NCBI GenBank assembly: GCA_038143065.1
Contig: JAYQLI010000035.1
Span: 224,001-288,000 of the forward strand
From: Rhodospirillales bacterium
Lineage (GTDB): Bacteria; Pseudomonadota; Alphaproteobacteria; Bin95
Reading direction: 5' to 3'
Length of the DNA stretch: 64,000 nucleotides
Shown piece by piece: positions 1 to 64,000 of this stretch. The position numbers were made by a program, and so were the translations under genes. A model generated the notes under the pieces. It saw only the letters and a list, made by a program, of their open reading frames with translations, was not told the origin of the DNA and ran no database searches. The number at the start of each line of letters is the position of its first letter. The first letter of the stretch is position 1.

Positions 1-2
1 GG

Positions 3-1265
3 TTGCTATGGTCCCGATTAATGAAGAACGAGGGAGCTAACAATCCTAAGAGTCTTGCTTTACGAACGCATTGCCAGACAAGCGGTTGGAGTTTGGCGGC
101 ACAAGACGTTTACAACAATGTAGTGCGGACGTGCGTTGAGGCTATGGCAGCAACTCAAGGACACACTCAATCATTACACACAAATGCGTTAGATGAGGCA
201 TTAGCTCTTCCAACCGATTTTTCTGCGCGTATTGCTCGCAACACGCAGCTAGTTCTGCAACAGGAAAGTGGAACGACGCGCGTGATAGACCCCTGGGGTG
301 GATCCTATTATGTCGAGCGCCTGACTGCAGAAGTTGCAAAGAAAGCTTGGGCACACATTGAAGAGATTGAGGCAATGGGGGGAATGGCAAAAGCCATTGA
401 AGCAGGTCTGCCCAAACTGCGTATTGAAGAGGCTGCTGCAAAAACCCAAGCTCGTATTGATAGTGGTCGTCAGACTATTGTGGGTGTCAATAAATATCGG
501 CCAACCGATGACGCACAGGTTGACGTTCTTAAAGTTGACAATGCCAAGGTGCGTGAAGCTCAGATTGCAAGATTGAAGCGAATTTGGTCTGAACGGGACC
601 AGGCTGCAGCTCAGAGTGCAATGGATGCTCTTACCCGATCGGCAGAAAGTGGAGAAGGGAATCTACTTGAGCTGGCTGTAGACGCTGCACGCAAGCGTTG
701 CACAGTTGGAGAAATTTCCTATGCCCTTGAAAAGGTATGGGGAAGGCACGTTGCGGAGGTTAAAGCTGTGTCGGGAGTATATGCAGGAGAAATGGGAGAC
801 GATGCAGAGCTTGTCTCAAAAGTACGTGAGAAGGCAAATAATTTTGCCAAGGCGGATGGGCGACGGCCTCGAATTTTAATTTGTAAAATGGGTCAGGATG
901 GACATGATCGAGGGCAAAAGGTGATAGCCACAGCCTTCGCAGACCTTGGATTTGATGTTGATATTGGTCCTCTTTTTCAAACGCCAGAAGAAGCAGCTAG
1001 GCAGGCAGTCGAAAATGACGTGCATATTGTTGGAGCATCTTCTCTTGCTGCAGGGCATTTAACCTTAGCTCCAGCATTAATTGATTCTCTGAAACAAGAA
1101 GGCAGAGAAGATATTCTTGTGGTGATTGGTGGTGTCATTCCGGCCCAGGATTATGAAGCACTCAATAAAGCTGGAGTAGCGGCGATTTTTCCGCCCGGCA
1201 CTGTTATAGCAGAGGCTGCTGATGGACTTCTGGAACGACTAAACAAAGAGCTCGGTTATACGTAA
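3..1265 (+). CDS. scpA: Methylmalonyl-CoA mutase (B12-dependent), 5'-truncated by window edge
   Basis: [24 protein letters not shown] and B12-binding GQDGHDRG...GASSLAAGH motifs. Confidence 0.95.
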
Positions 1266-1307
1266 AAAAAAAAAAAACGATGGTAACGTGGACCAGGATG
1301 GTTTTTT
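1264..1307. terminator. Probable bidirectional intrinsic terminator between convergent genes
   Basis: A14 tract, imperfect stem (left arm AAAAAACGATGGT vs right arm ACCAGGATGGTTTTTT), T6 tract; left arm may be mis-called. Confidence 0.45.
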
Positions 1308-1392
1308 AATCGCTTAGCGATGACCGTGAAGCCAAATTTTGTTTTACATAGCTGATCTGGATTGAGAGCACCAAGCAAGGGTTCGCCTTGGA

Positions 1393-3033
1393 TTATTTGA
1401 GCTTTTGAAGAAATTCGATCAAAGTTTTTCTCATCGCGGGATCCGGAATGCCACTGTATGCCATAGAAGTGCCAGGTACTGCTGTTCCGGGTGATTCAAG
1501 AAATTTGTCCAGTTTGCTAGGAGTCCAATTCCCATTGCTACTGTTCAGAGCAGGTGAATATTTAAAGTTTGATTGACTGCCAATGCGGCGCCCTACAATT
1601 CTCCATAGTGAGAGTTGGCCTTGTTGGGTTTTGCCTGGGTTGAAGATATGACAGGCATTACAATCTTCTACAATTTGCTTTACCGGATCAGCAAGTTGAG
1701 CCGTCAATAGATCTGCTTGGGAAGGCGCTTCCAGCCTTTTTATGTAAATTAATTTTCCCGTATCAGTCCATAGAACTATGGTTCCGTTTCTAAGCTGAAT
1801 TATGTCTCTTATTCGCTCTCCAATGGGTATTGGAGAAGCGTACATAGGTCGATTGCCGTCAAGGCGGATACGGTAAAGCGTTTCTCCTTTAAGACTGGAA
1901 ACTAATAAGTCGCCGTCCCAAAGCGGAGCAAAATTAGTGACCTCAATCAGGTTACTAATCCCTATCGATGGCAGAAAAGCCCAACGTGGTTTTCTAAATT
2001 CGTGATGTCTACCTTCTACTTGCCAATCGCAGCCATTGCAGTCTTTACCTAGCGTCACCTTCGGCCAACCATAATCGACGCCTGAAAAAATTTGATTGAT
2101 TTCATCACCACCTGTAGGCCCATGCTCAGTCAGCCAAATTTCGCCATTTCGTCTCAGCACTAGGCCTTGAGGATTGCGGTGACCAATCGTGTAATTTTTT
2201 GAATTTGTCTGGAGTTAACATCAATAAGATGTGTTTTCCCATAGGTATTATTTAGGTCGGCTGTGGTAATGCTGCGCTTATCTCCATCATTTTTGAAGTC
2301 ACCGACCGTTACAAGGACCTTACCGTTACTAAGTTCAACCATCCTTCCACCAGCCTGGTGACCTGCAAATGGCTTGTTTTTTTGTGGTCCAAGCTTAAGG
2401 CATGGAGTTGTTTTAAATATTTCTTGCCATTCGCCGACGGTAGGAAGGTCTTTGTTTTGCTGCAAGGTTGCAATTGAAAATATTAATTCAGCACAAGCGC
2501 TCTCATCATTCCAGTGGGTATAAGAAGCCATAACTCGGTTCGTGTCTTCAAGAAAAAGCAAATCGTGGACACGCATTCCAAGGCCAGCATAGCCTACATT
2601 GGTACCTGGCTTAACGGCATACCCACGTGCTCTGGCCTCGCGCTCAAAACCCTCCTGATTAATGTCTATGAAGATATCCGTTTGTTGTAGGCCTGGCTGA
2701 TCATTTTCAGCTTCATTTAAGAAAAAATCGTCCACTTCTTTCAGCTATTAAAATACCTTTTGCAATTTCTGCTATTGCTCCACCCCCGCTTTTTAGGCCC
2801 TGTCCCATTGCTGCCAATGCCATATCGCGGCGGGAGAGGGTGTAGAAATTTGTTTCAATTGAGTTTTTGGAAACAATTGACTGTGTTTTTGTTATTATTG
2901 GGTTGTATTTGACTAAAGAACGAAGTTTTTCAGGAGTTATCATTCCTGAATGCAGCGCTATGAAAAGGGCTACCAAAGCTAGAACAGCGAATGCACCGAT
3001 TGCACTGGTGGCATATAACAGCCTCTTTGCCAA
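1393..3033 (-). CDS. Membrane-anchored PQQ-dependent glucose/sorbosone dehydrogenase-family protein fused to a C-terminal c-type cytochrome (split by 2 indels)
   Basis: Three consecutive ORFs (2713-3033, 2160-2735, 1393-2160): N-terminal TM helix; GHQAGGRM, TEHGPTGGDEIN, DYGWP, GERIRD propeller motifs; CNACH heme motif and PGTSMAY axial Met. Confidence 0.8.
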
Positions 3034-3223
3034 ATTAAGTGCCCTTTCGTATTTTATCGTTGAGCATCAAGGCAGTGCGGGGGATGCCAACGAGTTGTTT
3101 AATGATTTTTATATACAGTTCGAGTAATTAGACAAAAATTTTGTCTCGTAGATAGTAGGACATGCTTCTACTAAAAGTTGTTTGATCTTTTTGTGCATTT
3201 AGTGGAGTTACCAGACCATTTAA

Positions 3224-4103
3224 CTAAACTGGCCGTGTTCCTTTTACCACCGTTCGGTGCAGAATACGCGGATGAAGGCTCATATCATAATTCCTGTCGG
3301 CTCTATGCAGCAGGACACGATTATCCCAAAGGGTTAGATCACCTTTCTTCCATCGATGGCGGTATACAAAACGATCTGCCGTAGCTCTTGTCAGTAGTTT
3401 ATCAAGCCAAATTCGACCTTTTTCGTGATTTTGATTCTTAATGTGGCTTATGTGGGTTCCCAACACAACGACTTCTTCCCATTCTCGTGCGTGCGAACGA
3501 GAGGATGGGACACTGGGGGTCGTTCCTTTTTCTGTTCCTCAGTGGCTGGTCGATTGCCAGTGTTGCGTCGGCTGGCCTCCCATGAATGTATGGCGTGCAT
3601 GCTAGAAGCCTGATCTTTTTCGGAGGATGACAGCGATTCATACGCCAATAGCATATTGGCGAAGAGGGTATCTCCACCGTCGGGAGGAAGTTGTATTGCG
3701 TGGAGCATTGTAAGTAATGACGGAATGGCATGATAAGATTTATCGGTATGCCAAAAATAATTGCCATCACTAGCTGGTTTTAACGTAGGTTTCCCAGTGA
3801 CCTCATCAAGATTTGTAACCGTGTGTACCAAAGGGTAGCGTTCGCCGGATTTTAGCTCACCAACATGCCCTTCAATCTCACCAAAATTAAGGGTGAAATT
3901 GTATTGAGCTTCCTTAGTCAGGTCTTGGTTTCGAAAACATAGGACATGAAATTCTTCCATTGCATGCAGGATACCAGCTCTTAGCTCTGGTGATAGAGCC
4001 TTTGAAAGGTCAAGTCCTTCAATTTCTGCACCTGCAACATTAGACAGTCGAGTGATTTTGAATGGGATGTAACAGATGATAGGTTCAAGTTTTCTTCATT
4101 CAT
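3224..4103 (-). CDS. TauD/TfdA family Fe(II)/2-oxoglutarate dioxygenase (split by indels)
   Basis: N-terminal LSNVAGAEIEGLDLS read manually upstream of 3960; WHTDKSY, GGDTLFAN, HPLVRTH, WDNRVLLH..R motifs. Confidence 0.85.
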
Positions 4104-4214
4104 TTCCAGCACTCTAAAAATTTATTTATACTAGTAGTGCTTGTTTGAGCTTCACAATAGTGGCGATCCCTCTTATCAAATCTCTCAATAAAAATTTTTG
4201 ATTAACACAAATAA

Positions 4215-5253
<1,039 letters not shown>

Positions 5254-5254
<1 letters not shown>

Positions 5255-6421
5255 TGGTGATTCCGTACGGTCGGCAGGATATTCGGCAAGAGGATTTGTC
5301 GGCCGTTCTCGAGGTGCTGCAATCAGATTTTCTGACTCAAGGCCCTACAGTGCCTCGGTTTGAAGAAGCTGTAGCTTCATATTGCAATGCGCGTCGGTCT
5401 CTTGCAATGAACAGCGCTACATCCGCTTTGCATATTTCGCTTTTAGCGTTAGGTGTTGGTCCTGGCGATTGGGTATGGACATCCCCGAATACCTTTGTTG
5501 CGTCATCAAATGCTGCACTATATTGCGGCGCTAGTGTTGATTTTGTGGATATCGACCCTGATACCTTCAATATGTCAGTCAGTATTTTGGAGAATAGACT
5601 GGCTGAAGCTCAGAAAAATGGAAAGCTGCCCAAGGTAGTAGTGCCAGTCCACCTGGCAGGGCAATCTTGCGACATGCTCGGTATCCATAAATTAGCTAAA
5701 CGTTATGGTTTTAAGATTGTCGAAGATGCCTCTCACGCTATCGGAGGACAATATTTAGGACTTCCAATTGGTAACTGCATATACAGCGATATAACAGTAT
5801 TTAGTTTTCATCCTGTTAAAATCATTACTTCAGCCGAAGGTGGAATGGCGTTAACTAATGATGATGCCTTAGCAGATAAAATGAATTTACTTAGAAGCCA
5901 TGGAATCACTCGAGATCCTGCTCTGATGTCTCATAGCCCAGATGGTCCATGGTACTATCAGCAAGTTGCCTTGGGATATAATTATCGGATGTCAGACCTG
6001 CACGCGGCACTTGGTTTGAGTCAAATGGCGCGGCTTAATGAGTATGTAGACAAGCGGCATAAGATAGCGGATTTGTATAATAAGGAATTAGAGACTTTGC
6101 CGTTGGAGCTTCCGTTCCAAGAAAGCTATAGCCGTTCTTCATACCATCTTTACATCATTCGATTGCAACGGGATAAAATTGCTCCACTGACCCATAACCA
6201 GGTTTTTGAAAAGTTTGCGAGATCAAGGTATTTTAGTGAACATTCATTATATTCCTGTGCATATGCAGCCTCAATATCGCGCAATGGGTTTCAAGTGGGG
6301 GGATTTTCCTAATGCTGAAGCCTACTATCGATCGGCTATTTCTTTACCGATGTTTCCAACCCTCAACGAGACAGACCAAAAATATGTTATTAGTAGTCTT
6401 CAAGAAATTTTAAAAAATTGA
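5254..6421 (+). CDS. pseC: UDP-4-amino-4,6-dideoxy-N-acetyl-beta-L-altrosamine transaminase (1 indel near 6207)
   Basis: IPYGRQ start overlapping pseB stop, FLTQGP, EDASHA, FSFHPVKIIT (PLP Lys), LGYNYRM, VNIHYIPVH. Confidence 0.92.
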
Positions 6422-6515
6422 GAATTCTATCTAACGTAACAAGAAATCTTAATAAATTTTATGCTTATTCGGCGCGTTAAATAAAAATAATGGACAGTTT
6501 TCTTGAAAAGTATTC

Positions 6516-7829
6516 TCACGGATGTATGTGAAATTGGCCGTCGCCGATTTTATGTACTTTGGGCATCGATACCTCATCAAGCATCGAGGTCAGGGTTTGA
6601 AGTCGCGCTTCTACGTCACTGTTTTCAATTGGAGGAAAAATTCTCTTTTGAAATTTGCTGGGCCTCCATTTGCGACGGAACATAAATCCAGGTTTCCAGT
6701 CTGATAGTTCTTTCGGGGGAGTTTGTGTCAAAGCGAGTGAGACACAAAGTTTGCAATCCTTTCAGCAGCTAACTGGCCAGATTGAGCTGCAAAAAAATTT
6801 CTCAAACACTTTACGCGTATCTTTATTGGAAAGATTGCTATCTCCTCCTGATATAATCACCCTTGCAGCCTCGATAACCTGGTCTTCGCTTTTGGCGCTT
6901 ACGCTTAACGCACTAGACAGAAAGTATGTGTGCATAGAAGAAGGTGAAGTTTCGAAACATATTGCAGGTTGCCCGAGAGCAAACGCTTCCGTAGCAGTGG
7001 TACAACTCGTGTGGACCAGTACTTCAGATGCGGTTAGCCAAGCTGCGGCTGGACCTTCCCTAATTATCTTAATTCGTGGCAAGCCTTGCAGTTCTTGTAA
7101 ATAAGGCTCAATTTTTCCGTTGGATGGGGGCGCAAGACAATAGTATGTTCTGGAAACTCTATTGCTAGCCTTCGAGCTAGATGGGGCGCTGCGGAAAAGT
7201 TAGCCTCTTCGAAAGATTGAAGATCATTAACAAATTTTCGGTCTTCTTCAATTTTTAAGTTTATGCGTCCATCCCGGCTAAGTGCACGTATAAGTCCCGT
7301 CGCGGTATTTTTTGCCGAATTTACAAGGCCAATATTGGTATTGATTAATATTATTCGACCATGTTCGGACCTGATTTTTGCAGCGTCGTCTGCATATAAT
7401 TTCCGTAACTCAGGACGTAGGAAATCCCAACGTGGGTTGCCTGTTATGTGAAGTTTTTCTTGATGATTGGGATAAGATCAATCATGGACGAAACATGCTG
7501 ATCGCCGAGGCAGAATATAGCCTCAGAAGCTTCAACGGACCTTTTATCTACCCATCTTAGTCTCTTGCAACCTTCCCTAATCCAGGCATCTCTTCATCAA
7601 TCGCGCCAATTCTGTGGCCTAACTTTTTAATTCTGTGCATTGCCTTAGCATCGCCAGGCGTCAACGTTTTAAAAATCCAGAAACCTTAGGCAGCCAGCGC
7701 GCATTCTTCTGGAGCAACCATTTTTGGCCAATTATAACTTCTAATCCCGCCTTGTTAGCGAACAGTGTTATCAGCAACCTAGAATCCAGCTCGAGAGGCT
7801 ATTTCCATAGGCATATAGAGAAAGTTCAT
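6516..7829 (-). CDS. Surface carbohydrate biosynthesis protein, GT-B-like (multiple indels)
   Basis: Manual translation from 7829 gives MNFLYMPMEIASRELDSRLLITLFANKAGLEVIIGQKW; later GAIDEE, TGNPRWD, IVLRPHPTE, LVHTSCTTATEA. Confidence 0.7.
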
Positions 7830-7929
7830 TGAAATCCTTTTGGATCGTATAGAAGTTCAGGTCTGCAGTTTTGTTGGTAAGAGCCGCGTTGAGTTTGTTA
7901 GATAGATGCCACTTTTTTTTTAAAAAGTA

Positions 7930-8334
7930 TTAAGCGTCCCCAATTCTCTCCCAGAACATTTCTCGATGCTCTAAAATTCCATCCTTCTCTCGTGGAGGGG
8001 GTTCGAGCACTAGAAGCTTACCATCCATCCTTACTTTCCGAATTTGGTCAGTGCCAAATCGGTTTGGATCAGAGCAAGCGTCCACTCGTGTCACTAAGGT
8101 GCTGCCATCAAAGGAAAAGGTGCCACAGTAAGAAGTGTATTCCCTCTCTCCTGTACCCGGTATTTCCGAACGGCTATCACACAGAACAGATACCATCCTT
8201 CCGTCTTTGCGGAGCGCTAGTAAAGCCATTGCGCCCCTCCCCCATAAGGAGGAGGTCTCAGGTTGCCCGAAGGGTCCTTTGTTATACCCTTAATCAAACG
8301 CCAGGTTCCATATACCTCGGTTTTTTTCAATCAT
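7930..8334 (-). CDS. Lipocalin-like domain protein (indels near 5' end)
   Basis: Manual N-terminus EVYGTWRLI...PPPYG joined to DGRM...YTSYCGTF...DQIR...WER. Confidence 0.7.
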
Positions 8335-8652
8335 CTCTGCTACCCTAATATTCCTAAGATTAGATCATCTATCTGGTAAAAAGCTAAGCAACTAAATTAC
8401 AAAGAATGCTTGGAAGTGTTTTTATCAAGGTCTTTTTCGGTTTATAGACTTTCTAATTTATGGTTGGGTTGAAAAACGTATTGTGACGGTACCATAAATT
8501 TCTAAAAGTTGACTATTAAGCGGCATGGTGTTTTTTATTTTTTGTTGACCCTGAAAGTGTTCATATTCTTGCAGCTACATTTATCCCATTTTTGGGATAT
8601 CAATGGAAAATAGCTTCTAAATATCGAATATTCTTTACTTGAGAGCCATTGG

Positions 8653-9339
8653 ATGAAGCCTGTTTGTATAATTCCTGCTCGGGGTGGTTCAAAACGAATA
8701 CCGAGAAAGAATATAACTCCATTTCATGGTCGTCCCATGATCGGTTGGTCTATTAGTGCCGCACTTGAAGCGGAAATTTTTGCTCGGATTATTGTTTCCA
8801 CTGACGACGAAGAGATTGCAGAAATTGCTCTTCGTGAAGGAGCGGAGGTTCCGTTCCTGCGCCCTACTTCTTTATCGGATGATTTGACTCCCACTGTTCC
8901 TGTAATTGCCCATGCGATACAAGCACTTTCAATTACAGAAGATGTGGCAGTTTGTTGTCTTTATGCTACTGCCCTTTCGCAATTATAGAAGATATACGTG
9001 CTGGCGTATTCGCTTTTAGATGGTAAAGGTTACGTAGTCTCTGTTACTAGTTACCCCTTTCCAATCCAGCGGGCTTTGCGCAAAAGCAGTGTTGGACAAA
9101 TCGAGATGCTGCATCCTCATCATATGACAACCCGATCTCAAGACTTGGAAGAGATGTGGCATGATGCGGGCCAGTTTTACTGGGCATCTGCGTCTACTTG
9201 GTCAGAAGGTAGGCCAATATTTGGAGCTGGAACAAAAGGATTAGAACTTCCTAGATTTAGAGTGCAAGACATAGACTCATGGGAAGATTGGAAGCGAGCG
9301 GAAGTTTTATTCTCAGCTATCAAGAACCCAGGAGGATAA
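8653..9339 (+). CDS. pseF: Pseudaminic acid cytidylyltransferase (indel near 8975)
   Basis: IIPARGGSKRIPRKNI, VSTDD, EVPFLRP, CCLYATA, RSQDLEE, HDAGQFYW, VQDID. Confidence 0.9.
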
Positions 9340-9495
9340 ATATTCTTTATTTGCTCAATAAAAGTTCAGCTGCATTAACGTTATTTAGGTACAATCAACC
9401 CTAAAGGGCAGCAAGAAAAGAGCAGGTTCGGCTTGTACGCAAAAAATGCATACACAACTATGAGTGCAGCGTATAAGTTAATGTTTGAAAAAGTT

Positions 9496-10544
9496 TTAGT
9501 TTGTATCCAGTACCGAAAAAGATACTGGTTCGCCAAATTTTACGTCCGTTGTTAATTTCATTCCTAAAACAGTGTCTAAGTACTTTGGTGGCAAGCCGTA
9601 ACCTGGCCTGATGCGTCGGATATCGGAATTTGTGATTACATGACCTTTGCTGAGATTTTTTCACAAAATATAGAGAGCGTCGGAATACCATATTTTGCTT
9701 TTCTGAGGAGGCGCGGTTTAAACCAGCTTGTCCTTTAGCAGTCCAAGCTTGATTGCACTCATTAACCAAATTCTTGAGTTCATCTTCAGTTAAAGAGAAA
9801 CTAGCATCTGGACCGCATTCCAGCTCATCGAGTTTGAAATGTTTTTCGATGGCAACAGCCCCTAACCCAATTGCTGTTAGGCAGCAGCAATGTTGTTGGT
9901 AGTGTGATCTGACAATCCAACCTGGACATTAAATGTATCCCTCAGCCAACTAATATTTTGTAAATTAGACTCTTCGGTAATAGTTGGATAACTACTGATA
10001 CAATGGAATAACAATAACTCAGCGTCTGTAACCTCGCGAACTACATCAACTGCTTGCTGTACTTCCTCTTTTGATGCCATGCCGGTAGACATTAATATGG
10101 GTTTATTTTTCTTTGCGATGTATCTGATCAGAGGAAGGTCAATGATTTCAAAAGAGGCTATTTTATAAGCGGGAGTATTAAGTGACTCGAGCAGGTCTAC
10201 TGCCGTTTCATCAAACGGCGTGGAGAAAATTGTTATCCCATGCTCGGATGCGGTTTTGAATAAATCCTCGTGCCACTCAAAAGGTGTATGAGCTTCTGTA
10301 TATAAATCATAGAGGGAACGATTAGCCCAAAGTCCTTCTTTTTCACTAAAAAATCAGGTAGTGCGCAGTTAAGAGTCATCGTGTCTGGCGTGTAGGTTTG
10401 AATCTTGACGGCTGAGGCACCAGATTTTGCGGCTACTTTGATAGAGTTTTTTGCTCTATCCAAATCCCCGCCGTGGTTAGCTGATAATTCGGCGATAATA
10501 TATGGCTTATTGTCCCTATTAATAACTCTATTATTTATTTTCAT
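9496..10544 (-). CDS. pseI: Pseudaminic acid synthase (NeuB family; several indels)
   Basis: IIAELSANHGG, KIQTYTPDTMT, AHTP, YKIASFE, STGMA, HCISSYP, GLSDHT, IEKHF, RRSLY, IRPGYGL (SAF domain). Confidence 0.9.
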
Positions 10545-10985
10545 TTAACGACTCGAGATTTGATGCTCTAGTTTAAAACTAATTTGAGTTGCGGAATTTG
10601 TAATTCCTTGAATATCTCAATCAGTTTTTGGTTTTTTGATGACACGTTTAGATAAAGTAGCTTGGTATTTCAGAAGGTATTGGAGGACGCGGGGAAAAAT
10701 TTAGATTTATGAAATCAATGCATTCTTTAACGAGTATTATATTCGGATTTTCGACATTTAGTCCGATTGAGTTATCATTTTTGATATAAAGAGTTCCTAA
10801 GTATTTGTTTTCTAACCTGATTAAGAACCACGCAAGATAGGAATGGTTTTTTACAAACAAGGTATGATCGTCAAACGATGGTAAATTTACATGGCTGATA
10901 GAATGTTCTCTTGTTTTTAACAAATCATAAAAAGGATTTGGATTTGATCTTCGGTGCCATGGATGGACTCAAATTTGTAGGTCAT
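10545..10985 (-). CDS. Small GNAT-like/hypothetical protein co-oriented with pseI (indels; 3' end approximate)
   Basis: Joined translation MTYKFESIHGTEDQIQILYDLLKTREHSISH...WFLI...LGTLYI..DNSIG...NVSSKNQKL; layout suggests an acyltransferase fold. Confidence 0.5.
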
Positions 10986-10989
10986 GATG

Positions 10990-11634
10990 TTAACTGAGTT
11001 TTCGTTCTATCTTTAAAATATATTCAGCTCCATCGTATTCAAAAAATGCGGGCCAGTCTGAATTGTTACAAACTCTATTTTAGCAAGTTGAACTGTTCTC
11101 TTATAGATTTATCGAAATCCAAGCGCGAGTCATCTGGTTTTCTCCTCCTGTAAAACGATGGGCAGCCTAATTCTGTTTTATTGCTTCACAGTTCGGATAT
11201 TTTTCCAGAAATTGAGAAATCAAATCGAAAGTAGCTGCCGCTTGTTTTAGATCTCAACTCCTCATAAAGCTCCTTACCATCGAGCTGAATATTGCTTCGT
11301 AGATAAACATTCCCTTCATCAACCTTTTCTGCAACTTCAAGCAAACAAATTGGAATTGTGTTTTTACCCTCCAATATCTGCCATTGCATTGGAGCAAATC
11401 CACGGCCTTCAGGTAAGTTGGCTAGAATGAACAACTAAAAGAAGTTTATTTAATTTAGAATTTCACCCTTTAATATCCTTGTGTAACCAAGAACAAATAC
11501 TAAATCAAAATCCCGGACATCTTCTTCTTCATAGCATTTTTTAATATGAAATTTATGATTTGTATTGAGATGTGCAGGAAAGTGGTTGCAATCCAATTAT
11601 TTTTTTTATCAAATAAAAAAGCTATTTTTATCAT
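10990..11634 (-). CDS. N-formyltransferase (Fmt-like sugar formyltransferase; several indels)
   Basis: Joined translation MIKIAFLFD...VLGYTRIL...VVH.SNLPEGRGFAPMQWQILEG...VDEG...FYRRRKPDDS...NSDWPAFF. Confidence 0.8.
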
Positions 11635-11692
11635 GAAATCATTCCCTTTGTGTAAAGGCAATATCAATCAATTCGGGAGTCGTCAGCGGTCC

Positions 11693-11784
11693 TGGCGGAG
11701 GGAGAGGGATTCTGAACCCTCGATACGCTATTAACGTATACACGCTTTCCAAGCGTGCGCCTTCAGCCGCTCGGCCACCCCTCC
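11693..11784 (-). tRNA. tRNA-Ser(GGA)
   Basis: GGAGGGGTGGCCGAGCGGCTGAAGGCGCACGCTTGGAAAGCGTG, long variable arm, ends TCCCTCCGCCA; one extra A in the T-loop is a likely read error. Confidence 0.95.
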
Positions 11785-11802
11785 TAGTCCGTATTAAACG
11801 GA

Positions 11803-11876
<74 letters not shown>

Positions 11877-11913
11877 TTAATAGGTCTTCGACTTCGATGA
11901 ATTTAGTCGGAGA

Positions 11914-11948
11914 GCGCGGAACATGCCAAAGGCGTTTGTTTTACGCAA
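11914..11948 (-). promoter_or_regulatory. Sigma70-type promoter of the tRNA pair
   Basis: TTGCGT-N17-CATGTT followed by GC-rich discriminator CCGCGC. Confidence 0.5.
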
Positions 11949-11964
11949 GTACCTCAATATTCAA

Positions 11965-13143
11965 TTATTCTTTTCCAAGCGCGGCATAAAGACCGCGTTC
12001 GAATGAATCATATACTTGCAATATTTCAGGATCAGCAAAGGGTAATAATTGAAAGAAAATGCTGCCAGCTATCCCGCTGGCTCTATCAACCCAGAAGTAG
12101 CTATTACGTAGTCCAGCCCATGACAAAGAGCCCGCCCGTCTTCGACCTTCTAGGTCCTGCTGGTTAATCATAAAGGATAAACCCCACTTTTTTGTTACTT
12201 CTGGAAAGAAGTCAAATGCGTTCGTTAATTCTGGGCGCGTAGTGGGTAACCCAGTCATAACGAGATCACCGATGTGATTTTTGCACATCAAATCAATGGT
12301 TTGAGGTTTTAGAATTTGAATTCCGTCTAAAGAACCGTTGTTAAGGAGCATACGCATAAAGCGGCCGTAATCTTCCGCCGATCCAAACATTCCTCCCCCG
12401 CCAGTATATGCAGCGCCTGCTATTCGTGGGTGCTCAAAGTCAACGGGCTGTATAGTTCTATCTTGGGTGCGTTGGTGAACGCCAACCATTCGTGAGCGCT
12501 GAGCATCAGTTGGTACAAAGCCTGTTGATGTCATTTCTAGGGGGTTCAAGACATTCTCTTGAAGATAGGCATCGAGAGTTTGTCCTGTTACAGCCTCTAA
12601 TACTTTACCAGCCCAATCTATATTTATTCCATATTCCCAGCGCTCTCCTGGATCAAAACCCAATGGTGGGCAGGAGTCAGGATTGTTATAAAAATTGCTC
12701 CTACCAATACCGGTGGAAAGCATCCATTGGTTCATGCCCGAGTTCCACTGCTCATAAACAAACCCAGCAGTGTGCGTTAAAAGGCGCCTTAAAGTTATCT
12801 TACCGTTAGCTGGCCGCGTAACTGCTTTTCCATCCTTATCAAAATTAACGAGGACTTTTGGATCAGCTAACGCGGGCACAAAAGCTCCACAGTCATCATC
12901 CAAGTCAATGGCACCCTGCTCCACAAGTTGCATACACCCTGTACCGGTGATTGCCTTAGTCATTGAATGAAGTTGAAAAATGGCATCAGCACGGATTTCA
13001 TCATTGCGATCAATTCTTGTAGGGCCAAACGCGCCTGTGTAAATCACTTCATTTTGATCGACTGCAATTGCAGCGACAGGCGGTACCTGGCCACTTTCGA
13101 CAGCTTCTGAAAGAATCGTATCAAGCGAATTAGAAATACTCAT
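11965..13143 (-). CDS. Serine hydrolase, beta-lactamase/family VIII esterase
   Basis: SMTK, LLTHTAG, PGERWEYG, GGGG, WAGLRNSYFWVD. Confidence 0.85.
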   Translation of the reverse strand: MSISNSLDTILSEAVESGQVPPVAAIAVDQNEVIYTGAFGPTRIDRNDEIRADAIFQLHSMTKAITGTGCMQLVEQGAIDLDDDCGAFVPALADPKVLVNFDKDGKAVTRPANGKITLRRLLTHTAGFVYEQWNSGMNQWMLSTGIGRSNFYNNPDSCPPLGFDPGERWEYGINIDWAGKVLEAVTGQTLDAYLQENVLNPLEMTSTGFVPTDAQRSRMVGVHQRTQDRTIQPVDFEHPRIAGAAYTGGGGMFGSAEDYGRFMRMLLNNGSLDGIQILKPQTIDLMCKNHIGDLVMTGLPTTRPELTNAFDFFPEVTKKWGLSFMINQQDLEGRRRAGSLSWAGLRNSYFWVDRASGIAGSIFFQLLPFADPEILQVYDSFERGLYAALGKE

Positions 13144-14770
13144 ATTATTGCGGGCTCCGGTGCTTCGCGACCCAACATCATATCGGCTGCCTTCTCCGCT
13201 ATCATCAATGTGGAGGCGTTCGTATTTGCGGAAGGCATTGTGGGCATGACTGAAGCATCCACGACGCGTAGGCCAGCCAGGCCGTGTACTCGAAGTTCGT
13301 CATCAACTACCGCTGTGGGGTCATTAGTTGGGCCCATTCGGCATGTACCCATCAGATGAAAAGCTGTGGTTCCAATTCCGCGAGCAAAATCAAGAATTTC
13401 ATCATCTGATTGAACCTGGTTGCCGGGTTTATCTTCGCGGACAACATATTTTCCAAGCTCTGGGGTATGAAGTAATCGGCGAGCGAGTTTGACGCCACCA
13501 ATTATGCATTGCTGATCGATTTCATGTTTAAGATAGTTTGGTTGCAGTTCTGGTTTTTCAAAAGGATCTGAAGAACGGGCATGGACGTAACCTAAACTTT
13601 CGGGACGCTGCTGCCAGGCAGCAACCGTAACGCCAGGAAAATCGTCTAATTTTGATTGGACGCCTTCTTTATAGCTTGCTGGAGTAAATGTTAGCTGAAG
13701 ATCTCCTGCATCGAGGGCTTCGTTAGACTTCCAAAAGCAGTGAGCAAGGGTAGGGGAAAGGCCCAGAATTCCCTTCCGAGTAGCTGCATATTTTAATGCC
13801 TCATAAACTACATTGAGGCCACGTACTCTTTCGTTAACAGTTTTAACGTTTACTTCACCAACAAGGCGAGCAGGATAGTGATCACGAAGGTTTTCACCCA
13901 CACCCTTCAGTGAGTGGTGTACTTCAATCCCTCGTGACTGGAGGAAATCTGGTGCACCAATGCCAGATAGTTGGAGTAGTTGGGGGGAGTTTACCGTTCC
14001 GCCACACAACACAACTTCTTTTGTTGCTCGGACCTCTCGAGCTTTTCCTCCACGACCTCCTTTTGAATATGCAACTCCAACAGCTTTATTGCCTTCGAAG
14101 AGAATTTTTGTCGTATGCGCGTTCGTCCTAATATCAAGATTGCCAGTCTTTTTTACTGCTGGATGTAAAAAACCTCTCGCTGCAGACATTCTTCTGCCAT
14201 TTAGAATGGCTCGCTGGAAGTAACCAACTCCCTCTTGTGACGAGCCGTTGTAATCAGGGTTTTTGGGATGCCTAGGCCGACTGCACCCTCAATGAAGGCC
14301 TCGCACAAGGGATCACGCCAGTCGATATCTGTTACCGTTAGTCCGCCATCTCTGCCCCGAAACGTATCATCGCCACCACCAATACGCTTCTCTGTCCGAC
14401 GGAAGTACGGGAGGATATCTGAATACCCCCAACCCCGGTTGCCCATTTGTGCCCAGCCATCAAAATCAGCACGCTGACCCCTGATATATATGTGGCCATT
14501 AATTGATGATGATCCACCAAGCGTTTTTCCCCGCGGTGCGTGTACTCGACGGCCGTTGGTACCCTCGCTTGGTTCGCTCTCATACATCCAATTTACGCGG
14601 GGATTTACTAAAGTGTACATAAACCCTGCTGGTATATGACTGAACGGATGTAAATCTCTGGGACCGGCTTCTAGAACACAGACCTTTTGTCCTGCTTCTG
14701 CTAGCCGAGCAGAAAGGACGGAGCCAGCTGAACCTGCCCCTACGATTACGTAATCGAAAAGGTCTGACAT
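13140..14770 (-). CDS. GMC family oxidoreductase (choline dehydrogenase-like; indel near 14260)
   Basis: VGAGSAG, GKTLGGSSSING, SPQLLQLSGIG, HLMGTCRMG, LRVVDASVMP. Confidence 0.88.
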
Positions 14771-14914
14771 GTTGGAAACCTCTTTAATTTATCAATTAAT
14801 TTCTGGGTAATATTCCCAAAAAGAATAATTAATAAATCATTATTTAAAACAACTCATTGGTGGAAAATTCATTTCAAGGCTGAGTGAAAAAAGTAGAATT
14901 TCTTGTAACTGAAA

Positions 14915-16491
14915 TTAATCAAATTTAAGCGTCTTCACTGTAAGTACATCTGGTAAGTTTTCTAAGGTTTTAAGGACTTCTGGGGAACATGCACTATCGA
15001 GCTGTATTAGTGCGACAGCAGACCCGTCGCCCTCTGCACGTCCAAGATGAAAATTAGCAATGTTTACACCAGCGTTGCCTAGAGTTGAACCAAGGCGGCC
15101 TATGAACCCTGGTTTGTCTTCGTTGCGAACAAATAACATGAAGCCTTTGAGTTCTGCTTCCATCCGTGCATCGTGCATACGAACTAAACGAGGTGCACCA
15201 CCGAATATAGCCCCGGATGCACTGCGCTGACGGCGGTCTGTCTCAACAGATACAGTAATAGTTGCCTGATAATTTTCTATTTCTTGATTGGAAACCTCCG
15301 TAACCTCAATTCCTCGCTCTCGTGCCATTAAAGGAGCATTGACCATATTCACACTGTCAACTTGAGGCCTTAGCAGCCCTTCCAGCGCGATAGCAGTCAG
15401 TGGGCGTGTGTTAAGGGTAGCCACATGGCCACGGTAGGTAAGTGTAACTTTTCGAAGACCGGTTTCAGTTAATTGCCCAGCAAAACTTCCAAGTCGTGCA
15501 GCTAAATCCATGTAGGGCTTTAGTTTAGGAGCATCTTCAGCCGATATCGAAGGCATATTTATCGCGTTTGAAACGGCCCCATTTAACAGGTAATCAGACA
15601 TCTGCTCTGCTACCTGAATTGCAACATTCTCTTGCGCTTCTTCAGTTGCGGCACCTAGGTGGGGGTGGCAATAAAATTTGGACAGCCAAAGAGAGGATTA
15701 TCTTTTGCGGGTTCAACCGCGAAAACATCGAAAGCGGCTCCAGCAACCTGGCCTGATTTAAGCGCTTCAGCCAGGTCCTCTTCAACTACTAGACCACCAC
15801 GAGCGCAATTCACAATTCTTACGCCAGGTTTGCATTTGGCGAGAGATACCTTGTTAATCATTCCCCGTGTCTGGTCAGTCATTGGGGTGTGGAGGGTGAT
15901 GAAATCCGAACGTACAAGAACTGCTTCTAGGTCACCCTTTTCAACGCCTAGGTCGCGTGCTCTATCCTCTGAAAGGAAGGGATCGAATGCTAACACGCGC
16001 ATGCGAAGGCCTAAGGCACGCTCTGCAACAATAGAGCCAATGTTCCCACAGCCGATAAGACCTAAGGTCTTTCCAGTAAGCTCTACGCCCATGAAACGGG
16101 ACTTTTCCCATTTGCCAGCTTGAGTAGACGCATCGGCCGCAGGTATTTGCCGCGCCGTTGCGAACAGCATGGCAATGGCATGTTCCGCGGTCGTAATTGT
16201 GTTGCCATGAGGGGTGTTCATTACAACTACACCACGCGAAGTAGCTGCAGACACGTCTACGTTATCTACGCCAATACCTGCGCGTCCTATCACTTTAAGG
16301 TTGGAAGCAGCAGACAGCATTTCCGCAGTAACTTTTGTAGCAGATCGGATTGCTAAACCATCGTACTTACCAATAATTTTAATTTGCTCATCAGCAGGCA
16401 GGCCAGGCTTGAAATCAACCTCAATTCCGCGTGTCTGAAAAATTTCTAGAGCACGTTCAGAGAGTTGGTCAGAGATAAGTACCTTAGCCAT
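14915..16491 (-). CDS. serA: D-3-phosphoglycerate dehydrogenase (indel near 15660)
   Basis: [27 protein letters not shown]...EAQENVA, C-terminal ACT domain. Confidence 0.95.
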
Positions 16492-16494
16492 TAT

Positions 16495-17669
16495 TTATAC
16501 AGCCTTTTTGAAGGTTTCAGCTTTTGTGATCTGATAGGACCAGTCTAGCCAAGGAAGCAAAGCGGCCATGTCGCTCTCTTCAACTGTTGCTCCTCCCCAA
16601 AGTCTTAAGCTTGGGGGCGCATCACGATGATTATTTGTATCGTAAGCGATACCTTCAACTTCTAAGCGAGAGGAGAGAGATTTCGAGAATGCTCGTAATT
16701 CATCTTCCGATAGGTTTTTGAGGTCTGGGTCGACGTACTTAAGACAGATTGCTGTTGAGGAGCGTGTGTCTTTTGAAACTGCCATGAAGTCTGCCCATTG
16801 AGAGACAGCTACCCAGTCTTCTACAGCTTTTAGAGATGCTTTAGAGCGAGTGACACAAGCTTGTCCACCACCAATTTTCTTGAACCAACGAAGTCCATCA
16901 AGAGCATCTTCGACACATAACATGGACGGGGTGTTTAACGTTTCACCCTTGAACAGACCTTCGTTAAGTTTACCAGCTTTGGTCATCCTAAAAATTTTTG
17001 GAAGGGGCCATGGTGGATCATATGTTTCGAGCCTTTCAACTGCTCGAGGAGATAAAGCAAGCATGCCATGGGCAGCTTCTCCTCCCATAGCCTTTTGCCA
17101 TGACCAGGTAACAACGTCCAACTTACTCCAAGGTAATTCCATAGCGAAAGCAGCTGATGTTGCATCACATATAGAAAGTCCCTCTCTATCAGCCGGAATC
17201 CAGTCAGCGTGAGGAACGCGAACACCTGAAGTCGTTCCATTCCAACAGAAGACTACGTCTCGGTTCCAGTCAACTAAACTTAGATTAGGAATTTCGCCAT
17301 ATGGAGCCTCCAGAATTCGAAGGTCATCAAGCTTAAGCTGGGACTTAAGATCAGTTGCCCATGACTTCCAAAGCTTTCCCAGACAAGGCTATCTACACCA
17401 CGTTTTCCGAGCAAAGACCAAAGTGCCATTTCTACAGCACCGGTATCGGAGGCAGGCACAATTGCAAGGCGCCAATCTTCAGGCATTTGCAAAATAGATT
17501 TTGATTGTTCGATAACCTCAAGCAGCTTGGCTTTGCCAGGCGTTGAGCGATGAGAACGACCGAGGAGAGCATCGTCGAGAGCTTTTGTAGACCAACCAGG
17601 GCGCTTAGGGCAGGGTCCTGATGAAAAGTAGGGATTTTTCGGACGAATTGCAGGCTTATTGGTCATCAT
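16495..17669 (-). CDS. serC: Phosphoserine aminotransferase, alphaproteobacterial/Methanosarcina type (indels)
   Basis: [56 protein letters not shown]; adjacent to serA. Confidence 0.92.
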
Positions 17670-17882
17670 AAAATGCTCCAAACCAGGAATGAGATTCGGC
17701 GTACGGCACGCCCCTTTTAGGCACAACAGTGCGGATCGCCGCAGACATATGATTAGTTAAAAAAAAGGAGAGATGTTGTGGGCAAAACACCTAGGATCAT
17801 AAAACATGGCAGTCAGGACTGGATTTCTAGCGATTAAAGTGAACTTAAATACTGCCTTTCGGGTGCGCAGTCTTAAATTACG

Positions 17883-18754
17883 CTATCGAGTCGGAATTGG
17901 TTCAGGGCCGCTATAGTCATAGAAGCCTCTTCCTGTTTTTCTTCCAAGCCAACCAGCTTCAACATATTTCACAAGAAGAGGGCATGGCCGATACTTCGAG
18001 TCTGCTAAACCTTCATACAGAACCTGCATAACGGATAGACAGGTGTCGAGGCCAATAAAGTCGGCGAGCTCTAACGGTCCCATTGGATGGTTGGCGCCAA
18101 GCTTCATTGCTGTATCAATTGCTTCGACAGATCCAACTCCCTCGTAGAGGGTATAAACAGCCTCATTGATCATTGGGAGAAGTATTCTATTGACTATGAA
18201 TGCCGGGAAATCCTCGGAAGAAACCGCCTGTTTCCCAAGAGCTTTGGTAAGATCGCGAACAGCTCCCACTGTTTCATCTTCAGTTGCAATACCTCTAATT
18301 ACTTCAACCAGCTGCATCATCGGCACTGGATTCATAAAGTGCATTCCGATGAAACGACCTGGACGATCTGTTGCTGCGGCAAGACGAGTGATTGGGATTG
18401 AGGAAGTATTGGTGGCTATTATTGCCTCAGAATTGAGGTGCGGAATTAACGCTTCAAAGACCGTTTTTTAACTGCCTCATCCTCAGTTGCAGCTTCAACA
18501 ACCATCTGCCGATCTAACATATCAGCCATAGATGTAGATGTTTGAACTCTTAAAAGCGCTTCGTGCTTATCAACTTCTTCAAAGAGGCCGCGGCGGACCT
18601 GACGTTCCATATTTTGGTCCATCGCTTGCATTGCAGCGTCAAGGCGATCTTCACTAATATCCATGAGCCGAACGTCTAGGCCTGATAATGCGCAAACATG
18701 CGCAATGCCAGTGCCCATCTGCCCAGCGCCGATGACACCGATACGCTTAATCAT
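17883..18754 (-). CDS. hbd: 3-hydroxybutyryl-CoA dehydrogenase (indel near 18465)
   Basis: GAGQMG, TNTSSI, MHFMNP, FIVNRIL, HPMGPL, GWLGRK; follows etfAB. Confidence 0.9.
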
Positions 18755-18780
18755 ATGGATTGTCCTAAAGAAGTCGGCCG

Positions 18781-19731
18781 TTAGCTGGCCGCCTTGCGTG
18801 TTTCAATTTCTGATGTCAGTTCGGGGACCGATTTAAATAAATCACCAACAAGTCCGTAGTCGGCTACTGAAAATATTGGAGCCTCCTCATCTTTGTTTAT
18901 GGCTACTATTACCTTCGAGTCTTTCATTCCAGCTAAATGCTGGATAGCGCCTGATATACCAACAGCAATATACAATTCTGGAGCGACGACTTTACCCGTT
19001 TGTCCGACTTGATAGTCGTTGGGTACAAAACCAGCATCTACAGCAGCTCGGCTTGCGCCAACTGCTGCACCAAGCTTATCAGCTAGCTCCTCTAGGATCG
19101 CGAAATTTTCTCCAGAACCCATTCCTCGCCCACCGGAAACAATAATTCCAGCCTGAGTGAGTTCCGGGCGTTCTGACTTTGTGAGTTCACGGCCATTAAA
19201 TACGGAAAGACCAGTGTCTCCAGCGGAAGCTACATCTTCTACTGACGCCGAACCTCCTTCACTGGCCGCAGCATCAAAAGCGGTCGCTCTTACGGTAATT
19301 AACTTTATAGCATCAGAAGATTTTACTGTTGCCAATGCATTTCCAGCGTAGATTGGGCGAACGAAGGTGTCAGCATCTATGACGTCTGTTATTTCTGAAA
19401 TTTGTTGGACGTCTAATAGTGCAGATGCGCGCGGCATCACGTTTTTCCCGAAGCTTGTCGCGCCAACCAGGACGTGAGAATAACTAGACGCTACGTTTTT
19501 CACGAGGCTAGCTACATTTTCGGCTAGTCCATTTGCGTAGGCAGCATCATCAGCTTTAAGAACTTTAGCTACACCAGAAATTTTTGTAGCTGCTTCCGCA
19601 TGGCTGGAACAATCTGCTCCAGTAACTAGCATGTGGACATCACTATCAATTGCTAAAGCTGCAGTAACAGCATTCCTTGATTGAGGAACAATGCCGTTTG
19701 CATCGGTTTCAGCGAGAACTAAGACACTCAT
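18781..19731 (-). CDS. etfA: Electron transfer flavoprotein alpha subunit
   Basis: [32 protein letters not shown]. Confidence 0.96.
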
Positions 19732-20480
19732 TAGATCACCTTCGCTTCATTCATGAGCTTATCAACAAGTTGTGCAACATCTTCTACTTTGGCACCACCC
19801 TCACGCTTTGGAGGCTCAGCCACTGTTAATACTTCAAGACGTGGTGTTTCATCCACACCAAGATCAGCTGGTGACGTTTCGTCAATGGGCTTTTTCTTTG
19901 CTTTCATGATATTCGGCAGTGACGCATATCTAGGTTCGTTTAACCGCAAATCTGATGTCACAACAGCTGGAAGTGTAACAGTTATGGTTTCTAGTCCACC
20001 ATCCACTTCGCGCGTCACTTGAGCGTTACCGCCATCGACTTTCACCACGGATGCAAATGTCGCTTGAGCCCAGCCAAGGAGGGCTGCCGTCATTTGTCCA
20101 GTTTGGTTGCTGTCATCATCGATGGCTTGTTTTCCTACGATGATAAGCTGAGGTTGCTCTTTGTCCGCAAGCGCCTTTAAGCATTTGGCTACTGCCAACG
20201 GCTCTAAGTTAGCATCGGTTTTTACGAGAATACCGCGATCTGCACCCATAGCGAGAGCAGTTCTGATTGTCTCTTGTGCCTGTTGAGGACCAATAGAAAC
20301 TGCTATGACCTCTTCGGCCACGCCAGCTTCCTTCATGCGAACCGCTTCTTCTATTGATATCTCATCAAAAGGGTTCATGGACATTTTTACGTTTTGCGTT
20401 TCGACACCGCTACCATCCGGTTTCACTCGGATTTTTACGTTGTAGTCGATGACGCGTTTAACGGGCACCAGCACTTTCAT
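19731..20480 (-). CDS. etfB: Electron transfer flavoprotein beta subunit
   Basis: [35 protein letters not shown]. Confidence 0.96.
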
Positions 20481-20800
20481 TTTTGGGCGGTCGCCTTTCA
20501 AGTACTCGGGTAAAAGGAACAAATCAAACACCAGCGTGTGAGATTCAACTATATGAGACGATTTAAGAAGAGCCTTCGCCTGAGTCAAGTTTTTCAAGGC
20601 AATACTAATTACGATTATTAACTAGATTGCTTATATGACATCTCAGGTCGCAAGGAATATGCACCTCCCTAACCTCTGTGCCGTTTCCTGTTCGTTCTTT
20701 CCTCAATAAAAATTTAATGGCTAAAGATGTGCCGCATATTACATAGGTGTTTAAATCATCTTATGTCTTTCAAACAGTCGACTGTTTTCAGGAGAAATAA

Positions 20801-21661
20801 ATGACGGCGGCAGCAGTTGATATTGTACGGACTGTCGAGGAATTGCGGAGTAGGGTTATCTCTTGGCGGTCAGAAGCTTTGAGTGTGGGACTGATCCCTA
20901 CCATGGGTGCGCTTCACGCAGGGCATTTGAGCCTCGTAGAGGCAGCCCTAAAAGAATATGACAGGGTAATAGCTACTCTATTTGTCAATCCACGTCAGTT
21001 TGATCGTCCCGAAGACCTAGCGAAGTATCCCAGGACTGAGGACGACGATGCGGCTAAGTTGGCGTCCGCTAATGCACATTTGCTGTATGCACCAAACGTC
21101 GATGAGATATACCCGTCTGGATATTCTACTAATATCTCAGTGTCGGGTGTTAGTTCAGGATTATGTGGTGGCGATAGACCAGGCCATTTTGATGGCGTGG
21201 CAACTGTGTGCACAAAATTATTTCTGCAATCCGGAGCAGATGGTGCTTTTTTTGGAGAAAAAGATTTTCAACAATTACGCGTGGTTCAACAATTTGTCAG
21301 AGATTTAAATATCCCAATACTAATTCATCCATGCCCGACAGTACGCGAAGATGATGGGCTTGCCTTATCATCTAGAAATAAACACCTCTCTGATGAAATG
21401 CGTTCTCGCGCACCCGTGTTGCACCAGCGCTTGAGGGCAGCGGCAGAACAGCTACTTAATGGTGCTCCAGTAGATGTTATTATGAAAGAATCCATAGATT
21501 TTATTTTAAAATCGGGTTTCGATCGTGTGGACTATTTTGAGCTCCGAGATGCTAAAAATCTGGGACTTCTGCAACAAAACTCTTCGAATTCAAGACTTTT
21601 CGTAGCGGCTTGGTTGGGTAAAGTTAGACTCATAGATAATATAGCCGTTATACCTTCTTAG
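20801..21661 (+). CDS. panC: Pantoate--beta-alanine ligase
   Basis: PTMGALHAGH, FVNP, RPGHFDGV, FGEKDFQQ, GLALSSRN, RLIDN. Confidence 0.96.
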   Translation: MTAAAVDIVRTVEELRSRVISWRSEALSVGLIPTMGALHAGHLSLVEAALKEYDRVIATLFVNPRQFDRPEDLAKYPRTEDDDAAKLASANAHLLYAPNVDEIYPSGYSTNISVSGVSSGLCGGDRPGHFDGVATVCTKLFLQSGADGAFFGEKDFQQLRVVQQFVRDLNIPILIHPCPTVREDDGLALSSRNKHLSDEMRSRAPVLHQRLRAAAEQLLNGAPVDVIMKESIDFILKSGFDRVDYFELRDAKNLGLLQQNSSNSRLFVAAWLGKVRLIDNIAVIPS

Positions 21662-21699
21662 CTCAGCTGCTCAGAAAATTTCAGGGACTCAGTAAAGTC

Positions 21700-22905
21700 A
21701 TGACCACTGCTTTAGACAAAGATAGAATTCGGTTGCGCGATCAAGCTCGTGAGTTAGCGCAAGGACCTATAAGGGCCCGGGCTGCTGAAGTTGATAGAAC
21801 TGAGCAATACCCTTGGGATCATGTTGATGCGATGAAAGATGCAGGATTCCTCGGGATGACTATCCCTAAGGCTTATGGAGGGCAAAGCAAGGACTGGCTT
21901 GATGCTGTTCTCGTAATCGAGGAGATGGCTAAGACTTGCTCAATTGCAGGGCGCATTGCGGTTGAAACCAACATGGGTGCTGTTTCAGCAATAATGGCTT
22001 ATGGCTCTGAAGAACAACGTAAACTTGCGGCTGATATGGTGTTGTCTGGAGATAAGCCTGCGATCTGTATTACTGAGCCAGACGCGGGATCAGACGCCAG
22101 CGGTATGACCACGCGAGCAGATAAGCGAGGCAACCGGTATGTTATGAATGGAAAGAAGCATTGGATTACTGGGGGCGGGGTGTCGAGGCTTCATTTAATA
22201 TTTGCAAAGATATTTGATGAGCAGGGAAATTTTGAGGGTGTAGGAGGTTTTTTAGCTATCAGGGATGAAACCCAAGGGCTTGAGATTGTGAAGCGTGAGC
22301 CAACAATGGGACTTCGTGGAATTCCTGAAGCAGAAGTAGCCTTTAATGATATGGAGCTCCCTCCTTCAGCATTAATCATGCCCCCCAGAGGTCTCAAGAA
22401 AGGCTTCGCGGATCTTATGACCGCGTACAATAGCCAACGTGTTGGTGCGGGCACAGTTGCACTCGGTATCATGGAAGGTGCCTATGAACTTGCTCTTGAT
22501 TGGACGGAAGAGCGGGAGCAATTTGGGCGTCCGATAAATGAATTTCAGGGTGTGCAATGGCGTCTAGCAGATATGTCAATTCGTATCGCAGCAGCTCAGG
22601 CATTGATTTATAAAGCGGCAGAGAGTGGTAAGGGTGGCTTCCCCGATAAAATTATGGCTGCACAGGCCAAGATTTATACCTCGGAAAACGCCATTCAAGT
22701 TGTCAATGAAGCTCTGCAGCTGTTCGGAGCCCGGGGTATTCTAGAAACTTACCTCTGGAGAGAATGGCTCGCGATGTTCGCATGTTTTACAATTGGGGGC
22801 GGTACAGCGGAAGTACTACGTAACGTGGTTGCTTCGGGATTGTTGGGCAAAAAACTGCCCCAAACGCGAGATGGTTATTTGCCAAAAATGGAGGCAGCAG
22901 AGTAA
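21700..22905 (+). CDS. 3-sulfinopropionyl-CoA desulfinase-like acyl-CoA dehydrogenase
   Basis: EQYPW, GRI, GDKPAIC.TEP, WITGGGVS.LHLIFA, RGIPE, YNSQRVGAG (Gln where dehydrogenases use Glu), LPQTRDGY C-terminus; compensating indels 22735-22788. Confidence 0.8.
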   Translation: MTTALDKDRIRLRDQARELAQGPIRARAAEVDRTEQYPWDHVDAMKDAGFLGMTIPKAYGGQSKDWLDAVLVIEEMAKTCSIAGRIAVETNMGAVSAIMAYGSEEQRKLAADMVLSGDKPAICITEPDAGSDASGMTTRADKRGNRYVMNGKKHWITGGGVSRLHLIFAKIFDEQGNFEGVGGFLAIRDETQGLEIVKREPTMGLRGIPEAEVAFNDMELPPSALIMPPRGLKKGFADLMTAYNSQRVGAGTVALGIMEGAYELALDWTEEREQFGRPINEFQGVQWRLADMSIRIAAAQALIYKAAESGKGGFPDKIMAAQAKIYTSENAIQVVNEALQLFGARGILETYLWREWLAMFACFTIGGGTAEVLRNVVASGLLGKKLPQTRDGYLPKMEAAE

Positions 22906-22981
22906 TTTAGGAAATTATCTTTGCGCTAATTCTGCGTTTGATCGCCCAACATTCCTCGTAATACGGGTGTTTTAATTTCAT

Positions 22982-23802
22982 TCACTTTTTGGCGTCGCGC
23001 TCTAACTGCTCCCAGTCAAACATTGCAGGCTGTTTGGTTGCGAAACGCTTGATGGCGTCTTTATGAAATTCGGTTGGGTAAAGTTGGGCTTGCCCGAAAG
23101 CTTCAAATTCTAACATTGTGCGATGATCGCTTTCGAAGCTTTTTGCAACAGCACCTTTGCAGTGGCAATTGCAGTTGTTGAAGCCTTGCAAAAACGTCGA
23201 GCAAAGTCTGAGGCGCTTGTAACCAAGTCCTCATCATTTTCTACAATGGTATGAACAAAACCAAGGCTTTTAGCTTCATCAGGTTTCACACGCCGTCCCG
23301 TAAAAATTATGTCTTTTGCTTTCTGCATGCCGATAGTGCGAGGCAACGTATACAGCAGGCCCCAGTCTGGAATGAGGCCAATACGTGCAAAGGAACATGT
23401 AAAGCGTGTTGAGGGACCGGCGAAGACGAAGTCTGCCATAAGTGCTAAGCCAAAACCGGCTCCCGCTGCATGTCCATTTACGGCCGCGATAACAGGAAGT
23501 TCAAGGTGAAGTAGCTCAAAAAGCCGAGTTTGAGAACGACGCATGCGGGCTCTACCAGCAACGACATCATTGCGTTTTGGGTCATTCATGGCTTTTACGT
23601 CGCCACCTGCACAAAATGAATTACCAGCTCCAGTTATCACTAACGCTTTTACTTCCGTCCCTGCTTTGGCCTTGAGGTCCTGAATAATCCAATCAAGGTC
23701 TGCGCGCATTTCTTCGGAAAGCGCATTGCGCGCCTCTGGGCGGTTAAGAGTGATGACCGCCAAACCATCATTTATGGAATATAAAGCGTGCTGAAGTTGC
23801 AT
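22982..23802 (-). CDS. Enoyl-CoA hydratase/isomerase family protein (indel near 23140)
   Basis: LNRPEARNAL, FCAGGD, AVNGHAAGAG, GLIPD. Confidence 0.88.
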
Positions 23803-23857
23803 TATGCATCCCTTCGTTAAAATTTCGCACAGGTAGAATTTTCTATAGGTTGTTTTT

Positions 23858-24408
23858 TTAAACTCTTTCTGACAGCCAAATGGCGAGTTTTGAGCCTCGT
23901 TTGATAAAAAAGCTCATTACTTCAAAACCTGGAGCTTGTTCAGCGTCATGTTCGAGACCGATATCTCTGTGTTCAAGCTCTTCTGCACGGAATTCAGCGA
24001 TAGATTGTTTTAGCTTATTTTCACTTTCAGGAAGTCTGTCGAGCTGGCTCTGGTAATGCTCGTCGATAGCCTCTTCGACAGCAACTGTGCACGCCATTGC
24101 TGCCTTTGGCCCCATTAGTGCCGTGGCAGCACCTAGGCAAAGCCAGCAGCATGCCAAATTGGTAAGAGAGCTGTTGGCCTAATCCCTCGATCGCTTATGG
24201 CATCTGAGAAGAAATTAAGGTGCTTCTCCTCTTGTTCGGCCATATGTTGAATTGTGGGAGCATACTTAGACTTTCCCAGAACAGCGAGCTGTCCTGCATA
24301 AAGCCATTTTGCCCCAAACTCTCCCGCAGGATCCACGCGAATTATCCGTTCAATTTCTTCTTTTTCTGAAGGATCACCCGCCAGGCGCTGTTTCGATTTT
24401 TCAGTCAT
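23858..24408 (-). CDS. coq7: Demethoxyubiquinone hydroxylase (di-iron; indel near 24135)
   Basis: IIRVD.AGE.GA..YAGQ, EEKH, RPT, MACTVAVE, EELEH, AIWLSE. Confidence 0.88.
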
Positions 24409-24930
24409 TTTGAAAAAATCCGTTTCACATCTCTTATCACCACATAGAGCGCGCTTGTTCCGGTGACCAGAGCAATTAAACCATTCCATCCAGCCATGGA
24501 GATGCCTAAGAATGACCAGGCTATTTCATCACAGCGTACTACAGGACGGGTAAGTAGCTGTTTTCGAATATCTTCGATATTGCCTGTACCAAATCCTTGA
24601 AACCCAGATCCACATTCTGCCGTTCCGGCCCACCAGTGCTGCTCTACACCTACATGAAAAGCAGCAAAACCGGCTCCCTGTTAATGCTGCAATGGCAGCG
24701 ATTAAGAGTAGAAGAAGGCTTATGGCAATCCGGCTTTTGCCTTCTGCTAATAAAGAAAGAAAGGAGAAAAGGACCGCAATACCCCAAGCTTTTCTTTGGT
24801 CTATACACAAAGCGCAAGGCGCAAGGTTTCCAAGGTGTTGGAACGCCAAGGCTGCAGCAAGCGCAGCAAGCCCAATACCAGCCATTAGGGCAGCCGCATT
24901 TAATCTGTTGACCGAGGCGAAGAATTTCAT
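24405..24930 (-). CDS. dsbB: Disulfide bond formation protein B family (indels)
   Basis: PCALCIDQR; frame-corrected HVGVEQHWWAG..EC and PVVRCDEIAWSFLGISMAGWN. Confidence 0.8.
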
Positions 24931-24957
24931 CTTATCAAGATATCATGTGATCTGAGC

Positions 24958-26077
24958 TCAACGCGAGCGTGGTGTCAGATTAATTCCGCGTTCGCTGTTT
25001 TGATTTGTTTCTCCAGCTAGAGCACTCCAACTGTCACGAATTCTGATGAGTGCTTGTCGCTCTTTCTTGGTATCAATTTTTGCTTTTACTGACATACCTG
25101 CTCGCAGCGAGCTCAAGCCTGGTCCCGGTTTTAGCCGAAGCTTAACTGGCAAACGCTGAACTACCTTTACCCAATTTCCAGTAGCATTTTGCGGTGGGAG
25201 TATTGCAAATTCTGCTCCAGTCGCGGGACTAATGCTTTCAACTTCAGCATCAATCGAAACGTCGGGATAAGCATCTGGTGAAATCACCGCAGTTTGGCCA
25301 ACTTCAATGTTTGTAAGCTCTGTTTCCTTTAAGTTAGCGATGACCCAAGGAGTTTGATCAACGATTAAACTAAAAGCTGCATCGCCGGCATCTAAATGCT
25401 CGCCAACTTGGAGATGCATGTTCGAGATAATTCCCGAAGTGGGTGCCATTACTACAGTCCGCTTCAGGTCTAGTTTCTTAGCTTCAAGTTCGGCCATTCT
25501 GCTGAGGTAGAGGGCACGCTGCTCCAGACGGGCGTTCAGGAACTCCGGAAAGTACAGCTTTTACCCGCTCAACTTTGGCCCGAACAGTTCTCAAACGGTC
25601 TTTTGCAACGGATAATTGGAGTTCAGCTTCGTCGGCGCGAGAGCGAGTGGTTACCCCTCGGGTGAGAAGACTGCGCTGGCGTTCAACATCCTTGGTGTAA
25701 TAAGAAATTCGGCTCTGCCACTCGCCTTCTTCCGTTACAGCTTCTTTTAATTCAGCTTGTAGGCTCGCAATGGCAGCACCAACTTTTGCGAGCTCAGCCT
25801 CTGCATGGGCTACAGCGATTTTAAAAGGCTCTGGATCAACTCGAAAGAGGATATCTCCAGCCTCAACTCTATCGTGATCCCTGACGAGGACGTCTATCAC
25901 TCGGCCATCTAGATCGGTGGAGATTTGAACGATATCTGACTTCACATAGGCATTTTCAGTGCTGACATATCGTCCGCCCGTTAGATAAAAATACCCGGCT
26001 GCAGCGATAGCCGCAGCTGGAAGACAGATCAGTAATACAAAGCGCATTAAGCCGCGTGAGAGTCTGCGGAAAGCCAT
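24958..26077 (-). CDS. HlyD/EmrA-family membrane fusion protein (indel near 25520)
   Basis: STENAYV, lipoyl-like halves, ANLKETEL, ATGAEFAILPPQNATGNWVKVVQRLPV. Confidence 0.9.
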
Positions 26078-26082
26078 AAATT

Positions 26083-26562
26083 TTACTCCGCCGCACTGCT
26101 TTGCGCGGCTGTTTCGGGAATTGTTGAGCGTGATTGGACTACTTCGGAGAGTCGGCCCCTAACCATGGTCATGAGATCCATAAGAGTTTCACGTTGATCA
26201 TCACTGAGATCTCTTGTTGCCTCTGCAACGATTTTGTCAGCTACAGCTCGTATTTTTGCTTGGGCCGTTGCTGCGCTAGGAGTTGGAAATACGCGCCTAA
26301 CACGCCGGTCAACGGGATCGGGCTCTCTGCGAACAAGCCCATTTTCCTCTAATCGATCTAGAAGCCGTCCTGCCGTTGCTCTCTCAACCTCCATCATTTC
26401 GGCTAACTCTGTTTGGGAGCAACCTGGTCTTCGGGCTAATCGAGCGAGAACCATCCATTGAGCGCGTGTTACGCCAAGGGCATTTACCTGGCGATCAAAC
26501 TCAGTTCTCATTAGTCTTGATATGTCTGCGGCCAGAAAACCAACGTGGCGGTCGTCTTCCAA
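26083..26562 (-). CDS. MarR family transcriptional regulator
   Basis: GVTRAQW, SQTELAE, LDRLEENGLVRR..DRR. Confidence 0.9.
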   Translation of the reverse strand: MEDDRHVGFLAADISRLMRTEFDRQVNALGVTRAQWMVLARLARRPGCSQTELAEMMEVERATAGRLLDRLEENGLVRREPDPVDRRVRRVFPTPSAATAQAKIRAVADKIVAEATRDLSDDQRETLMDLMTMVRGRLSEVVQSRSTIPETAAQSSAAE

Positions 26563-26590
26563 TTAACTCACACCTAAGAGAAGGGATACA

Positions 26591-27847
26591 CTACCTCACA
26601 TATATTGCCGAAAAAACTGTTGGCAAGACTATTGTTGCGTACGTTACGATTTTTTTTATTGCATCTTTGAAATATGCCATGGTCACAAGGATACAAACGA
26701 CAGTCATGGCTATAAAACCAACCTGATATGATCCTGTAAGTACAACAATTGCTGATAGCGCTTGTGGAAAAATAGTGGATCCAAAAAAGGTCAACGCCAG
26801 AACGCCAGAGGTTGCAAGCCCTACCTGGCCCGAAGGTGCGCGCTTAGCTGTCTCATAAAGCATTACGCCATTCCAAGCTAGAACACTGAGGCCAAGTACT
26901 AAGCCAAGAGTGCCAAGCAAAAATACACCCCATCCAGCATTTGCGATCAATAAAACAATTAGTGCGCAAGCCATTAGGATTGGAAGAATAGTTAACAGTC
27001 GTGCAGTTGGTGTGGTGTCGGCTAGCCAACCCCATGCAATGCGACCAAAGATTGCTGCTACTCCTGCAACGGCCAAAGGCAAGGCAGCGAGCTGTTTTGA
27101 AAGGCCAACACTGTCCTCTAAGTAAACAACCAAAAAACTTGTCACTGCTACCTGAACACCAGCGAAAGCGAGGCTGGCTAGAGCTATTCTTCTGAGATAG
27201 GGGTATTGCCTTAAAAGGGTGAGAGCTAATCGAGCAGATGTAAAACTATTGCCCATCTTTGTGCCACGCTCATCCAACATGGTGGCTGCAGTCTTCAAAG
27301 CAAGCAATGCTGCCAAACAAACGATGGCAAGACACATGAGAGACGCTCTCCAGCCTATTGATGCTTGTAGAACTGGCATAGTCACACTTGCTAAAAAGTA
27401 TCCTATGGGTACACCAGTTTGCTTGATCGACATGATCAGGCCAAGTCGGTGCTCTGGGGACCATCTCGACAATACAACAGAGCTAGCGGGGGTCATTGGA
27501 CCGTATCCAAGTCCAATTAAGAGTGCCGATGCGAACAATGCTATTGGATGACCTAGTGCTGCAAAAAGGCATCCGATGGCCGACATGCCCACACCTATCC
27601 TCACAGCAGTGATGCCTCCATAGCGGTCCACTAAACTACCGCCTCCAAGTGCAGAAATTGCTGCAGAAAAAAATACTATTCCAGTAAATATTCCTATCAA
27701 CGAGGGAGAGACTTCAGCTTCTACTGCTATTTGAACTGCAAGTATCGCAGGTGAAAGTTGAGCTGCTGCACCTAAACCTTGGCCGCTCATGGTCGCAGCA
27801 ATAGCTATGGTGGTGCGGCTGGTCCACTTTTCTTCTGGTTTTTTCAA
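26591..27847 (-). CDS. MFS transporter (true stop may be at 26644 if one base of the T8 run is extra)
   Basis: About 12 hydrophobic segments, LVDRYG, SIKQTGVPIG, GRIAWGWLAD. Confidence 0.85.
   Translation of the reverse strand: MKKPEEKWTSRTTIAIAATMSGQGLGAAAQLSPAILAVQIAVEAEVSPSLIGIFTGIVFFSAAISALGGGSLVDRYGGITAVRIGVGMSAIGCLFAALGHPIALFASALLIGLGYGPMTPASSVVLSRWSPEHRLGLIMSIKQTGVPIGYFLASVTMPVLQASIGWRASLMCLAIVCLAALLALKTAATMLDERGTKMGNSFTSARLALTLLRQYPYLRRIALASLAFAGVQVAVTSFLVVYLEDSVGLSKQLAALPLAVAGVAAIFGRIAWGWLADTTPTARLLTILPILMACALIVLLIANAGWGVFLLGTLGLVLGLSVLAWNGVMLYETAKRAPSGQVGLATSGVLALTFFGSTIFPQALSAIVVLTGSYQVGFIAMTVVCILVTMAYFKDAIKKIVTYATIVLPTVFSAIYVR
26631..26650. promoter_or_regulatory. Putative MarR operator palindrome
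   Basis: ATTGTTGCGTACGTTACGAT is self-complementary at 14 of 20 positions, ~70 bp upstream of marR. Confidence 0.45.
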
Positions 27848-27854
27848 TTTTTAA

Positions 27855-28325
27855 TCAGTCTACCAAGTGGCGGCTATTTAAGGCCCTCGACCGCAGTCTT
27901 TCGGCCGCCTTTCCAATAATTCTTGCCATCCGTTCGGATGCGAAGTCCGTTTGAGACAGAGCTATACCAATATCAAAAATTTCATCATAACGATCTATAA
28001 GATCACCTTTAAGTCTAAAGCGAGACATCCCTTCAAAAACTATCCGCTTTCCTTTCACGCCTTCAAGCTTTGAAGCATAGGAAAAACGCCAGTTTGCATA
28101 ACCAATGTCAGCGTTCGCCGGAGGTTTATCCATATCCCATCGAAATGCCTCAGCGTCACGCCAAAAATGATTTTCGAGCATGTCCTTGATCGCAGAGGGT
28201 CCATGAAACTCACCATAAAATGTGTCATGATAAATACCATCCTGGGCGAATAAAGATCCCAAAGCTGTTCCATCCCCAGCTTCAACGGCAGCAGTGAAGC
28301 GAGAGAGAATGGCATCGAACGTCAT
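27855..28325 (-). CDS. SnoaL-like / NTF2 family protein
   Basis: LFAQDGIYHDTFYG, EGMSRF, YDEIFD; start overlaps upstream MFS stop. Confidence 0.75.
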   Translation of the reverse strand: MTFDAILSRFTAAVEAGDGTALGSLFAQDGIYHDTFYGEFHGPSAIKDMLENHFWRDAEAFRWDMDKPPANADIGYANWRFSYASKLEGVKGKRIVFEGMSRFRLKGDLIDRYDEIFDIGIALSQTDFASERMARIIGKAAERLRSRALNSRHLVD

Positions 28326-29530
28326 GTGTGTCGTCTCCATGAGGTTATGATCACAGGAACCAAAAATTTTATGCCTACCAAGGCCGCTGGAAGCGAAGCA
28401 GAGATAAATATGGTTTCGTAAGAAACACCAAAATCTCTTAGAATTTTAGCGAAAAAGGGAAACGATAGCATTCCAAGAGCACCAAAGAATAGAACGCCCC
28501 CAGTAACCGGTCCGACCTGACCAGCAGGAGAAAGGCGGGCAACCTCAGATAAGAGTAATCCGTGCCAAGAAAGAGCAGAAGCCCCAAATGACAGAGAAAT
28601 GAAGCCCACGAGCCAAATATCCCATCCGTTTGCCATTCCTAGAGAAGCTGTTGCTGCCGCCATCACAAAATCAAGAACGGCTAGAACCATTCTGGCTGAT
28701 GCAAACGAAGATCCTATCCATCCCCAAAAAATCCGAGCAAACGCTGCTACTCCGTTTACGATAATTAAGATTTCTAGCGCTATATCTTTCGGGTACCCCA
28801 ATTCTTGCTGAGCATATGTGGCGAAGATGGAGTTAAAGAGACCTTGGCATCCAACAAAAGCAAACATTCCGAGAGATAAATCTCTCAAAGCAGGTGTCCT
28901 TGCCGCGTTAGAGATGTTTCGGATTGCATCTGACCAGCGAACTGGATAACCCGGATTTCTGTCATCATCGAAGCTGCGCCGCATTGGATGAATAATAACT
29001 ATCAAAATCAAACAGATGATTGATGTTGCTAGGAATGCACGTGTCCACGTCTCTGGCTGCGCAGCATCGACTAATAACCAAGCTGCCAGTACTGCAAATT
29101 GACCACCTACAGGGACCCCCGTTTGTTTTATGGAAAAAATTAGAGGTGCGTACTTCGCTGGGCTACGTCTTGCTAATAGATGAGAGCTGGCCGGGGTAGA
29201 GAACGAATTTGCAGCGCCCATCATGAGCGCGGCGAGAGCGAATGCCCATAAAGTACCAACCATACTAAGTGCTAACCCTAGTCCCAGACCTAAAAGACTT
29301 ATTTGGCTGGCGCGGATAGCTCCCCATCGGATTATCAGTCCTCCTACACTGGCCTGGAAAAGGCCTGAGATGGCGTAGAAAAGGGTAGTATGATACAGAA
29401 CAAGTTCAGCATTTAGCATCAAAGCTTGCCCTGCCTGAGGTGCAACGTTCGGTAAAACCTGCGCTGCCATATAACTCATGGCCTGCTGAAACAGCATGGC
29501 AACTATAACGATATAAAGTGCAGCATTCAT
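28322..29530 (-). CDS. MFS transporter
   Basis: TPASSHLL, SIKQTGVPVGG, RIFWGWI; about 12 TM. Confidence 0.85.
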   Translation of the reverse strand: MNAALYIVIVAMLFQQAMSYMAAQVLPNVAPQAGQALMLNAELVLYHTTLFYAISGLFQASVGGLIIRWGAIRASQISLLGLGLGLALSMVGTLWAFALAALMMGAANSFSTPASSHLLARRSPAKYAPLIFSIKQTGVPVGGQFAVLAAWLLVDAAQPETWTRAFLATSIICLILIVIIHPMRRSFDDDRNPGYPVRWSDAIRNISNAARTPALRDLSLGMFAFVGCQGLFNSIFATYAQQELGYPKDIALEILIIVNGVAAFARIFWGWIGSSFASARMVLAVLDFVMAAATASLGMANGWDIWLVGFISLSFGASALSWHGLLLSEVARLSPAGQVGPVTGGVLFFGALGMLSFPFFAKILRDFGVSYETIFISASLPAALVGIKFLVPVIITSWRRHT

Positions 29531-30710
29531 TTTGATCTACGTTCTGGCAGAGCAAATAGTAGACCGCATAAAAGCGATGGTAGAGCTATAATCGTGAAGC
29601 CTATTCCCGGAATTCCAAGAGAAACAAAAACGGCGCCATGTAAGGCTGGAAGGACTATTAAGCCTAGAAAACAGCAAGATATAATTCCACCCATTACTAT
29701 AGGTACTTGCCCTGAGGGCGCTTGTCGAGCTACCTCTGCCAAGTGCACTCCATTCCATGAAATACCGGTTGCGCCAAAAGCTACAGCTGCCGCAGCAAGG
29801 CCCCATATTCCCCAATTTTGATCAGCCATTCCAACTGCAGCAATAGAGACAAACATGGTTATTGAGAGCCATATAAGTAGCTTTCGTGGGTCCATTCGCC
29901 CTCCGGCTATCCAGCCCCAGAATATGCGCCCAACAATCGCAACAATGCTGGCAGCTGCGTACACCCTCCCAGCAACTACTGGCTCTAATTTCACTTCCTC
30001 TACGGCAAATGCGATGAAGTAGTACATGAAAGCTACCTGTAAGCCAGAGAATGCAAAACCTGAAAAGGCTAATTTCTGTAATCCTGGTGTAGCGGTTGCC
30101 GCCTTAAAACTAGACTTGATATCCTTAATAGATATCAGACGGGACGGTGACCGCTGATCATCGAAACGGTTACGAAAGCGTTGCATCCAAATAGAAGCAA
30201 GCAAAGCGGCACAACTGGACGCCATCAGAGCAACTTGCCACGAAAACGCCTCTGCCAATGGGACTAAGACTGCACCCGCGAGAAACCCTCCCACGGGAAC
30301 TCCTGTTTGTTTTATGGAAAAAACTAAAGGAGCTTGGGAAGGTTTTGAGAAACGAGCCAGGATTTGGGAACTTGCTGGCGTGGTAGGTCCCATCCACACC
30401 CCAGCAGCAGCGCTGCTGGAATAATTAGCCAAAACTCTCCAAAGCTAGCGATTAGCATTGCGAGTGCCGCAGCGATTAGACAGATCTGGCTCGCTCTTAA
30501 TGGGCCAAACTTGATGATCGCGCTTCCCGCAGCGCTCGAAGAAAAGAAACCTATGCAATATACCAGTAGGGAATAGACGGCGATTTTTGAATCAGTCAGC
30601 CCAAAATCTGGTCCAATGAATTTCCAAAGGCTTGGAATAGCTGAGGTGCTCATTGTCATAAGCGATTGTTGAATGAGCATGGCGACGATAGCCGCCCTTA
30701 AGAAAACCAT
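29527..30710 (-). CDS. MFS transporter (indel near 30400)
   Basis: TPASSQIL, SIKQTGVPVGG, GRIFWGWIA, SWNGV. Confidence 0.85.
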
Positions 30711-30792
30711 GGCTTCAGGCCTAAATTCTTCGGCTGCGATAGAAAAGCCGTCGCCGCACGGTTTGGAGAAAGTTCCCAGTAAAAAAGCGTTT

Positions 30793-31677
30793 TCACATTT
30801 TTGATTGGGCTGTAAAGATCGATCCATATCCAAGCCTTGCCCAGTCTGGTGGTACGGGGCAGGGTCTGGGATCTATATGGGGAAACTTAGCTGATATTCC
30901 GCGCACAATTTCTCCGGTCTTCGATGTTGGTGTTGGTGCGGCGGTCCAGGGAAACGCATCAGCTGATGAATAAACGAATAATAGGAGTGGCCGTGTTTGG
31001 TCCGTTAAATTGCTAGATGAGCCATGAACTGTCCGACAATTAATAGCAATAACGGTCCCTGCAGGGCCTGTTAGATTTACAGCATCTGCAACTCCAGCCT
31101 CATTTTCTTCATCAGGTCTAATAGATCCTGTCCAATTCTCATTTAGATCATAATGAGAAAAGATCTTGCCGTTGTGACTTCCAGGAACACAGGCTAGTGG
31201 ACCTGTTTTAGTAGTTACATCATCCAAATAAATACCGATCGTAACTGGGCTATAATTGGTATGGGGCCAAGCGGGTATGTCTTGGTGCCATTTTACGATT
31301 TCACCACCACCTGGCCATTTGTAATTCAGTTTGGCGCTGTGAAATTTAACATCAGGGCCCACAAGATCTGCTGCTATTCCGGTCAAAAACTCTGAAGTTG
31401 CTAATTCCCAAAAAAATGGATGAGCATCGACAGGGCGCCTGAGGCGACGCACATGAGGTGTTTGTGATGAATGATTGGGTCCTAAATCAAAAAATTCATT
31501 GGAAGCTTCGAGTTCACGACTTTTTTCTAAAAAATCGGCTGACATTTGCTGAATTTTTTTAAGCAGCTCTGGCGGGGTTATTGCAGGAGAAGAAGTGTAT
31601 CCTTCACTGAAGTAACGTTTGCGCTCTTCTTGTGAGAGTATGATCGGAGGGTGATTGATTATGTCTTCTGGCGTCAT
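30793..31677 (-). CDS. Phytanoyl-CoA dioxygenase (PhyH) family Fe(II)/2OG oxygenase
   Basis: KLNYK, WHQD, VPGSH, VHGS..N...R. Confidence 0.88.
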   Translation of the reverse strand: MTPEDIINHPPIILSQEERKRYFSEGYTSSPAITPPELLKKIQQMSADFLEKSRELEASNEFFDLGPNHSSQTPHVRRLRRPVDAHPFFWELATSEFLTGIAADLVGPDVKFHSAKLNYKWPGGGEIVKWHQDIPAWPHTNYSPVTIGIYLDDVTTKTGPLACVPGSHNGKIFSHYDLNENWTGSIRPDEENEAGVADAVNLTGPAGTVIAINCRTVHGSSSNLTDQTRPLLLFVYSSADAFPWTAAPTPTSKTGEIVRGISAKFPHIDPRPCPVPPDWARLGYGSIFTAQSKM

Positions 31678-31742
31678 AGCTGCATCAATTATCCAAAGAG
31701 TCTTTTTTCAGGATACTTCAGTATTTTGATTAACTGGTAGTC

Positions 31743-33700
31743 TTAATATTGAAGCTCTTCTCTATCGCGAAATTGCTCTAAGGCTTCTGGGTTATCTAAT
31801 GCTTCTTTGTTTTTAATTGGGCGATTGTGCACAACATCACGAACAGCGAGTTCGACGATTTTTCCAGAGCGTGTGCGAGGAATGTCAGTCACTTGAAGGA
31901 CCTTTGCAGGAACGTGTCTTGGGGATGCCCCCTCACGAATGCGTTTCTTAATTCGTTGCACAAGGTCGTCACTTAACTCTTGTTGCTCTCGCAGTCTGAC
32001 AAACAAAACCACTCGGACATCACCATCAATATCCTGTCCGATAACTATACTTTCTAATACTTCTGGAAGCTGCTCTACTTGCCGATAAATTTCAGCTGTC
32101 CCGATACGAACACCACCTGGATTTAAGGTAGCGTCGGATCGTCCGTAGATCACCAGTCCACCATTTTTTGTGAATGCAGCAAAGTCCCCATGCCGCCAAA
32201 CATTTTTGTAAGTAGAATAATACGCATCAAAATACCGACTTCCGTCTGCATCATTCCAAAAACCAATAGGCATAGAAGGAAAGGGGCCCATGCAACACAG
32301 CTCTCCTTTTTCGCCGATTGAAGCTCTGCTTCCATTTTCAAGAAGAGTAGCAACGTCCATGGCAAGAGCTGGAGCTTGTATTTCTCCACGCCAAACTGGT
32401 TGAGTAGTGACACCACCTACAAAACACCCACAAAGGTCGGTTCCACCAGAAATAGATGCCAAACATACATCTGCTTTTACGCTCTCGTAGACGTAGTCGA
32501 AGCCTTCTGGAACAAGGACAGACCCTGTTGAGAGAATTGTTTTGAGACTTTTCAGATCATGAGTTTTGGCGGGGTTTATTCCACCCTTCTGGCAACCTTC
32601 TAAATACTTCGCTGAGGTTCCAAAAACATCAAATTTTTGTTCTTCCGCATAATTCCAAAGAACATTGCCATCTGGATGAAAAGGAGAACCGTCATAGAGC
32701 ATTAAAGTAGCGCCCGCAGCTAAACCGCTGGCTTGCCAATTCCACATCATCCAACCCAATGTTGTGAAATAAAAAGGACGCATTCCTGGTTTCATATCAG
32801 TATGCAAAATGTACTCTTTGAGGTGCTGTAATAGGACGCCGCCAGCCTTGTGCACGATACACTTTGGTGCCCCTGTAGTGCCTGAGGAGTAGAGGATATA
32901 AAGAGGATGATCGAAAGGGAGATGGATGTAATCTGGAGGCGCGTCTGAATGACCTTTTAACCAATCTTCAAGCATCAACGAGTATGGAATATCAGTTATA
33001 TCCGTCTTGTCTTCTAAGAAAGGAATGACAACAATTTTTTCAAGTCCTTCAAGCTCTCCTGCAACAGTTTTGATTTTTGATCTCAAATCAATGCGTTTAC
33101 TGGCGTACACATACCCATCTACAGTTACCATCACTTTCGGTTGAACCTGTCCAAAGCGGTCCAACACACCTTGTGCACCAAAATCTGGCGAACAGGATGT
33201 CCAAGTTGCTCCAATTGCTGCGGCTCCTGCCATAATAGCAATTGCTTCTGGAATGTTTGGAAGAAACCCCGCAACTCGATCACCAGGCTGAATTCCCATC
33301 GCTACCAATGCACGAGAAACTTGTCCCGCCATGCTGACAAGTTCGTTGCCAGACATGGTTTTTTCTAAGCCGTCTTCTCTTCTGAAAATTAGGCAGGTTG
33401 TTCGTTGCAATGCCGTAAAAGGTTTTCTGCAAAATTTAATCGCGCGTCGGGGAAGTAAGAAGCGCCGGGCATTTTCTCGGCATCTATTAAAATACGCTTA
33501 CCTTTTTTTTCTGAAATGATGCCTGCCCAATCCCAGAAATCAGACCAGAATGCAGGTTGATCAGATACAGACCATGAGTGAAGCTCTGCATAGTTGGAGA
33601 AAATTCGTCTACGTTCCGTCTGCTGCCAGTCTACAAATGCTGCAAGATTGGAGGCAGAAGCACGTTCTGCTGAGGGCTGCCACATCGGTTCTAACATCAA
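31743..33700 (-). CDS. Acetoacetate--CoA ligase (indel near 33410)
   Basis: LNFAENLL, SCSPDFG, YSSGTTGAPKCIVH, GWMMWNW, SISGGTD, GRSDATLNPGGVRIG. Confidence 0.92.
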
Positions 33701-33845
33701 ACTTTAAACTCCAACACCAGTGAATCAGTAAGCTATATCCTATTTCTAATTTGCGATCAGCTTGGAATGCGTCAGATGCATAGCGGATCGGCGTTTTTAG
33801 CCATCGCGTAAGTTATTTTTTGAAGTATGCTCGACAGCTGAGACA

Positions 33846-34791
33846 ATGACTACTAAAGTTTCTTCCTCCGCGCGAAATTCGCCCAGTTGCTGCTGCACTT
33901 TATATGCTCGGTGCATGCTCATTTTTCGCTTTCAATTCAATCTTTGTTAAACTCGCTGCCGATACCGGTCTTCATCCATTTCAAATCGCGTTTTTCAGGA
34001 ATTTTTTTGCGCTCCTTATAATTTTACCCGTTGTGCTTTCGACATCAGGTCCGCACGTTCTTATCCCTAAAAAGCCAGCTATGTTGGCTTTGCGCGGAGG
34101 TCTTAATGGTGCGTCGATGATGGCCTGGTTCTATGCCGTTCCGTTAATGGCAATCACCGATCTAACTGCCATCGGCTTTACAGCTCCAATTTGGGCGACA
34201 CTTCTAGCCGCGATATTTCTTGGCGAAAAAATGCGGCTTAGGCGTTGGAGCGCCATCTTTATTGGCATATGTGGAGCTTTACTGGTTGTTCGTCCTGGGT
34301 TTCAGGAGCTTAATTCTGCAGTCTTTCTTGTGCTTTTTTCGTCCGCGACATGGGGTGCTACTCTGATTGTAATTCGGCGCCTAACATCTTTGGAGCATAT
34401 AAACACAATTCTAGTTTATCAGGCTCTAATGATGGCAGCCATTGCCTTTTTGCCAATGCTTTTTGTCTGGGAAACGCCCAATCTGATGGGATGGTTCTGG
34501 ATGTTTGTTCTTGGCGTGTTAGCGATGGGCGCTCATTCTTTGCACGTAAGGGCATTCTCGATGCAGGAAGTTTCCGCGCTTCAACCTATAGATTTTGCGC
34601 GCTTTCCAATTGCAGCGGTTGGCGCCTTTATCATTTTGGGGGAAATGTTAAGTCCTTGGACAGCGCTAGGCGCCCTTATTGTATTTACCTCGGGAGCATA
34701 CATATCCCATCGGGAAGTAAAACTAAGAAATGAAAACACAGTCAAGGAGCCTGTGAACGGCGCTTCAATTTTAGCTAAGTCAAAACCTTAA
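33846..34791 (+). CDS. DMT/EamA transporter (5' indel)
   Basis: FFRN, FTAPIW, LGEK..LRRW; about 10 TM. Confidence 0.85.
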
Positions 34792-35705
34792 TGGTTAGTC
34801 CTACAGTTTATATTGATCGACTATCTCCAATTATGCGTGCCACTGTGTATGCGTTATGCGCTGCTCTGTTTTTTTCTTTTATGGCAATTTGTATTCGCGC
34901 TGCCAGCGAGGAGTTACATCCGACGGTTATAGTTTTTTTTAGGAATATTCTTGCGTTGTTATGGATGGTGCCTTGGCTTAGTCGGGCTGGTCTTGGCGCC
35001 ATGCGAACTGATAGATTTCCATTGTTCTGCGTGCGGAGTTTACTCGGCCTTGTAGGCATGACTAGTGGATTTTGGGCTGTGACGCTTATACCAATATCCC
35101 AGGCTACAGCACTTTCCTTTTCATCACCTATTTTTGCGACTATCGGAGCCGCTCTTTTTCTAGGCGAGATTGTCCGAATTCGTCGCTGGACTGCTGTTAT
35201 TATTGGTTTTTTAGGCGCGATGATCGTTGTTTTAGGTAACAACAAGGGAATTGCCCAAATTGGCGCACTGGAACTTGGTGTTCTCCTAGCCCTGCTTAAC
35301 GCGGTAATTATGGCCTCAAATAAACTCGTTCTTAAGTCTCTCACCAGAACAGAGAGACCTGAAGCAATTGTGACATACATGGTACTGCTTCTCACGCCAC
35401 TTTCACTTTTTCCAGCACTTTTGTTTTGGTCGTGGCCGAGTTTGAACTGTGTTGTATGGCTAATAATATTGGCGTTAGTTGGAACAGTAGGCCACTTGTG
35501 CATGACTAGAGCCTTTAAGTCGGCAGACGTGACGGTTGTGCTGCCCTTTGACTTTGCTCGTTTGCCTATTTCTGCACTTCTGGCGTTCTTTATATTCGCA
35601 GAGATTCCCACATTTTGGACTGTATTGGGCGGAGCAGTAATATTCGCATCGACATTCTATATAGCTCGTCGAGAGGCAGCATTGGCACGGCTGCGCGAGA
35701 AATAA
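34791..35705 (+). CDS. DMT/EamA transporter
   Basis: FFRN, FSSPIF, LGEIVRIRRW, PFDFARL; tandem paralog of the upstream gene. Confidence 0.88.
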   Translation: MVSPTVYIDRLSPIMRATVYALCAALFFSFMAICIRAASEELHPTVIVFFRNILALLWMVPWLSRAGLGAMRTDRFPLFCVRSLLGLVGMTSGFWAVTLIPISQATALSFSSPIFATIGAALFLGEIVRIRRWTAVIIGFLGAMIVVLGNNKGIAQIGALELGVLLALLNAVIMASNKLVLKSLTRTERPEAIVTYMVLLLTPLSLFPALLFWSWPSLNCVVWLIILALVGTVGHLCMTRAFKSADVTVVLPFDFARLPISALLAFFIFAEIPTFWTVLGGAVIFASTFYIARREAALARLREK

Positions 35706-35787
35706 GAAATTTGATTATCCCCTTTTCAGACTGACTTGTTCATGCAGTAATTGCTTTCTTGAGTAATAAGAAAGCAGGGGATTTAAT

Positions 35788-37056
35788 ATGACATTAGCAT
35801 CAGTTTCAGAGTTCGATGCTGACTCTCCTAAATTTTTGCGTGGCAAATATGCCATATGTGGGATTGGTGAAACTACTTACCGTCGTGGATCAGAGGAATC
35901 GACACGCAGTCTTGCAACCTGGGCCATAAAAAATGCCATGGATGATGCCGGGATTGGGCCGTCTGATATCGATGGCATGCTTTCTTATTCAGGAAATGAC
36001 TCTGTGCATGCTCCTTGGGTCGCAGGAGATCTCGGAATACGTCTAAATTTCTACATGGATGTTCATGGGGGAGGCTCATCCACTGAGGCTCTCATTGGAA
36101 TTGCCATAGGTGTGATTGAAGCTGGCATGTGCAAGACCGTTGCAATTTACAGGGCTATGAATGGTTATAGTCAGGTGCGTATCGGGGGAACTGGAGCCCG
36201 TTCTGCGGTTCCAATAGTTGGTGACCAAATTCATAATAGGGCTTATGGCTGGCAATCAGCGGGGCAGATGTTTGCCCCTACTTTTCTGCGCCACATGTAT
36301 GATTACGGAACTACTCCGGAGCAAGTTGCAGCTGTAAAAGTAGCTCATTCAAAACACGCGTCTAACAATCCCAAAGCCTACTATAAAAATAGGGTGACGA
36401 TTGAAGACGTAGTTAACTCGCGCATTATTTGTAAGCCCCTGCATTTGCTCGATTGCTGTGTCGAAACAGATAACGCAACCTGTATTATTGTAACCAGAAT
36501 TGATCGTGCTAGAGACTGTAAAAATCCTCCGGCTGTAATTCAATCAGTTGTCGGTCGATGCTGCAAACCCAGAATTGATATGCACTATCAACATGGACCA
36601 ATCTCAACCGTTGCTGGTCATTATGCAAAGAACATTCTCTGGCCCAATGCAGGGTTAGGCCCAGAGGATGTCGATGTTACAGGCTCTTATGACGCCTTTA
36701 CTTTCACTACCATGCTGCAACTTGAGGATTACGGTTTTTGTAAAAAGGGCGAAGGTGGTGATTATGTCTCCTCGGGAGCCATCGAGCTTGGAGGGATGCG
36801 CCCTAACAATACGTCAGGTGGGCATCTATGTGAGGGCTACACCCACGGTATGAACATGGTGATCGAAAATACCCGACAACTTCGAGGGGAAGTAGATGAC
36901 AGCTGTCCGGTTGGTCCAGATGGTAAGCGCCAACATACCCACGATTACAGCGAGGGAGGCTGTCGTCAGGTCAAGGATGTAGAGGTGACGGCTAATCTCG
37001 GGTGGGCAATGCCCGGAACTGGTTCTGCCATGGTTATGGCTAAAGACTCGCGCTGA
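35788..37056 (+). CDS. Thiolase-superfamily (SCPx/Ltp2-like) protein lacking the nucleophilic Cys; probable CoA-ester aldolase
   Basis: GIGET, GGGSS at the usual CxS position, LLDCC, YDAFT, NTSGGHL.EGY.HG. Confidence 0.8.
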   Translation: MTLASVSEFDADSPKFLRGKYAICGIGETTYRRGSEESTRSLATWAIKNAMDDAGIGPSDIDGMLSYSGNDSVHAPWVAGDLGIRLNFYMDVHGGGSSTEALIGIAIGVIEAGMCKTVAIYRAMNGYSQVRIGGTGARSAVPIVGDQIHNRAYGWQSAGQMFAPTFLRHMYDYGTTPEQVAAVKVAHSKHASNNPKAYYKNRVTIEDVVNSRIICKPLHLLDCCVETDNATCIIVTRIDRARDCKNPPAVIQSVVGRCCKPRIDMHYQHGPISTVAGHYAKNILWPNAGLGPEDVDVTGSYDAFTFTTMLQLEDYGFCKKGEGGDYVSSGAIELGGMRPNNTSGGHLCEGYTHGMNMVIENTRQLRGEVDDSCPVGPDGKRQHTHDYSEGGCRQVKDVEVTANLGWAMPGTGSAMVMAKDSR

Positions 37057-37069
37057 AGGGAAAATAGAT

Positions 37070-37591
37070 ATGCCAATCGTTGGTGAATATATGGGTATGG
37101 CTCTTACTATTGATGATCAAGATAAGGAAAATCACGAATTCTTTAGCTGGTGCGCGGCAGGTGAATTCCGGCTGCAAAGGGGTAAGCAGTCAGGATTGTT
37201 ACGCTATCCACCAACCACAGCATGTCCTTGGACGACTGATCGAGATTATGATTGGGTGCCGGTTGAAGGGAAAGGAACTGTACATTCATATGTTGAAGTT
37301 CATCATCCCATTCAACCAGCCTTCCAAGACAAGGTTCCCTATATGATTTTGTTAGTTGACCTTGATACCCAGAAGGGGGAACCATCCGAGCATGAAGCTA
37401 TCCGGGTTGCTGGAAACCTGGTTTCTCCAGACGGTGAATTTGCAGCGTCTGAAATTATAAGATCTGTCGGGATTGGTACCCGGGTCAGAATGGTTTTTAA
37501 GGAAGTCACTGAAGGATTTTCGCTTCCCCATTGGACGATCGACCTCGATGCAAATCAGCCAGATAGCCCCTGGCGTTACCCTCAGGAGTAA
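37070..37591 (+). CDS. DUF35 (ChsH2-like) OB-fold protein with degenerate zinc ribbon
   Basis: LQR....G..RYPP...CP, GKGTVHSY, PY..LVDL, IGTRVRMVF. Confidence 0.82.
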   Translation: MPIVGEYMGMALTIDDQDKENHEFFSWCAAGEFRLQRGKQSGLLRYPPTTACPWTTDRDYDWVPVEGKGTVHSYVEVHHPIQPAFQDKVPYMILLVDLDTQKGEPSEHEAIRVAGNLVSPDGEFAASEIIRSVGIGTRVRMVFKEVTEGFSLPHWTIDLDANQPDSPWRYPQE

Positions 37592-37594
37592 TAC

Positions 37595-38229
37595 ATGTCC
37601 GGAGATCCAGTTTACCAGCGCCAAAATTTCGGTAATTCCGTTGGTTTTGGTTCGCGGCCAGCGCTGTTGTTAGTGGATTTTCAGGTTGGTTTTGTCGATC
37701 CAGATGTGTTTGGAGGGGGGAACATTAAACAGGCAGTATCAAATACACAAAGTTTATTGGCTGGAATGAGGGATATTGGGGCACCCATTGCCTACACAAG
37801 AGCTGTCTTTGATAAAGCTCTGCAGATGGTGGTACCTTCGCCATGAAAGTGCCTGGACTTTATGAACTTGAGGATACTGCTTCGATAAGCCAGATAACAC
37901 CAGAGTTAGCCCCCCATCGAGGGGAATTAGTGCTGAAAAAGATAGGCCCCTCAGCTTTCTTCTCGACCCCTTTAATGAGTTGGCTTGTCAAGCATTCTGT
38001 AGATACTTTGATAATAACAGGGGCAACTACTTCAGGCTGTGTGCGAGCGAGTGTTGTTGATAGTTGCTCATATGCTTTACGCACTATTGTTGCCACTGAC
38101 TGTTGTGGCGATCGGGCGATCGAACCGCACGAGGCAAATCTTTTTGACATGGGGCAAAAATATGCTGATTTAATGACGGGTGACGAAGCGCTTTCTATGG
38201 CGAGAGCTGCATTTGCCACTAATCATTGA
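37595..38229 (+). CDS. Isochorismatase-family amidohydrolase (NicF/N-carbamoylsarcosine amidase-like; indel near 37820)
   Basis: GFGSRPALLLVDF, K..PSAFF, GATTSGCVRASVVD, DR...HEANLFD...KYAD. Confidence 0.85.
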
Positions 38230-38232
38230 GAG

Positions 38233-39312
38233 TCACTCAAGCTTATAGGTATTTATTCCCAATTCTTCTCGAAAACCTGCGCTAATTTCTGCCTTTTGGT
38301 CTTCAAGAGGAATTCCTGTTGCATCTGCAATTTTTACGACGGCCTGAAATATCGCAATTACTGCGGATGCATCCACCATAGCTGCATGGCCTAGGGTATC
38401 TGCGACTGTTTGCCTTCGTAGGGCTAGGTCAGGGGGTTCAGCCACGGCAGCATCGGCGTAGGCGAGCAAAATTTGCCCGAAAGGCACACCACTTTGAGTG
38501 TCCTTATCAATGACTGCAGCGTCTGCAAAAACCTTTCCAGCATGGAGGCCACTCCCACGGAGCAGAACAATATGGCTGGTTGTTCAGTATAAACATCGAT
38601 TGAGTGCAGAAACTCGTGCAGCAAGAAGTTCTATCTGAGAGTGAGAAATTGCCCTGGTTTCTAAGTCAAAGCGGCGGAGTAGTGCATCTGGTAAATACAT
38701 GGCATCGTCTAGATCAAAGAAGCCAGAAACGCTTGCTGGAACTAAGCTTAAAGCTTGATGAATATGAGCGCCGCCTCTTCCTTTATACATTTCGAATGCA
38801 GCTGCCGGATCGTTTTTACCTAGTTCGTGTGGTTTTACCGTTGGTACCCATGCATCAGATACATATGCAGAGGGCACTGTTTCTTGTAATGGTCGTCCAG
38901 GCTTTGGAGTGGGTAGCTCACGCAGTACTATGCCCATAGCAGTATGAAATCGATCAACAGCAATAGTTTCAGCAATAACACCGACGGTTTCAACGTATTG
39001 CTCTACTGTGAGGATGCTTGGCACGATACTATGGAACCATCGCTTGGTGAGACGATCGGCATCTGTGGTAATGCGATGGATAGTGTCAACCCAGCCGGAC
39101 TTAAGAGGTGATGCGCTAGAATGCGGGCCGACTTCAGTTTCAGGCGATAGAGCATTTTTTCTTTCCGCGCAGGCCGAGCAATGCCTGGCAGACCTAGTTT
39201 CACTTGCTATATAAACTCGCTCTTCGGCAGTGAGCCAAGTGCCTGCACGGCCCAGGCGATCCCAAGCGCGATCATGAGCCTCAGTTAAATCCTGGCGAAT
39301 TTCAGGTTCCAC
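38233..39312 (-). CDS. AhpD/alkylhydroperoxidase-related selenoprotein candidate, 359 aa with UGA at codon 243
   Basis: ORFs 38584-39312 and 38233-38487 share one frame separated only by TGA (38584-38586); readthrough gives QIELLAARVSALNRCLY-U-TTSH; SECIS-like hairpin follows. Confidence 0.8.
38537..38579 (-). promoter_or_regulatory. Bacterial SECIS-like stem-loop
   Basis: CCAGCCAU...CUGCUCC-GUG-GGAGUGG...AUGCUGG; apical loop starts 25 nt after the UGA with G first. Confidence 0.65.
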
Positions 39313-39397
39313 TTCTAGTCTCCTTAATCAGCTTGATGATAAGCTAATGCATTATCATTTAACTTTGCAATTTAGCTGCAGTTAAGTTTGGTTTCTT

Positions 39398-40318
39398 ATG
39401 AAAACTACGTCCTCGGCTGGGCGGATTGAAGGCAGAACAATCGTAGGTATTGCGTTGATGCTGCTGGCAATCGCGCTTTTTTCTTGTCTGAATGGTTCGG
39501 TCAAATGGCTGACACAGGACTTTGATCCTTTAATGGTTGTTTGGGCACGAAATGTAGGTGCTTTCACATTTATGCTTGTAGCATTTTTCCCAAAATATGG
39601 CTTCACCCTATTCCGCCCGAAGAGACCTGTGACTCAATTAGTTCGCGGTATTTTTCTGCTTGGTTCATCTATGCTCTATTTTTTTGGGCTCTCATATATG
39701 GATATGGCAACGGGGGCTGCTATCCAGCTCACTGGTCCTTTGATGGTTACAGCATTATCCGTGCCTCTGTTGGGTGAACAGGTAGGTTGGCGGCGCTGGA
39801 TGGCAGTGATAATTGGATTTGTAGGGGCCTTAATCATAATCCGCCCTGGATTTGATATGCGTTGGGCGGCGCTTCTTTTTCTTGCAAGTGCAAGTTGCTC
39901 AACTTTTTATGCAATCACTACTCGCTATCTTTCAAACTATGACAATCCGGCAACAGCTGCCACTGTTGCTGCTGCAGTTGGCGTGATCGTCATTTCGCCC
40001 TTAGTTCCATTTTTTTGGGAGACACCATCAGGGATTCTGCCAATTTCCCTTTTCGTGTTGGTAGGTGTTTTAGCTGGTTTAGGACATTTTTTGTTAACAA
40101 GCGCATATGGTTACGCGGGTGCATCAACATTGGCCCCATTCAGTTACGCTCATCTATTGGGTGCTACATTAATAGGGCTCATTGTATTTGATGATTTTCC
40201 AGATTTCTGGACGTGTGTAGGAGCATCTATAATTGTACTTGCGGGCTTGTATGTTGCTCACAGAGAACGTCTTAAAATCAGGGAAGAAGCTGTTTCGCGT
40301 GAAATGAAATCACATTAA
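39398..40318 (+). CDS. DMT/EamA transporter
   Basis: LGEQVGWRRW, IIRPG, LAPFSY. Confidence 0.88.
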   Translation: MKTTSSAGRIEGRTIVGIALMLLAIALFSCLNGSVKWLTQDFDPLMVVWARNVGAFTFMLVAFFPKYGFTLFRPKRPVTQLVRGIFLLGSSMLYFFGLSYMDMATGAAIQLTGPLMVTALSVPLLGEQVGWRRWMAVIIGFVGALIIIRPGFDMRWAALLFLASASCSTFYAITTRYLSNYDNPATAATVAAAVGVIVISPLVPFFWETPSGILPISLFVLVGVLAGLGHFLLTSAYGYAGASTLAPFSYAHLLGATLIGLIVFDDFPDFWTCVGASIIVLAGLYVAHRERLKIREEAVSREMKSH

Positions 40319-40328
40319 AGTTTTGATT

Positions 40329-41219
40329 ATGAAAGCTTTTGAAAGACAGTATGAACGGTCTGATGCCACCAGTGTTTTTATTGATGTAGAGCGTGCAGTT
40401 ACGCTTACAGCACCACCTGAGCAGACAATACCAGTTGTTGTTGCTTCACCGCATTCGGGTAATAGGTATCCGCGTGACCTACTGCAGGCGTCCAAATTAG
40501 ATCCTTCTTCGTTAAGAAAATCTGAAGATGCACACGTAAATACTTTATTCAGTGGAGCTAATAGTGTTGGGGCGCCTTTACTGGCGGCGGAATTTCCTCG
40601 CGCTTATGTAGATGTAAATCGGGAGCCATACGAATTAGATCCATCTATGTTCGATGCTCCTCTACCTCCTTATGCAATAACGCGTTCCCCCCGGGTGGCG
40701 GCGGGATTGGGGTCAATTCCTCGGATTGTTTCTGCGGGCATTGAAATTTACGCGCGCAGATTGAGCTTTGCAGAAGCTTCTGCTCGATTAAATGCTTGCT
40801 ACAAACCGTATCACAATGCTTTACGACGACTGGTACGTTCAACTCATGCCAAGTTCGAGAATTGTGTATTGATAGATGCACATTCCATGCCAACGGCAGG
40901 ACTATCTATAAGAGACGATCTTGGAGGGCCGATAGACATTGTCATTGGCGATAATCATGGTAAGGCATGCCACTCTCAATATAGTGAAGCGGCAATCTCA
41001 TATTTTAGAGATTTAGGATACGCTGTTATTTTGAATGATCCATATTCAGGAGGTTTTGTTACACAGTCTTACAGTGACCCTGAACGCAATATTCATGTTT
41101 TACAGGTTGAAATAAATAGATCGCTTTATATGGACGAGATGACTTATGAGACAAACTCGTACTTTCCAAAACTAACAGACCACATAACAGGTTTTATATC
41201 TGAAATTGCATCCATTTAA
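40329..41219 (+). CDS. N-formylglutamate amidohydrolase family protein
   Basis: SPHSG, SED, RAYVDVNREPYELD, DAHSMP, PYSGG, QVEINRSLY. Confidence 0.9.
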   Translation: MKAFERQYERSDATSVFIDVERAVTLTAPPEQTIPVVVASPHSGNRYPRDLLQASKLDPSSLRKSEDAHVNTLFSGANSVGAPLLAAEFPRAYVDVNREPYELDPSMFDAPLPPYAITRSPRVAAGLGSIPRIVSAGIEIYARRLSFAEASARLNACYKPYHNALRRLVRSTHAKFENCVLIDAHSMPTAGLSIRDDLGGPIDIVIGDNHGKACHSQYSEAAISYFRDLGYAVILNDPYSGGFVTQSYSDPERNIHVLQVEINRSLYMDEMTYETNSYFPKLTDHITGFISEIASI

Positions 41220-41248
41220 GTGTTTTGAAGATGCAATAAAAGCTTTCG

Positions 41249-41331
41249 AAAAAAGAGGGCCGCAAACAAGTGCGGCCCAAATTTAGGAGGAAACGCCCAA
41301 GAAAGGGCGGAGAAACAAACTAAAGTTTCAT
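41249..41331 (-). ncRNA. mmgR: MmgR / SuhB (alpha-r8) family small RNA
   Basis: CGCCC-TTTCTT-GGGCG stem, TTTCCTCCT anti-SD core, GGGCCGCAC..GCGGCCC terminator with T run; convergent with the N-formylglutamate amidohydrolase gene as known for this family; 5' end inferred from promoter. Confidence 0.8.
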
Positions 41332-41337
41332 AAACTT

Positions 41338-41381
41338 TATATGATATGGTGCGGTGCACAAATCAAGTGCTGCAGTGCAAA
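41338..41381 (-). promoter_or_regulatory. mmgR promoter with PhaR/AniA-type TGC-N3-GCA boxes
   Basis: TTGATT-N17-CATATA with TTGTGCACCGCA in the spacer and TGCACTGCA upstream. Confidence 0.6.
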
Positions 41382-41412
41382 AAATAAAGTTTTTTTGTAT
41401 TTTTTTACGAAC

Positions 41413-42578
41413 TCACTTTGCTGCTGGCAAAATGTTCAATTCTGACAAAATCCGAGCTCTATCCTGATCCACATCAGGAGCTGTGGGCCTTTCAGAAGGA
41501 TCTTCATAACCGGACAGCTTTACTGGATTCCCAGCGACTTTCAGCTTGCCTACCTTTGGATCATCAACCTCTATAACCATTTTTCTCGGAGCAACTTGTG
41601 GATGGGCCATTACAGCTTCAACATTATTTATGCCACTAGCTGGTATGCCTGCCGGGTCGAGCTCCGATAGCCAATCTGCAGTAGAACGTGTGGCTAGGAT
41701 ACCTTCAACCTCTGCTTCCAGTTCAGGTTGATGTTCGGTTCGGGACCCGTTGCTCTCATAACGTGGGTCATCTTTTAAATCGGGTCGGCCTATTATATCG
41801 CAGAAGCGATGGAACATTACATTATTGCCAGCCGCTATGATCATATGACCATCTAATGTCTTGAAGACTTGGAATGGCGTGATTGAAGGATGACGTCCAC
41901 CAAGGGGCCTGGAATTTCACCGGTAGCGCCGAAGCGAGCAATTGCATTCTCGCAGAACGCGATTTGGCAATCTAGCATTCCTATGTCTAACTTTCGTCCT
42001 TGACCGGTACGTTCGCGATCATACAAAGCAGTGACCATTCCGATTGTGGTATACAAGCCAGCGCCGATGTCACCAATTGACATACCTACCCGTGTAGGCT
42101 CTCCGCCAGGCTGACCGGTGATTGACATAATGCCGCCCATAGCTTGGACAACCATGTCATATGCTGGACGCTTTGAATGAGGTCCTGTGTGACCAAAGCC
42201 AGAGCAGGCTGCATATATCAATTTTGGATATTTGGAGTGCAGGTCTTCCCAGCCATAGCCAAGTTTCTCCATGGTGCCCGGGCGATAATTCTCTACAATG
42301 ATATCAGCTGTATCTAAAAGTTTCTCAAAGATCACACGATCAGCGTCATCCTTAAGGTTGAGTGCAATAGACTCTTTGCCCCTATTAACGGAAACAAAAT
42401 ATGCTGACTTTCCATTTACGAAGGGTCCGTATTCTCGGGCATCATCTCCGGTTCCCGGTGTTTCGACTTTTATAACACGCGCGCCGAGGTCTGATAAAAT
42501 CATCGTGGAAAATGGACCCGCAAGGACACGGGTAAGATCAATAACGGTTAAGCCGCTAAAAGGGCCGGCAACGGGCAT
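41413..42578 (-). CDS. CaiB/BaiF family III CoA transferase (indel near 41900)
   Basis: DLTRVLAGP, GARVIKVE, NRGKES, ENYRPG, SGFG..GP, GDIGAG. Confidence 0.9.
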
Positions 42579-42640
42579 GGAACTGACTCCTTTGGGAGTT
42601 TAGACTGGTTAAAAATAATTAGATGATATGAAAGTAAGCT

Positions 42641-43504
42641 ATGCAGCCAAGGTCTTGCAATCTTTACTGTTTAAGCCCGGAAGGGTTTCATCGAATACGG
42701 TACTGGGAATGGGGTGTCGAGGACTCAGCCCGCACGGTTATCTGCGTTCACGGTCTAACGCGAAACGGACGAGATTTTGATGATCTCGCTCAGTTTCTAG
42801 CGGGGCGAGGCTGGCGGGTGGTATGCCCTGACATAGTTGGCCGCGGAGAGAGTGATTGGTTGCAAAACAAAGAAAATTACGACTTCTCCACTTATGTAAA
42901 TGATATGAGCCAGCTTATTGCAAGATTAGGAGGTGCTCCTGTCCATTGGGTTGGTACATCAATGGGCGGAATAATTGGTCAGTTAATGGCGGCAAGCGAT
43001 CAGGCGCCAATAAAGCGGATGGTTCTGAACGACATAGGTCCATTAATTGATGCACAGGGACTTTCTAGGATTAAAGGCTACGTTGGTAACGATCCATCCT
43101 TTCCAAACTTTGAGGCAGCCGAGGAGGCTATCAACAAGGTCACAGACAAATTTGGCCCCATGAACAAGTCTCAAAGAAAAAGGTTTGTGGAGGTATCGAT
43201 AAGAAAACGAAGCAACGGAACGTTTACAACAAATTATGACCCCCGTATTGCTTGGGCCTTTAAAGAAAACGATCCTGAAGACATAGATATGTGGTCCCTA
43301 TGGCCACTTATTAAATGCCCAATTCTCGTTATTCGTGGTGCAGATAGTGACCTTCTTTCAGCCTCTACATCTCATCGCATGCAGACTGAAGGACCAAAAG
43401 CAGAGGAGTATGTCTTAGAAGGTGTAGGACATGCTCCAACTTTGATGTCTAGCGAAGAGATAAATCGAATAACGCTATTCTTGGAGGCAGAAAACAACCA
43501 ATGA
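42641..43504 (+). CDS. Alpha/beta hydrolase, resembles 3-hydroxybutyrate-oligomer hydrolase PhaZc/PhaY
   Basis: CLSPEGFHR..YWEWG, CVHGLTRNGRDFD, GTSMGG, LNDIGP, YDP, GHAP. Confidence 0.75.
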   Translation: MQPRSCNLYCLSPEGFHRIRYWEWGVEDSARTVICVHGLTRNGRDFDDLAQFLAGRGWRVVCPDIVGRGESDWLQNKENYDFSTYVNDMSQLIARLGGAPVHWVGTSMGGIIGQLMAASDQAPIKRMVLNDIGPLIDAQGLSRIKGYVGNDPSFPNFEAAEEAINKVTDKFGPMNKSQRKRFVEVSIRKRSNGTFTTNYDPRIAWAFKENDPEDIDMWSLWPLIKCPILVIRGADSDLLSASTSHRMQTEGPKAEEYVLEGVGHAPTLMSSEEINRITLFLEAENNQ

Positions 43505-44340
43505 AATGCTTTCGTGAAAAACGTTTAACTGTGCTTGCTGGATCGCGATTTATCGATATCGCATATAAGGACTGGGGCGACGAAAATAATTCCAACGTCG
43601 CAATTTGTGTTCATGGTCTTTCACGAAATATGAATGACTTTGACGACTTAGCTGTAAACCTTTCTAAGAAATGGCGTGTTATCGCCGTTGACATGCCAGG
43701 GCGTGGGCAGAGTGACTGGTTGGATAACAAACTAGCCTACACTTATGAGCTTTATGAAGTCGTATGTGCCCACGTGATTGCCCTCGCTAAAGTTGAGAAG
43801 GTGGTCTGGATTGGCACATCAATGGGAGGAGTACTTGGAATGCGGCTTGCCGCAAACGGCGCTCCTTTTGCAAAGCTAATTCTTAATGATATTGGCCCTT
43901 TTATTCCTGCGGAAGGCCGCAAACACAATCAAGCTAATTTTGGCGGTGACCCTATATTTAAAACAGAATCAGAAGCTATTGCGTACATAAAGCAAACTCG
44001 AAGTACGTTCGGTCCTTTTACCGAAGCTGGTTGGTTGAAATTTGGGCGTGATAGCCTCCGCCAACTAAATGATGGAAGCTGGACACTTCACTATGATCCT
44101 GGTCTCGCTTCAAAAGCGCCGATTACAGATAGTGATATGTGGGAACTCTGGCCCAAAGTAAGGGTGCCAGTTCTAACTATTTGGGGAGAAGACTCTCGTT
44201 TGTTAACAGCTCCTACGGTTGATCGAATGGCTCATTCTGGCCCCAAGACAGAAGTTTTTAGTCTGCCAGGAGTTGGTCACTGTCCTGGGCTTACCTCACT
44301 ACCCGAGATTTCAGCCATAGCTAACTTTATTGAAAGATAG
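43501..44340 (+). CDS. Alpha/beta hydrolase, tandem paralog of the upstream gene
   Basis: CVHGLSRN..DFD, GRGQSDWL, GTSMGG, LNDIGP, GHCP. Confidence 0.8.
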   Translation: MKCFREKRLTVLAGSRFIDIAYKDWGDENNSNVAICVHGLSRNMNDFDDLAVNLSKKWRVIAVDMPGRGQSDWLDNKLAYTYELYEVVCAHVIALAKVEKVVWIGTSMGGVLGMRLAANGAPFAKLILNDIGPFIPAEGRKHNQANFGGDPIFKTESEAIAYIKQTRSTFGPFTEAGWLKFGRDSLRQLNDGSWTLHYDPGLASKAPITDSDMWELWPKVRVPVLTIWGEDSRLLTAPTVDRMAHSGPKTEVFSLPGVGHCPGLTSLPEISAIANFIER

Positions 44341-44350
44341 CCGAACCCCT

Positions 44351-45295
44351 ATGAACAAAGTCAAACTTGGATATTTGCTGCCCACTCGGGAAAGAATTAT
44401 GAGTGGCCAGCAAGGGACTAAACCTATTATCAATTTAGCCTGTTATGCAGAGGACCTCGGCTATGACTCCATTTGGATTGGAGACTCCATCACGGCTAAA
44501 CCCCGTCATGACGCTTTGATTATTCTGGCAGGTATTGCGGCCGTAACTGAGAGAATTGAACTTGGTACTGCGGTTCTCCTTCCAATGATACGTAATCCCG
44601 GCTTACTTGCTCATCAGGTGGCAACTTTGGATCAATTGAGTCAGGGACGTCTGATTTTGGGTGTAGGAACAGCCCGAGATGTGCCCGCTATTAGAAAAGA
44701 ATTTGAAGCGGTTGGTGTTCCTTTTGAGAAGCGAATTGGAAGAATGTTAGAGGGCATCAATCTTGCAAAAGCTTTATGGAGAGGAGGGCCCGTAACATGG
44801 AGTGGACGTTGGAAAACCAATTCTGTTGAGATCGGCCCATTACCTTTTCGAGATGGCGTACCTCCAATTTGGGGTGGGGGAGCAGCTGAAGGGGCTTTAA
44901 AGCGTGCTGGGAAATATTTTGATGGATGGTTTCCATCTGGGCCATCTGATGTATCAAAATTTTCTGAGGGCCTGAAAATTGTTCGAGATTGTGCTTCTGA
45001 AGCGGGACGAAACCCAGACGATGTGGTGCCTGCGATGTATGTCACTGTTTGTATCAACCCAGATGAGCAAAAGGCTGAAGCAGAACTAAATGCTTATTTA
45101 GAAGCTTATTATCTATTGCCTGCATCGCAAATTCGGCAACAGCAGGCATCATTTGCGGGTACAGAGGAACAAGTAAGTGAATGGCTTGCCAGTTTTGTAG
45201 ATGCTGGATGCTCCCACCTTTGCATTCGTCCAGTTGGAGAAACTAGAGAGCAGATGGAGCGTGTTATTAGTCTCCGGAAATTAATTGGAGCCTAA
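44351..45295 (+). CDS. LLM class flavin-dependent oxidoreductase
   Basis: GYDSIWIGD, ELGTAVL, ATLDQLSQGRLILGVG, PPIWGGG, DGW. Confidence 0.88.
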   Translation: MNKVKLGYLLPTRERIMSGQQGTKPIINLACYAEDLGYDSIWIGDSITAKPRHDALIILAGIAAVTERIELGTAVLLPMIRNPGLLAHQVATLDQLSQGRLILGVGTARDVPAIRKEFEAVGVPFEKRIGRMLEGINLAKALWRGGPVTWSGRWKTNSVEIGPLPFRDGVPPIWGGGAAEGALKRAGKYFDGWFPSGPSDVSKFSEGLKIVRDCASEAGRNPDDVVPAMYVTVCINPDEQKAEAELNAYLEAYYLLPASQIRQQQASFAGTEEQVSEWLASFVDAGCSHLCIRPVGETREQMERVISLRKLIGA

Positions 45296-46113
45296 TCTAA
45301 AAGTTCGAGCCACTCCTGGAAAACGTCACAGCAGAGGTCTGGATTGGAGAGAAAAAGCCTGTGTTTAGCATCAGCGAATGCGGCTTCACGATAATTAGGT
45401 AGTCGCTCTTTCAGTATTCTGGCCTGCTCTAGGTCAACAAATGGTGATTTTTGAGCAACAAAATTTAGAACTGGCATTGTAAGTAAATCGAGTTTTTCTC
45501 CCAAATCTGCGTTCCTTAGTGTGGAGACTAGTGCAGCTGCAGCTTCGGGCATTACGTCAAGTTGGCAAGATTCAGCCCATTTTATTATCTTTTCGTTATC
45601 GCTTGCAGGATTAAAGCTTCCTGAAAGGATCATATCCGACCACTTTTTTAAGCCGCCAGTTTCTTTTATGACCGATGGCCAGTCAGAAATATTATTTACT
45701 AAATCACCGCGCCAGCCTGTGGACGCAACGGCGATAGCGGAAACAAGTTGTGGCCTCGTTACGGCCATATAAAGTCCCACCGTTCCTCCGAAACTTTCGC
45801 CAATAAATATGCAGCGTTCTATATCTAAACTGGTTAAAACGTCACTGATATCGTCCGCGTAGTCTTCTAGATCTTGGCTAGGCTGTTTCCAGACAGCTTT
45901 CGATGATCCATGGCCGCGCATATCAATCGCGACGCAGGCTCTGCTAGCAGATACGCGTCGTATCCAGGGCAACCAAGCTCTGCTATCCAAGCCAAGGCCA
46001 TGTTGGAAAACCAGGGGCAGCTTGTTCGTATCCCATGGATTGGTCAAATCAATTGATCTAAATCCGACCCCCTTTGGACTGTATTTAATTGTATCAATAC
46101 CGCTCTGGCTCAA
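45292..46113 (-). CDS. Alpha/beta hydrolase
   Basis: FQHG, DMRGHG, GESFGG, C-terminal His. Confidence 0.8.
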   Translation of the reverse strand: MSQSGIDTIKYSPKGVGFRSIDLTNPWDTNKLPLVFQHGLGLDSRAWLPWIRRVSASRACVAIDMRGHGSSKAVWKQPSQDLEDYADDISDVLTSLDIERCIFIGESFGGTVGLYMAVTRPQLVSAIAVASTGWRGDLVNNISDWPSVIKETGGLKKWSDMILSGSFNPASDNEKIIKWAESCQLDVMPEAAAALVSTLRNADLGEKLDLLTMPVLNFVAQKSPFVDLEQARILKERLPNYREAAFADAKHRLFLSNPDLCCDVFQEWLELLD

Positions 46114-47767
46114 TTTGATTGCCCCCCCTCTACAGCGGTCGGTAGAATGTAATCCTTAAACCGCTCACGGAGCTGTAACTTGGAGAGTTTCCCGGTAGCT
46201 GTATGAGGAAGTTCGTCTACAAAAACGATATCATCCGGTGTCCACCATTTAGCAATTTTACCTTCTAAGAATGACAGCATTTCATTCTTATTGAGGTCTT
46301 GACCAGTTTGAGTCTTGACAACCACAAGGAGAGGGCGCTCATCCCATTTGGGGTGAGGCATTCCTATGGCAGCAGCCTCCGCGACCTTTGGATGGCCAAC
46401 CGCTATATTTTCAAGATCGATCGAACTAATCCATTCACCACCAGACTTAATTACATCCTTTAGCCTGTCAGTTATCCATATGTACCCATCTGGATCAATT
46501 GCACAAACGTCACCTGTGCTAAACCAACCTTCTTCGGCATGTGCTTCTGCTTTTTCATCTAAGTTGAAGTAGTCACTTATTATCCACGGTCCAGTGACCT
46601 TCAGCTCTCCTGTCGCCTTCCCATCATTTGGCAATGTTTTGCCGTCTTCGTCGACAATTTTCATATCAACACCAAAAAGCACCCTACCCGCACTCTGCTG
46701 AAGGTCCATCTTCTCAACTTCACTAAGACTGTGGTGTTTCATCTTTGGGGTGTTAAGGGTTCCAAGCGGTGACATCTCTGTCATTCCCCATGCATGTAAT
46801 ACTTGCACGCCATATTTATTCTGGAAAGTTTCCATCATGGCACGCGGGCATGCAGATCCACCAATTACCACCCTTTCGAGATTGTCCAGAGTACCGTTTA
46901 TCTCTTGGATATGAGCGAGTAGCATCATCCAAATAGTTGGCACAGCAGCTGTAAAATTTACTTTTTCGGCAGTTATCAAGTCATAAATACTTTTTCCATC
47001 TAAATCGCGCCCAGGAAGTACTAACTTACATCCAGTAGCGGCTGCTGCATAAGGCGTGCCCCAAGCGTTGACATGAAACATTGGGACAACAGGCATTACT
47101 GTATCGCGGCTAGATAAGCCCATACAGTCGGGTGCTATCTGAGCTAGGGCATGAATAATTGTAGACTTATGGGCATATAGTGCACCCTTAGGGTTTCCGG
47201 TGGTGCCACTTGTGTAACAAAGGGCAGCTGCAGAATTGTCATCGAAGGTTGGCCAGTGAAAGTCATGATCCTCCGAAGCGATTAGGTCTTCATAGCAAAT
47301 TGATTGCGCAGTCCGGATACATCCGGCATGTGCTCTTTGTCAGTGAGGACAATCACTCCTTTTACATTTGGAACTTTTGGGAGGAGATCTTCAACAAGTC
47401 CAATGAAAGTAGTGTCTATAACTAGGAACTGGTCATCTGCATGGTTTACAACATATTCCAATTGGTCGGGAAAAAGGCGAGGGTTGATAGTATGAGTGAT
47501 GGCTCCTATCCCAGATATGCCATAGTAAGCTTCTAGGTGACGATATGTATTCCAGGCTAACGTGCCTATCCGATCACCTTCTTTAATGCCCAAGTTAATT
47601 AAGGCCTTTGCAAGTTGCTTGGCTCTATTCTCCGCATCAGCCCAGGTATATCGATGAATTGGGCCTTCTACTGTCTTAGTGACTATTTCCTGATCGCTAT
47701 GCCATTTTCCAGCATGTGCAATCAAGCTGGAGATTAATAACGGGCGGTCCATCATTTTTGCGAGCAT
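46110..47767 (-). CDS. Acyl-CoA ligase, DmdB (3-methylmercaptopropionyl-CoA ligase)/long-chain fatty acid-CoA ligase-like (indel near 47300)
   Basis: [63 protein letters not shown]. Confidence 0.85.
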
Positions 47768-47818
47768 TTGCGTGCATTCCCTGTAGATGAGCATTCAGGT
47801 TAGACTTTAAGCTTATAC

Positions 47819-49054
47819 ATGCAGGGACATTTTTGTCTCTGCAAGAGGACTGTATTTGTGAAATTAATACATACTTTTCGCCAAACTGAGTTAGGGCTGA
47901 ATTACAGAGTAATTCTTGCTGCATTCACTATGGCATTTTTTGCTTGGGGAATGATTTTCTATGCTCATGGTGTCTTCAAGGTAGTTCTGGAAGAAAAGCA
48001 TGGTTGGTCTTCTTCTTTTATGTCTCTTGCCCAATCATGGTTTTGGTTCGTTGGAGCAATTTCAGCCTTTGCTGTTGGTGCGATGATTGACCGATATGGT
48101 GCTCGTACTGTTGCTTACTATGGAGTTTGTGCGACTGCAGTTGGTCTTGTTAGCATCTCGTTGGTTTATGAGCCTTGGCAGCTTTTTTTAGCATTCTTTA
48201 TTTTAGCAACGGCTTATCCCACTATTGGAAATCTTGGAATTTCTGCTGCCTTAGCTCCGATCTTTGAGGTTCGATATGCTGCTGCACTATCATTTGCATT
48301 GACTGGAGCCAGTGTTGGTGGAGCAATCGTTACGCCAGCATATATTTTTCTCACAAAAGACCTTGGGTTTGAGTTGGCATCATGGGTTCTAGCTATTGCT
48401 ACTCTGCTTGTTTTATCTCCAATTTTGCTATGGCTGCCTTCTTCTACTCCCTCAAAAGATCTGAATAGAGATGTTGAGGAACAGGAAGTATTCAGAAACT
48501 CTCTCTGCTCTCCAATTTTTTGGGTCATATTTTTAACCGGTTTGTTTTCATTCACCGGCCAGGTTGGTTTCTTGTTTCAAGAGATATCAATTTTTCAGCC
48601 GCGAATGGGGCTTGAGAATGCTGGTTACGCTGTAAGCTTAACGGTAATTGGTGCTGCTTTTGGACGATTTATTTTGGGGTGGACAGCGGGATTGTTCCAG
48701 CTGAGGTTAGTAGCTGCGGCAGTTTACCTGGTCCAAGCGGCAGGCCTCTTTATCGCTATTTTATTTGAAGGTGTATTAACATCTTACATTGCCGCATTCA
48801 TCATTGGGCTAGCAGTAGGCCCCGTAGTAATGCTGCCAGCCATGCTGATTAGGGGTGCTTTTGGCCCAAAAGGCTTTGGTAAGATGTTTGGTCTGGCAAG
48901 TATTGGTATGTTTGCGGGCATGATGATTGGCCCAAGCATAACGGGGATTACAGCGGCTTCCTTCGGCTTTGAGATGGCTTTACTGTGCTTGCTTGCAAGT
49001 GATGTTGTAGCTGCAATTCTAATTTTTCTTGGTTTTAAGAAGAGCGACTGTTAG
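47819..49054 (+). CDS. MFS transporter (start uncertain)
   Basis: GAMIDRYGAR, FGRFILG, FGPKGFG; about 12 TM. Confidence 0.82.
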   Translation: MQGHFCLCKRTVFVKLIHTFRQTELGLNYRVILAAFTMAFFAWGMIFYAHGVFKVVLEEKHGWSSSFMSLAQSWFWFVGAISAFAVGAMIDRYGARTVAYYGVCATAVGLVSISLVYEPWQLFLAFFILATAYPTIGNLGISAALAPIFEVRYAAALSFALTGASVGGAIVTPAYIFLTKDLGFELASWVLAIATLLVLSPILLWLPSSTPSKDLNRDVEEQEVFRNSLCSPIFWVIFLTGLFSFTGQVGFLFQEISIFQPRMGLENAGYAVSLTVIGAAFGRFILGWTAGLFQLRLVAAAVYLVQAAGLFIAILFEGVLTSYIAAFIIGLAVGPVVMLPAMLIRGAFGPKGFGKMFGLASIGMFAGMMIGPSITGITAASFGFEMALLCLLASDVVAAILIFLGFKKSDC

Positions 49055-50279
49055 CTTTTATAAAGTCCGCAACTCTGGGTTGTATTTCATCTCGCCAACG
49101 TTTCCCATTGAATACCCCATAATGACCAACGGCTGGTTGTACCCAGTCCACTTTTCTCTCTGGTGGGATGTTCAAACATAGGTCATGGGCTGCCTGCGTT
49201 TGTCCAATCCCTGATATATCGTCTTTCTCACCTTCCACGGTCATTAGTGCTGTCTTTGTAATTGCAGCAGGATCCACTTTTTCACCGCGCCAAAAAAGCT
49301 TGCCATCAGGCAAGTCATGAGTTTGAAAAACTCGTTTGATTGTGTCGAGGTAAAACTCTGCTGTCATATCCATTACTGACAGATATTCATCATAAAAGCG
49401 GCGATGCTGCTCAACACTATCCCCGTCACCACTCACAAGATTTTCATACAATTTTACATGAGCATCCATGTGGCGATCCATGTTCATTGTCATAAAGCCC
49501 GTAAGTTGCATAAAGCCAGGATAAACTCTTCTTAATGCACCTGGATAGTACACGGGAACGTTGTAAATCACATTTTGCTCGAACCAATCTAGGTCACGTG
49601 AAGTTGCCAGATGATTTGGAATTGTTGGGCTTTTACGGGTATCGATAGGGCTGCCCATTAGCGTCAGTGAGGCTGGAACGTTTGGATCATTTGCAGCGGA
49701 CATAATAGCTGTTGCAGCTAGAGCAGCAGGTCCGGGCTGGCAAACCGCTAAAACATGCAAATTGGGTCCGAGTTTTTGGCAATACTCAATTAAATAGCCA
49801 ATATAATCATCAAGATTGAAATATCCCTCTGATAGAGGAACTTCGCGCGCATCAATCCAGTCAGTAATGAATACATCGTGTTCATGAAGCATTGCCCGAA
49901 CTGTTCCACGCAGAAGTGTTGCGTAGTGTCCTGACATTGGCGCGACCAAAAGAACCTTTGGAGCATTTTTTTGATTGGACGGTAGGGCTGCTGCATCACG
50001 TTCAAAATGAAGAAGCCGTCCAAACGGATGGTCCATAACAAACTTCTCGTTAATAGGAACAACATTCTTTCCAATAACGACTTCATTTATTTCGAAAGCA
50101 GGCTTGCCATACCTTTTTGTTATGCTTTCAAAGACTTCACAGGCAGCTGCTAAGGCGCGATTAGCTGGCCATTCCGCATAGGGGTTCTGCGTCGACTGCA
50201 GAAATTGTCGTGTAGCTGTGGCGATATTTCGATATGGCCGAACGGCTGCATGGGACAATTCATAAGCTGTGTAAAGCAT
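49035..50279 (-). CDS. phaZ: Intracellular polyhydroxyalkanoate depolymerase
   Basis: APMSGHYATLLR, AVCQP, GSPID, VYPGF, DEYLSVMD, EGEKDDISG, GHYGVF. Confidence 0.93.
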   Translation of the reverse strand: MLYTAYELSHAAVRPYRNIATATRQFLQSTQNPYAEWPANRALAAACEVFESITKRYGKPAFEINEVVIGKNVVPINEKFVMDHPFGRLLHFERDAAALPSNQKNAPKVLLVAPMSGHYATLLRGTVRAMLHEHDVFITDWIDAREVPLSEGYFNLDDYIGYLIEYCQKLGPNLHVLAVCQPGPAALAATAIMSAANDPNVPASLTLMGSPIDTRKSPTIPNHLATSRDLDWFEQNVIYNVPVYYPGALRRVYPGFMQLTGFMTMNMDRHMDAHVKLYENLVSGDGDSVEQHRRFYDEYLSVMDMTAEFYLDTIKRVFQTHDLPDGKLFWRGEKVDPAAITKTALMTVEGEKDDISGIGQTQAAHDLCLNIPPERKVDWVQPAVGHYGVFNGKRWRDEIQPRVADFIKANSRSS

Positions 50280-50307
50280 CGCGGCCCTCTATCTTCCGAA
50301 GACTCGT

Positions 50308-50336
50308 ATCTTACAATAAATGGTGCGGTGCAGCAA
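50308..50336 (-). promoter_or_regulatory. phaZ promoter with PhaR-type box
   Basis: TTGCTG-N17-TAAGAT overlapping TGCACCGCA; 13-bp identity with the mmgR promoter box. Confidence 0.6.
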
Positions 50337-50373
50337 TTCTTTTATTCGGGATGAGGGGCTGGCTTGACCTGCC

Positions 50374-51903
50374 TTAGCTAGAGAGAATTATTGCCCAGCT
50401 CAGTGAAGCAAGAGTAATTAGAGCAAAGTAAATAAGCTTGATATTCTTTCTCTCTATTTTTTCCTCACTAGACACTTTCCTTTGTTCACTTTCGTCAATC
50501 ATGCGTTCAATCCGAGCCATTGTGCGCGGCAATCGAAGAACTGCTTCTGCGCCGTCAGAGATGACGCTAGCAATCCTCGCTTCAGGACCGCGTTGACGGC
50601 GTATCCAGTCTTCAATTAAGGGTTGTGCGAGGTGCCACATATTCACAGTTGGGTCGAGTTTTCTGCCCATACCTTCAGCCATAAGCAGCGTTTTTTGCAG
50701 TAACAGGAGCTGGGGCTGTGTTTCCATTTTGAAAGTTTCAGTAATCTCGAAAAGTTGTTGAAGGAGGCGGCCAAGCGAAATTTCGTGTAACGGTTTTCCT
50801 AGAATTGGCTCTGCTATCGACCTACAGGCCTGGGCAAAAGCTTCCTTGGACTGGCTTGCTGGCACGTACCCTGCTCGAAAATGAACGTCCGCTACCAATT
50901 GGTAATCTCTCGTGAGCATTCCAAATAGCATATCAGCTAAATAATCGCGCGTTGGGCGGTCTAATCTACCCATGATTCCAAAATCGATTACGGTTAAAGC
51001 TCCATCATCACCCACAAATACATTGCCTGGATGCATGTCCGCATGGAAAAACCCATGCTCGAATACTTGTCGGAAAAATGCGTGAGATGCAGTGCGCATT
51101 ATTTCGTGGCGATCGTGTCCAAGCTCATCCAGTCTTTCAATGTCATCCACTCTTAGACCTGTCACCCTTTCTAAAGTGAGTATTCGGCGAGCAGTTCTAG
51201 TCCAATCGATTACTGGAGCCCTAAAATTTGGTTCGTCTTCAAAATTATCACGAAGTTCGCTGGCTGCGGCGGCTTCCATCCTGAGATCCATTTCCACATG
51301 GACCGTTTCAGCAAAAGCTTCCACGACTTCAATAGGCTTCAGTCTTCTTCCGCTTGGAATTAACCGCCAAGCCCAAGCCGCCAGCCATCTAAACATTGCA
51401 ATATCGCGTTCAAAAGCTTCTTCGATACCTGGCCTTAGAATTTTAACGGCGACTTCTTCCCCTTCGAGGGTTATTGCAAAATGAACCTGGGCGATTGATG
51501 CAGCTGCTACAGGTTGTTCTTCAATTGATTTGAAAATCTGGGAGATAGGCTTTCCTAGCTGCTCTTCTATAGTTGCGAATGCGATCGGCGCGGGAAATGG
51601 AGCCAGTCTATCTTGAAGGGATGCCAGGTCATCTGCCACTTCGGAACCAAAAATATCACTTCTTGTAGAAAGAGTTTGCCCCAGCTTGATGAATGTTGGG
51701 CCCAGCTTGGTTAAAGCCGCCGCTAGCCGAATTCCTGGCCTATCTGATAGATCGGCTTGTCGGCATAACCTACTTAAGGAACGTGCCAGCCATTGGACTG
51801 GAATTGGCGATGGGGCCTCTTGAAACGCAAATAATGCATCATGCCGAGCCAATAGGTAGGCAATTCGGATGAGATGATAACTATGTTTCAAGGCTGAAAG
51901 CAT
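50374..51903 (-). CDS. ubiB: Ubiquinone biosynthesis kinase-like protein UbiB
   Basis: LGPTFIKLGQ, AAASIAQVH, VAVKILRP, FFHADMHPGN, DFGIMG, LLLLQKT. Confidence 0.93.
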   Translation of the reverse strand: MLSALKHSYHLIRIAYLLARHDALFAFQEAPSPIPVQWLARSLSRLCRQADLSDRPGIRLAAALTKLGPTFIKLGQTLSTRSDIFGSEVADDLASLQDRLAPFPAPIAFATIEEQLGKPISQIFKSIEEQPVAAASIAQVHFAITLEGEEVAVKILRPGIEEAFERDIAMFRWLAAWAWRLIPSGRRLKPIEVVEAFAETVHVEMDLRMEAAAASELRDNFEDEPNFRAPVIDWTRTARRILTLERVTGLRVDDIERLDELGHDRHEIMRTASHAFFRQVFEHGFFHADMHPGNVFVGDDGALTVIDFGIMGRLDRPTRDYLADMLFGMLTRDYQLVADVHFRAGYVPASQSKEAFAQACRSIAEPILGKPLHEISLGRLLQQLFEITETFKMETQPQLLLLQKTLLMAEGMGRKLDPTVNMWHLAQPLIEDWIRRQRGPEARIASVISDGAEAVLRLPRTMARIERMIDESEQRKVSSEEKIERKNIKLIYFALITLASLSWAIILSS

Positions 51904-52013
51904 TACGGCTCAATTTGTGGTTTACGCTAAAAGGATCTTCATACCTTCTAGCCTCTTAGCTGCGTACATGCTACTTGCGATTATTGATATTTAAGCTCGT
52001 AGGGAAAGTTTTT

Positions 52014-53368
52014 ATGAGCAATTATGACTACGATCTTTTTGTTATAGGCGCCGGTTCTGGTGGGGTGCGAGCGGCTAGGATGGCTGCAGCTACTGGGATA
52101 AAGGTAGGTATAGCTGAAGGCAGAAGAGTGGGTGGAACATGCGTTTTGCGCGGTTGTGTACCTAAAAAGCTGTTGGTTTATGCGGCTCATTTTGCACATG
52201 ATTTTGAGGATGCTGCAGCATATGGATGGCGCGTGCGTCCACCCCACATGAATGGGCGCACCTAATAGCCGCGAAAAATCAAGAAACTGATCGGCTAAAT
52301 GGCATTTATATTAATCTCTTAAAAAACGCCGGCGTTGAAATTCATGATGGATATGCAAGATTTTTAGATAATCACACGCTTGATGTGGCGGGTAGAAAGA
52401 TCACCGCTGAACGTATTTTGATTGGATCTGGTGCGCGTCCGTTTGTACCCGATATACCGGGTAAAGAGTATTCCATAACCTCTGATGAGGCCCTTGACCT
52501 AATGTCTCGCCCTGAACGGATTGCAATCGTGGGGGCCGGTTATATCGCGGTCGAGTTTGCTGGCATTTTTGCGGAGCTTGGCTCAGAAGTTACCTTATTA
52601 GTACGGTCCGAGCTTTTAAGGGGATTTGATCGTGATGTGGCCAACGAACTCGAGGCTGCGTTGGAGCGATCAGGCATAAAGCTTGTATACGGCGGAGAAG
52701 TTAACAGCATAAAAAAGCAAGATGGAGATTATCTTCTGGAGACGTCTGAGGGACGAAATATTGAGACCGATCTTGTGATGTTTGCTGCTGGTCGGGTCCC
52801 AAACATCGAGGGTATGGGATTAGAAACTATTGGCGTTGAGTTGAAGTCAGGTGGCGCAATTCAGGTTGACGAATTTTCTCAAACCTCTGTTGCTAATATT
52901 TATGCGATTGGTGATGTTACTGATAGGATGGCACTTACACCTGTCGCCATTCACGAGGCAATGTGCTTTGTAGATACGGTGTATAAAGATACCCCACGAT
53001 CACCAAATTATGATTTTGTTCCAACCGCCGTTTTTAGTCAGCCTCCGATTGGAACAGTGGGTTTGGATGAAGATGCAGCGAAGCAGCATTGTGGGAAAGT
53101 GGATGTTTACACATCTAGATTTCGCCCGATGAAACACACTCTCACTAAGCGTGACCACTTCAGTTTCATGAAATTAATCGTTAATCCTGAGACAAATAGA
53201 GTTTTAGGGTGTCACATGATCGGAGATGATGCAGCTGAAATCGCGCAAGGGTTGGGGATTGCTCTAAAAATGGGAGCAACCAAGGCAGATTTTGATGCTA
53301 CCATTGGCATTCACCCAACGGCAGCAGAAGAATTTGTAACAATGCGGGAAAAACGATCGGAAAATTAA
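52014..53368 (+). CDS. gor: Glutathione-disulfide reductase (indel near 52240)
   Basis: [35 protein letters not shown]. Confidence 0.93.
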
Positions 53369-53473
53369 GATCACTCGAACTCGTGATAGTGGTTGTAGGG
53401 AGCGCAACTGTTTCGTATACCGCTATGATAGGTTGTGGATAACCTGCTAAAATGGCAGGTAAAAGAGGTTTTT

Positions 53474-54843
53474 ATGCAGGAAAAATGGAGCCCGCAAAGC
53501 TGGCGTTCTAAACAAATTCGACAGGTTCCTGTTTACCAGGACAAGGCTGCGTTGGAGAGTGCTCTATCGCAAATTAAAGCTTATCCTCCTTTAGTTTTTG
53601 CAGGTGAAGCTAGGCGTTTAAAAGACCGTTTGGCTCTCGTGTCTGAAGGTAAGGCTTTTCTGCTTCAAGGTGGCGATTGTGCAGAGAGCTTTGCGGAGTT
53701 TAGCGCAAATAATATTCGGGATACCTTTCGGGTGCTCCTGCAAATGGCAGTTGTGCTGACATATGGAGGAGGCGTGCCAGTCGTTAAAGTGGGACGTATT
53801 GCTGGTCAGTTTGCTAAGCCACGATCTTCAGATACTGAGATTATAGATGGAGTTGAGCTGCCAAGTTACCGCGGAGATATAATTAACGGTTCGGAGTTTA
53901 CCGAAGAAGCAAGAATACCAGATCCACAGCGGATGGTGACGGCATACACTCAGGCATCGGCAACGTTGAACTTACTTAGAGCTTTCGCGCAAGGTGGCTA
54001 TGCAGATCTGCATGAAGTTCACCGATGGAACCTCGACTTTGTAAAGTCCAGCCAGCAGAGTGAGCGTTATCGTGTGCTAGCGGACCGTCTCAGTGAAACC
54101 CTTGAGTTTATGGCAGCATGTGGTCTGACGTCAGAGACAACTCCGCAAATACGGGAAACAGAGTTTTTACTTCTCATGAAGCTTTGTTGCTAAACTTTGA
54201 AGAAGCTCTAACGCGTGTCGATAGCACGACCGATGAATGGTACGATGTATCTGCACATTTATTATGGATTGGCGATCGCACACGCGATCTTGACGAGGCA
54301 CACATTGAGTTCATGAGGGGTATTAAAAACCCTCTCGGGCTGAAGTGTGGTCCTTCATTGGACCCTAATAATTTGCTGCAGCTTCTTGAAAGATTAAATC
54401 CTGATAATGAGCCAGGTAGGATTACCTTGATATGTCGCATGGGTGCGGAACAGGTGGCAGATAAGTTACCTCCACTGATGCGGACGGTAAAAGCTGCAGG
54501 GCAAAAGGTAGTTTGGTCTTCAGACCCTATGCACGGTAATACTGTCAAGTCATCTACAGGATTCAAAACACGGCCCTTCGATTTAATTCGCCAAGAGGTT
54601 CAGACGTTCTTCGAAGTGGCAAAGGCTGAGGGCGCCCATCCAGGCGGGCTTCATCTAGAGATGACTGGAAAAGATGTCACAGAGTGCACTGGTGGTGCGC
54701 AGGCAATTACCGACGAAAAATTAGCGGATCGTTATCACACGCATTGTGATCCTAGATTGAACGCATCACAGGCACTTGAATTGGCATTTATGGTAGCGGA
54801 AGCCCTTAAGACTGAGCGCGAAGGTAAGCGAGATGCTGCTTAA
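53474..54843 (+). CDS. Class II DAHP synthase (indel near 54168)
   Basis: [52 protein letters not shown]. Confidence 0.94.
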
Positions 54844-54888
54844 TTGCCCTGCAAGTAGCCGTTACAGTACACCAAGGTGAGATAATTC

Positions 54889-56034
54889 ATGCGACCTGAG
54901 GTTGATGATATCCCGCGTTTCACCGATGCCTATTTTCAAAAAACTAAGGCAGCAGTTGGAAAATTTGGAGACGTCCAGGCAACCTATGCAATTTTTATGC
55001 GCCGTCCTGTTCTATACACTGGAGAATTAGCTACAAAATGGCTCGAGGAAGTTGCAGTTTCACGAGGTGTAACTTTCAAAATTGAGGCGCCCCATAAGGA
55101 AGGTGATTGGGTGGGAGCTGGTGAGCCGTTACTTTATATCACTGGGTCTTTATTTCATTTGGTTGATCTAGAAACTCTTTATCTTCAGAAGCTTGGCGCA
55201 GCGTGCGTAGCTGCCATCAACGCCTTTATGATGGCAAAGGCTCTTCCAAAAACTGCTTTTCTCGCTATGGACGCTAGGCATTGTGCCGGATCAGATATGG
55301 CAGAGCTGATGGCCTATGCTGCAAGTGTTGGCTCGAAGGCTGCTAGAGCGCTAGGTGCTATTGGTTTTATTGGTAATGCGACTGATGCAACAGCTCATTT
55401 CTTTGGTACTAATCGTGGTCTTGGTACCATGCCTCATGCGTTAATAGGCTATGCTGGTTCAACGCTAAGAGCGGCAGAAATGCTGCATGACACGTATCCA
55501 GATGAAGATATGACTGTTCTAGTTGATTATTACGGACGGGAGGTTTCAGACGCCCTCGAAGTTGCGCGTCGTTTCCCTGAGATGGCTTCGGCTGGCAGAT
55601 TGGCATTTCGGCTAGATACCCATGGAGGTCGATATTTGGAGGGAATGGATCTCCAGTCTTCATATGCTGTACTCGATCGTTGTGCCCCAAATGCCATTAG
55701 AAGTTATCGGACAGAGGCGGAGTTACGTCACTTGGTTGGGACTGGTGTAACAGCGGCATCTATCTGGCGTCTTCGTGAGGCTTTGAATGAAGCCGGTTTT
55801 CCAAATACTAAAATCGTGGCTAGTTCAGGGTTTAATGTGGAAAAATGCCAGACGATGGCTATTGCAGAAGCTCCTGTTGATTTAGTCGGTACAGGTTCAT
55901 ACTTGCCGGATCGCTGGAGCGAAACGTACGCGACTGCGGACATAATAGAATATAATGGAAAAGCCAGTGTAAAAGTTGGCCGTGAATTTTTGCTTGCTAA
56001 AAGCCGCGCAAGTCGCGCAGGTAGCGCAGGCTAG
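54889..56034 (+). CDS. Nicotinate phosphoribosyltransferase-like protein
   Basis: TDAYF, ARH, GTMPHA, LVDYYG, RLDT, SSGF, GTGS; directly upstream of nadE. Confidence 0.75.
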   Translation: MRPEVDDIPRFTDAYFQKTKAAVGKFGDVQATYAIFMRRPVLYTGELATKWLEEVAVSRGVTFKIEAPHKEGDWVGAGEPLLYITGSLFHLVDLETLYLQKLGAACVAAINAFMMAKALPKTAFLAMDARHCAGSDMAELMAYAASVGSKAARALGAIGFIGNATDATAHFFGTNRGLGTMPHALIGYAGSTLRAAEMLHDTYPDEDMTVLVDYYGREVSDALEVARRFPEMASAGRLAFRLDTHGGRYLEGMDLQSSYAVLDRCAPNAIRSYRTEAELRHLVGTGVTAASIWRLREALNEAGFPNTKIVASSGFNVEKCQTMAIAEAPVDLVGTGSYLPDRWSETYATADIIEYNGKASVKVGREFLLAKSRASRAGSAG

Positions 56035-56052
56035 CATTAAGAAAGAGCAGGT

Positions 56053-57714
56053 TTGCCAGTGACTGACCAATTAGTTATTGGGATCGCCCAGATTAATCCC
56101 ACTGTTGGTGATATTTCTGGAAATATTAAAAAAATAAGAGCCGCAAGGGAGCAACTTGGGGCGGTAGATCTTATAGTTTTTCCTGAATTAATCGTTTCTG
56201 GGTATCCGGCTGAGGATCTAGTGATGAAGCCGGCTTTTGCCAATCAGTGTAAAGCTGCCGTCGAAGCACTGGCTTCTGATACAACTGATGGACCAGCGAT
56301 GTTAGTTGGATCGCCCTGGCCTGAGGGCAACAAGCTTTATAATGCAGTAGCACTTTTGGAGGCCGGTAGGGTTTCTGCTGTACGTTATAAAGTCGACCTT
56401 CCGAACTACGATGTTTTCGATGAGAAAAGAGTTTTTGATGCCGGTCCCATGCCAGGTCCTATTAATTTTAAGGACGTCCGAATTGGCTTGCCGATTTGTG
56501 AAGATATCTGGTCGCCAGATGTGATCGAATGCTTGGAGGAGAGCGGGGCAGAGTTGCTACTTGTGTCCAACAGCTCCCCATTCGAGAGCGGCAAACCAGA
56601 TGTGCGGCTTAATCATGTTGTGGCCAGAGTTACAGAAAGCAATTTGCCGCTGGTATATGTGAATCAAGTTGGTGGACAAGATGAACTCGTATTCGATGGT
56701 TCCTCATTTGTTATTGATAGTGATCGAAAACTCAGAGCCCAGCTGCCTAGTTGGGAAGAAGATTTTGCGATCACAAAATGGAGAAGAAATGAGAGTGGTT
56801 CGTGGTCTTGTGATCAAGGAACAGTAAGTGAGGTTACGGGAGAGTTAGCCTCAATCTACCAGGCAGTGTTACTTGGCCTTCGGGATTATGTTGAAAAAAA
56901 TGGCTTTCCTGGGGTTATCCTAGGACTTTCAGGTGGTATTGACTCTGCTCTTTCTGCTGCAATTGCGGCAGATGCTCTAGGCGCTGATCGTGTGCGTTGT
57001 GTCATGATGCCGTCGCCATATACCTCGCAAGAAAGCCTTGAGGATGCTGCAGCCTGCGCTGCAATGCTTGGATTAAAATATGAAAGCATATCAATTGGAC
57101 CTGCTATGCAAGCCTTTGATGAAATGCTCAAGGATGCGTTTGCCGGAACCGACGAGGGTATTACGGAGGAAAATATTCAATCACGTTCTCGTGGTCTTAC
57201 ACTGATGGCCCTTTCAAATAAGTTTGGCCATATGGTTTTATCGACGGGAAATAAGTCAGAAATGGCTGTTGGGTATGCCACGTTGTATGGAGACATGTGT
57301 GGTGGCTACAACGCCATAAAAGATATTTACAAAACAAAAGTTTTTCAGCTTTGTGAATGGCGCAACAAGAATTTCCCACAGGGATCTAAAGGGCCTGCCG
57401 GAAATGTTATGCCGGAGCGGATTATAACAAAGCCCCCCTCGGCTGAGTTGCGGCCAGACCAAAAAGATGAAGACTCTTTGCCGCCTTATGATGTGCTTGA
57501 TGGAATACTAGAGGCCATAGTTGAAGATGAGCGTTCTCTATCCGATATTGTGTCGGCTGGCTATGATGAAGATACCGTGCGCCGAGTGTGGTCTCTACTT
57601 GATATATCAGAGTACAAGCGTCGTCAGGCACCACCTGGTCCAAAAATAACACGGAAGAATTTCGGTAAAGACCGGCGATATCCAATTACCAATAGTTTCA
57701 GAAGAGAAATTTAA
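56053..57714 (+). CDS. nadE: Glutamine-dependent NAD+ synthetase
   Basis: Nitrilase domain (FPEL, K..LPNY, ICED) plus LSGGIDS, NKSE, PPSAEL, EYKRRQ. Confidence 0.95.
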   Translation: MPVTDQLVIGIAQINPTVGDISGNIKKIRAAREQLGAVDLIVFPELIVSGYPAEDLVMKPAFANQCKAAVEALASDTTDGPAMLVGSPWPEGNKLYNAVALLEAGRVSAVRYKVDLPNYDVFDEKRVFDAGPMPGPINFKDVRIGLPICEDIWSPDVIECLEESGAELLLVSNSSPFESGKPDVRLNHVVARVTESNLPLVYVNQVGGQDELVFDGSSFVIDSDRKLRAQLPSWEEDFAITKWRRNESGSWSCDQGTVSEVTGELASIYQAVLLGLRDYVEKNGFPGVILGLSGGIDSALSAAIAADALGADRVRCVMMPSPYTSQESLEDAAACAAMLGLKYESISIGPAMQAFDEMLKDAFAGTDEGITEENIQSRSRGLTLMALSNKFGHMVLSTGNKSEMAVGYATLYGDMCGGYNAIKDIYKTKVFQLCEWRNKNFPQGSKGPAGNVMPERIITKPPSAELRPDQKDEDSLPPYDVLDGILEAIVEDERSLSDIVSAGYDEDTVRRVWSLLDISEYKRRQAPPGPKITRKNFGKDRRYPITNSFRREI

Positions 57715-57860
57715 AACCCTTATCAGGCTGATCATACTTAATGAATCAAAAAGATTTTAAATCTTACCGAGAGTAAAAAGTACTTTCAGCGTCTAGTTGG
57801 TGGGTTAGAATTTGTAAAATCTTTTGAAGCCCTTTTTCTCTCCATCAATGGAAATACCCT

Positions 57861-58703
57861 ATGCCAGATAATACAAAACGCGTTGCTCTCATAACCGGTT
57901 GTGGCAAAGAAAATGGGATTGGATCTGCCACTGCTAAGCGCCTTGCTGCAGACGGAGTAATTGTCGTTGTGTCTGACGCTGCTTCCAGCGGGGTGGATAA
58001 CGATAATACTGCGCAGCGACAATCGTCTGCATGGCAGGGGCTGGATACCCTTGTGCATCAGATCGAGGATGCCGGTGGTAGGGCTATAAGTATTGTTGGT
58101 GATGTTACCACTGAACAAGGCGCTAGTGGTTTGATTACAAGTGTTGTGGAGCGATATGGTCAAATCGATATTCTAATCAACAATGCTGGTGCTCCTCACG
58201 GCAAGGATAGAGGGCAGATCGAAACCATACCACTTGAGGGATGGGAGTCGGTTATGGCGGTCAATGCACGTGGGGTGTTCTTAATGATAAGGGCTGCAGT
58301 CCCACATATGAAGAATGCTGGTTATGGTCGCATAGTTTCCTTGTCATCAGTCGCTGGGTTATACGCTTTGCCGGAACGTGCCGCTTATTCTGCTTCAAAA
58401 GCTGCAGTTATAGGTATGACTCGTTCTATTGCATTCGATCTTTCCAAGTTTGGCATTACAGTTAATTGCGTTTGTCCTGGTTCTATCCGCACAGACCGAG
58501 CAATTAGTTCAACCTTGCGCGCGGGGTGGACTGATGTAGATGCAGGTCTTAAGGAGCGCGCAAAGGAAATTCCTGTAGGTCGTCATGGAATGCCAAACGA
58601 AGTTGCTGAAATGATTGCCTACTTATCATCTGAGAAAGCTGGCTTTACGACGGGACAGGCATTTGTCATCGATGGTGGAGGATTGCCTCCTAGCGCCTTT
58701 TAG
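57861..58703 (+). CDS. Short-chain dehydrogenase/reductase
   Basis: ITG....GIG, NNAG, YSASK, VNCVCPG. Confidence 0.9.
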   Translation: MPDNTKRVALITGCGKENGIGSATAKRLAADGVIVVVSDAASSGVDNDNTAQRQSSAWQGLDTLVHQIEDAGGRAISIVGDVTTEQGASGLITSVVERYGQIDILINNAGAPHGKDRGQIETIPLEGWESVMAVNARGVFLMIRAAVPHMKNAGYGRIVSLSSVAGLYALPERAAYSASKAAVIGMTRSIAFDLSKFGITVNCVCPGSIRTDRAISSTLRAGWTDVDAGLKERAKEIPVGRHGMPNEVAEMIAYLSSEKAGFTTGQAFVIDGGGLPPSAF

Positions 58704-59473
58704 GAGCTTATTTTTCTTCTTAGTGCAGCCAAACGAGCAACCACACCCCGCAAAGTTTTTGTTTCTTGTTCAGTGAGACGGGCTCGAGAAAAAATATTAT
58801 GCAGGTTTTGTTGCATAGCAGGGCGTTGGTCTGGTGATCTATAAAACGAAGCAACATCGAGTTCATTATTTAAGTGTTCAATCAGGCCCTGAACTTGAGC
58901 TTGTCGAGCTAATTGTCCATCCCCCAATACCTCTTCAACCTCAGGAGTATGATCTCCAGTCTTTAAAAATTCCCATGCTATCAAAAGTACAGTCTGTCAG
59001 AAATTGAATGATCTGTAGGCTGTGTTTTATGGCGCAGTTATGATTCCTTGCTCCTGCATGACATCATGATTGGAGAGTCCTGATCGTTCTCGGCCGAACA
59101 AGATACCAACTTTACGATTTTGTTGTATTGCTTGATGTATTTCTTTAGCAGCCCCAGTTGGGGTGTACACCGGTTTTACCATGTCGCGAGCTCTTGCTGT
59201 CGTTGCAAAAACGAGATGTAAATCAGCAACAGACTCTCTTGTATTTCGGTACACTTGCGCTTTTTCAACAACAGAGTCAGCTCCAGCAGACGCTGATACG
59301 GCCTTTGGATTTGGCCAGCCATCTCTAGGACGGACAAGACGAAGCTCGGTCAAGCCACAGTTTAACATTGCACGAGCAGCAGCGCCGATGTTTTCACCTA
59401 GTTGTGGCTCCACAAGGATTATAGCCGGAGCTTTGGAGAGGTGGGGCTCTGTTGATGGATCGCTGCTAGACAT
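58700..59473 (-). CDS. trmJ: SPOUT RNA methyltransferase TrmJ/LasT family (indels near 59000-59030)
   Basis: LVEPQLGENIGAAARAMLN, ATTAR, FGRERSGL. Confidence 0.85.
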
Positions 59474-59477
59474 GACT

Positions 59478-61076
59478 TCAAGATAGAGGCTTAGAGCCAG
59501 TTTTCATTAGTTTATATATGATACCATCTGTAAGTGCTTCATAACTGGCCGAAATAATATCGCCAGATAGGCCTACCGTGGTCCATCTATTGCCTTCTTG
59601 ATCTGAGCTTTCCAGCATAACGCGGGTCACAGCTGCTGTGCCATCGCCAGAATTTAAAATACGAACTCGATAATCTGTTAGTCGAACTTCATTAACTATG
59701 GGGTAGAATGGAGATAGAGCTTTCCGCAGTGCATGGTCTAGCGCGTTTACGGGTCCATTACCTTCGGCTACCTGAAGTGACCGATCCGATCCAACAGAAA
59801 CCTTAACAGTGGCTTCGGAAAGCACAGGCTTTTGGCTCCCTGAATCAAATCTATGTTCATCGAGTACTCTGAAGGTTTCAATTGCAAAATAATTCGGTAA
59901 ACCTTCTGTTAATTGCCTGGCTAAAAGTTCGAAGCTGGCTTCTGCCCCATCATACGAATACCCCTGATACTCTCGGTCTTTAACAGCGTCTACAATGCTA
60001 AGTACGCGAGGGTCTTTAGCATCGATCTGAATTCCTAACTCGCGAAAACGAGAAATGACATTTGCGCGGCCAGCCTGATCTGAAACCAGAATAAGTCGAG
60101 AATTTCCGACTGTATGAGGTTCTATGTGTTCGTAGAGATTAGGGTCCTTTTCTACCGCTGAAACGTGTAGGCCAGCTTTGTGGGCGAAAGCAGATGCTCC
60201 TACATAGGCCGCATGCCTATTAGGAGCTCGGTTAAGACGTTCATCAAGCATGCGACTTACTTCTGGCAATCGCTTTAAAGCGTCCTCAGATATGCCAACG
60301 TCGTAACCTAATTTTAACATCAGAGAAGGTATAAGAGATATTAGATTTGCGTTACCACAACGCTCTCCAAGACCATTGAGTGTTCCTTGGACTTGACGAG
60401 CGCCTGCTTGAATTGCAGCGATGGAGTTTGCAACAGCATTTTCTGTGTCATTGTGGGTATGGATACCTATTCGGTCTCCGGGAAGGGTGCTGCAAACAGT
60501 TTTAACAATATCAAAAACTTCATGTGGAAGGGTTCCACCGTTTGTATCGCATAAAACTATCCAGCGGGCTCCTGCATTCAGAGCTGCACTAATGGATTGT
60601 AGTGCATACTCTGGATTAGCCTTGTAGCCATCAAAGAAATGTTCGGCGTCAAAAATTGTTTCACGACCACGGTTTACGCATTCCGATACGCTTTCCGAAA
60701 TCATTCGAAGATTTTCTTCGAGATCTACACCCAGAGCAGTAGTTGCGTGAGCGTCATGTGTTTTTCCTACCAAACAAACAACTGGTGTATTGGCTGATAA
60801 CACAGCAGTGAGACTGGGATCATTAGCAGCACTACGCCCCGAGCGACGCGTCATTCCAAATGCAGTTAGCTTTGAGGTTTTTAGTTCATGTTTTTGTTGG
60901 AAAAAATCATCATCTCTGGGGTTTGCTCCTGGCCAGCCTCCCTCAATGTAATCTATACCGATACTATCCAAAGCATTGGCTATTGCTGCCTTATCGGCCG
61001 CACTAAAATCCACACCGTGAGTTTGTGCGCCATCACGAAGAGTTGTGTCGTATAGGTATATTCTTTCACTTGGCAT
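59478..61076 (-). CDS. cimA: Citramalate synthase
   Basis: DTTLRDGAQ, EGGWPGANP, DAEHFFDG, HTHND, GERCGNAN, AHKAGLH, GPVNALD. Confidence 0.9.
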   Translation of the reverse strand: MPSERIYLYDTTLRDGAQTHGVDFSAADKAAIANALDSIGIDYIEGGWPGANPRDDDFFQQKHELKTSKLTAFGMTRRSGRSAANDPSLTAVLSANTPVVCLVGKTHDAHATTALGVDLEENLRMISESVSECVNRGRETIFDAEHFFDGYKANPEYALQSISAALNAGARWIVLCDTNGGTLPHEVFDIVKTVCSTLPGDRIGIHTHNDTENAVANSIAAIQAGARQVQGTLNGLGERCGNANLISLIPSLMLKLGYDVGISEDALKRLPEVSRMLDERLNRAPNRHAAYVGASAFAHKAGLHVSAVEKDPNLYEHIEPHTVGNSRLILVSDQAGRANVISRFRELGIQIDAKDPRVLSIVDAVKDREYQGYSYDGAEASFELLARQLTEGLPNYFAIETFRVLDEHRFDSGSQKPVLSEATVKVSVGSDRSLQVAEGNGPVNALDHALRKALSPFYPIVNEVRLTDYRVRILNSGDGTAAVTRVMLESSDQEGNRWTTVGLSGDIISASYEALTDGIIYKLMKTGSKPLS

Positions 61077-61097
61077 TCATTAAGTTTCCCAAATGCG

Positions 61098-61130
61098 AAG
61101 CGGGGGCGATTAGGTATCGCCCCCGCTTTT
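61098..61130. terminator. Intrinsic terminator-like hairpin downstream of gltA
   Basis: Perfect 13-bp inverted repeat AAGCGGGGGCGAT-TAGGT-ATCGCCCCCGCTT. Confidence 0.7.
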
Positions 61131-61158
61131 ATCTACAAAGCCACGATTATTCTGGATT

Positions 61159-62463
61159 TTAGCGTTGCGCTAGACTCACATAGTCACGAGCAGTAACCCC
61201 GGTATATAGCTGACGTGGCCGGTTAATTTTCTGCTCTGGATCAGTAATTAACTCGTTCCATTGTGAAACCCAGCCTACCGTTCGCCCTATTGCAAAAAGG
61301 GCTGTGAACATTGAAACAGGGAAACCCATCGCTTTTAAAATGAACCCTGAATAGAAATCTACGTTTGGATATAAACGACGTTTCACAAAATATTCATCTT
61401 CTAACGCAATCCGTTCTAGCTCTACAGCAACCTCGAGAAGAGGATCATGGATCCCCAAGGTGTCAAGGACATCGTGAGCTGCTTTGCTGATAACTGTCGC
61501 ACGAGGGTCAAAGTTTTTATAAACGCGGTGCCCAAACCCAAATAGGCGGAATGGATCGTCCGGATCTTTGGCTTTTTTAACCATATCGGCAACTTTATCT
61601 TTGGTGCCAATCTCTTCAAGCATGTTTAACACTTGTTCATTGGCTCCACCGTGGCTAGGACCCCATAAGGCGGCAATTCCTGCTGAAATACATGCATAAG
61701 GATTTGCGCCGGTAGAACCTGCAAGTCGTACTGTCGAGGCAGAAGCATTTTGTTCGTGATCGGCATGCAGTGTGAAAATGGTATCCAATGCTTTGGCTAC
61801 CACCGGGTCTACTTTGTATTCCTCACACGGCGTTGAAAAACACATATGCAAGAAATTTTCAGCATATCCCATGTTGTTTTGCGGATATATAAATGGCTGA
61901 CCAACAGTATATTTGTAAGCCATTGCTGCAATCGTTGGCATTTTTGCGATCAAACGATATTGGGAAACTGTCCGTTGCCAGGGGTCATTAATGTCCAAAC
62001 TATCATGATAAAATGCAGCTAATCCTCCAACGACACCGCACATCACTGCCATAGGGTGGGCATCTCGGCGGAACCCGCGGAAGAAATTCGTTATTTGATC
62101 GTGCACCATGGTGTGATGGGAAACGTCGTAAACAAACTTGTCGTATTGAGCTTTGGAGGGAAGCTCACCAAACAGAAGCAAATAACACACTTCCATATAG
62201 TCGCTTTGGTTCGCAAGTTGTTCGATTGGATAACCGCGATACAACAAAATACCTTCATCGCCGTCTATGTACGTGACCTCTGACTTACAACTCCCTGTCG
62301 CGGTGTAACCAGGGTCATATGTGAATACGCCCATCTCTTTATAAAGGCTACGGATGTCCATAACAGGCACGCCAGCCGTGCCATTGATGATAGGAAAGCT
62401 TGCGGTTTTTCCTGACTCATCGTCTTTCATGGTTATTGTGCGGTTTGAGCCTTTATCGGTCAT
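61159..62463 (-). CDS. gltA: Citrate synthase (type II)
   Basis: [38 protein letters not shown]. Confidence 0.97.
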
Positions 62464-62564
62464 TCTAAGTCGCCCCCATTAGGCGCAGCGGCATTGGCCG
62501 CGTTTCGTTCAATTTCATGGTGTCAATGTACTATTCATGCGCTCGCTGTGCAATCGAAACAGCA

Positions 62565-63974
62565 TTACGGTAATAAATTTTCGATACGCAAAAGAGTTTC
62601 GTCCTTACCTAACAAAGCTGCAACTTCAAACAAGCTGGGTGAAGCATCCAATCCAGTAAGAGCTGCACGTAGAGGTTGAGCTAAGTTCCCAAGTTTAAGA
62701 CCTTCTACTTCAGCCGTTGACCGAAGCATATTTTCAACATTGGATGCGTTCCAATCTTGTGCCTCGATCGTTTTTAGAGATCCTAGGGTCTTCGATAGTG
62801 AAGCCAAGGCTTCTTGGGTTGAAAGTATTTTTTCGGCTTTTTCACTTTTAATTGTTGGCGGCCCGGACAGGTAAATTTGAGCCATTTCGGACAGATCAAC
62901 TAAGGTTTTTGTGCGAGATTTTAGACTTTCTAATCCATCTTTGATACGTGTTTTTTCAATATCACTTAACACTCTACGTGTTTCACTTTCGAGCCTTTGA
63001 ATTACAGGTAAACACAGGTCTTCTGAGGATGTTTCTCTAAGATATTGTGAGTTAACACTTTCTAGCTTTGTTAGGTCAAAGCGGGCTGCAGCACGGTTTA
63101 CTGATGATAAGTCATAAAGAGAAATTGCTTCCTCTGTAGAAAAAATTTCCTGATCACCATGGCTCCAACCTAACCGAAGTAAGTAGTTGCGCACTGCTGC
63201 AGGTAGTAAGCCCATATCTCTGTAGGCATCCACTCCCAGGGCACCATGGCGCTTAGAGAGCTTTGATCCATCTGCTCCGTGTATTAGGGGAATGTGTGCA
63301 AACTCGGGGAGTGACCAATTCAAGGCATTAAAAACTTGGGCTTGCCGAAATGCGTTGTTGAGGTGATCGTCACCACGAATTACGTGAGTAATACCCATAT
63401 CATGGTCATCCACCACAACAGCCAACATATAGGTTGGTGTGCCGTCTGCACGAAGCAAGACCATATCATCTAACTCTTTATTTGCGACTCTTACCTCACT
63501 TTGAACTTTATCGACGATGACTGTTTCACCAGTTTGGGGAGCTTTTAAGCGGATTGCTGGTTCTATTCCCTTTGGGGCATCTCCCGGATCTCTATCTCGC
63601 CATCTACCGTCATAACGAAAGCGTTTTCCTTCAGCAGATGCGGCATCTCGCATGGCTTGAAGCTCTTCTGTTGTCGCGTAGCATTTGTAAGCATGCCCAG
63701 ATTCCAACATCATCTCGACAACCTCGCGATGTCGTTCGCTTCGCGAATATTGATAGATTGGATCTCCATCCCACTCTAGTTCAAGCCATTTCAAGCCTTC
63801 CAATATTGCTGTTATAGCCGGCTCTGTAGATCGTTTGCGATCCGTATCTTCAATTCGGAGTTTGAATTGTCCTCCAAAGTGGCGCGCAAATAACCAATTA
63901 AAGAGAGCCGTCCTAGCGCCACCTATATGCAAAAAACCAGTTGGTGAAGGGGCGAAACGGGTGACGATTGTCAT
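62565..63974 (-). CDS. gltX: Glutamate--tRNA ligase
   Basis: [31 protein letters not shown]. Confidence 0.97.
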
Positions 63975-64000
63975 AGCGCTACGGCTCCATTTTACATTTT

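Follow-up and report, generated by a model that had tools for sequence, protein, structure and literature searches.

Two minus-strand open reading frames (ORFs) of the window, by which we mean the whole stretch of 64,000 nucleotides that was analysed, are best explained as one gene. The 242-aa and the 84-aa ORF would together encode a 359-residue cytoplasmic oxidoreductase of the NCBIfam family NF041238, with a Cys240-Sec243 pair whose selenocysteine is decoded by SelB and a SECIS element, and we put the probability of this reading at roughly 93%. Some doubt comes from an anomaly in the selA gene of the same genome.

The protein family has already been described and curated as NF041238, and the finding is already known in this respect. 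Knowledge of AhpD-type CxxU selenoproteins in marine metagenomes goes back to 2005, and NF041238 exists as a curated NCBI model. The present analysis adds that both halves of the protein have a predicted AhpD-like fold, that no cysteine form was found in our searches, that no neighbouring gene is conserved across the loci compared, and that public protein sets cut the protein at the UGA. With cysteine forms absent from the searches and the AhpD architecture duplicated, a first biochemical study could reasonably choose this protein; neither of these two features is very surprising.

A single reading frame in a curated family

The ORFs listed on the minus strand are 38584..39312 (242 aa, GTG start) and 38233..38487 (84 aa). 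When TGA is read as U, the minus strand from 39312 to 38233 forms one frame of 360 codons, in which the sole internal stop is the TGA of codon 243 (38586-38584) and a second TGA (38235-38233) is terminal. The residues around codon 243 are ...QIELLAARVSALNRCLYUTTSHIVLLRGSG.... The 84-aa ORF starts 32 codons past the UGA, and the intervening residues are conserved. TGA is also used as an ordinary stop in the window, where it terminates 8 of the 37 ORFs of at least 250 aa, so that a recoded genome is ruled out as an explanation of the in-frame TGA. A promoter scan found no site, and the two terminator-like sites are no more than shuffled sequences yield. The features of the locus are collected in Table 1.

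Table 1. Coordinates of the features at the selenoprotein locus (positions of the window)
Feature	Position	Strand	Detail or basis
Predicted selenoprotein coding sequence	38236..39312	-	359 codons, GTG start 39312-39310, Sec codon 243, then stop TGA 38235-38233
In-frame UGA of codon 243, predicted to be read as selenocysteine (C-L-Y-U-T)	38584..38586	-	reading frame, homolog column and contigs of four runs
Shine-Dalgarno-like AAGGAG	39320..39325	-	7 nt 5' of the GTG start; seen in the sequence
SECIS-like upper hairpin CUGCUCC-GUG-GGAGUGG	38549..38565	-	first stem base 19 nt past the UGA; comparative pairing and synonymous-site constraint
Possible extended SECIS stem, CCAGC 38579-38575 with GCUGG 38541-38537, around the upper hairpin	38537..38579	-	weakly supported
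Active-site segment E228-x11-C240-L-Y242-U243-T-T-S-H247, AhpD-type proton-relay/redox motif	38572..38631	-	invariant residues, CMD match and relay literature
C-terminal AhpD-like (peroxidase-related) domain, residues ~166-359	38236..38817	-	profile match and Foldseek
N-terminal domain, residues 1-165, putative diverged second AhpD-like domain	38818..39312	-	predicted fold and hhalign
C45-S-A-C48 motif, near-invariant in the family	39169..39180	-	aligns on C240-x-x-U243 in hhalign

The read-through protein matches the equivalog model NF041238.1 with 417.7 bits (cut-off 175), and residues 5-357 align on profile positions 1-356 of 357. The Pfam CMD domain (PF02627) is matched marginally, on residues 219-258 (23.7 bits; cut-off 23). 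Three AhpD-type models stay below their cut-offs, namely TIGR00777 (18.5 vs 191.95), TIGR01926 (37.3 vs 81.8) and TIGR00778 (22.9 vs 27.8). These profile scores place the predicted protein within NF041238 and make it related to AhpD sensu stricto without belonging to it. Because the AhpD models score under their cut-offs, its biochemical activity is something that we infer.

The NCBI model, named AhpD_rel_CFYUT (alkylhydroperoxidase-related (seleno)protein), describes a product of the CxxU class with the same full length and a C-x-Y-U-T motif containing the UGA. Nothing of substance differs from the protein in the window, which has C-L-Y-U-T, with x being Leu vs the Phe of the family name. This position is variable, and in the 76 loci counted among 80 from a contig scan it is V in 39, Y in 13, L in 10, T in 5 and F in 5.

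In a collection of 5.8 billion proteins, 446 matches were found, and the best 120 of them are all 232-269 aa long, cover 61-67% of the query and end at the UGA. Most of these 120 are unnamed or called 'hypothetical protein', and an annotation made without the NF041238 rule loses the catalytic third of the enzyme. A preliminary description of this DNA, made from its letters, had proposed that the two ORFs are one frame with a single internal TGA, that gene callers had split the gene, and that a name for the family might already exist. The 360-codon frame and the NF041238 HMM, which spans both ORFs, bear out the first point, the truncated homologs among the best 120 of 446 agree with the second, and the name asked for in the third is NF041238, which appears in a 2026 review (PMC13188914).

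A passage of that review equates NF041238, as a CxxU selenoprotein, with the family called 'hypothetical protein 1' in the Sargasso Sea selenoproteome (PMC13188914, PMC1088965). AhpD-like CxxU selenoproteins are reported in the 2005 paper on that selenoproteome (PMC1088965), where 'hypothetical protein 1' is a family of four sequences in which a CXXU motif is conserved and a SECIS element is predicted; its numbers in the table of that paper may include Cys homologs (PMC1088965). Among the GOS selenoproteins counted in 2008, 299 are AhpD-like 1 and 70 are AhpD-like 2 (PMC2398784), and BSepDB has a page for an AhpD-like family (PMC13326102). AhpD-like 1 (COG2128, CxxU) and AhpD-like 2 (pfam02627, CxxU) of marine metagenomes have in common with our protein the CMD/AhpD fold and the Sec as the second redox residue of CxxU (PMC2398784), and an occurrence that is both marine and estuarine. 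They are listed in the review under TIGR01926, separate from NF041238 (PMC13188914), whereas the protein in the window scores under the TIGR01926 cut-off and has an extra N-terminal domain of about 165 residues.

Conservation of the UGA codon and of the hairpin behind it

Homologs that end at C-L-Y, which the preliminary description had considered, were not seen: the U column is occupied by TGA in all 127 homologous loci inspected, 118 of which are distinct over 600 nt. The loci belong to two overlapping collections. Those from genome searches have TGA in 47 of 47 cases. The others are the best 80 of at least 547 relatives, which were confirmed among the 600 stretches listed by a scan of genome contigs with the family alignment, and all 80 have TGA.

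In the genome searches, NF041238 matched the window's genome with 408.9 bits and one TGA. Including 40 relatives, 23 of 41 genomes contain a match, and exactly one TGA is found in 32 of the 33 matches listed, while the remaining one, a partial match, contains TAA. In a class-wide sample, 21 of 401 genomes contain the family, with exactly one TGA in each of 34 matches, and in a phylum-level sample it was found in none of 400 other genomes. The records with homologs are mostly metagenome-assembled genomes of Alphaproteobacteria (Rhodospirillaceae, Reyranella, Defluviicoccus and others); some carry a Beta- or Gammaproteobacteria label and two a Myxococcota label. Cys forms of the family are absent from the 127 loci, from the matches of the genome searches (41 and 401 genomes) and from the best 120 of the 446 protein homologs. 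The alignments support UGA-243 as a conserved coding position.

The preliminary description had also noted a stem-loop just 3' of the UGA with a G-starting loop at a distance of 25 nt. This hairpin is present at 38565-38549, with a loop that starts with G and 25 nt between the UGA and this G, and it is conserved at synonymous sites. The GCUC/GAGC stem core and the loop G-U are conserved among homologs, and an alignment of 46 DNA sequences gives a near-invariant consensus CUGCUCC-GUG-NGAGCGG 3' of the UGA. In this region RNAalifold predicts six consensus pairs (columns 31-36 with 42-47), of which three are invariant and two show double changes; G-C to G-U changes also occur, including in the window. 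True covariation is thin, because most stem positions, including half of the six consensus pairs, are invariant. In 118 distinct sequences the six-pair stem forms all 6 pairs in 101, 5 pairs in 15 and 4 pairs in 2, and the loop is CGUGN in 111. In the gene of the window, the hairpin pairs at 7 of 7 positions.

The stem is located in conserved codons (L-L-R-x-S-G), and for this reason the variability was measured at third codon positions. Taken over six codons at a time along the aligned gene, third-position entropy is lowest at codons 250-255 (0.35 bits vs a gene mean of 1.56), and the five least variable of the 62 conserved four-fold columns are codons 250, 251, 252, 245 and 254. Judged from these columns, a constraint at the RNA level is located exactly where a bacterial SECIS element is expected.

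The extended stem in Table 1 would enclose the upper hairpin. It folds in the window with -14.5 kcal/mol (z -0.91), and its outer five-pair helix (columns 17-21 with 55-59) is paired in 66.2% of cells in 45 distinct sequences, with all five pairs changing on both sides; RNAalifold did not predict this lower stem. For a structure of 13 pairs, pairing is seen in 76.6% of cells vs 30-54% with slid partners, and none of 500 shuffles reaches the observed value. The free energy of the hairpin is not exceptional compared with shuffles, with z-scores of -1.58 (21 nt), -0.91 (47 nt) and +0.66 (91 nt). Since no folding z-score is significant alone, the case for a SECIS element rests on the comparative data. 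A search of 38450-38650 against Rfam (E up to 10) found no SECIS family and gave only a chance lncRNA match, HOTTIP_2, at 5.4 bits.

Selenocysteine machinery and other readings of the locus

The assembly of the window's genome consists of 52 contigs and is 97.6% complete with 5.53% contamination. The genes selA, selB, selC and selD, whose presence the preliminary description had proposed as a check, were all found in it. The matches to selA (496.2 bits), selB (435.3 bits, adjoining selA) and selD (280.4 bits) are all above their cut-offs, and tRNA-Sec (selC) scores 71.5 bits against a gathering score of 47 and is called tRNA-SeC with anticodon tca by ARAGORN. While selB, selD and tRNA-Sec are intact, selA contains an out-of-frame stretch: its match contains a TAA, whereas the matches in all 18 relatives that have one are free of stops, and about 29 codons are out of frame when aligned with three relatives.

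If this lesion were real, selenocysteine synthesis in the strain could be impaired. The gene would then be intact with its UGA-243 not decoded as Sec, and a recently disabled selenoprotein would be left, giving a 242-residue product or depending on low-level near-cognate read-through. The TAA and the displaced codons of selA speak for this, and we regard it as very unlikely. On either side of the odd stretch the protein sequence of selA is identical to that of the closest relative, and within the stretch another frame gives the expected residues, as paired indels from assembly would leave them. A second gene is split in the same assembly, right beside the finding: an isochorismatase-like gene (37595-38229), in which profile positions 2-52 are matched in 37595-37846 and positions 74-174 in 37843-38229. 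Because the selA flanks match the relative, the frame is restored and this neighbouring gene is also split, the out-of-frame stretch is probably assembly noise produced by two compensating indels. The selenoprotein gene itself is without decay, its hairpin being fully paired, and the intact selB, selD and tRNA-Sec argue against a damaged Sec pathway.

Still less credible is a pseudogene made by a nonsense mutation, or a pair of distinct genes, in which a 242-aa protein would have C-L-Y as its last residues and would be followed by an 84-aa ORF unrelated to it. The split is what gene callers report, and the length and coverage of the best 120 of 446 homologs conform to it. However, both the NF041238 HMM and the AlphaFold2 model extend across the UGA without a break, and in the model the UGA-243 position is at a helix start inside the invariant motif C-x-Y-U-T-x-x-H. 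The residues encoded by the 32 codons between the UGA and the start of the 84-aa ORF are conserved, and a pseudogene would not keep its stop in 127 of 127 loci, from records of Myxococcota and of Alpha-, Beta- and Gammaproteobacteria.

This DNA is present, in whole or in part, in 20 public runs of 14 studies, from estuary, marine and seawater metagenomes, 6 of them recorded as RNA. Contigs of four runs from four studies (2 DNA and 2 metatranscriptome libraries) cover 38584-38586. One contig from an RNA library, 1171 nt in length, spans the whole gene across the UGA; contigs from RNA libraries do not prove transcription. An erroneous TGA in place of TGC, TGT or TGG, introduced in sequencing or assembly, is an alternative that the preliminary description had raised; its probability is negligible, for although indel-type defects occur nearby and in selA, and base 38436 is G in the window vs T in the contigs of all four runs, these independent contigs agree on the same TGA without an indel anywhere in the gene, and TGA is found at the homologous column in every one of the 127 loci.

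With the two ORFs read as one selenoprotein gene, decoding would follow the established bacterial Sec pathway. SelA and SelD would make Sec-tRNA(Sec), which would be carried by SelB; SelB would bind the hairpin CUGCUCC-GUG-GGAGUGG, 19 nt past the UGA, and Sec would be inserted at codon 243. The terminal UGA (38235-38233), which is without such a hairpin, would end translation.

Active site, domain architecture and neighbourhood

In an alignment of 43 sequences, E228, C240, Y242, U243 (C/U), T244 and H247 are invariant in all. The proton relay described for AhpD proteins is Glu-x11-Cys-x-(His/Tyr)-Cys-x3-His, formed by Glu118, Cys130, His132, Cys133 and His137 in M. tuberculosis AhpD and by Glu36, Cys48, Tyr50, Cys51 and His55 in P. 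aeruginosa PA0269 (PMC3141380). U243 occupies the position of the second Cys in this relay, so the placement of the UGA at the second Cys of an AhpD-type redox motif in the preliminary description agrees with the invariant E228, C240, Y242, U243 and H247. The two proteins (PDB 1knc/1gu9 and 2o4d) have the five-residue relay with equal spacing and the all-helical fold in common with our protein, which differs from them in having Sec for the second Cys, twice the size and no ahpC or conserved neighbour at the loci compared. By homology with AhpD, Sec243 and Cys240 may form a selenenylsulfide/selenol-thiol redox couple, with Glu228, Tyr242 and His247 as a putative proton relay serving it, and the enzyme may be a thiol/selenol oxidoreductase that reduces peroxides or disulfides.

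An AlphaFold2 model of the single chain, built with the 43-sequence alignment, is all-helical with a mean pLDDT of 95.4 and a pTM of 0.94. Its best PDB matches in Foldseek are AhpD-core or peroxidase-related structures, 2prr, 6k40, 2oyo and 3c1l, with TM (target) of 0.72-0.74. The C-terminal half matches the AhpD structure 6k40 by sequence profile as well (2.5e-15; residues 169-332). The N-terminal 165 residues, when modelled alone, reach a pLDDT of 92.3, and the best PDB folds for this model are again 6k40 and 2prr (probability 0.98-0.99; TMq 0.52-0.53). Aligning the N half with the C half by hhalign gives an E-value of 0.0005 (probability 31.6%; 103 columns). A profile search with the N half against PDB sequences returned only weak matches (6k40, E 0.21), and for this reason the assignment of the N domain rests on the predicted fold and hhalign. 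The two-domain protein of the preliminary description is thus found again in the AlphaFold2 models, the PDB folds and the comparison of the two halves, which support a protein composed of two helical domains of the AhpD-like type, with a separate CxxC in the N-terminal domain.

C45, C48, H64 and H79 each occur in 90% or more of the 43 sequences. A further reading is that the family is an obligate selenoenzyme with a sestrin-like double AhpD fold, in which C45 and C48 relay electrons internally to Cys240-Sec243. It is allowed because no Cys form was found in our searches, the N-terminal CxxC aligns on the CxxU, and no partner gene is conserved across the loci, and we consider it speculative and rather improbable. 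If it is true, the protein would be a stand-alone reductase with selenium-dependent chemistry and not a peroxiredoxin adaptor like AhpD. Any relay through C45 and C48 would not be essential, since the two most divergent members (L058 and L059) keep the Sec and are without the N-terminal CxxC.

Sestrin2 (PDB 5dj4, 5cuf and 5t0n) is also a single chain with two AhpD-like helical halves, a likeness of fold only. In Foldseek the whole chain matches it with a probability of 0.89-0.97, TM (query) of 0.45-0.47, RMSD of 13-16 Å and 11-12% identity. Sestrin2 differs in being eukaryotic and not a selenoprotein, and the resemblance is architectural and does not imply homology.

ORFs of at least 90 aa from 80 loci, with flanks of up to 3 kb, were clustered. 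No cluster of flanking ORFs occurs in more than 8 of the 80 loci; one cluster from 15 loci was set aside, as it overlaps the selenoprotein gene itself. An operon partner was rejected, with no flanking cluster recurring beyond the gene's own pieces and overlaps, and genetic linkage to ahpC or to a peroxiredoxin partner was found neither at this locus nor across the 80 loci. The selenoprotein gene stands alone. In the window, the downstream neighbour is the split isochorismatase-like gene, which is convergent, and the upstream neighbour is a divergent gene for an EamA-type transporter.

Two UGA codons and the AhpD-related family

The NF041238 selenoprotein gene has TGA as its terminator as well (window 38233-38235), and because of this the same mRNA bears a Sec-UGA and a stop-UGA, with 116 codons between them. 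The SECIS-like hairpin downstream of the Sec codon is the only feature that tells the one from the other in this mRNA.

Genome profile searches found two or three NF041238 paralogs in many relatives (G097, G266, G391 and others), and every paralog in these multi-copy genomes has its own TGA. A single copy was found in the source genome of the window, together with a weak AhpD-like match of 25.4 bits that contains no stop (C35:186945-187274). The most divergent family members, with 29–31% identity, are found at loci L058 and L059 (genomes G309 and G157, respectively). In these two members the N-terminal CxxC is missing, as are the conserved His residues; the C-F-Y-U-T motif is retained, and the hairpin is of the same design with one base pair changed (UUCCUCC-GUG-AGAGUGG).

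At window position 38436, the first base of codon 293 of the selenoprotein gene on the coding strand, the window has G, whereas the contigs of all four public runs have T. This mismatch reflects either variation between strains or an erroneous base in the source genome assembly.

Neighbouring genes

Coordinates of neighbouring genes in the window and of selA and selD on contig C35 of the source genome G000 (L002 and L010, fetched loci)
Feature	Location	Strand	Remark
Thiolase-like gene (PF22691), then ChsH2-type OB-fold gene (PF01796)	window 35788-37591	+	
Isochorismatase-family gene, split	window 37595-38229	+	two overlapping ORFs, Pfam PF00857
selD ORF, 508 aa	L010 1393-2919 = G000:C35 around 517788-518672	-	
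selA with TAA inside family match	G000:C35:594751-596061 (L002 about 3390-3620)	-	comparison with relatives

A thiolase-like gene paired with a ChsH2-type OB-fold gene is a characteristic arrangement of sterol or side-chain aldolase/thiolase systems. Beside the selenoprotein gene, the two isochorismatase ORFs (83 aa and 128 aa) cover positions 2–52 and 74–174 of PF00857, respectively, by Pfam match, and the frame changes near window 37843. The probable cause is an indel in the assembly, like those mentioned in the preliminary description.

selA and selD of the source genome

No stop lies within the selA match in any of the 18 relatives having one, versus one TAA in G000. In the alignment, the reading frame of about 29 codons of G000 selA departs from that of three relatives, while on both flanks the protein is identical to that of the closest relative; judged from these sequences, the anomaly looks like two compensating indels.

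The approximately 170 residues preceding the SelD part of the selD ORF presumably resemble a pyridine-nucleotide-disulfide oxidoreductase in its C-terminal half, and this N-terminal part may have been shortened by another indel. The SelD site itself reads C-G-G-C, and Ndh-SelD fusions bearing a CxxC motif are mentioned in the GOS paper (PMC2398784).
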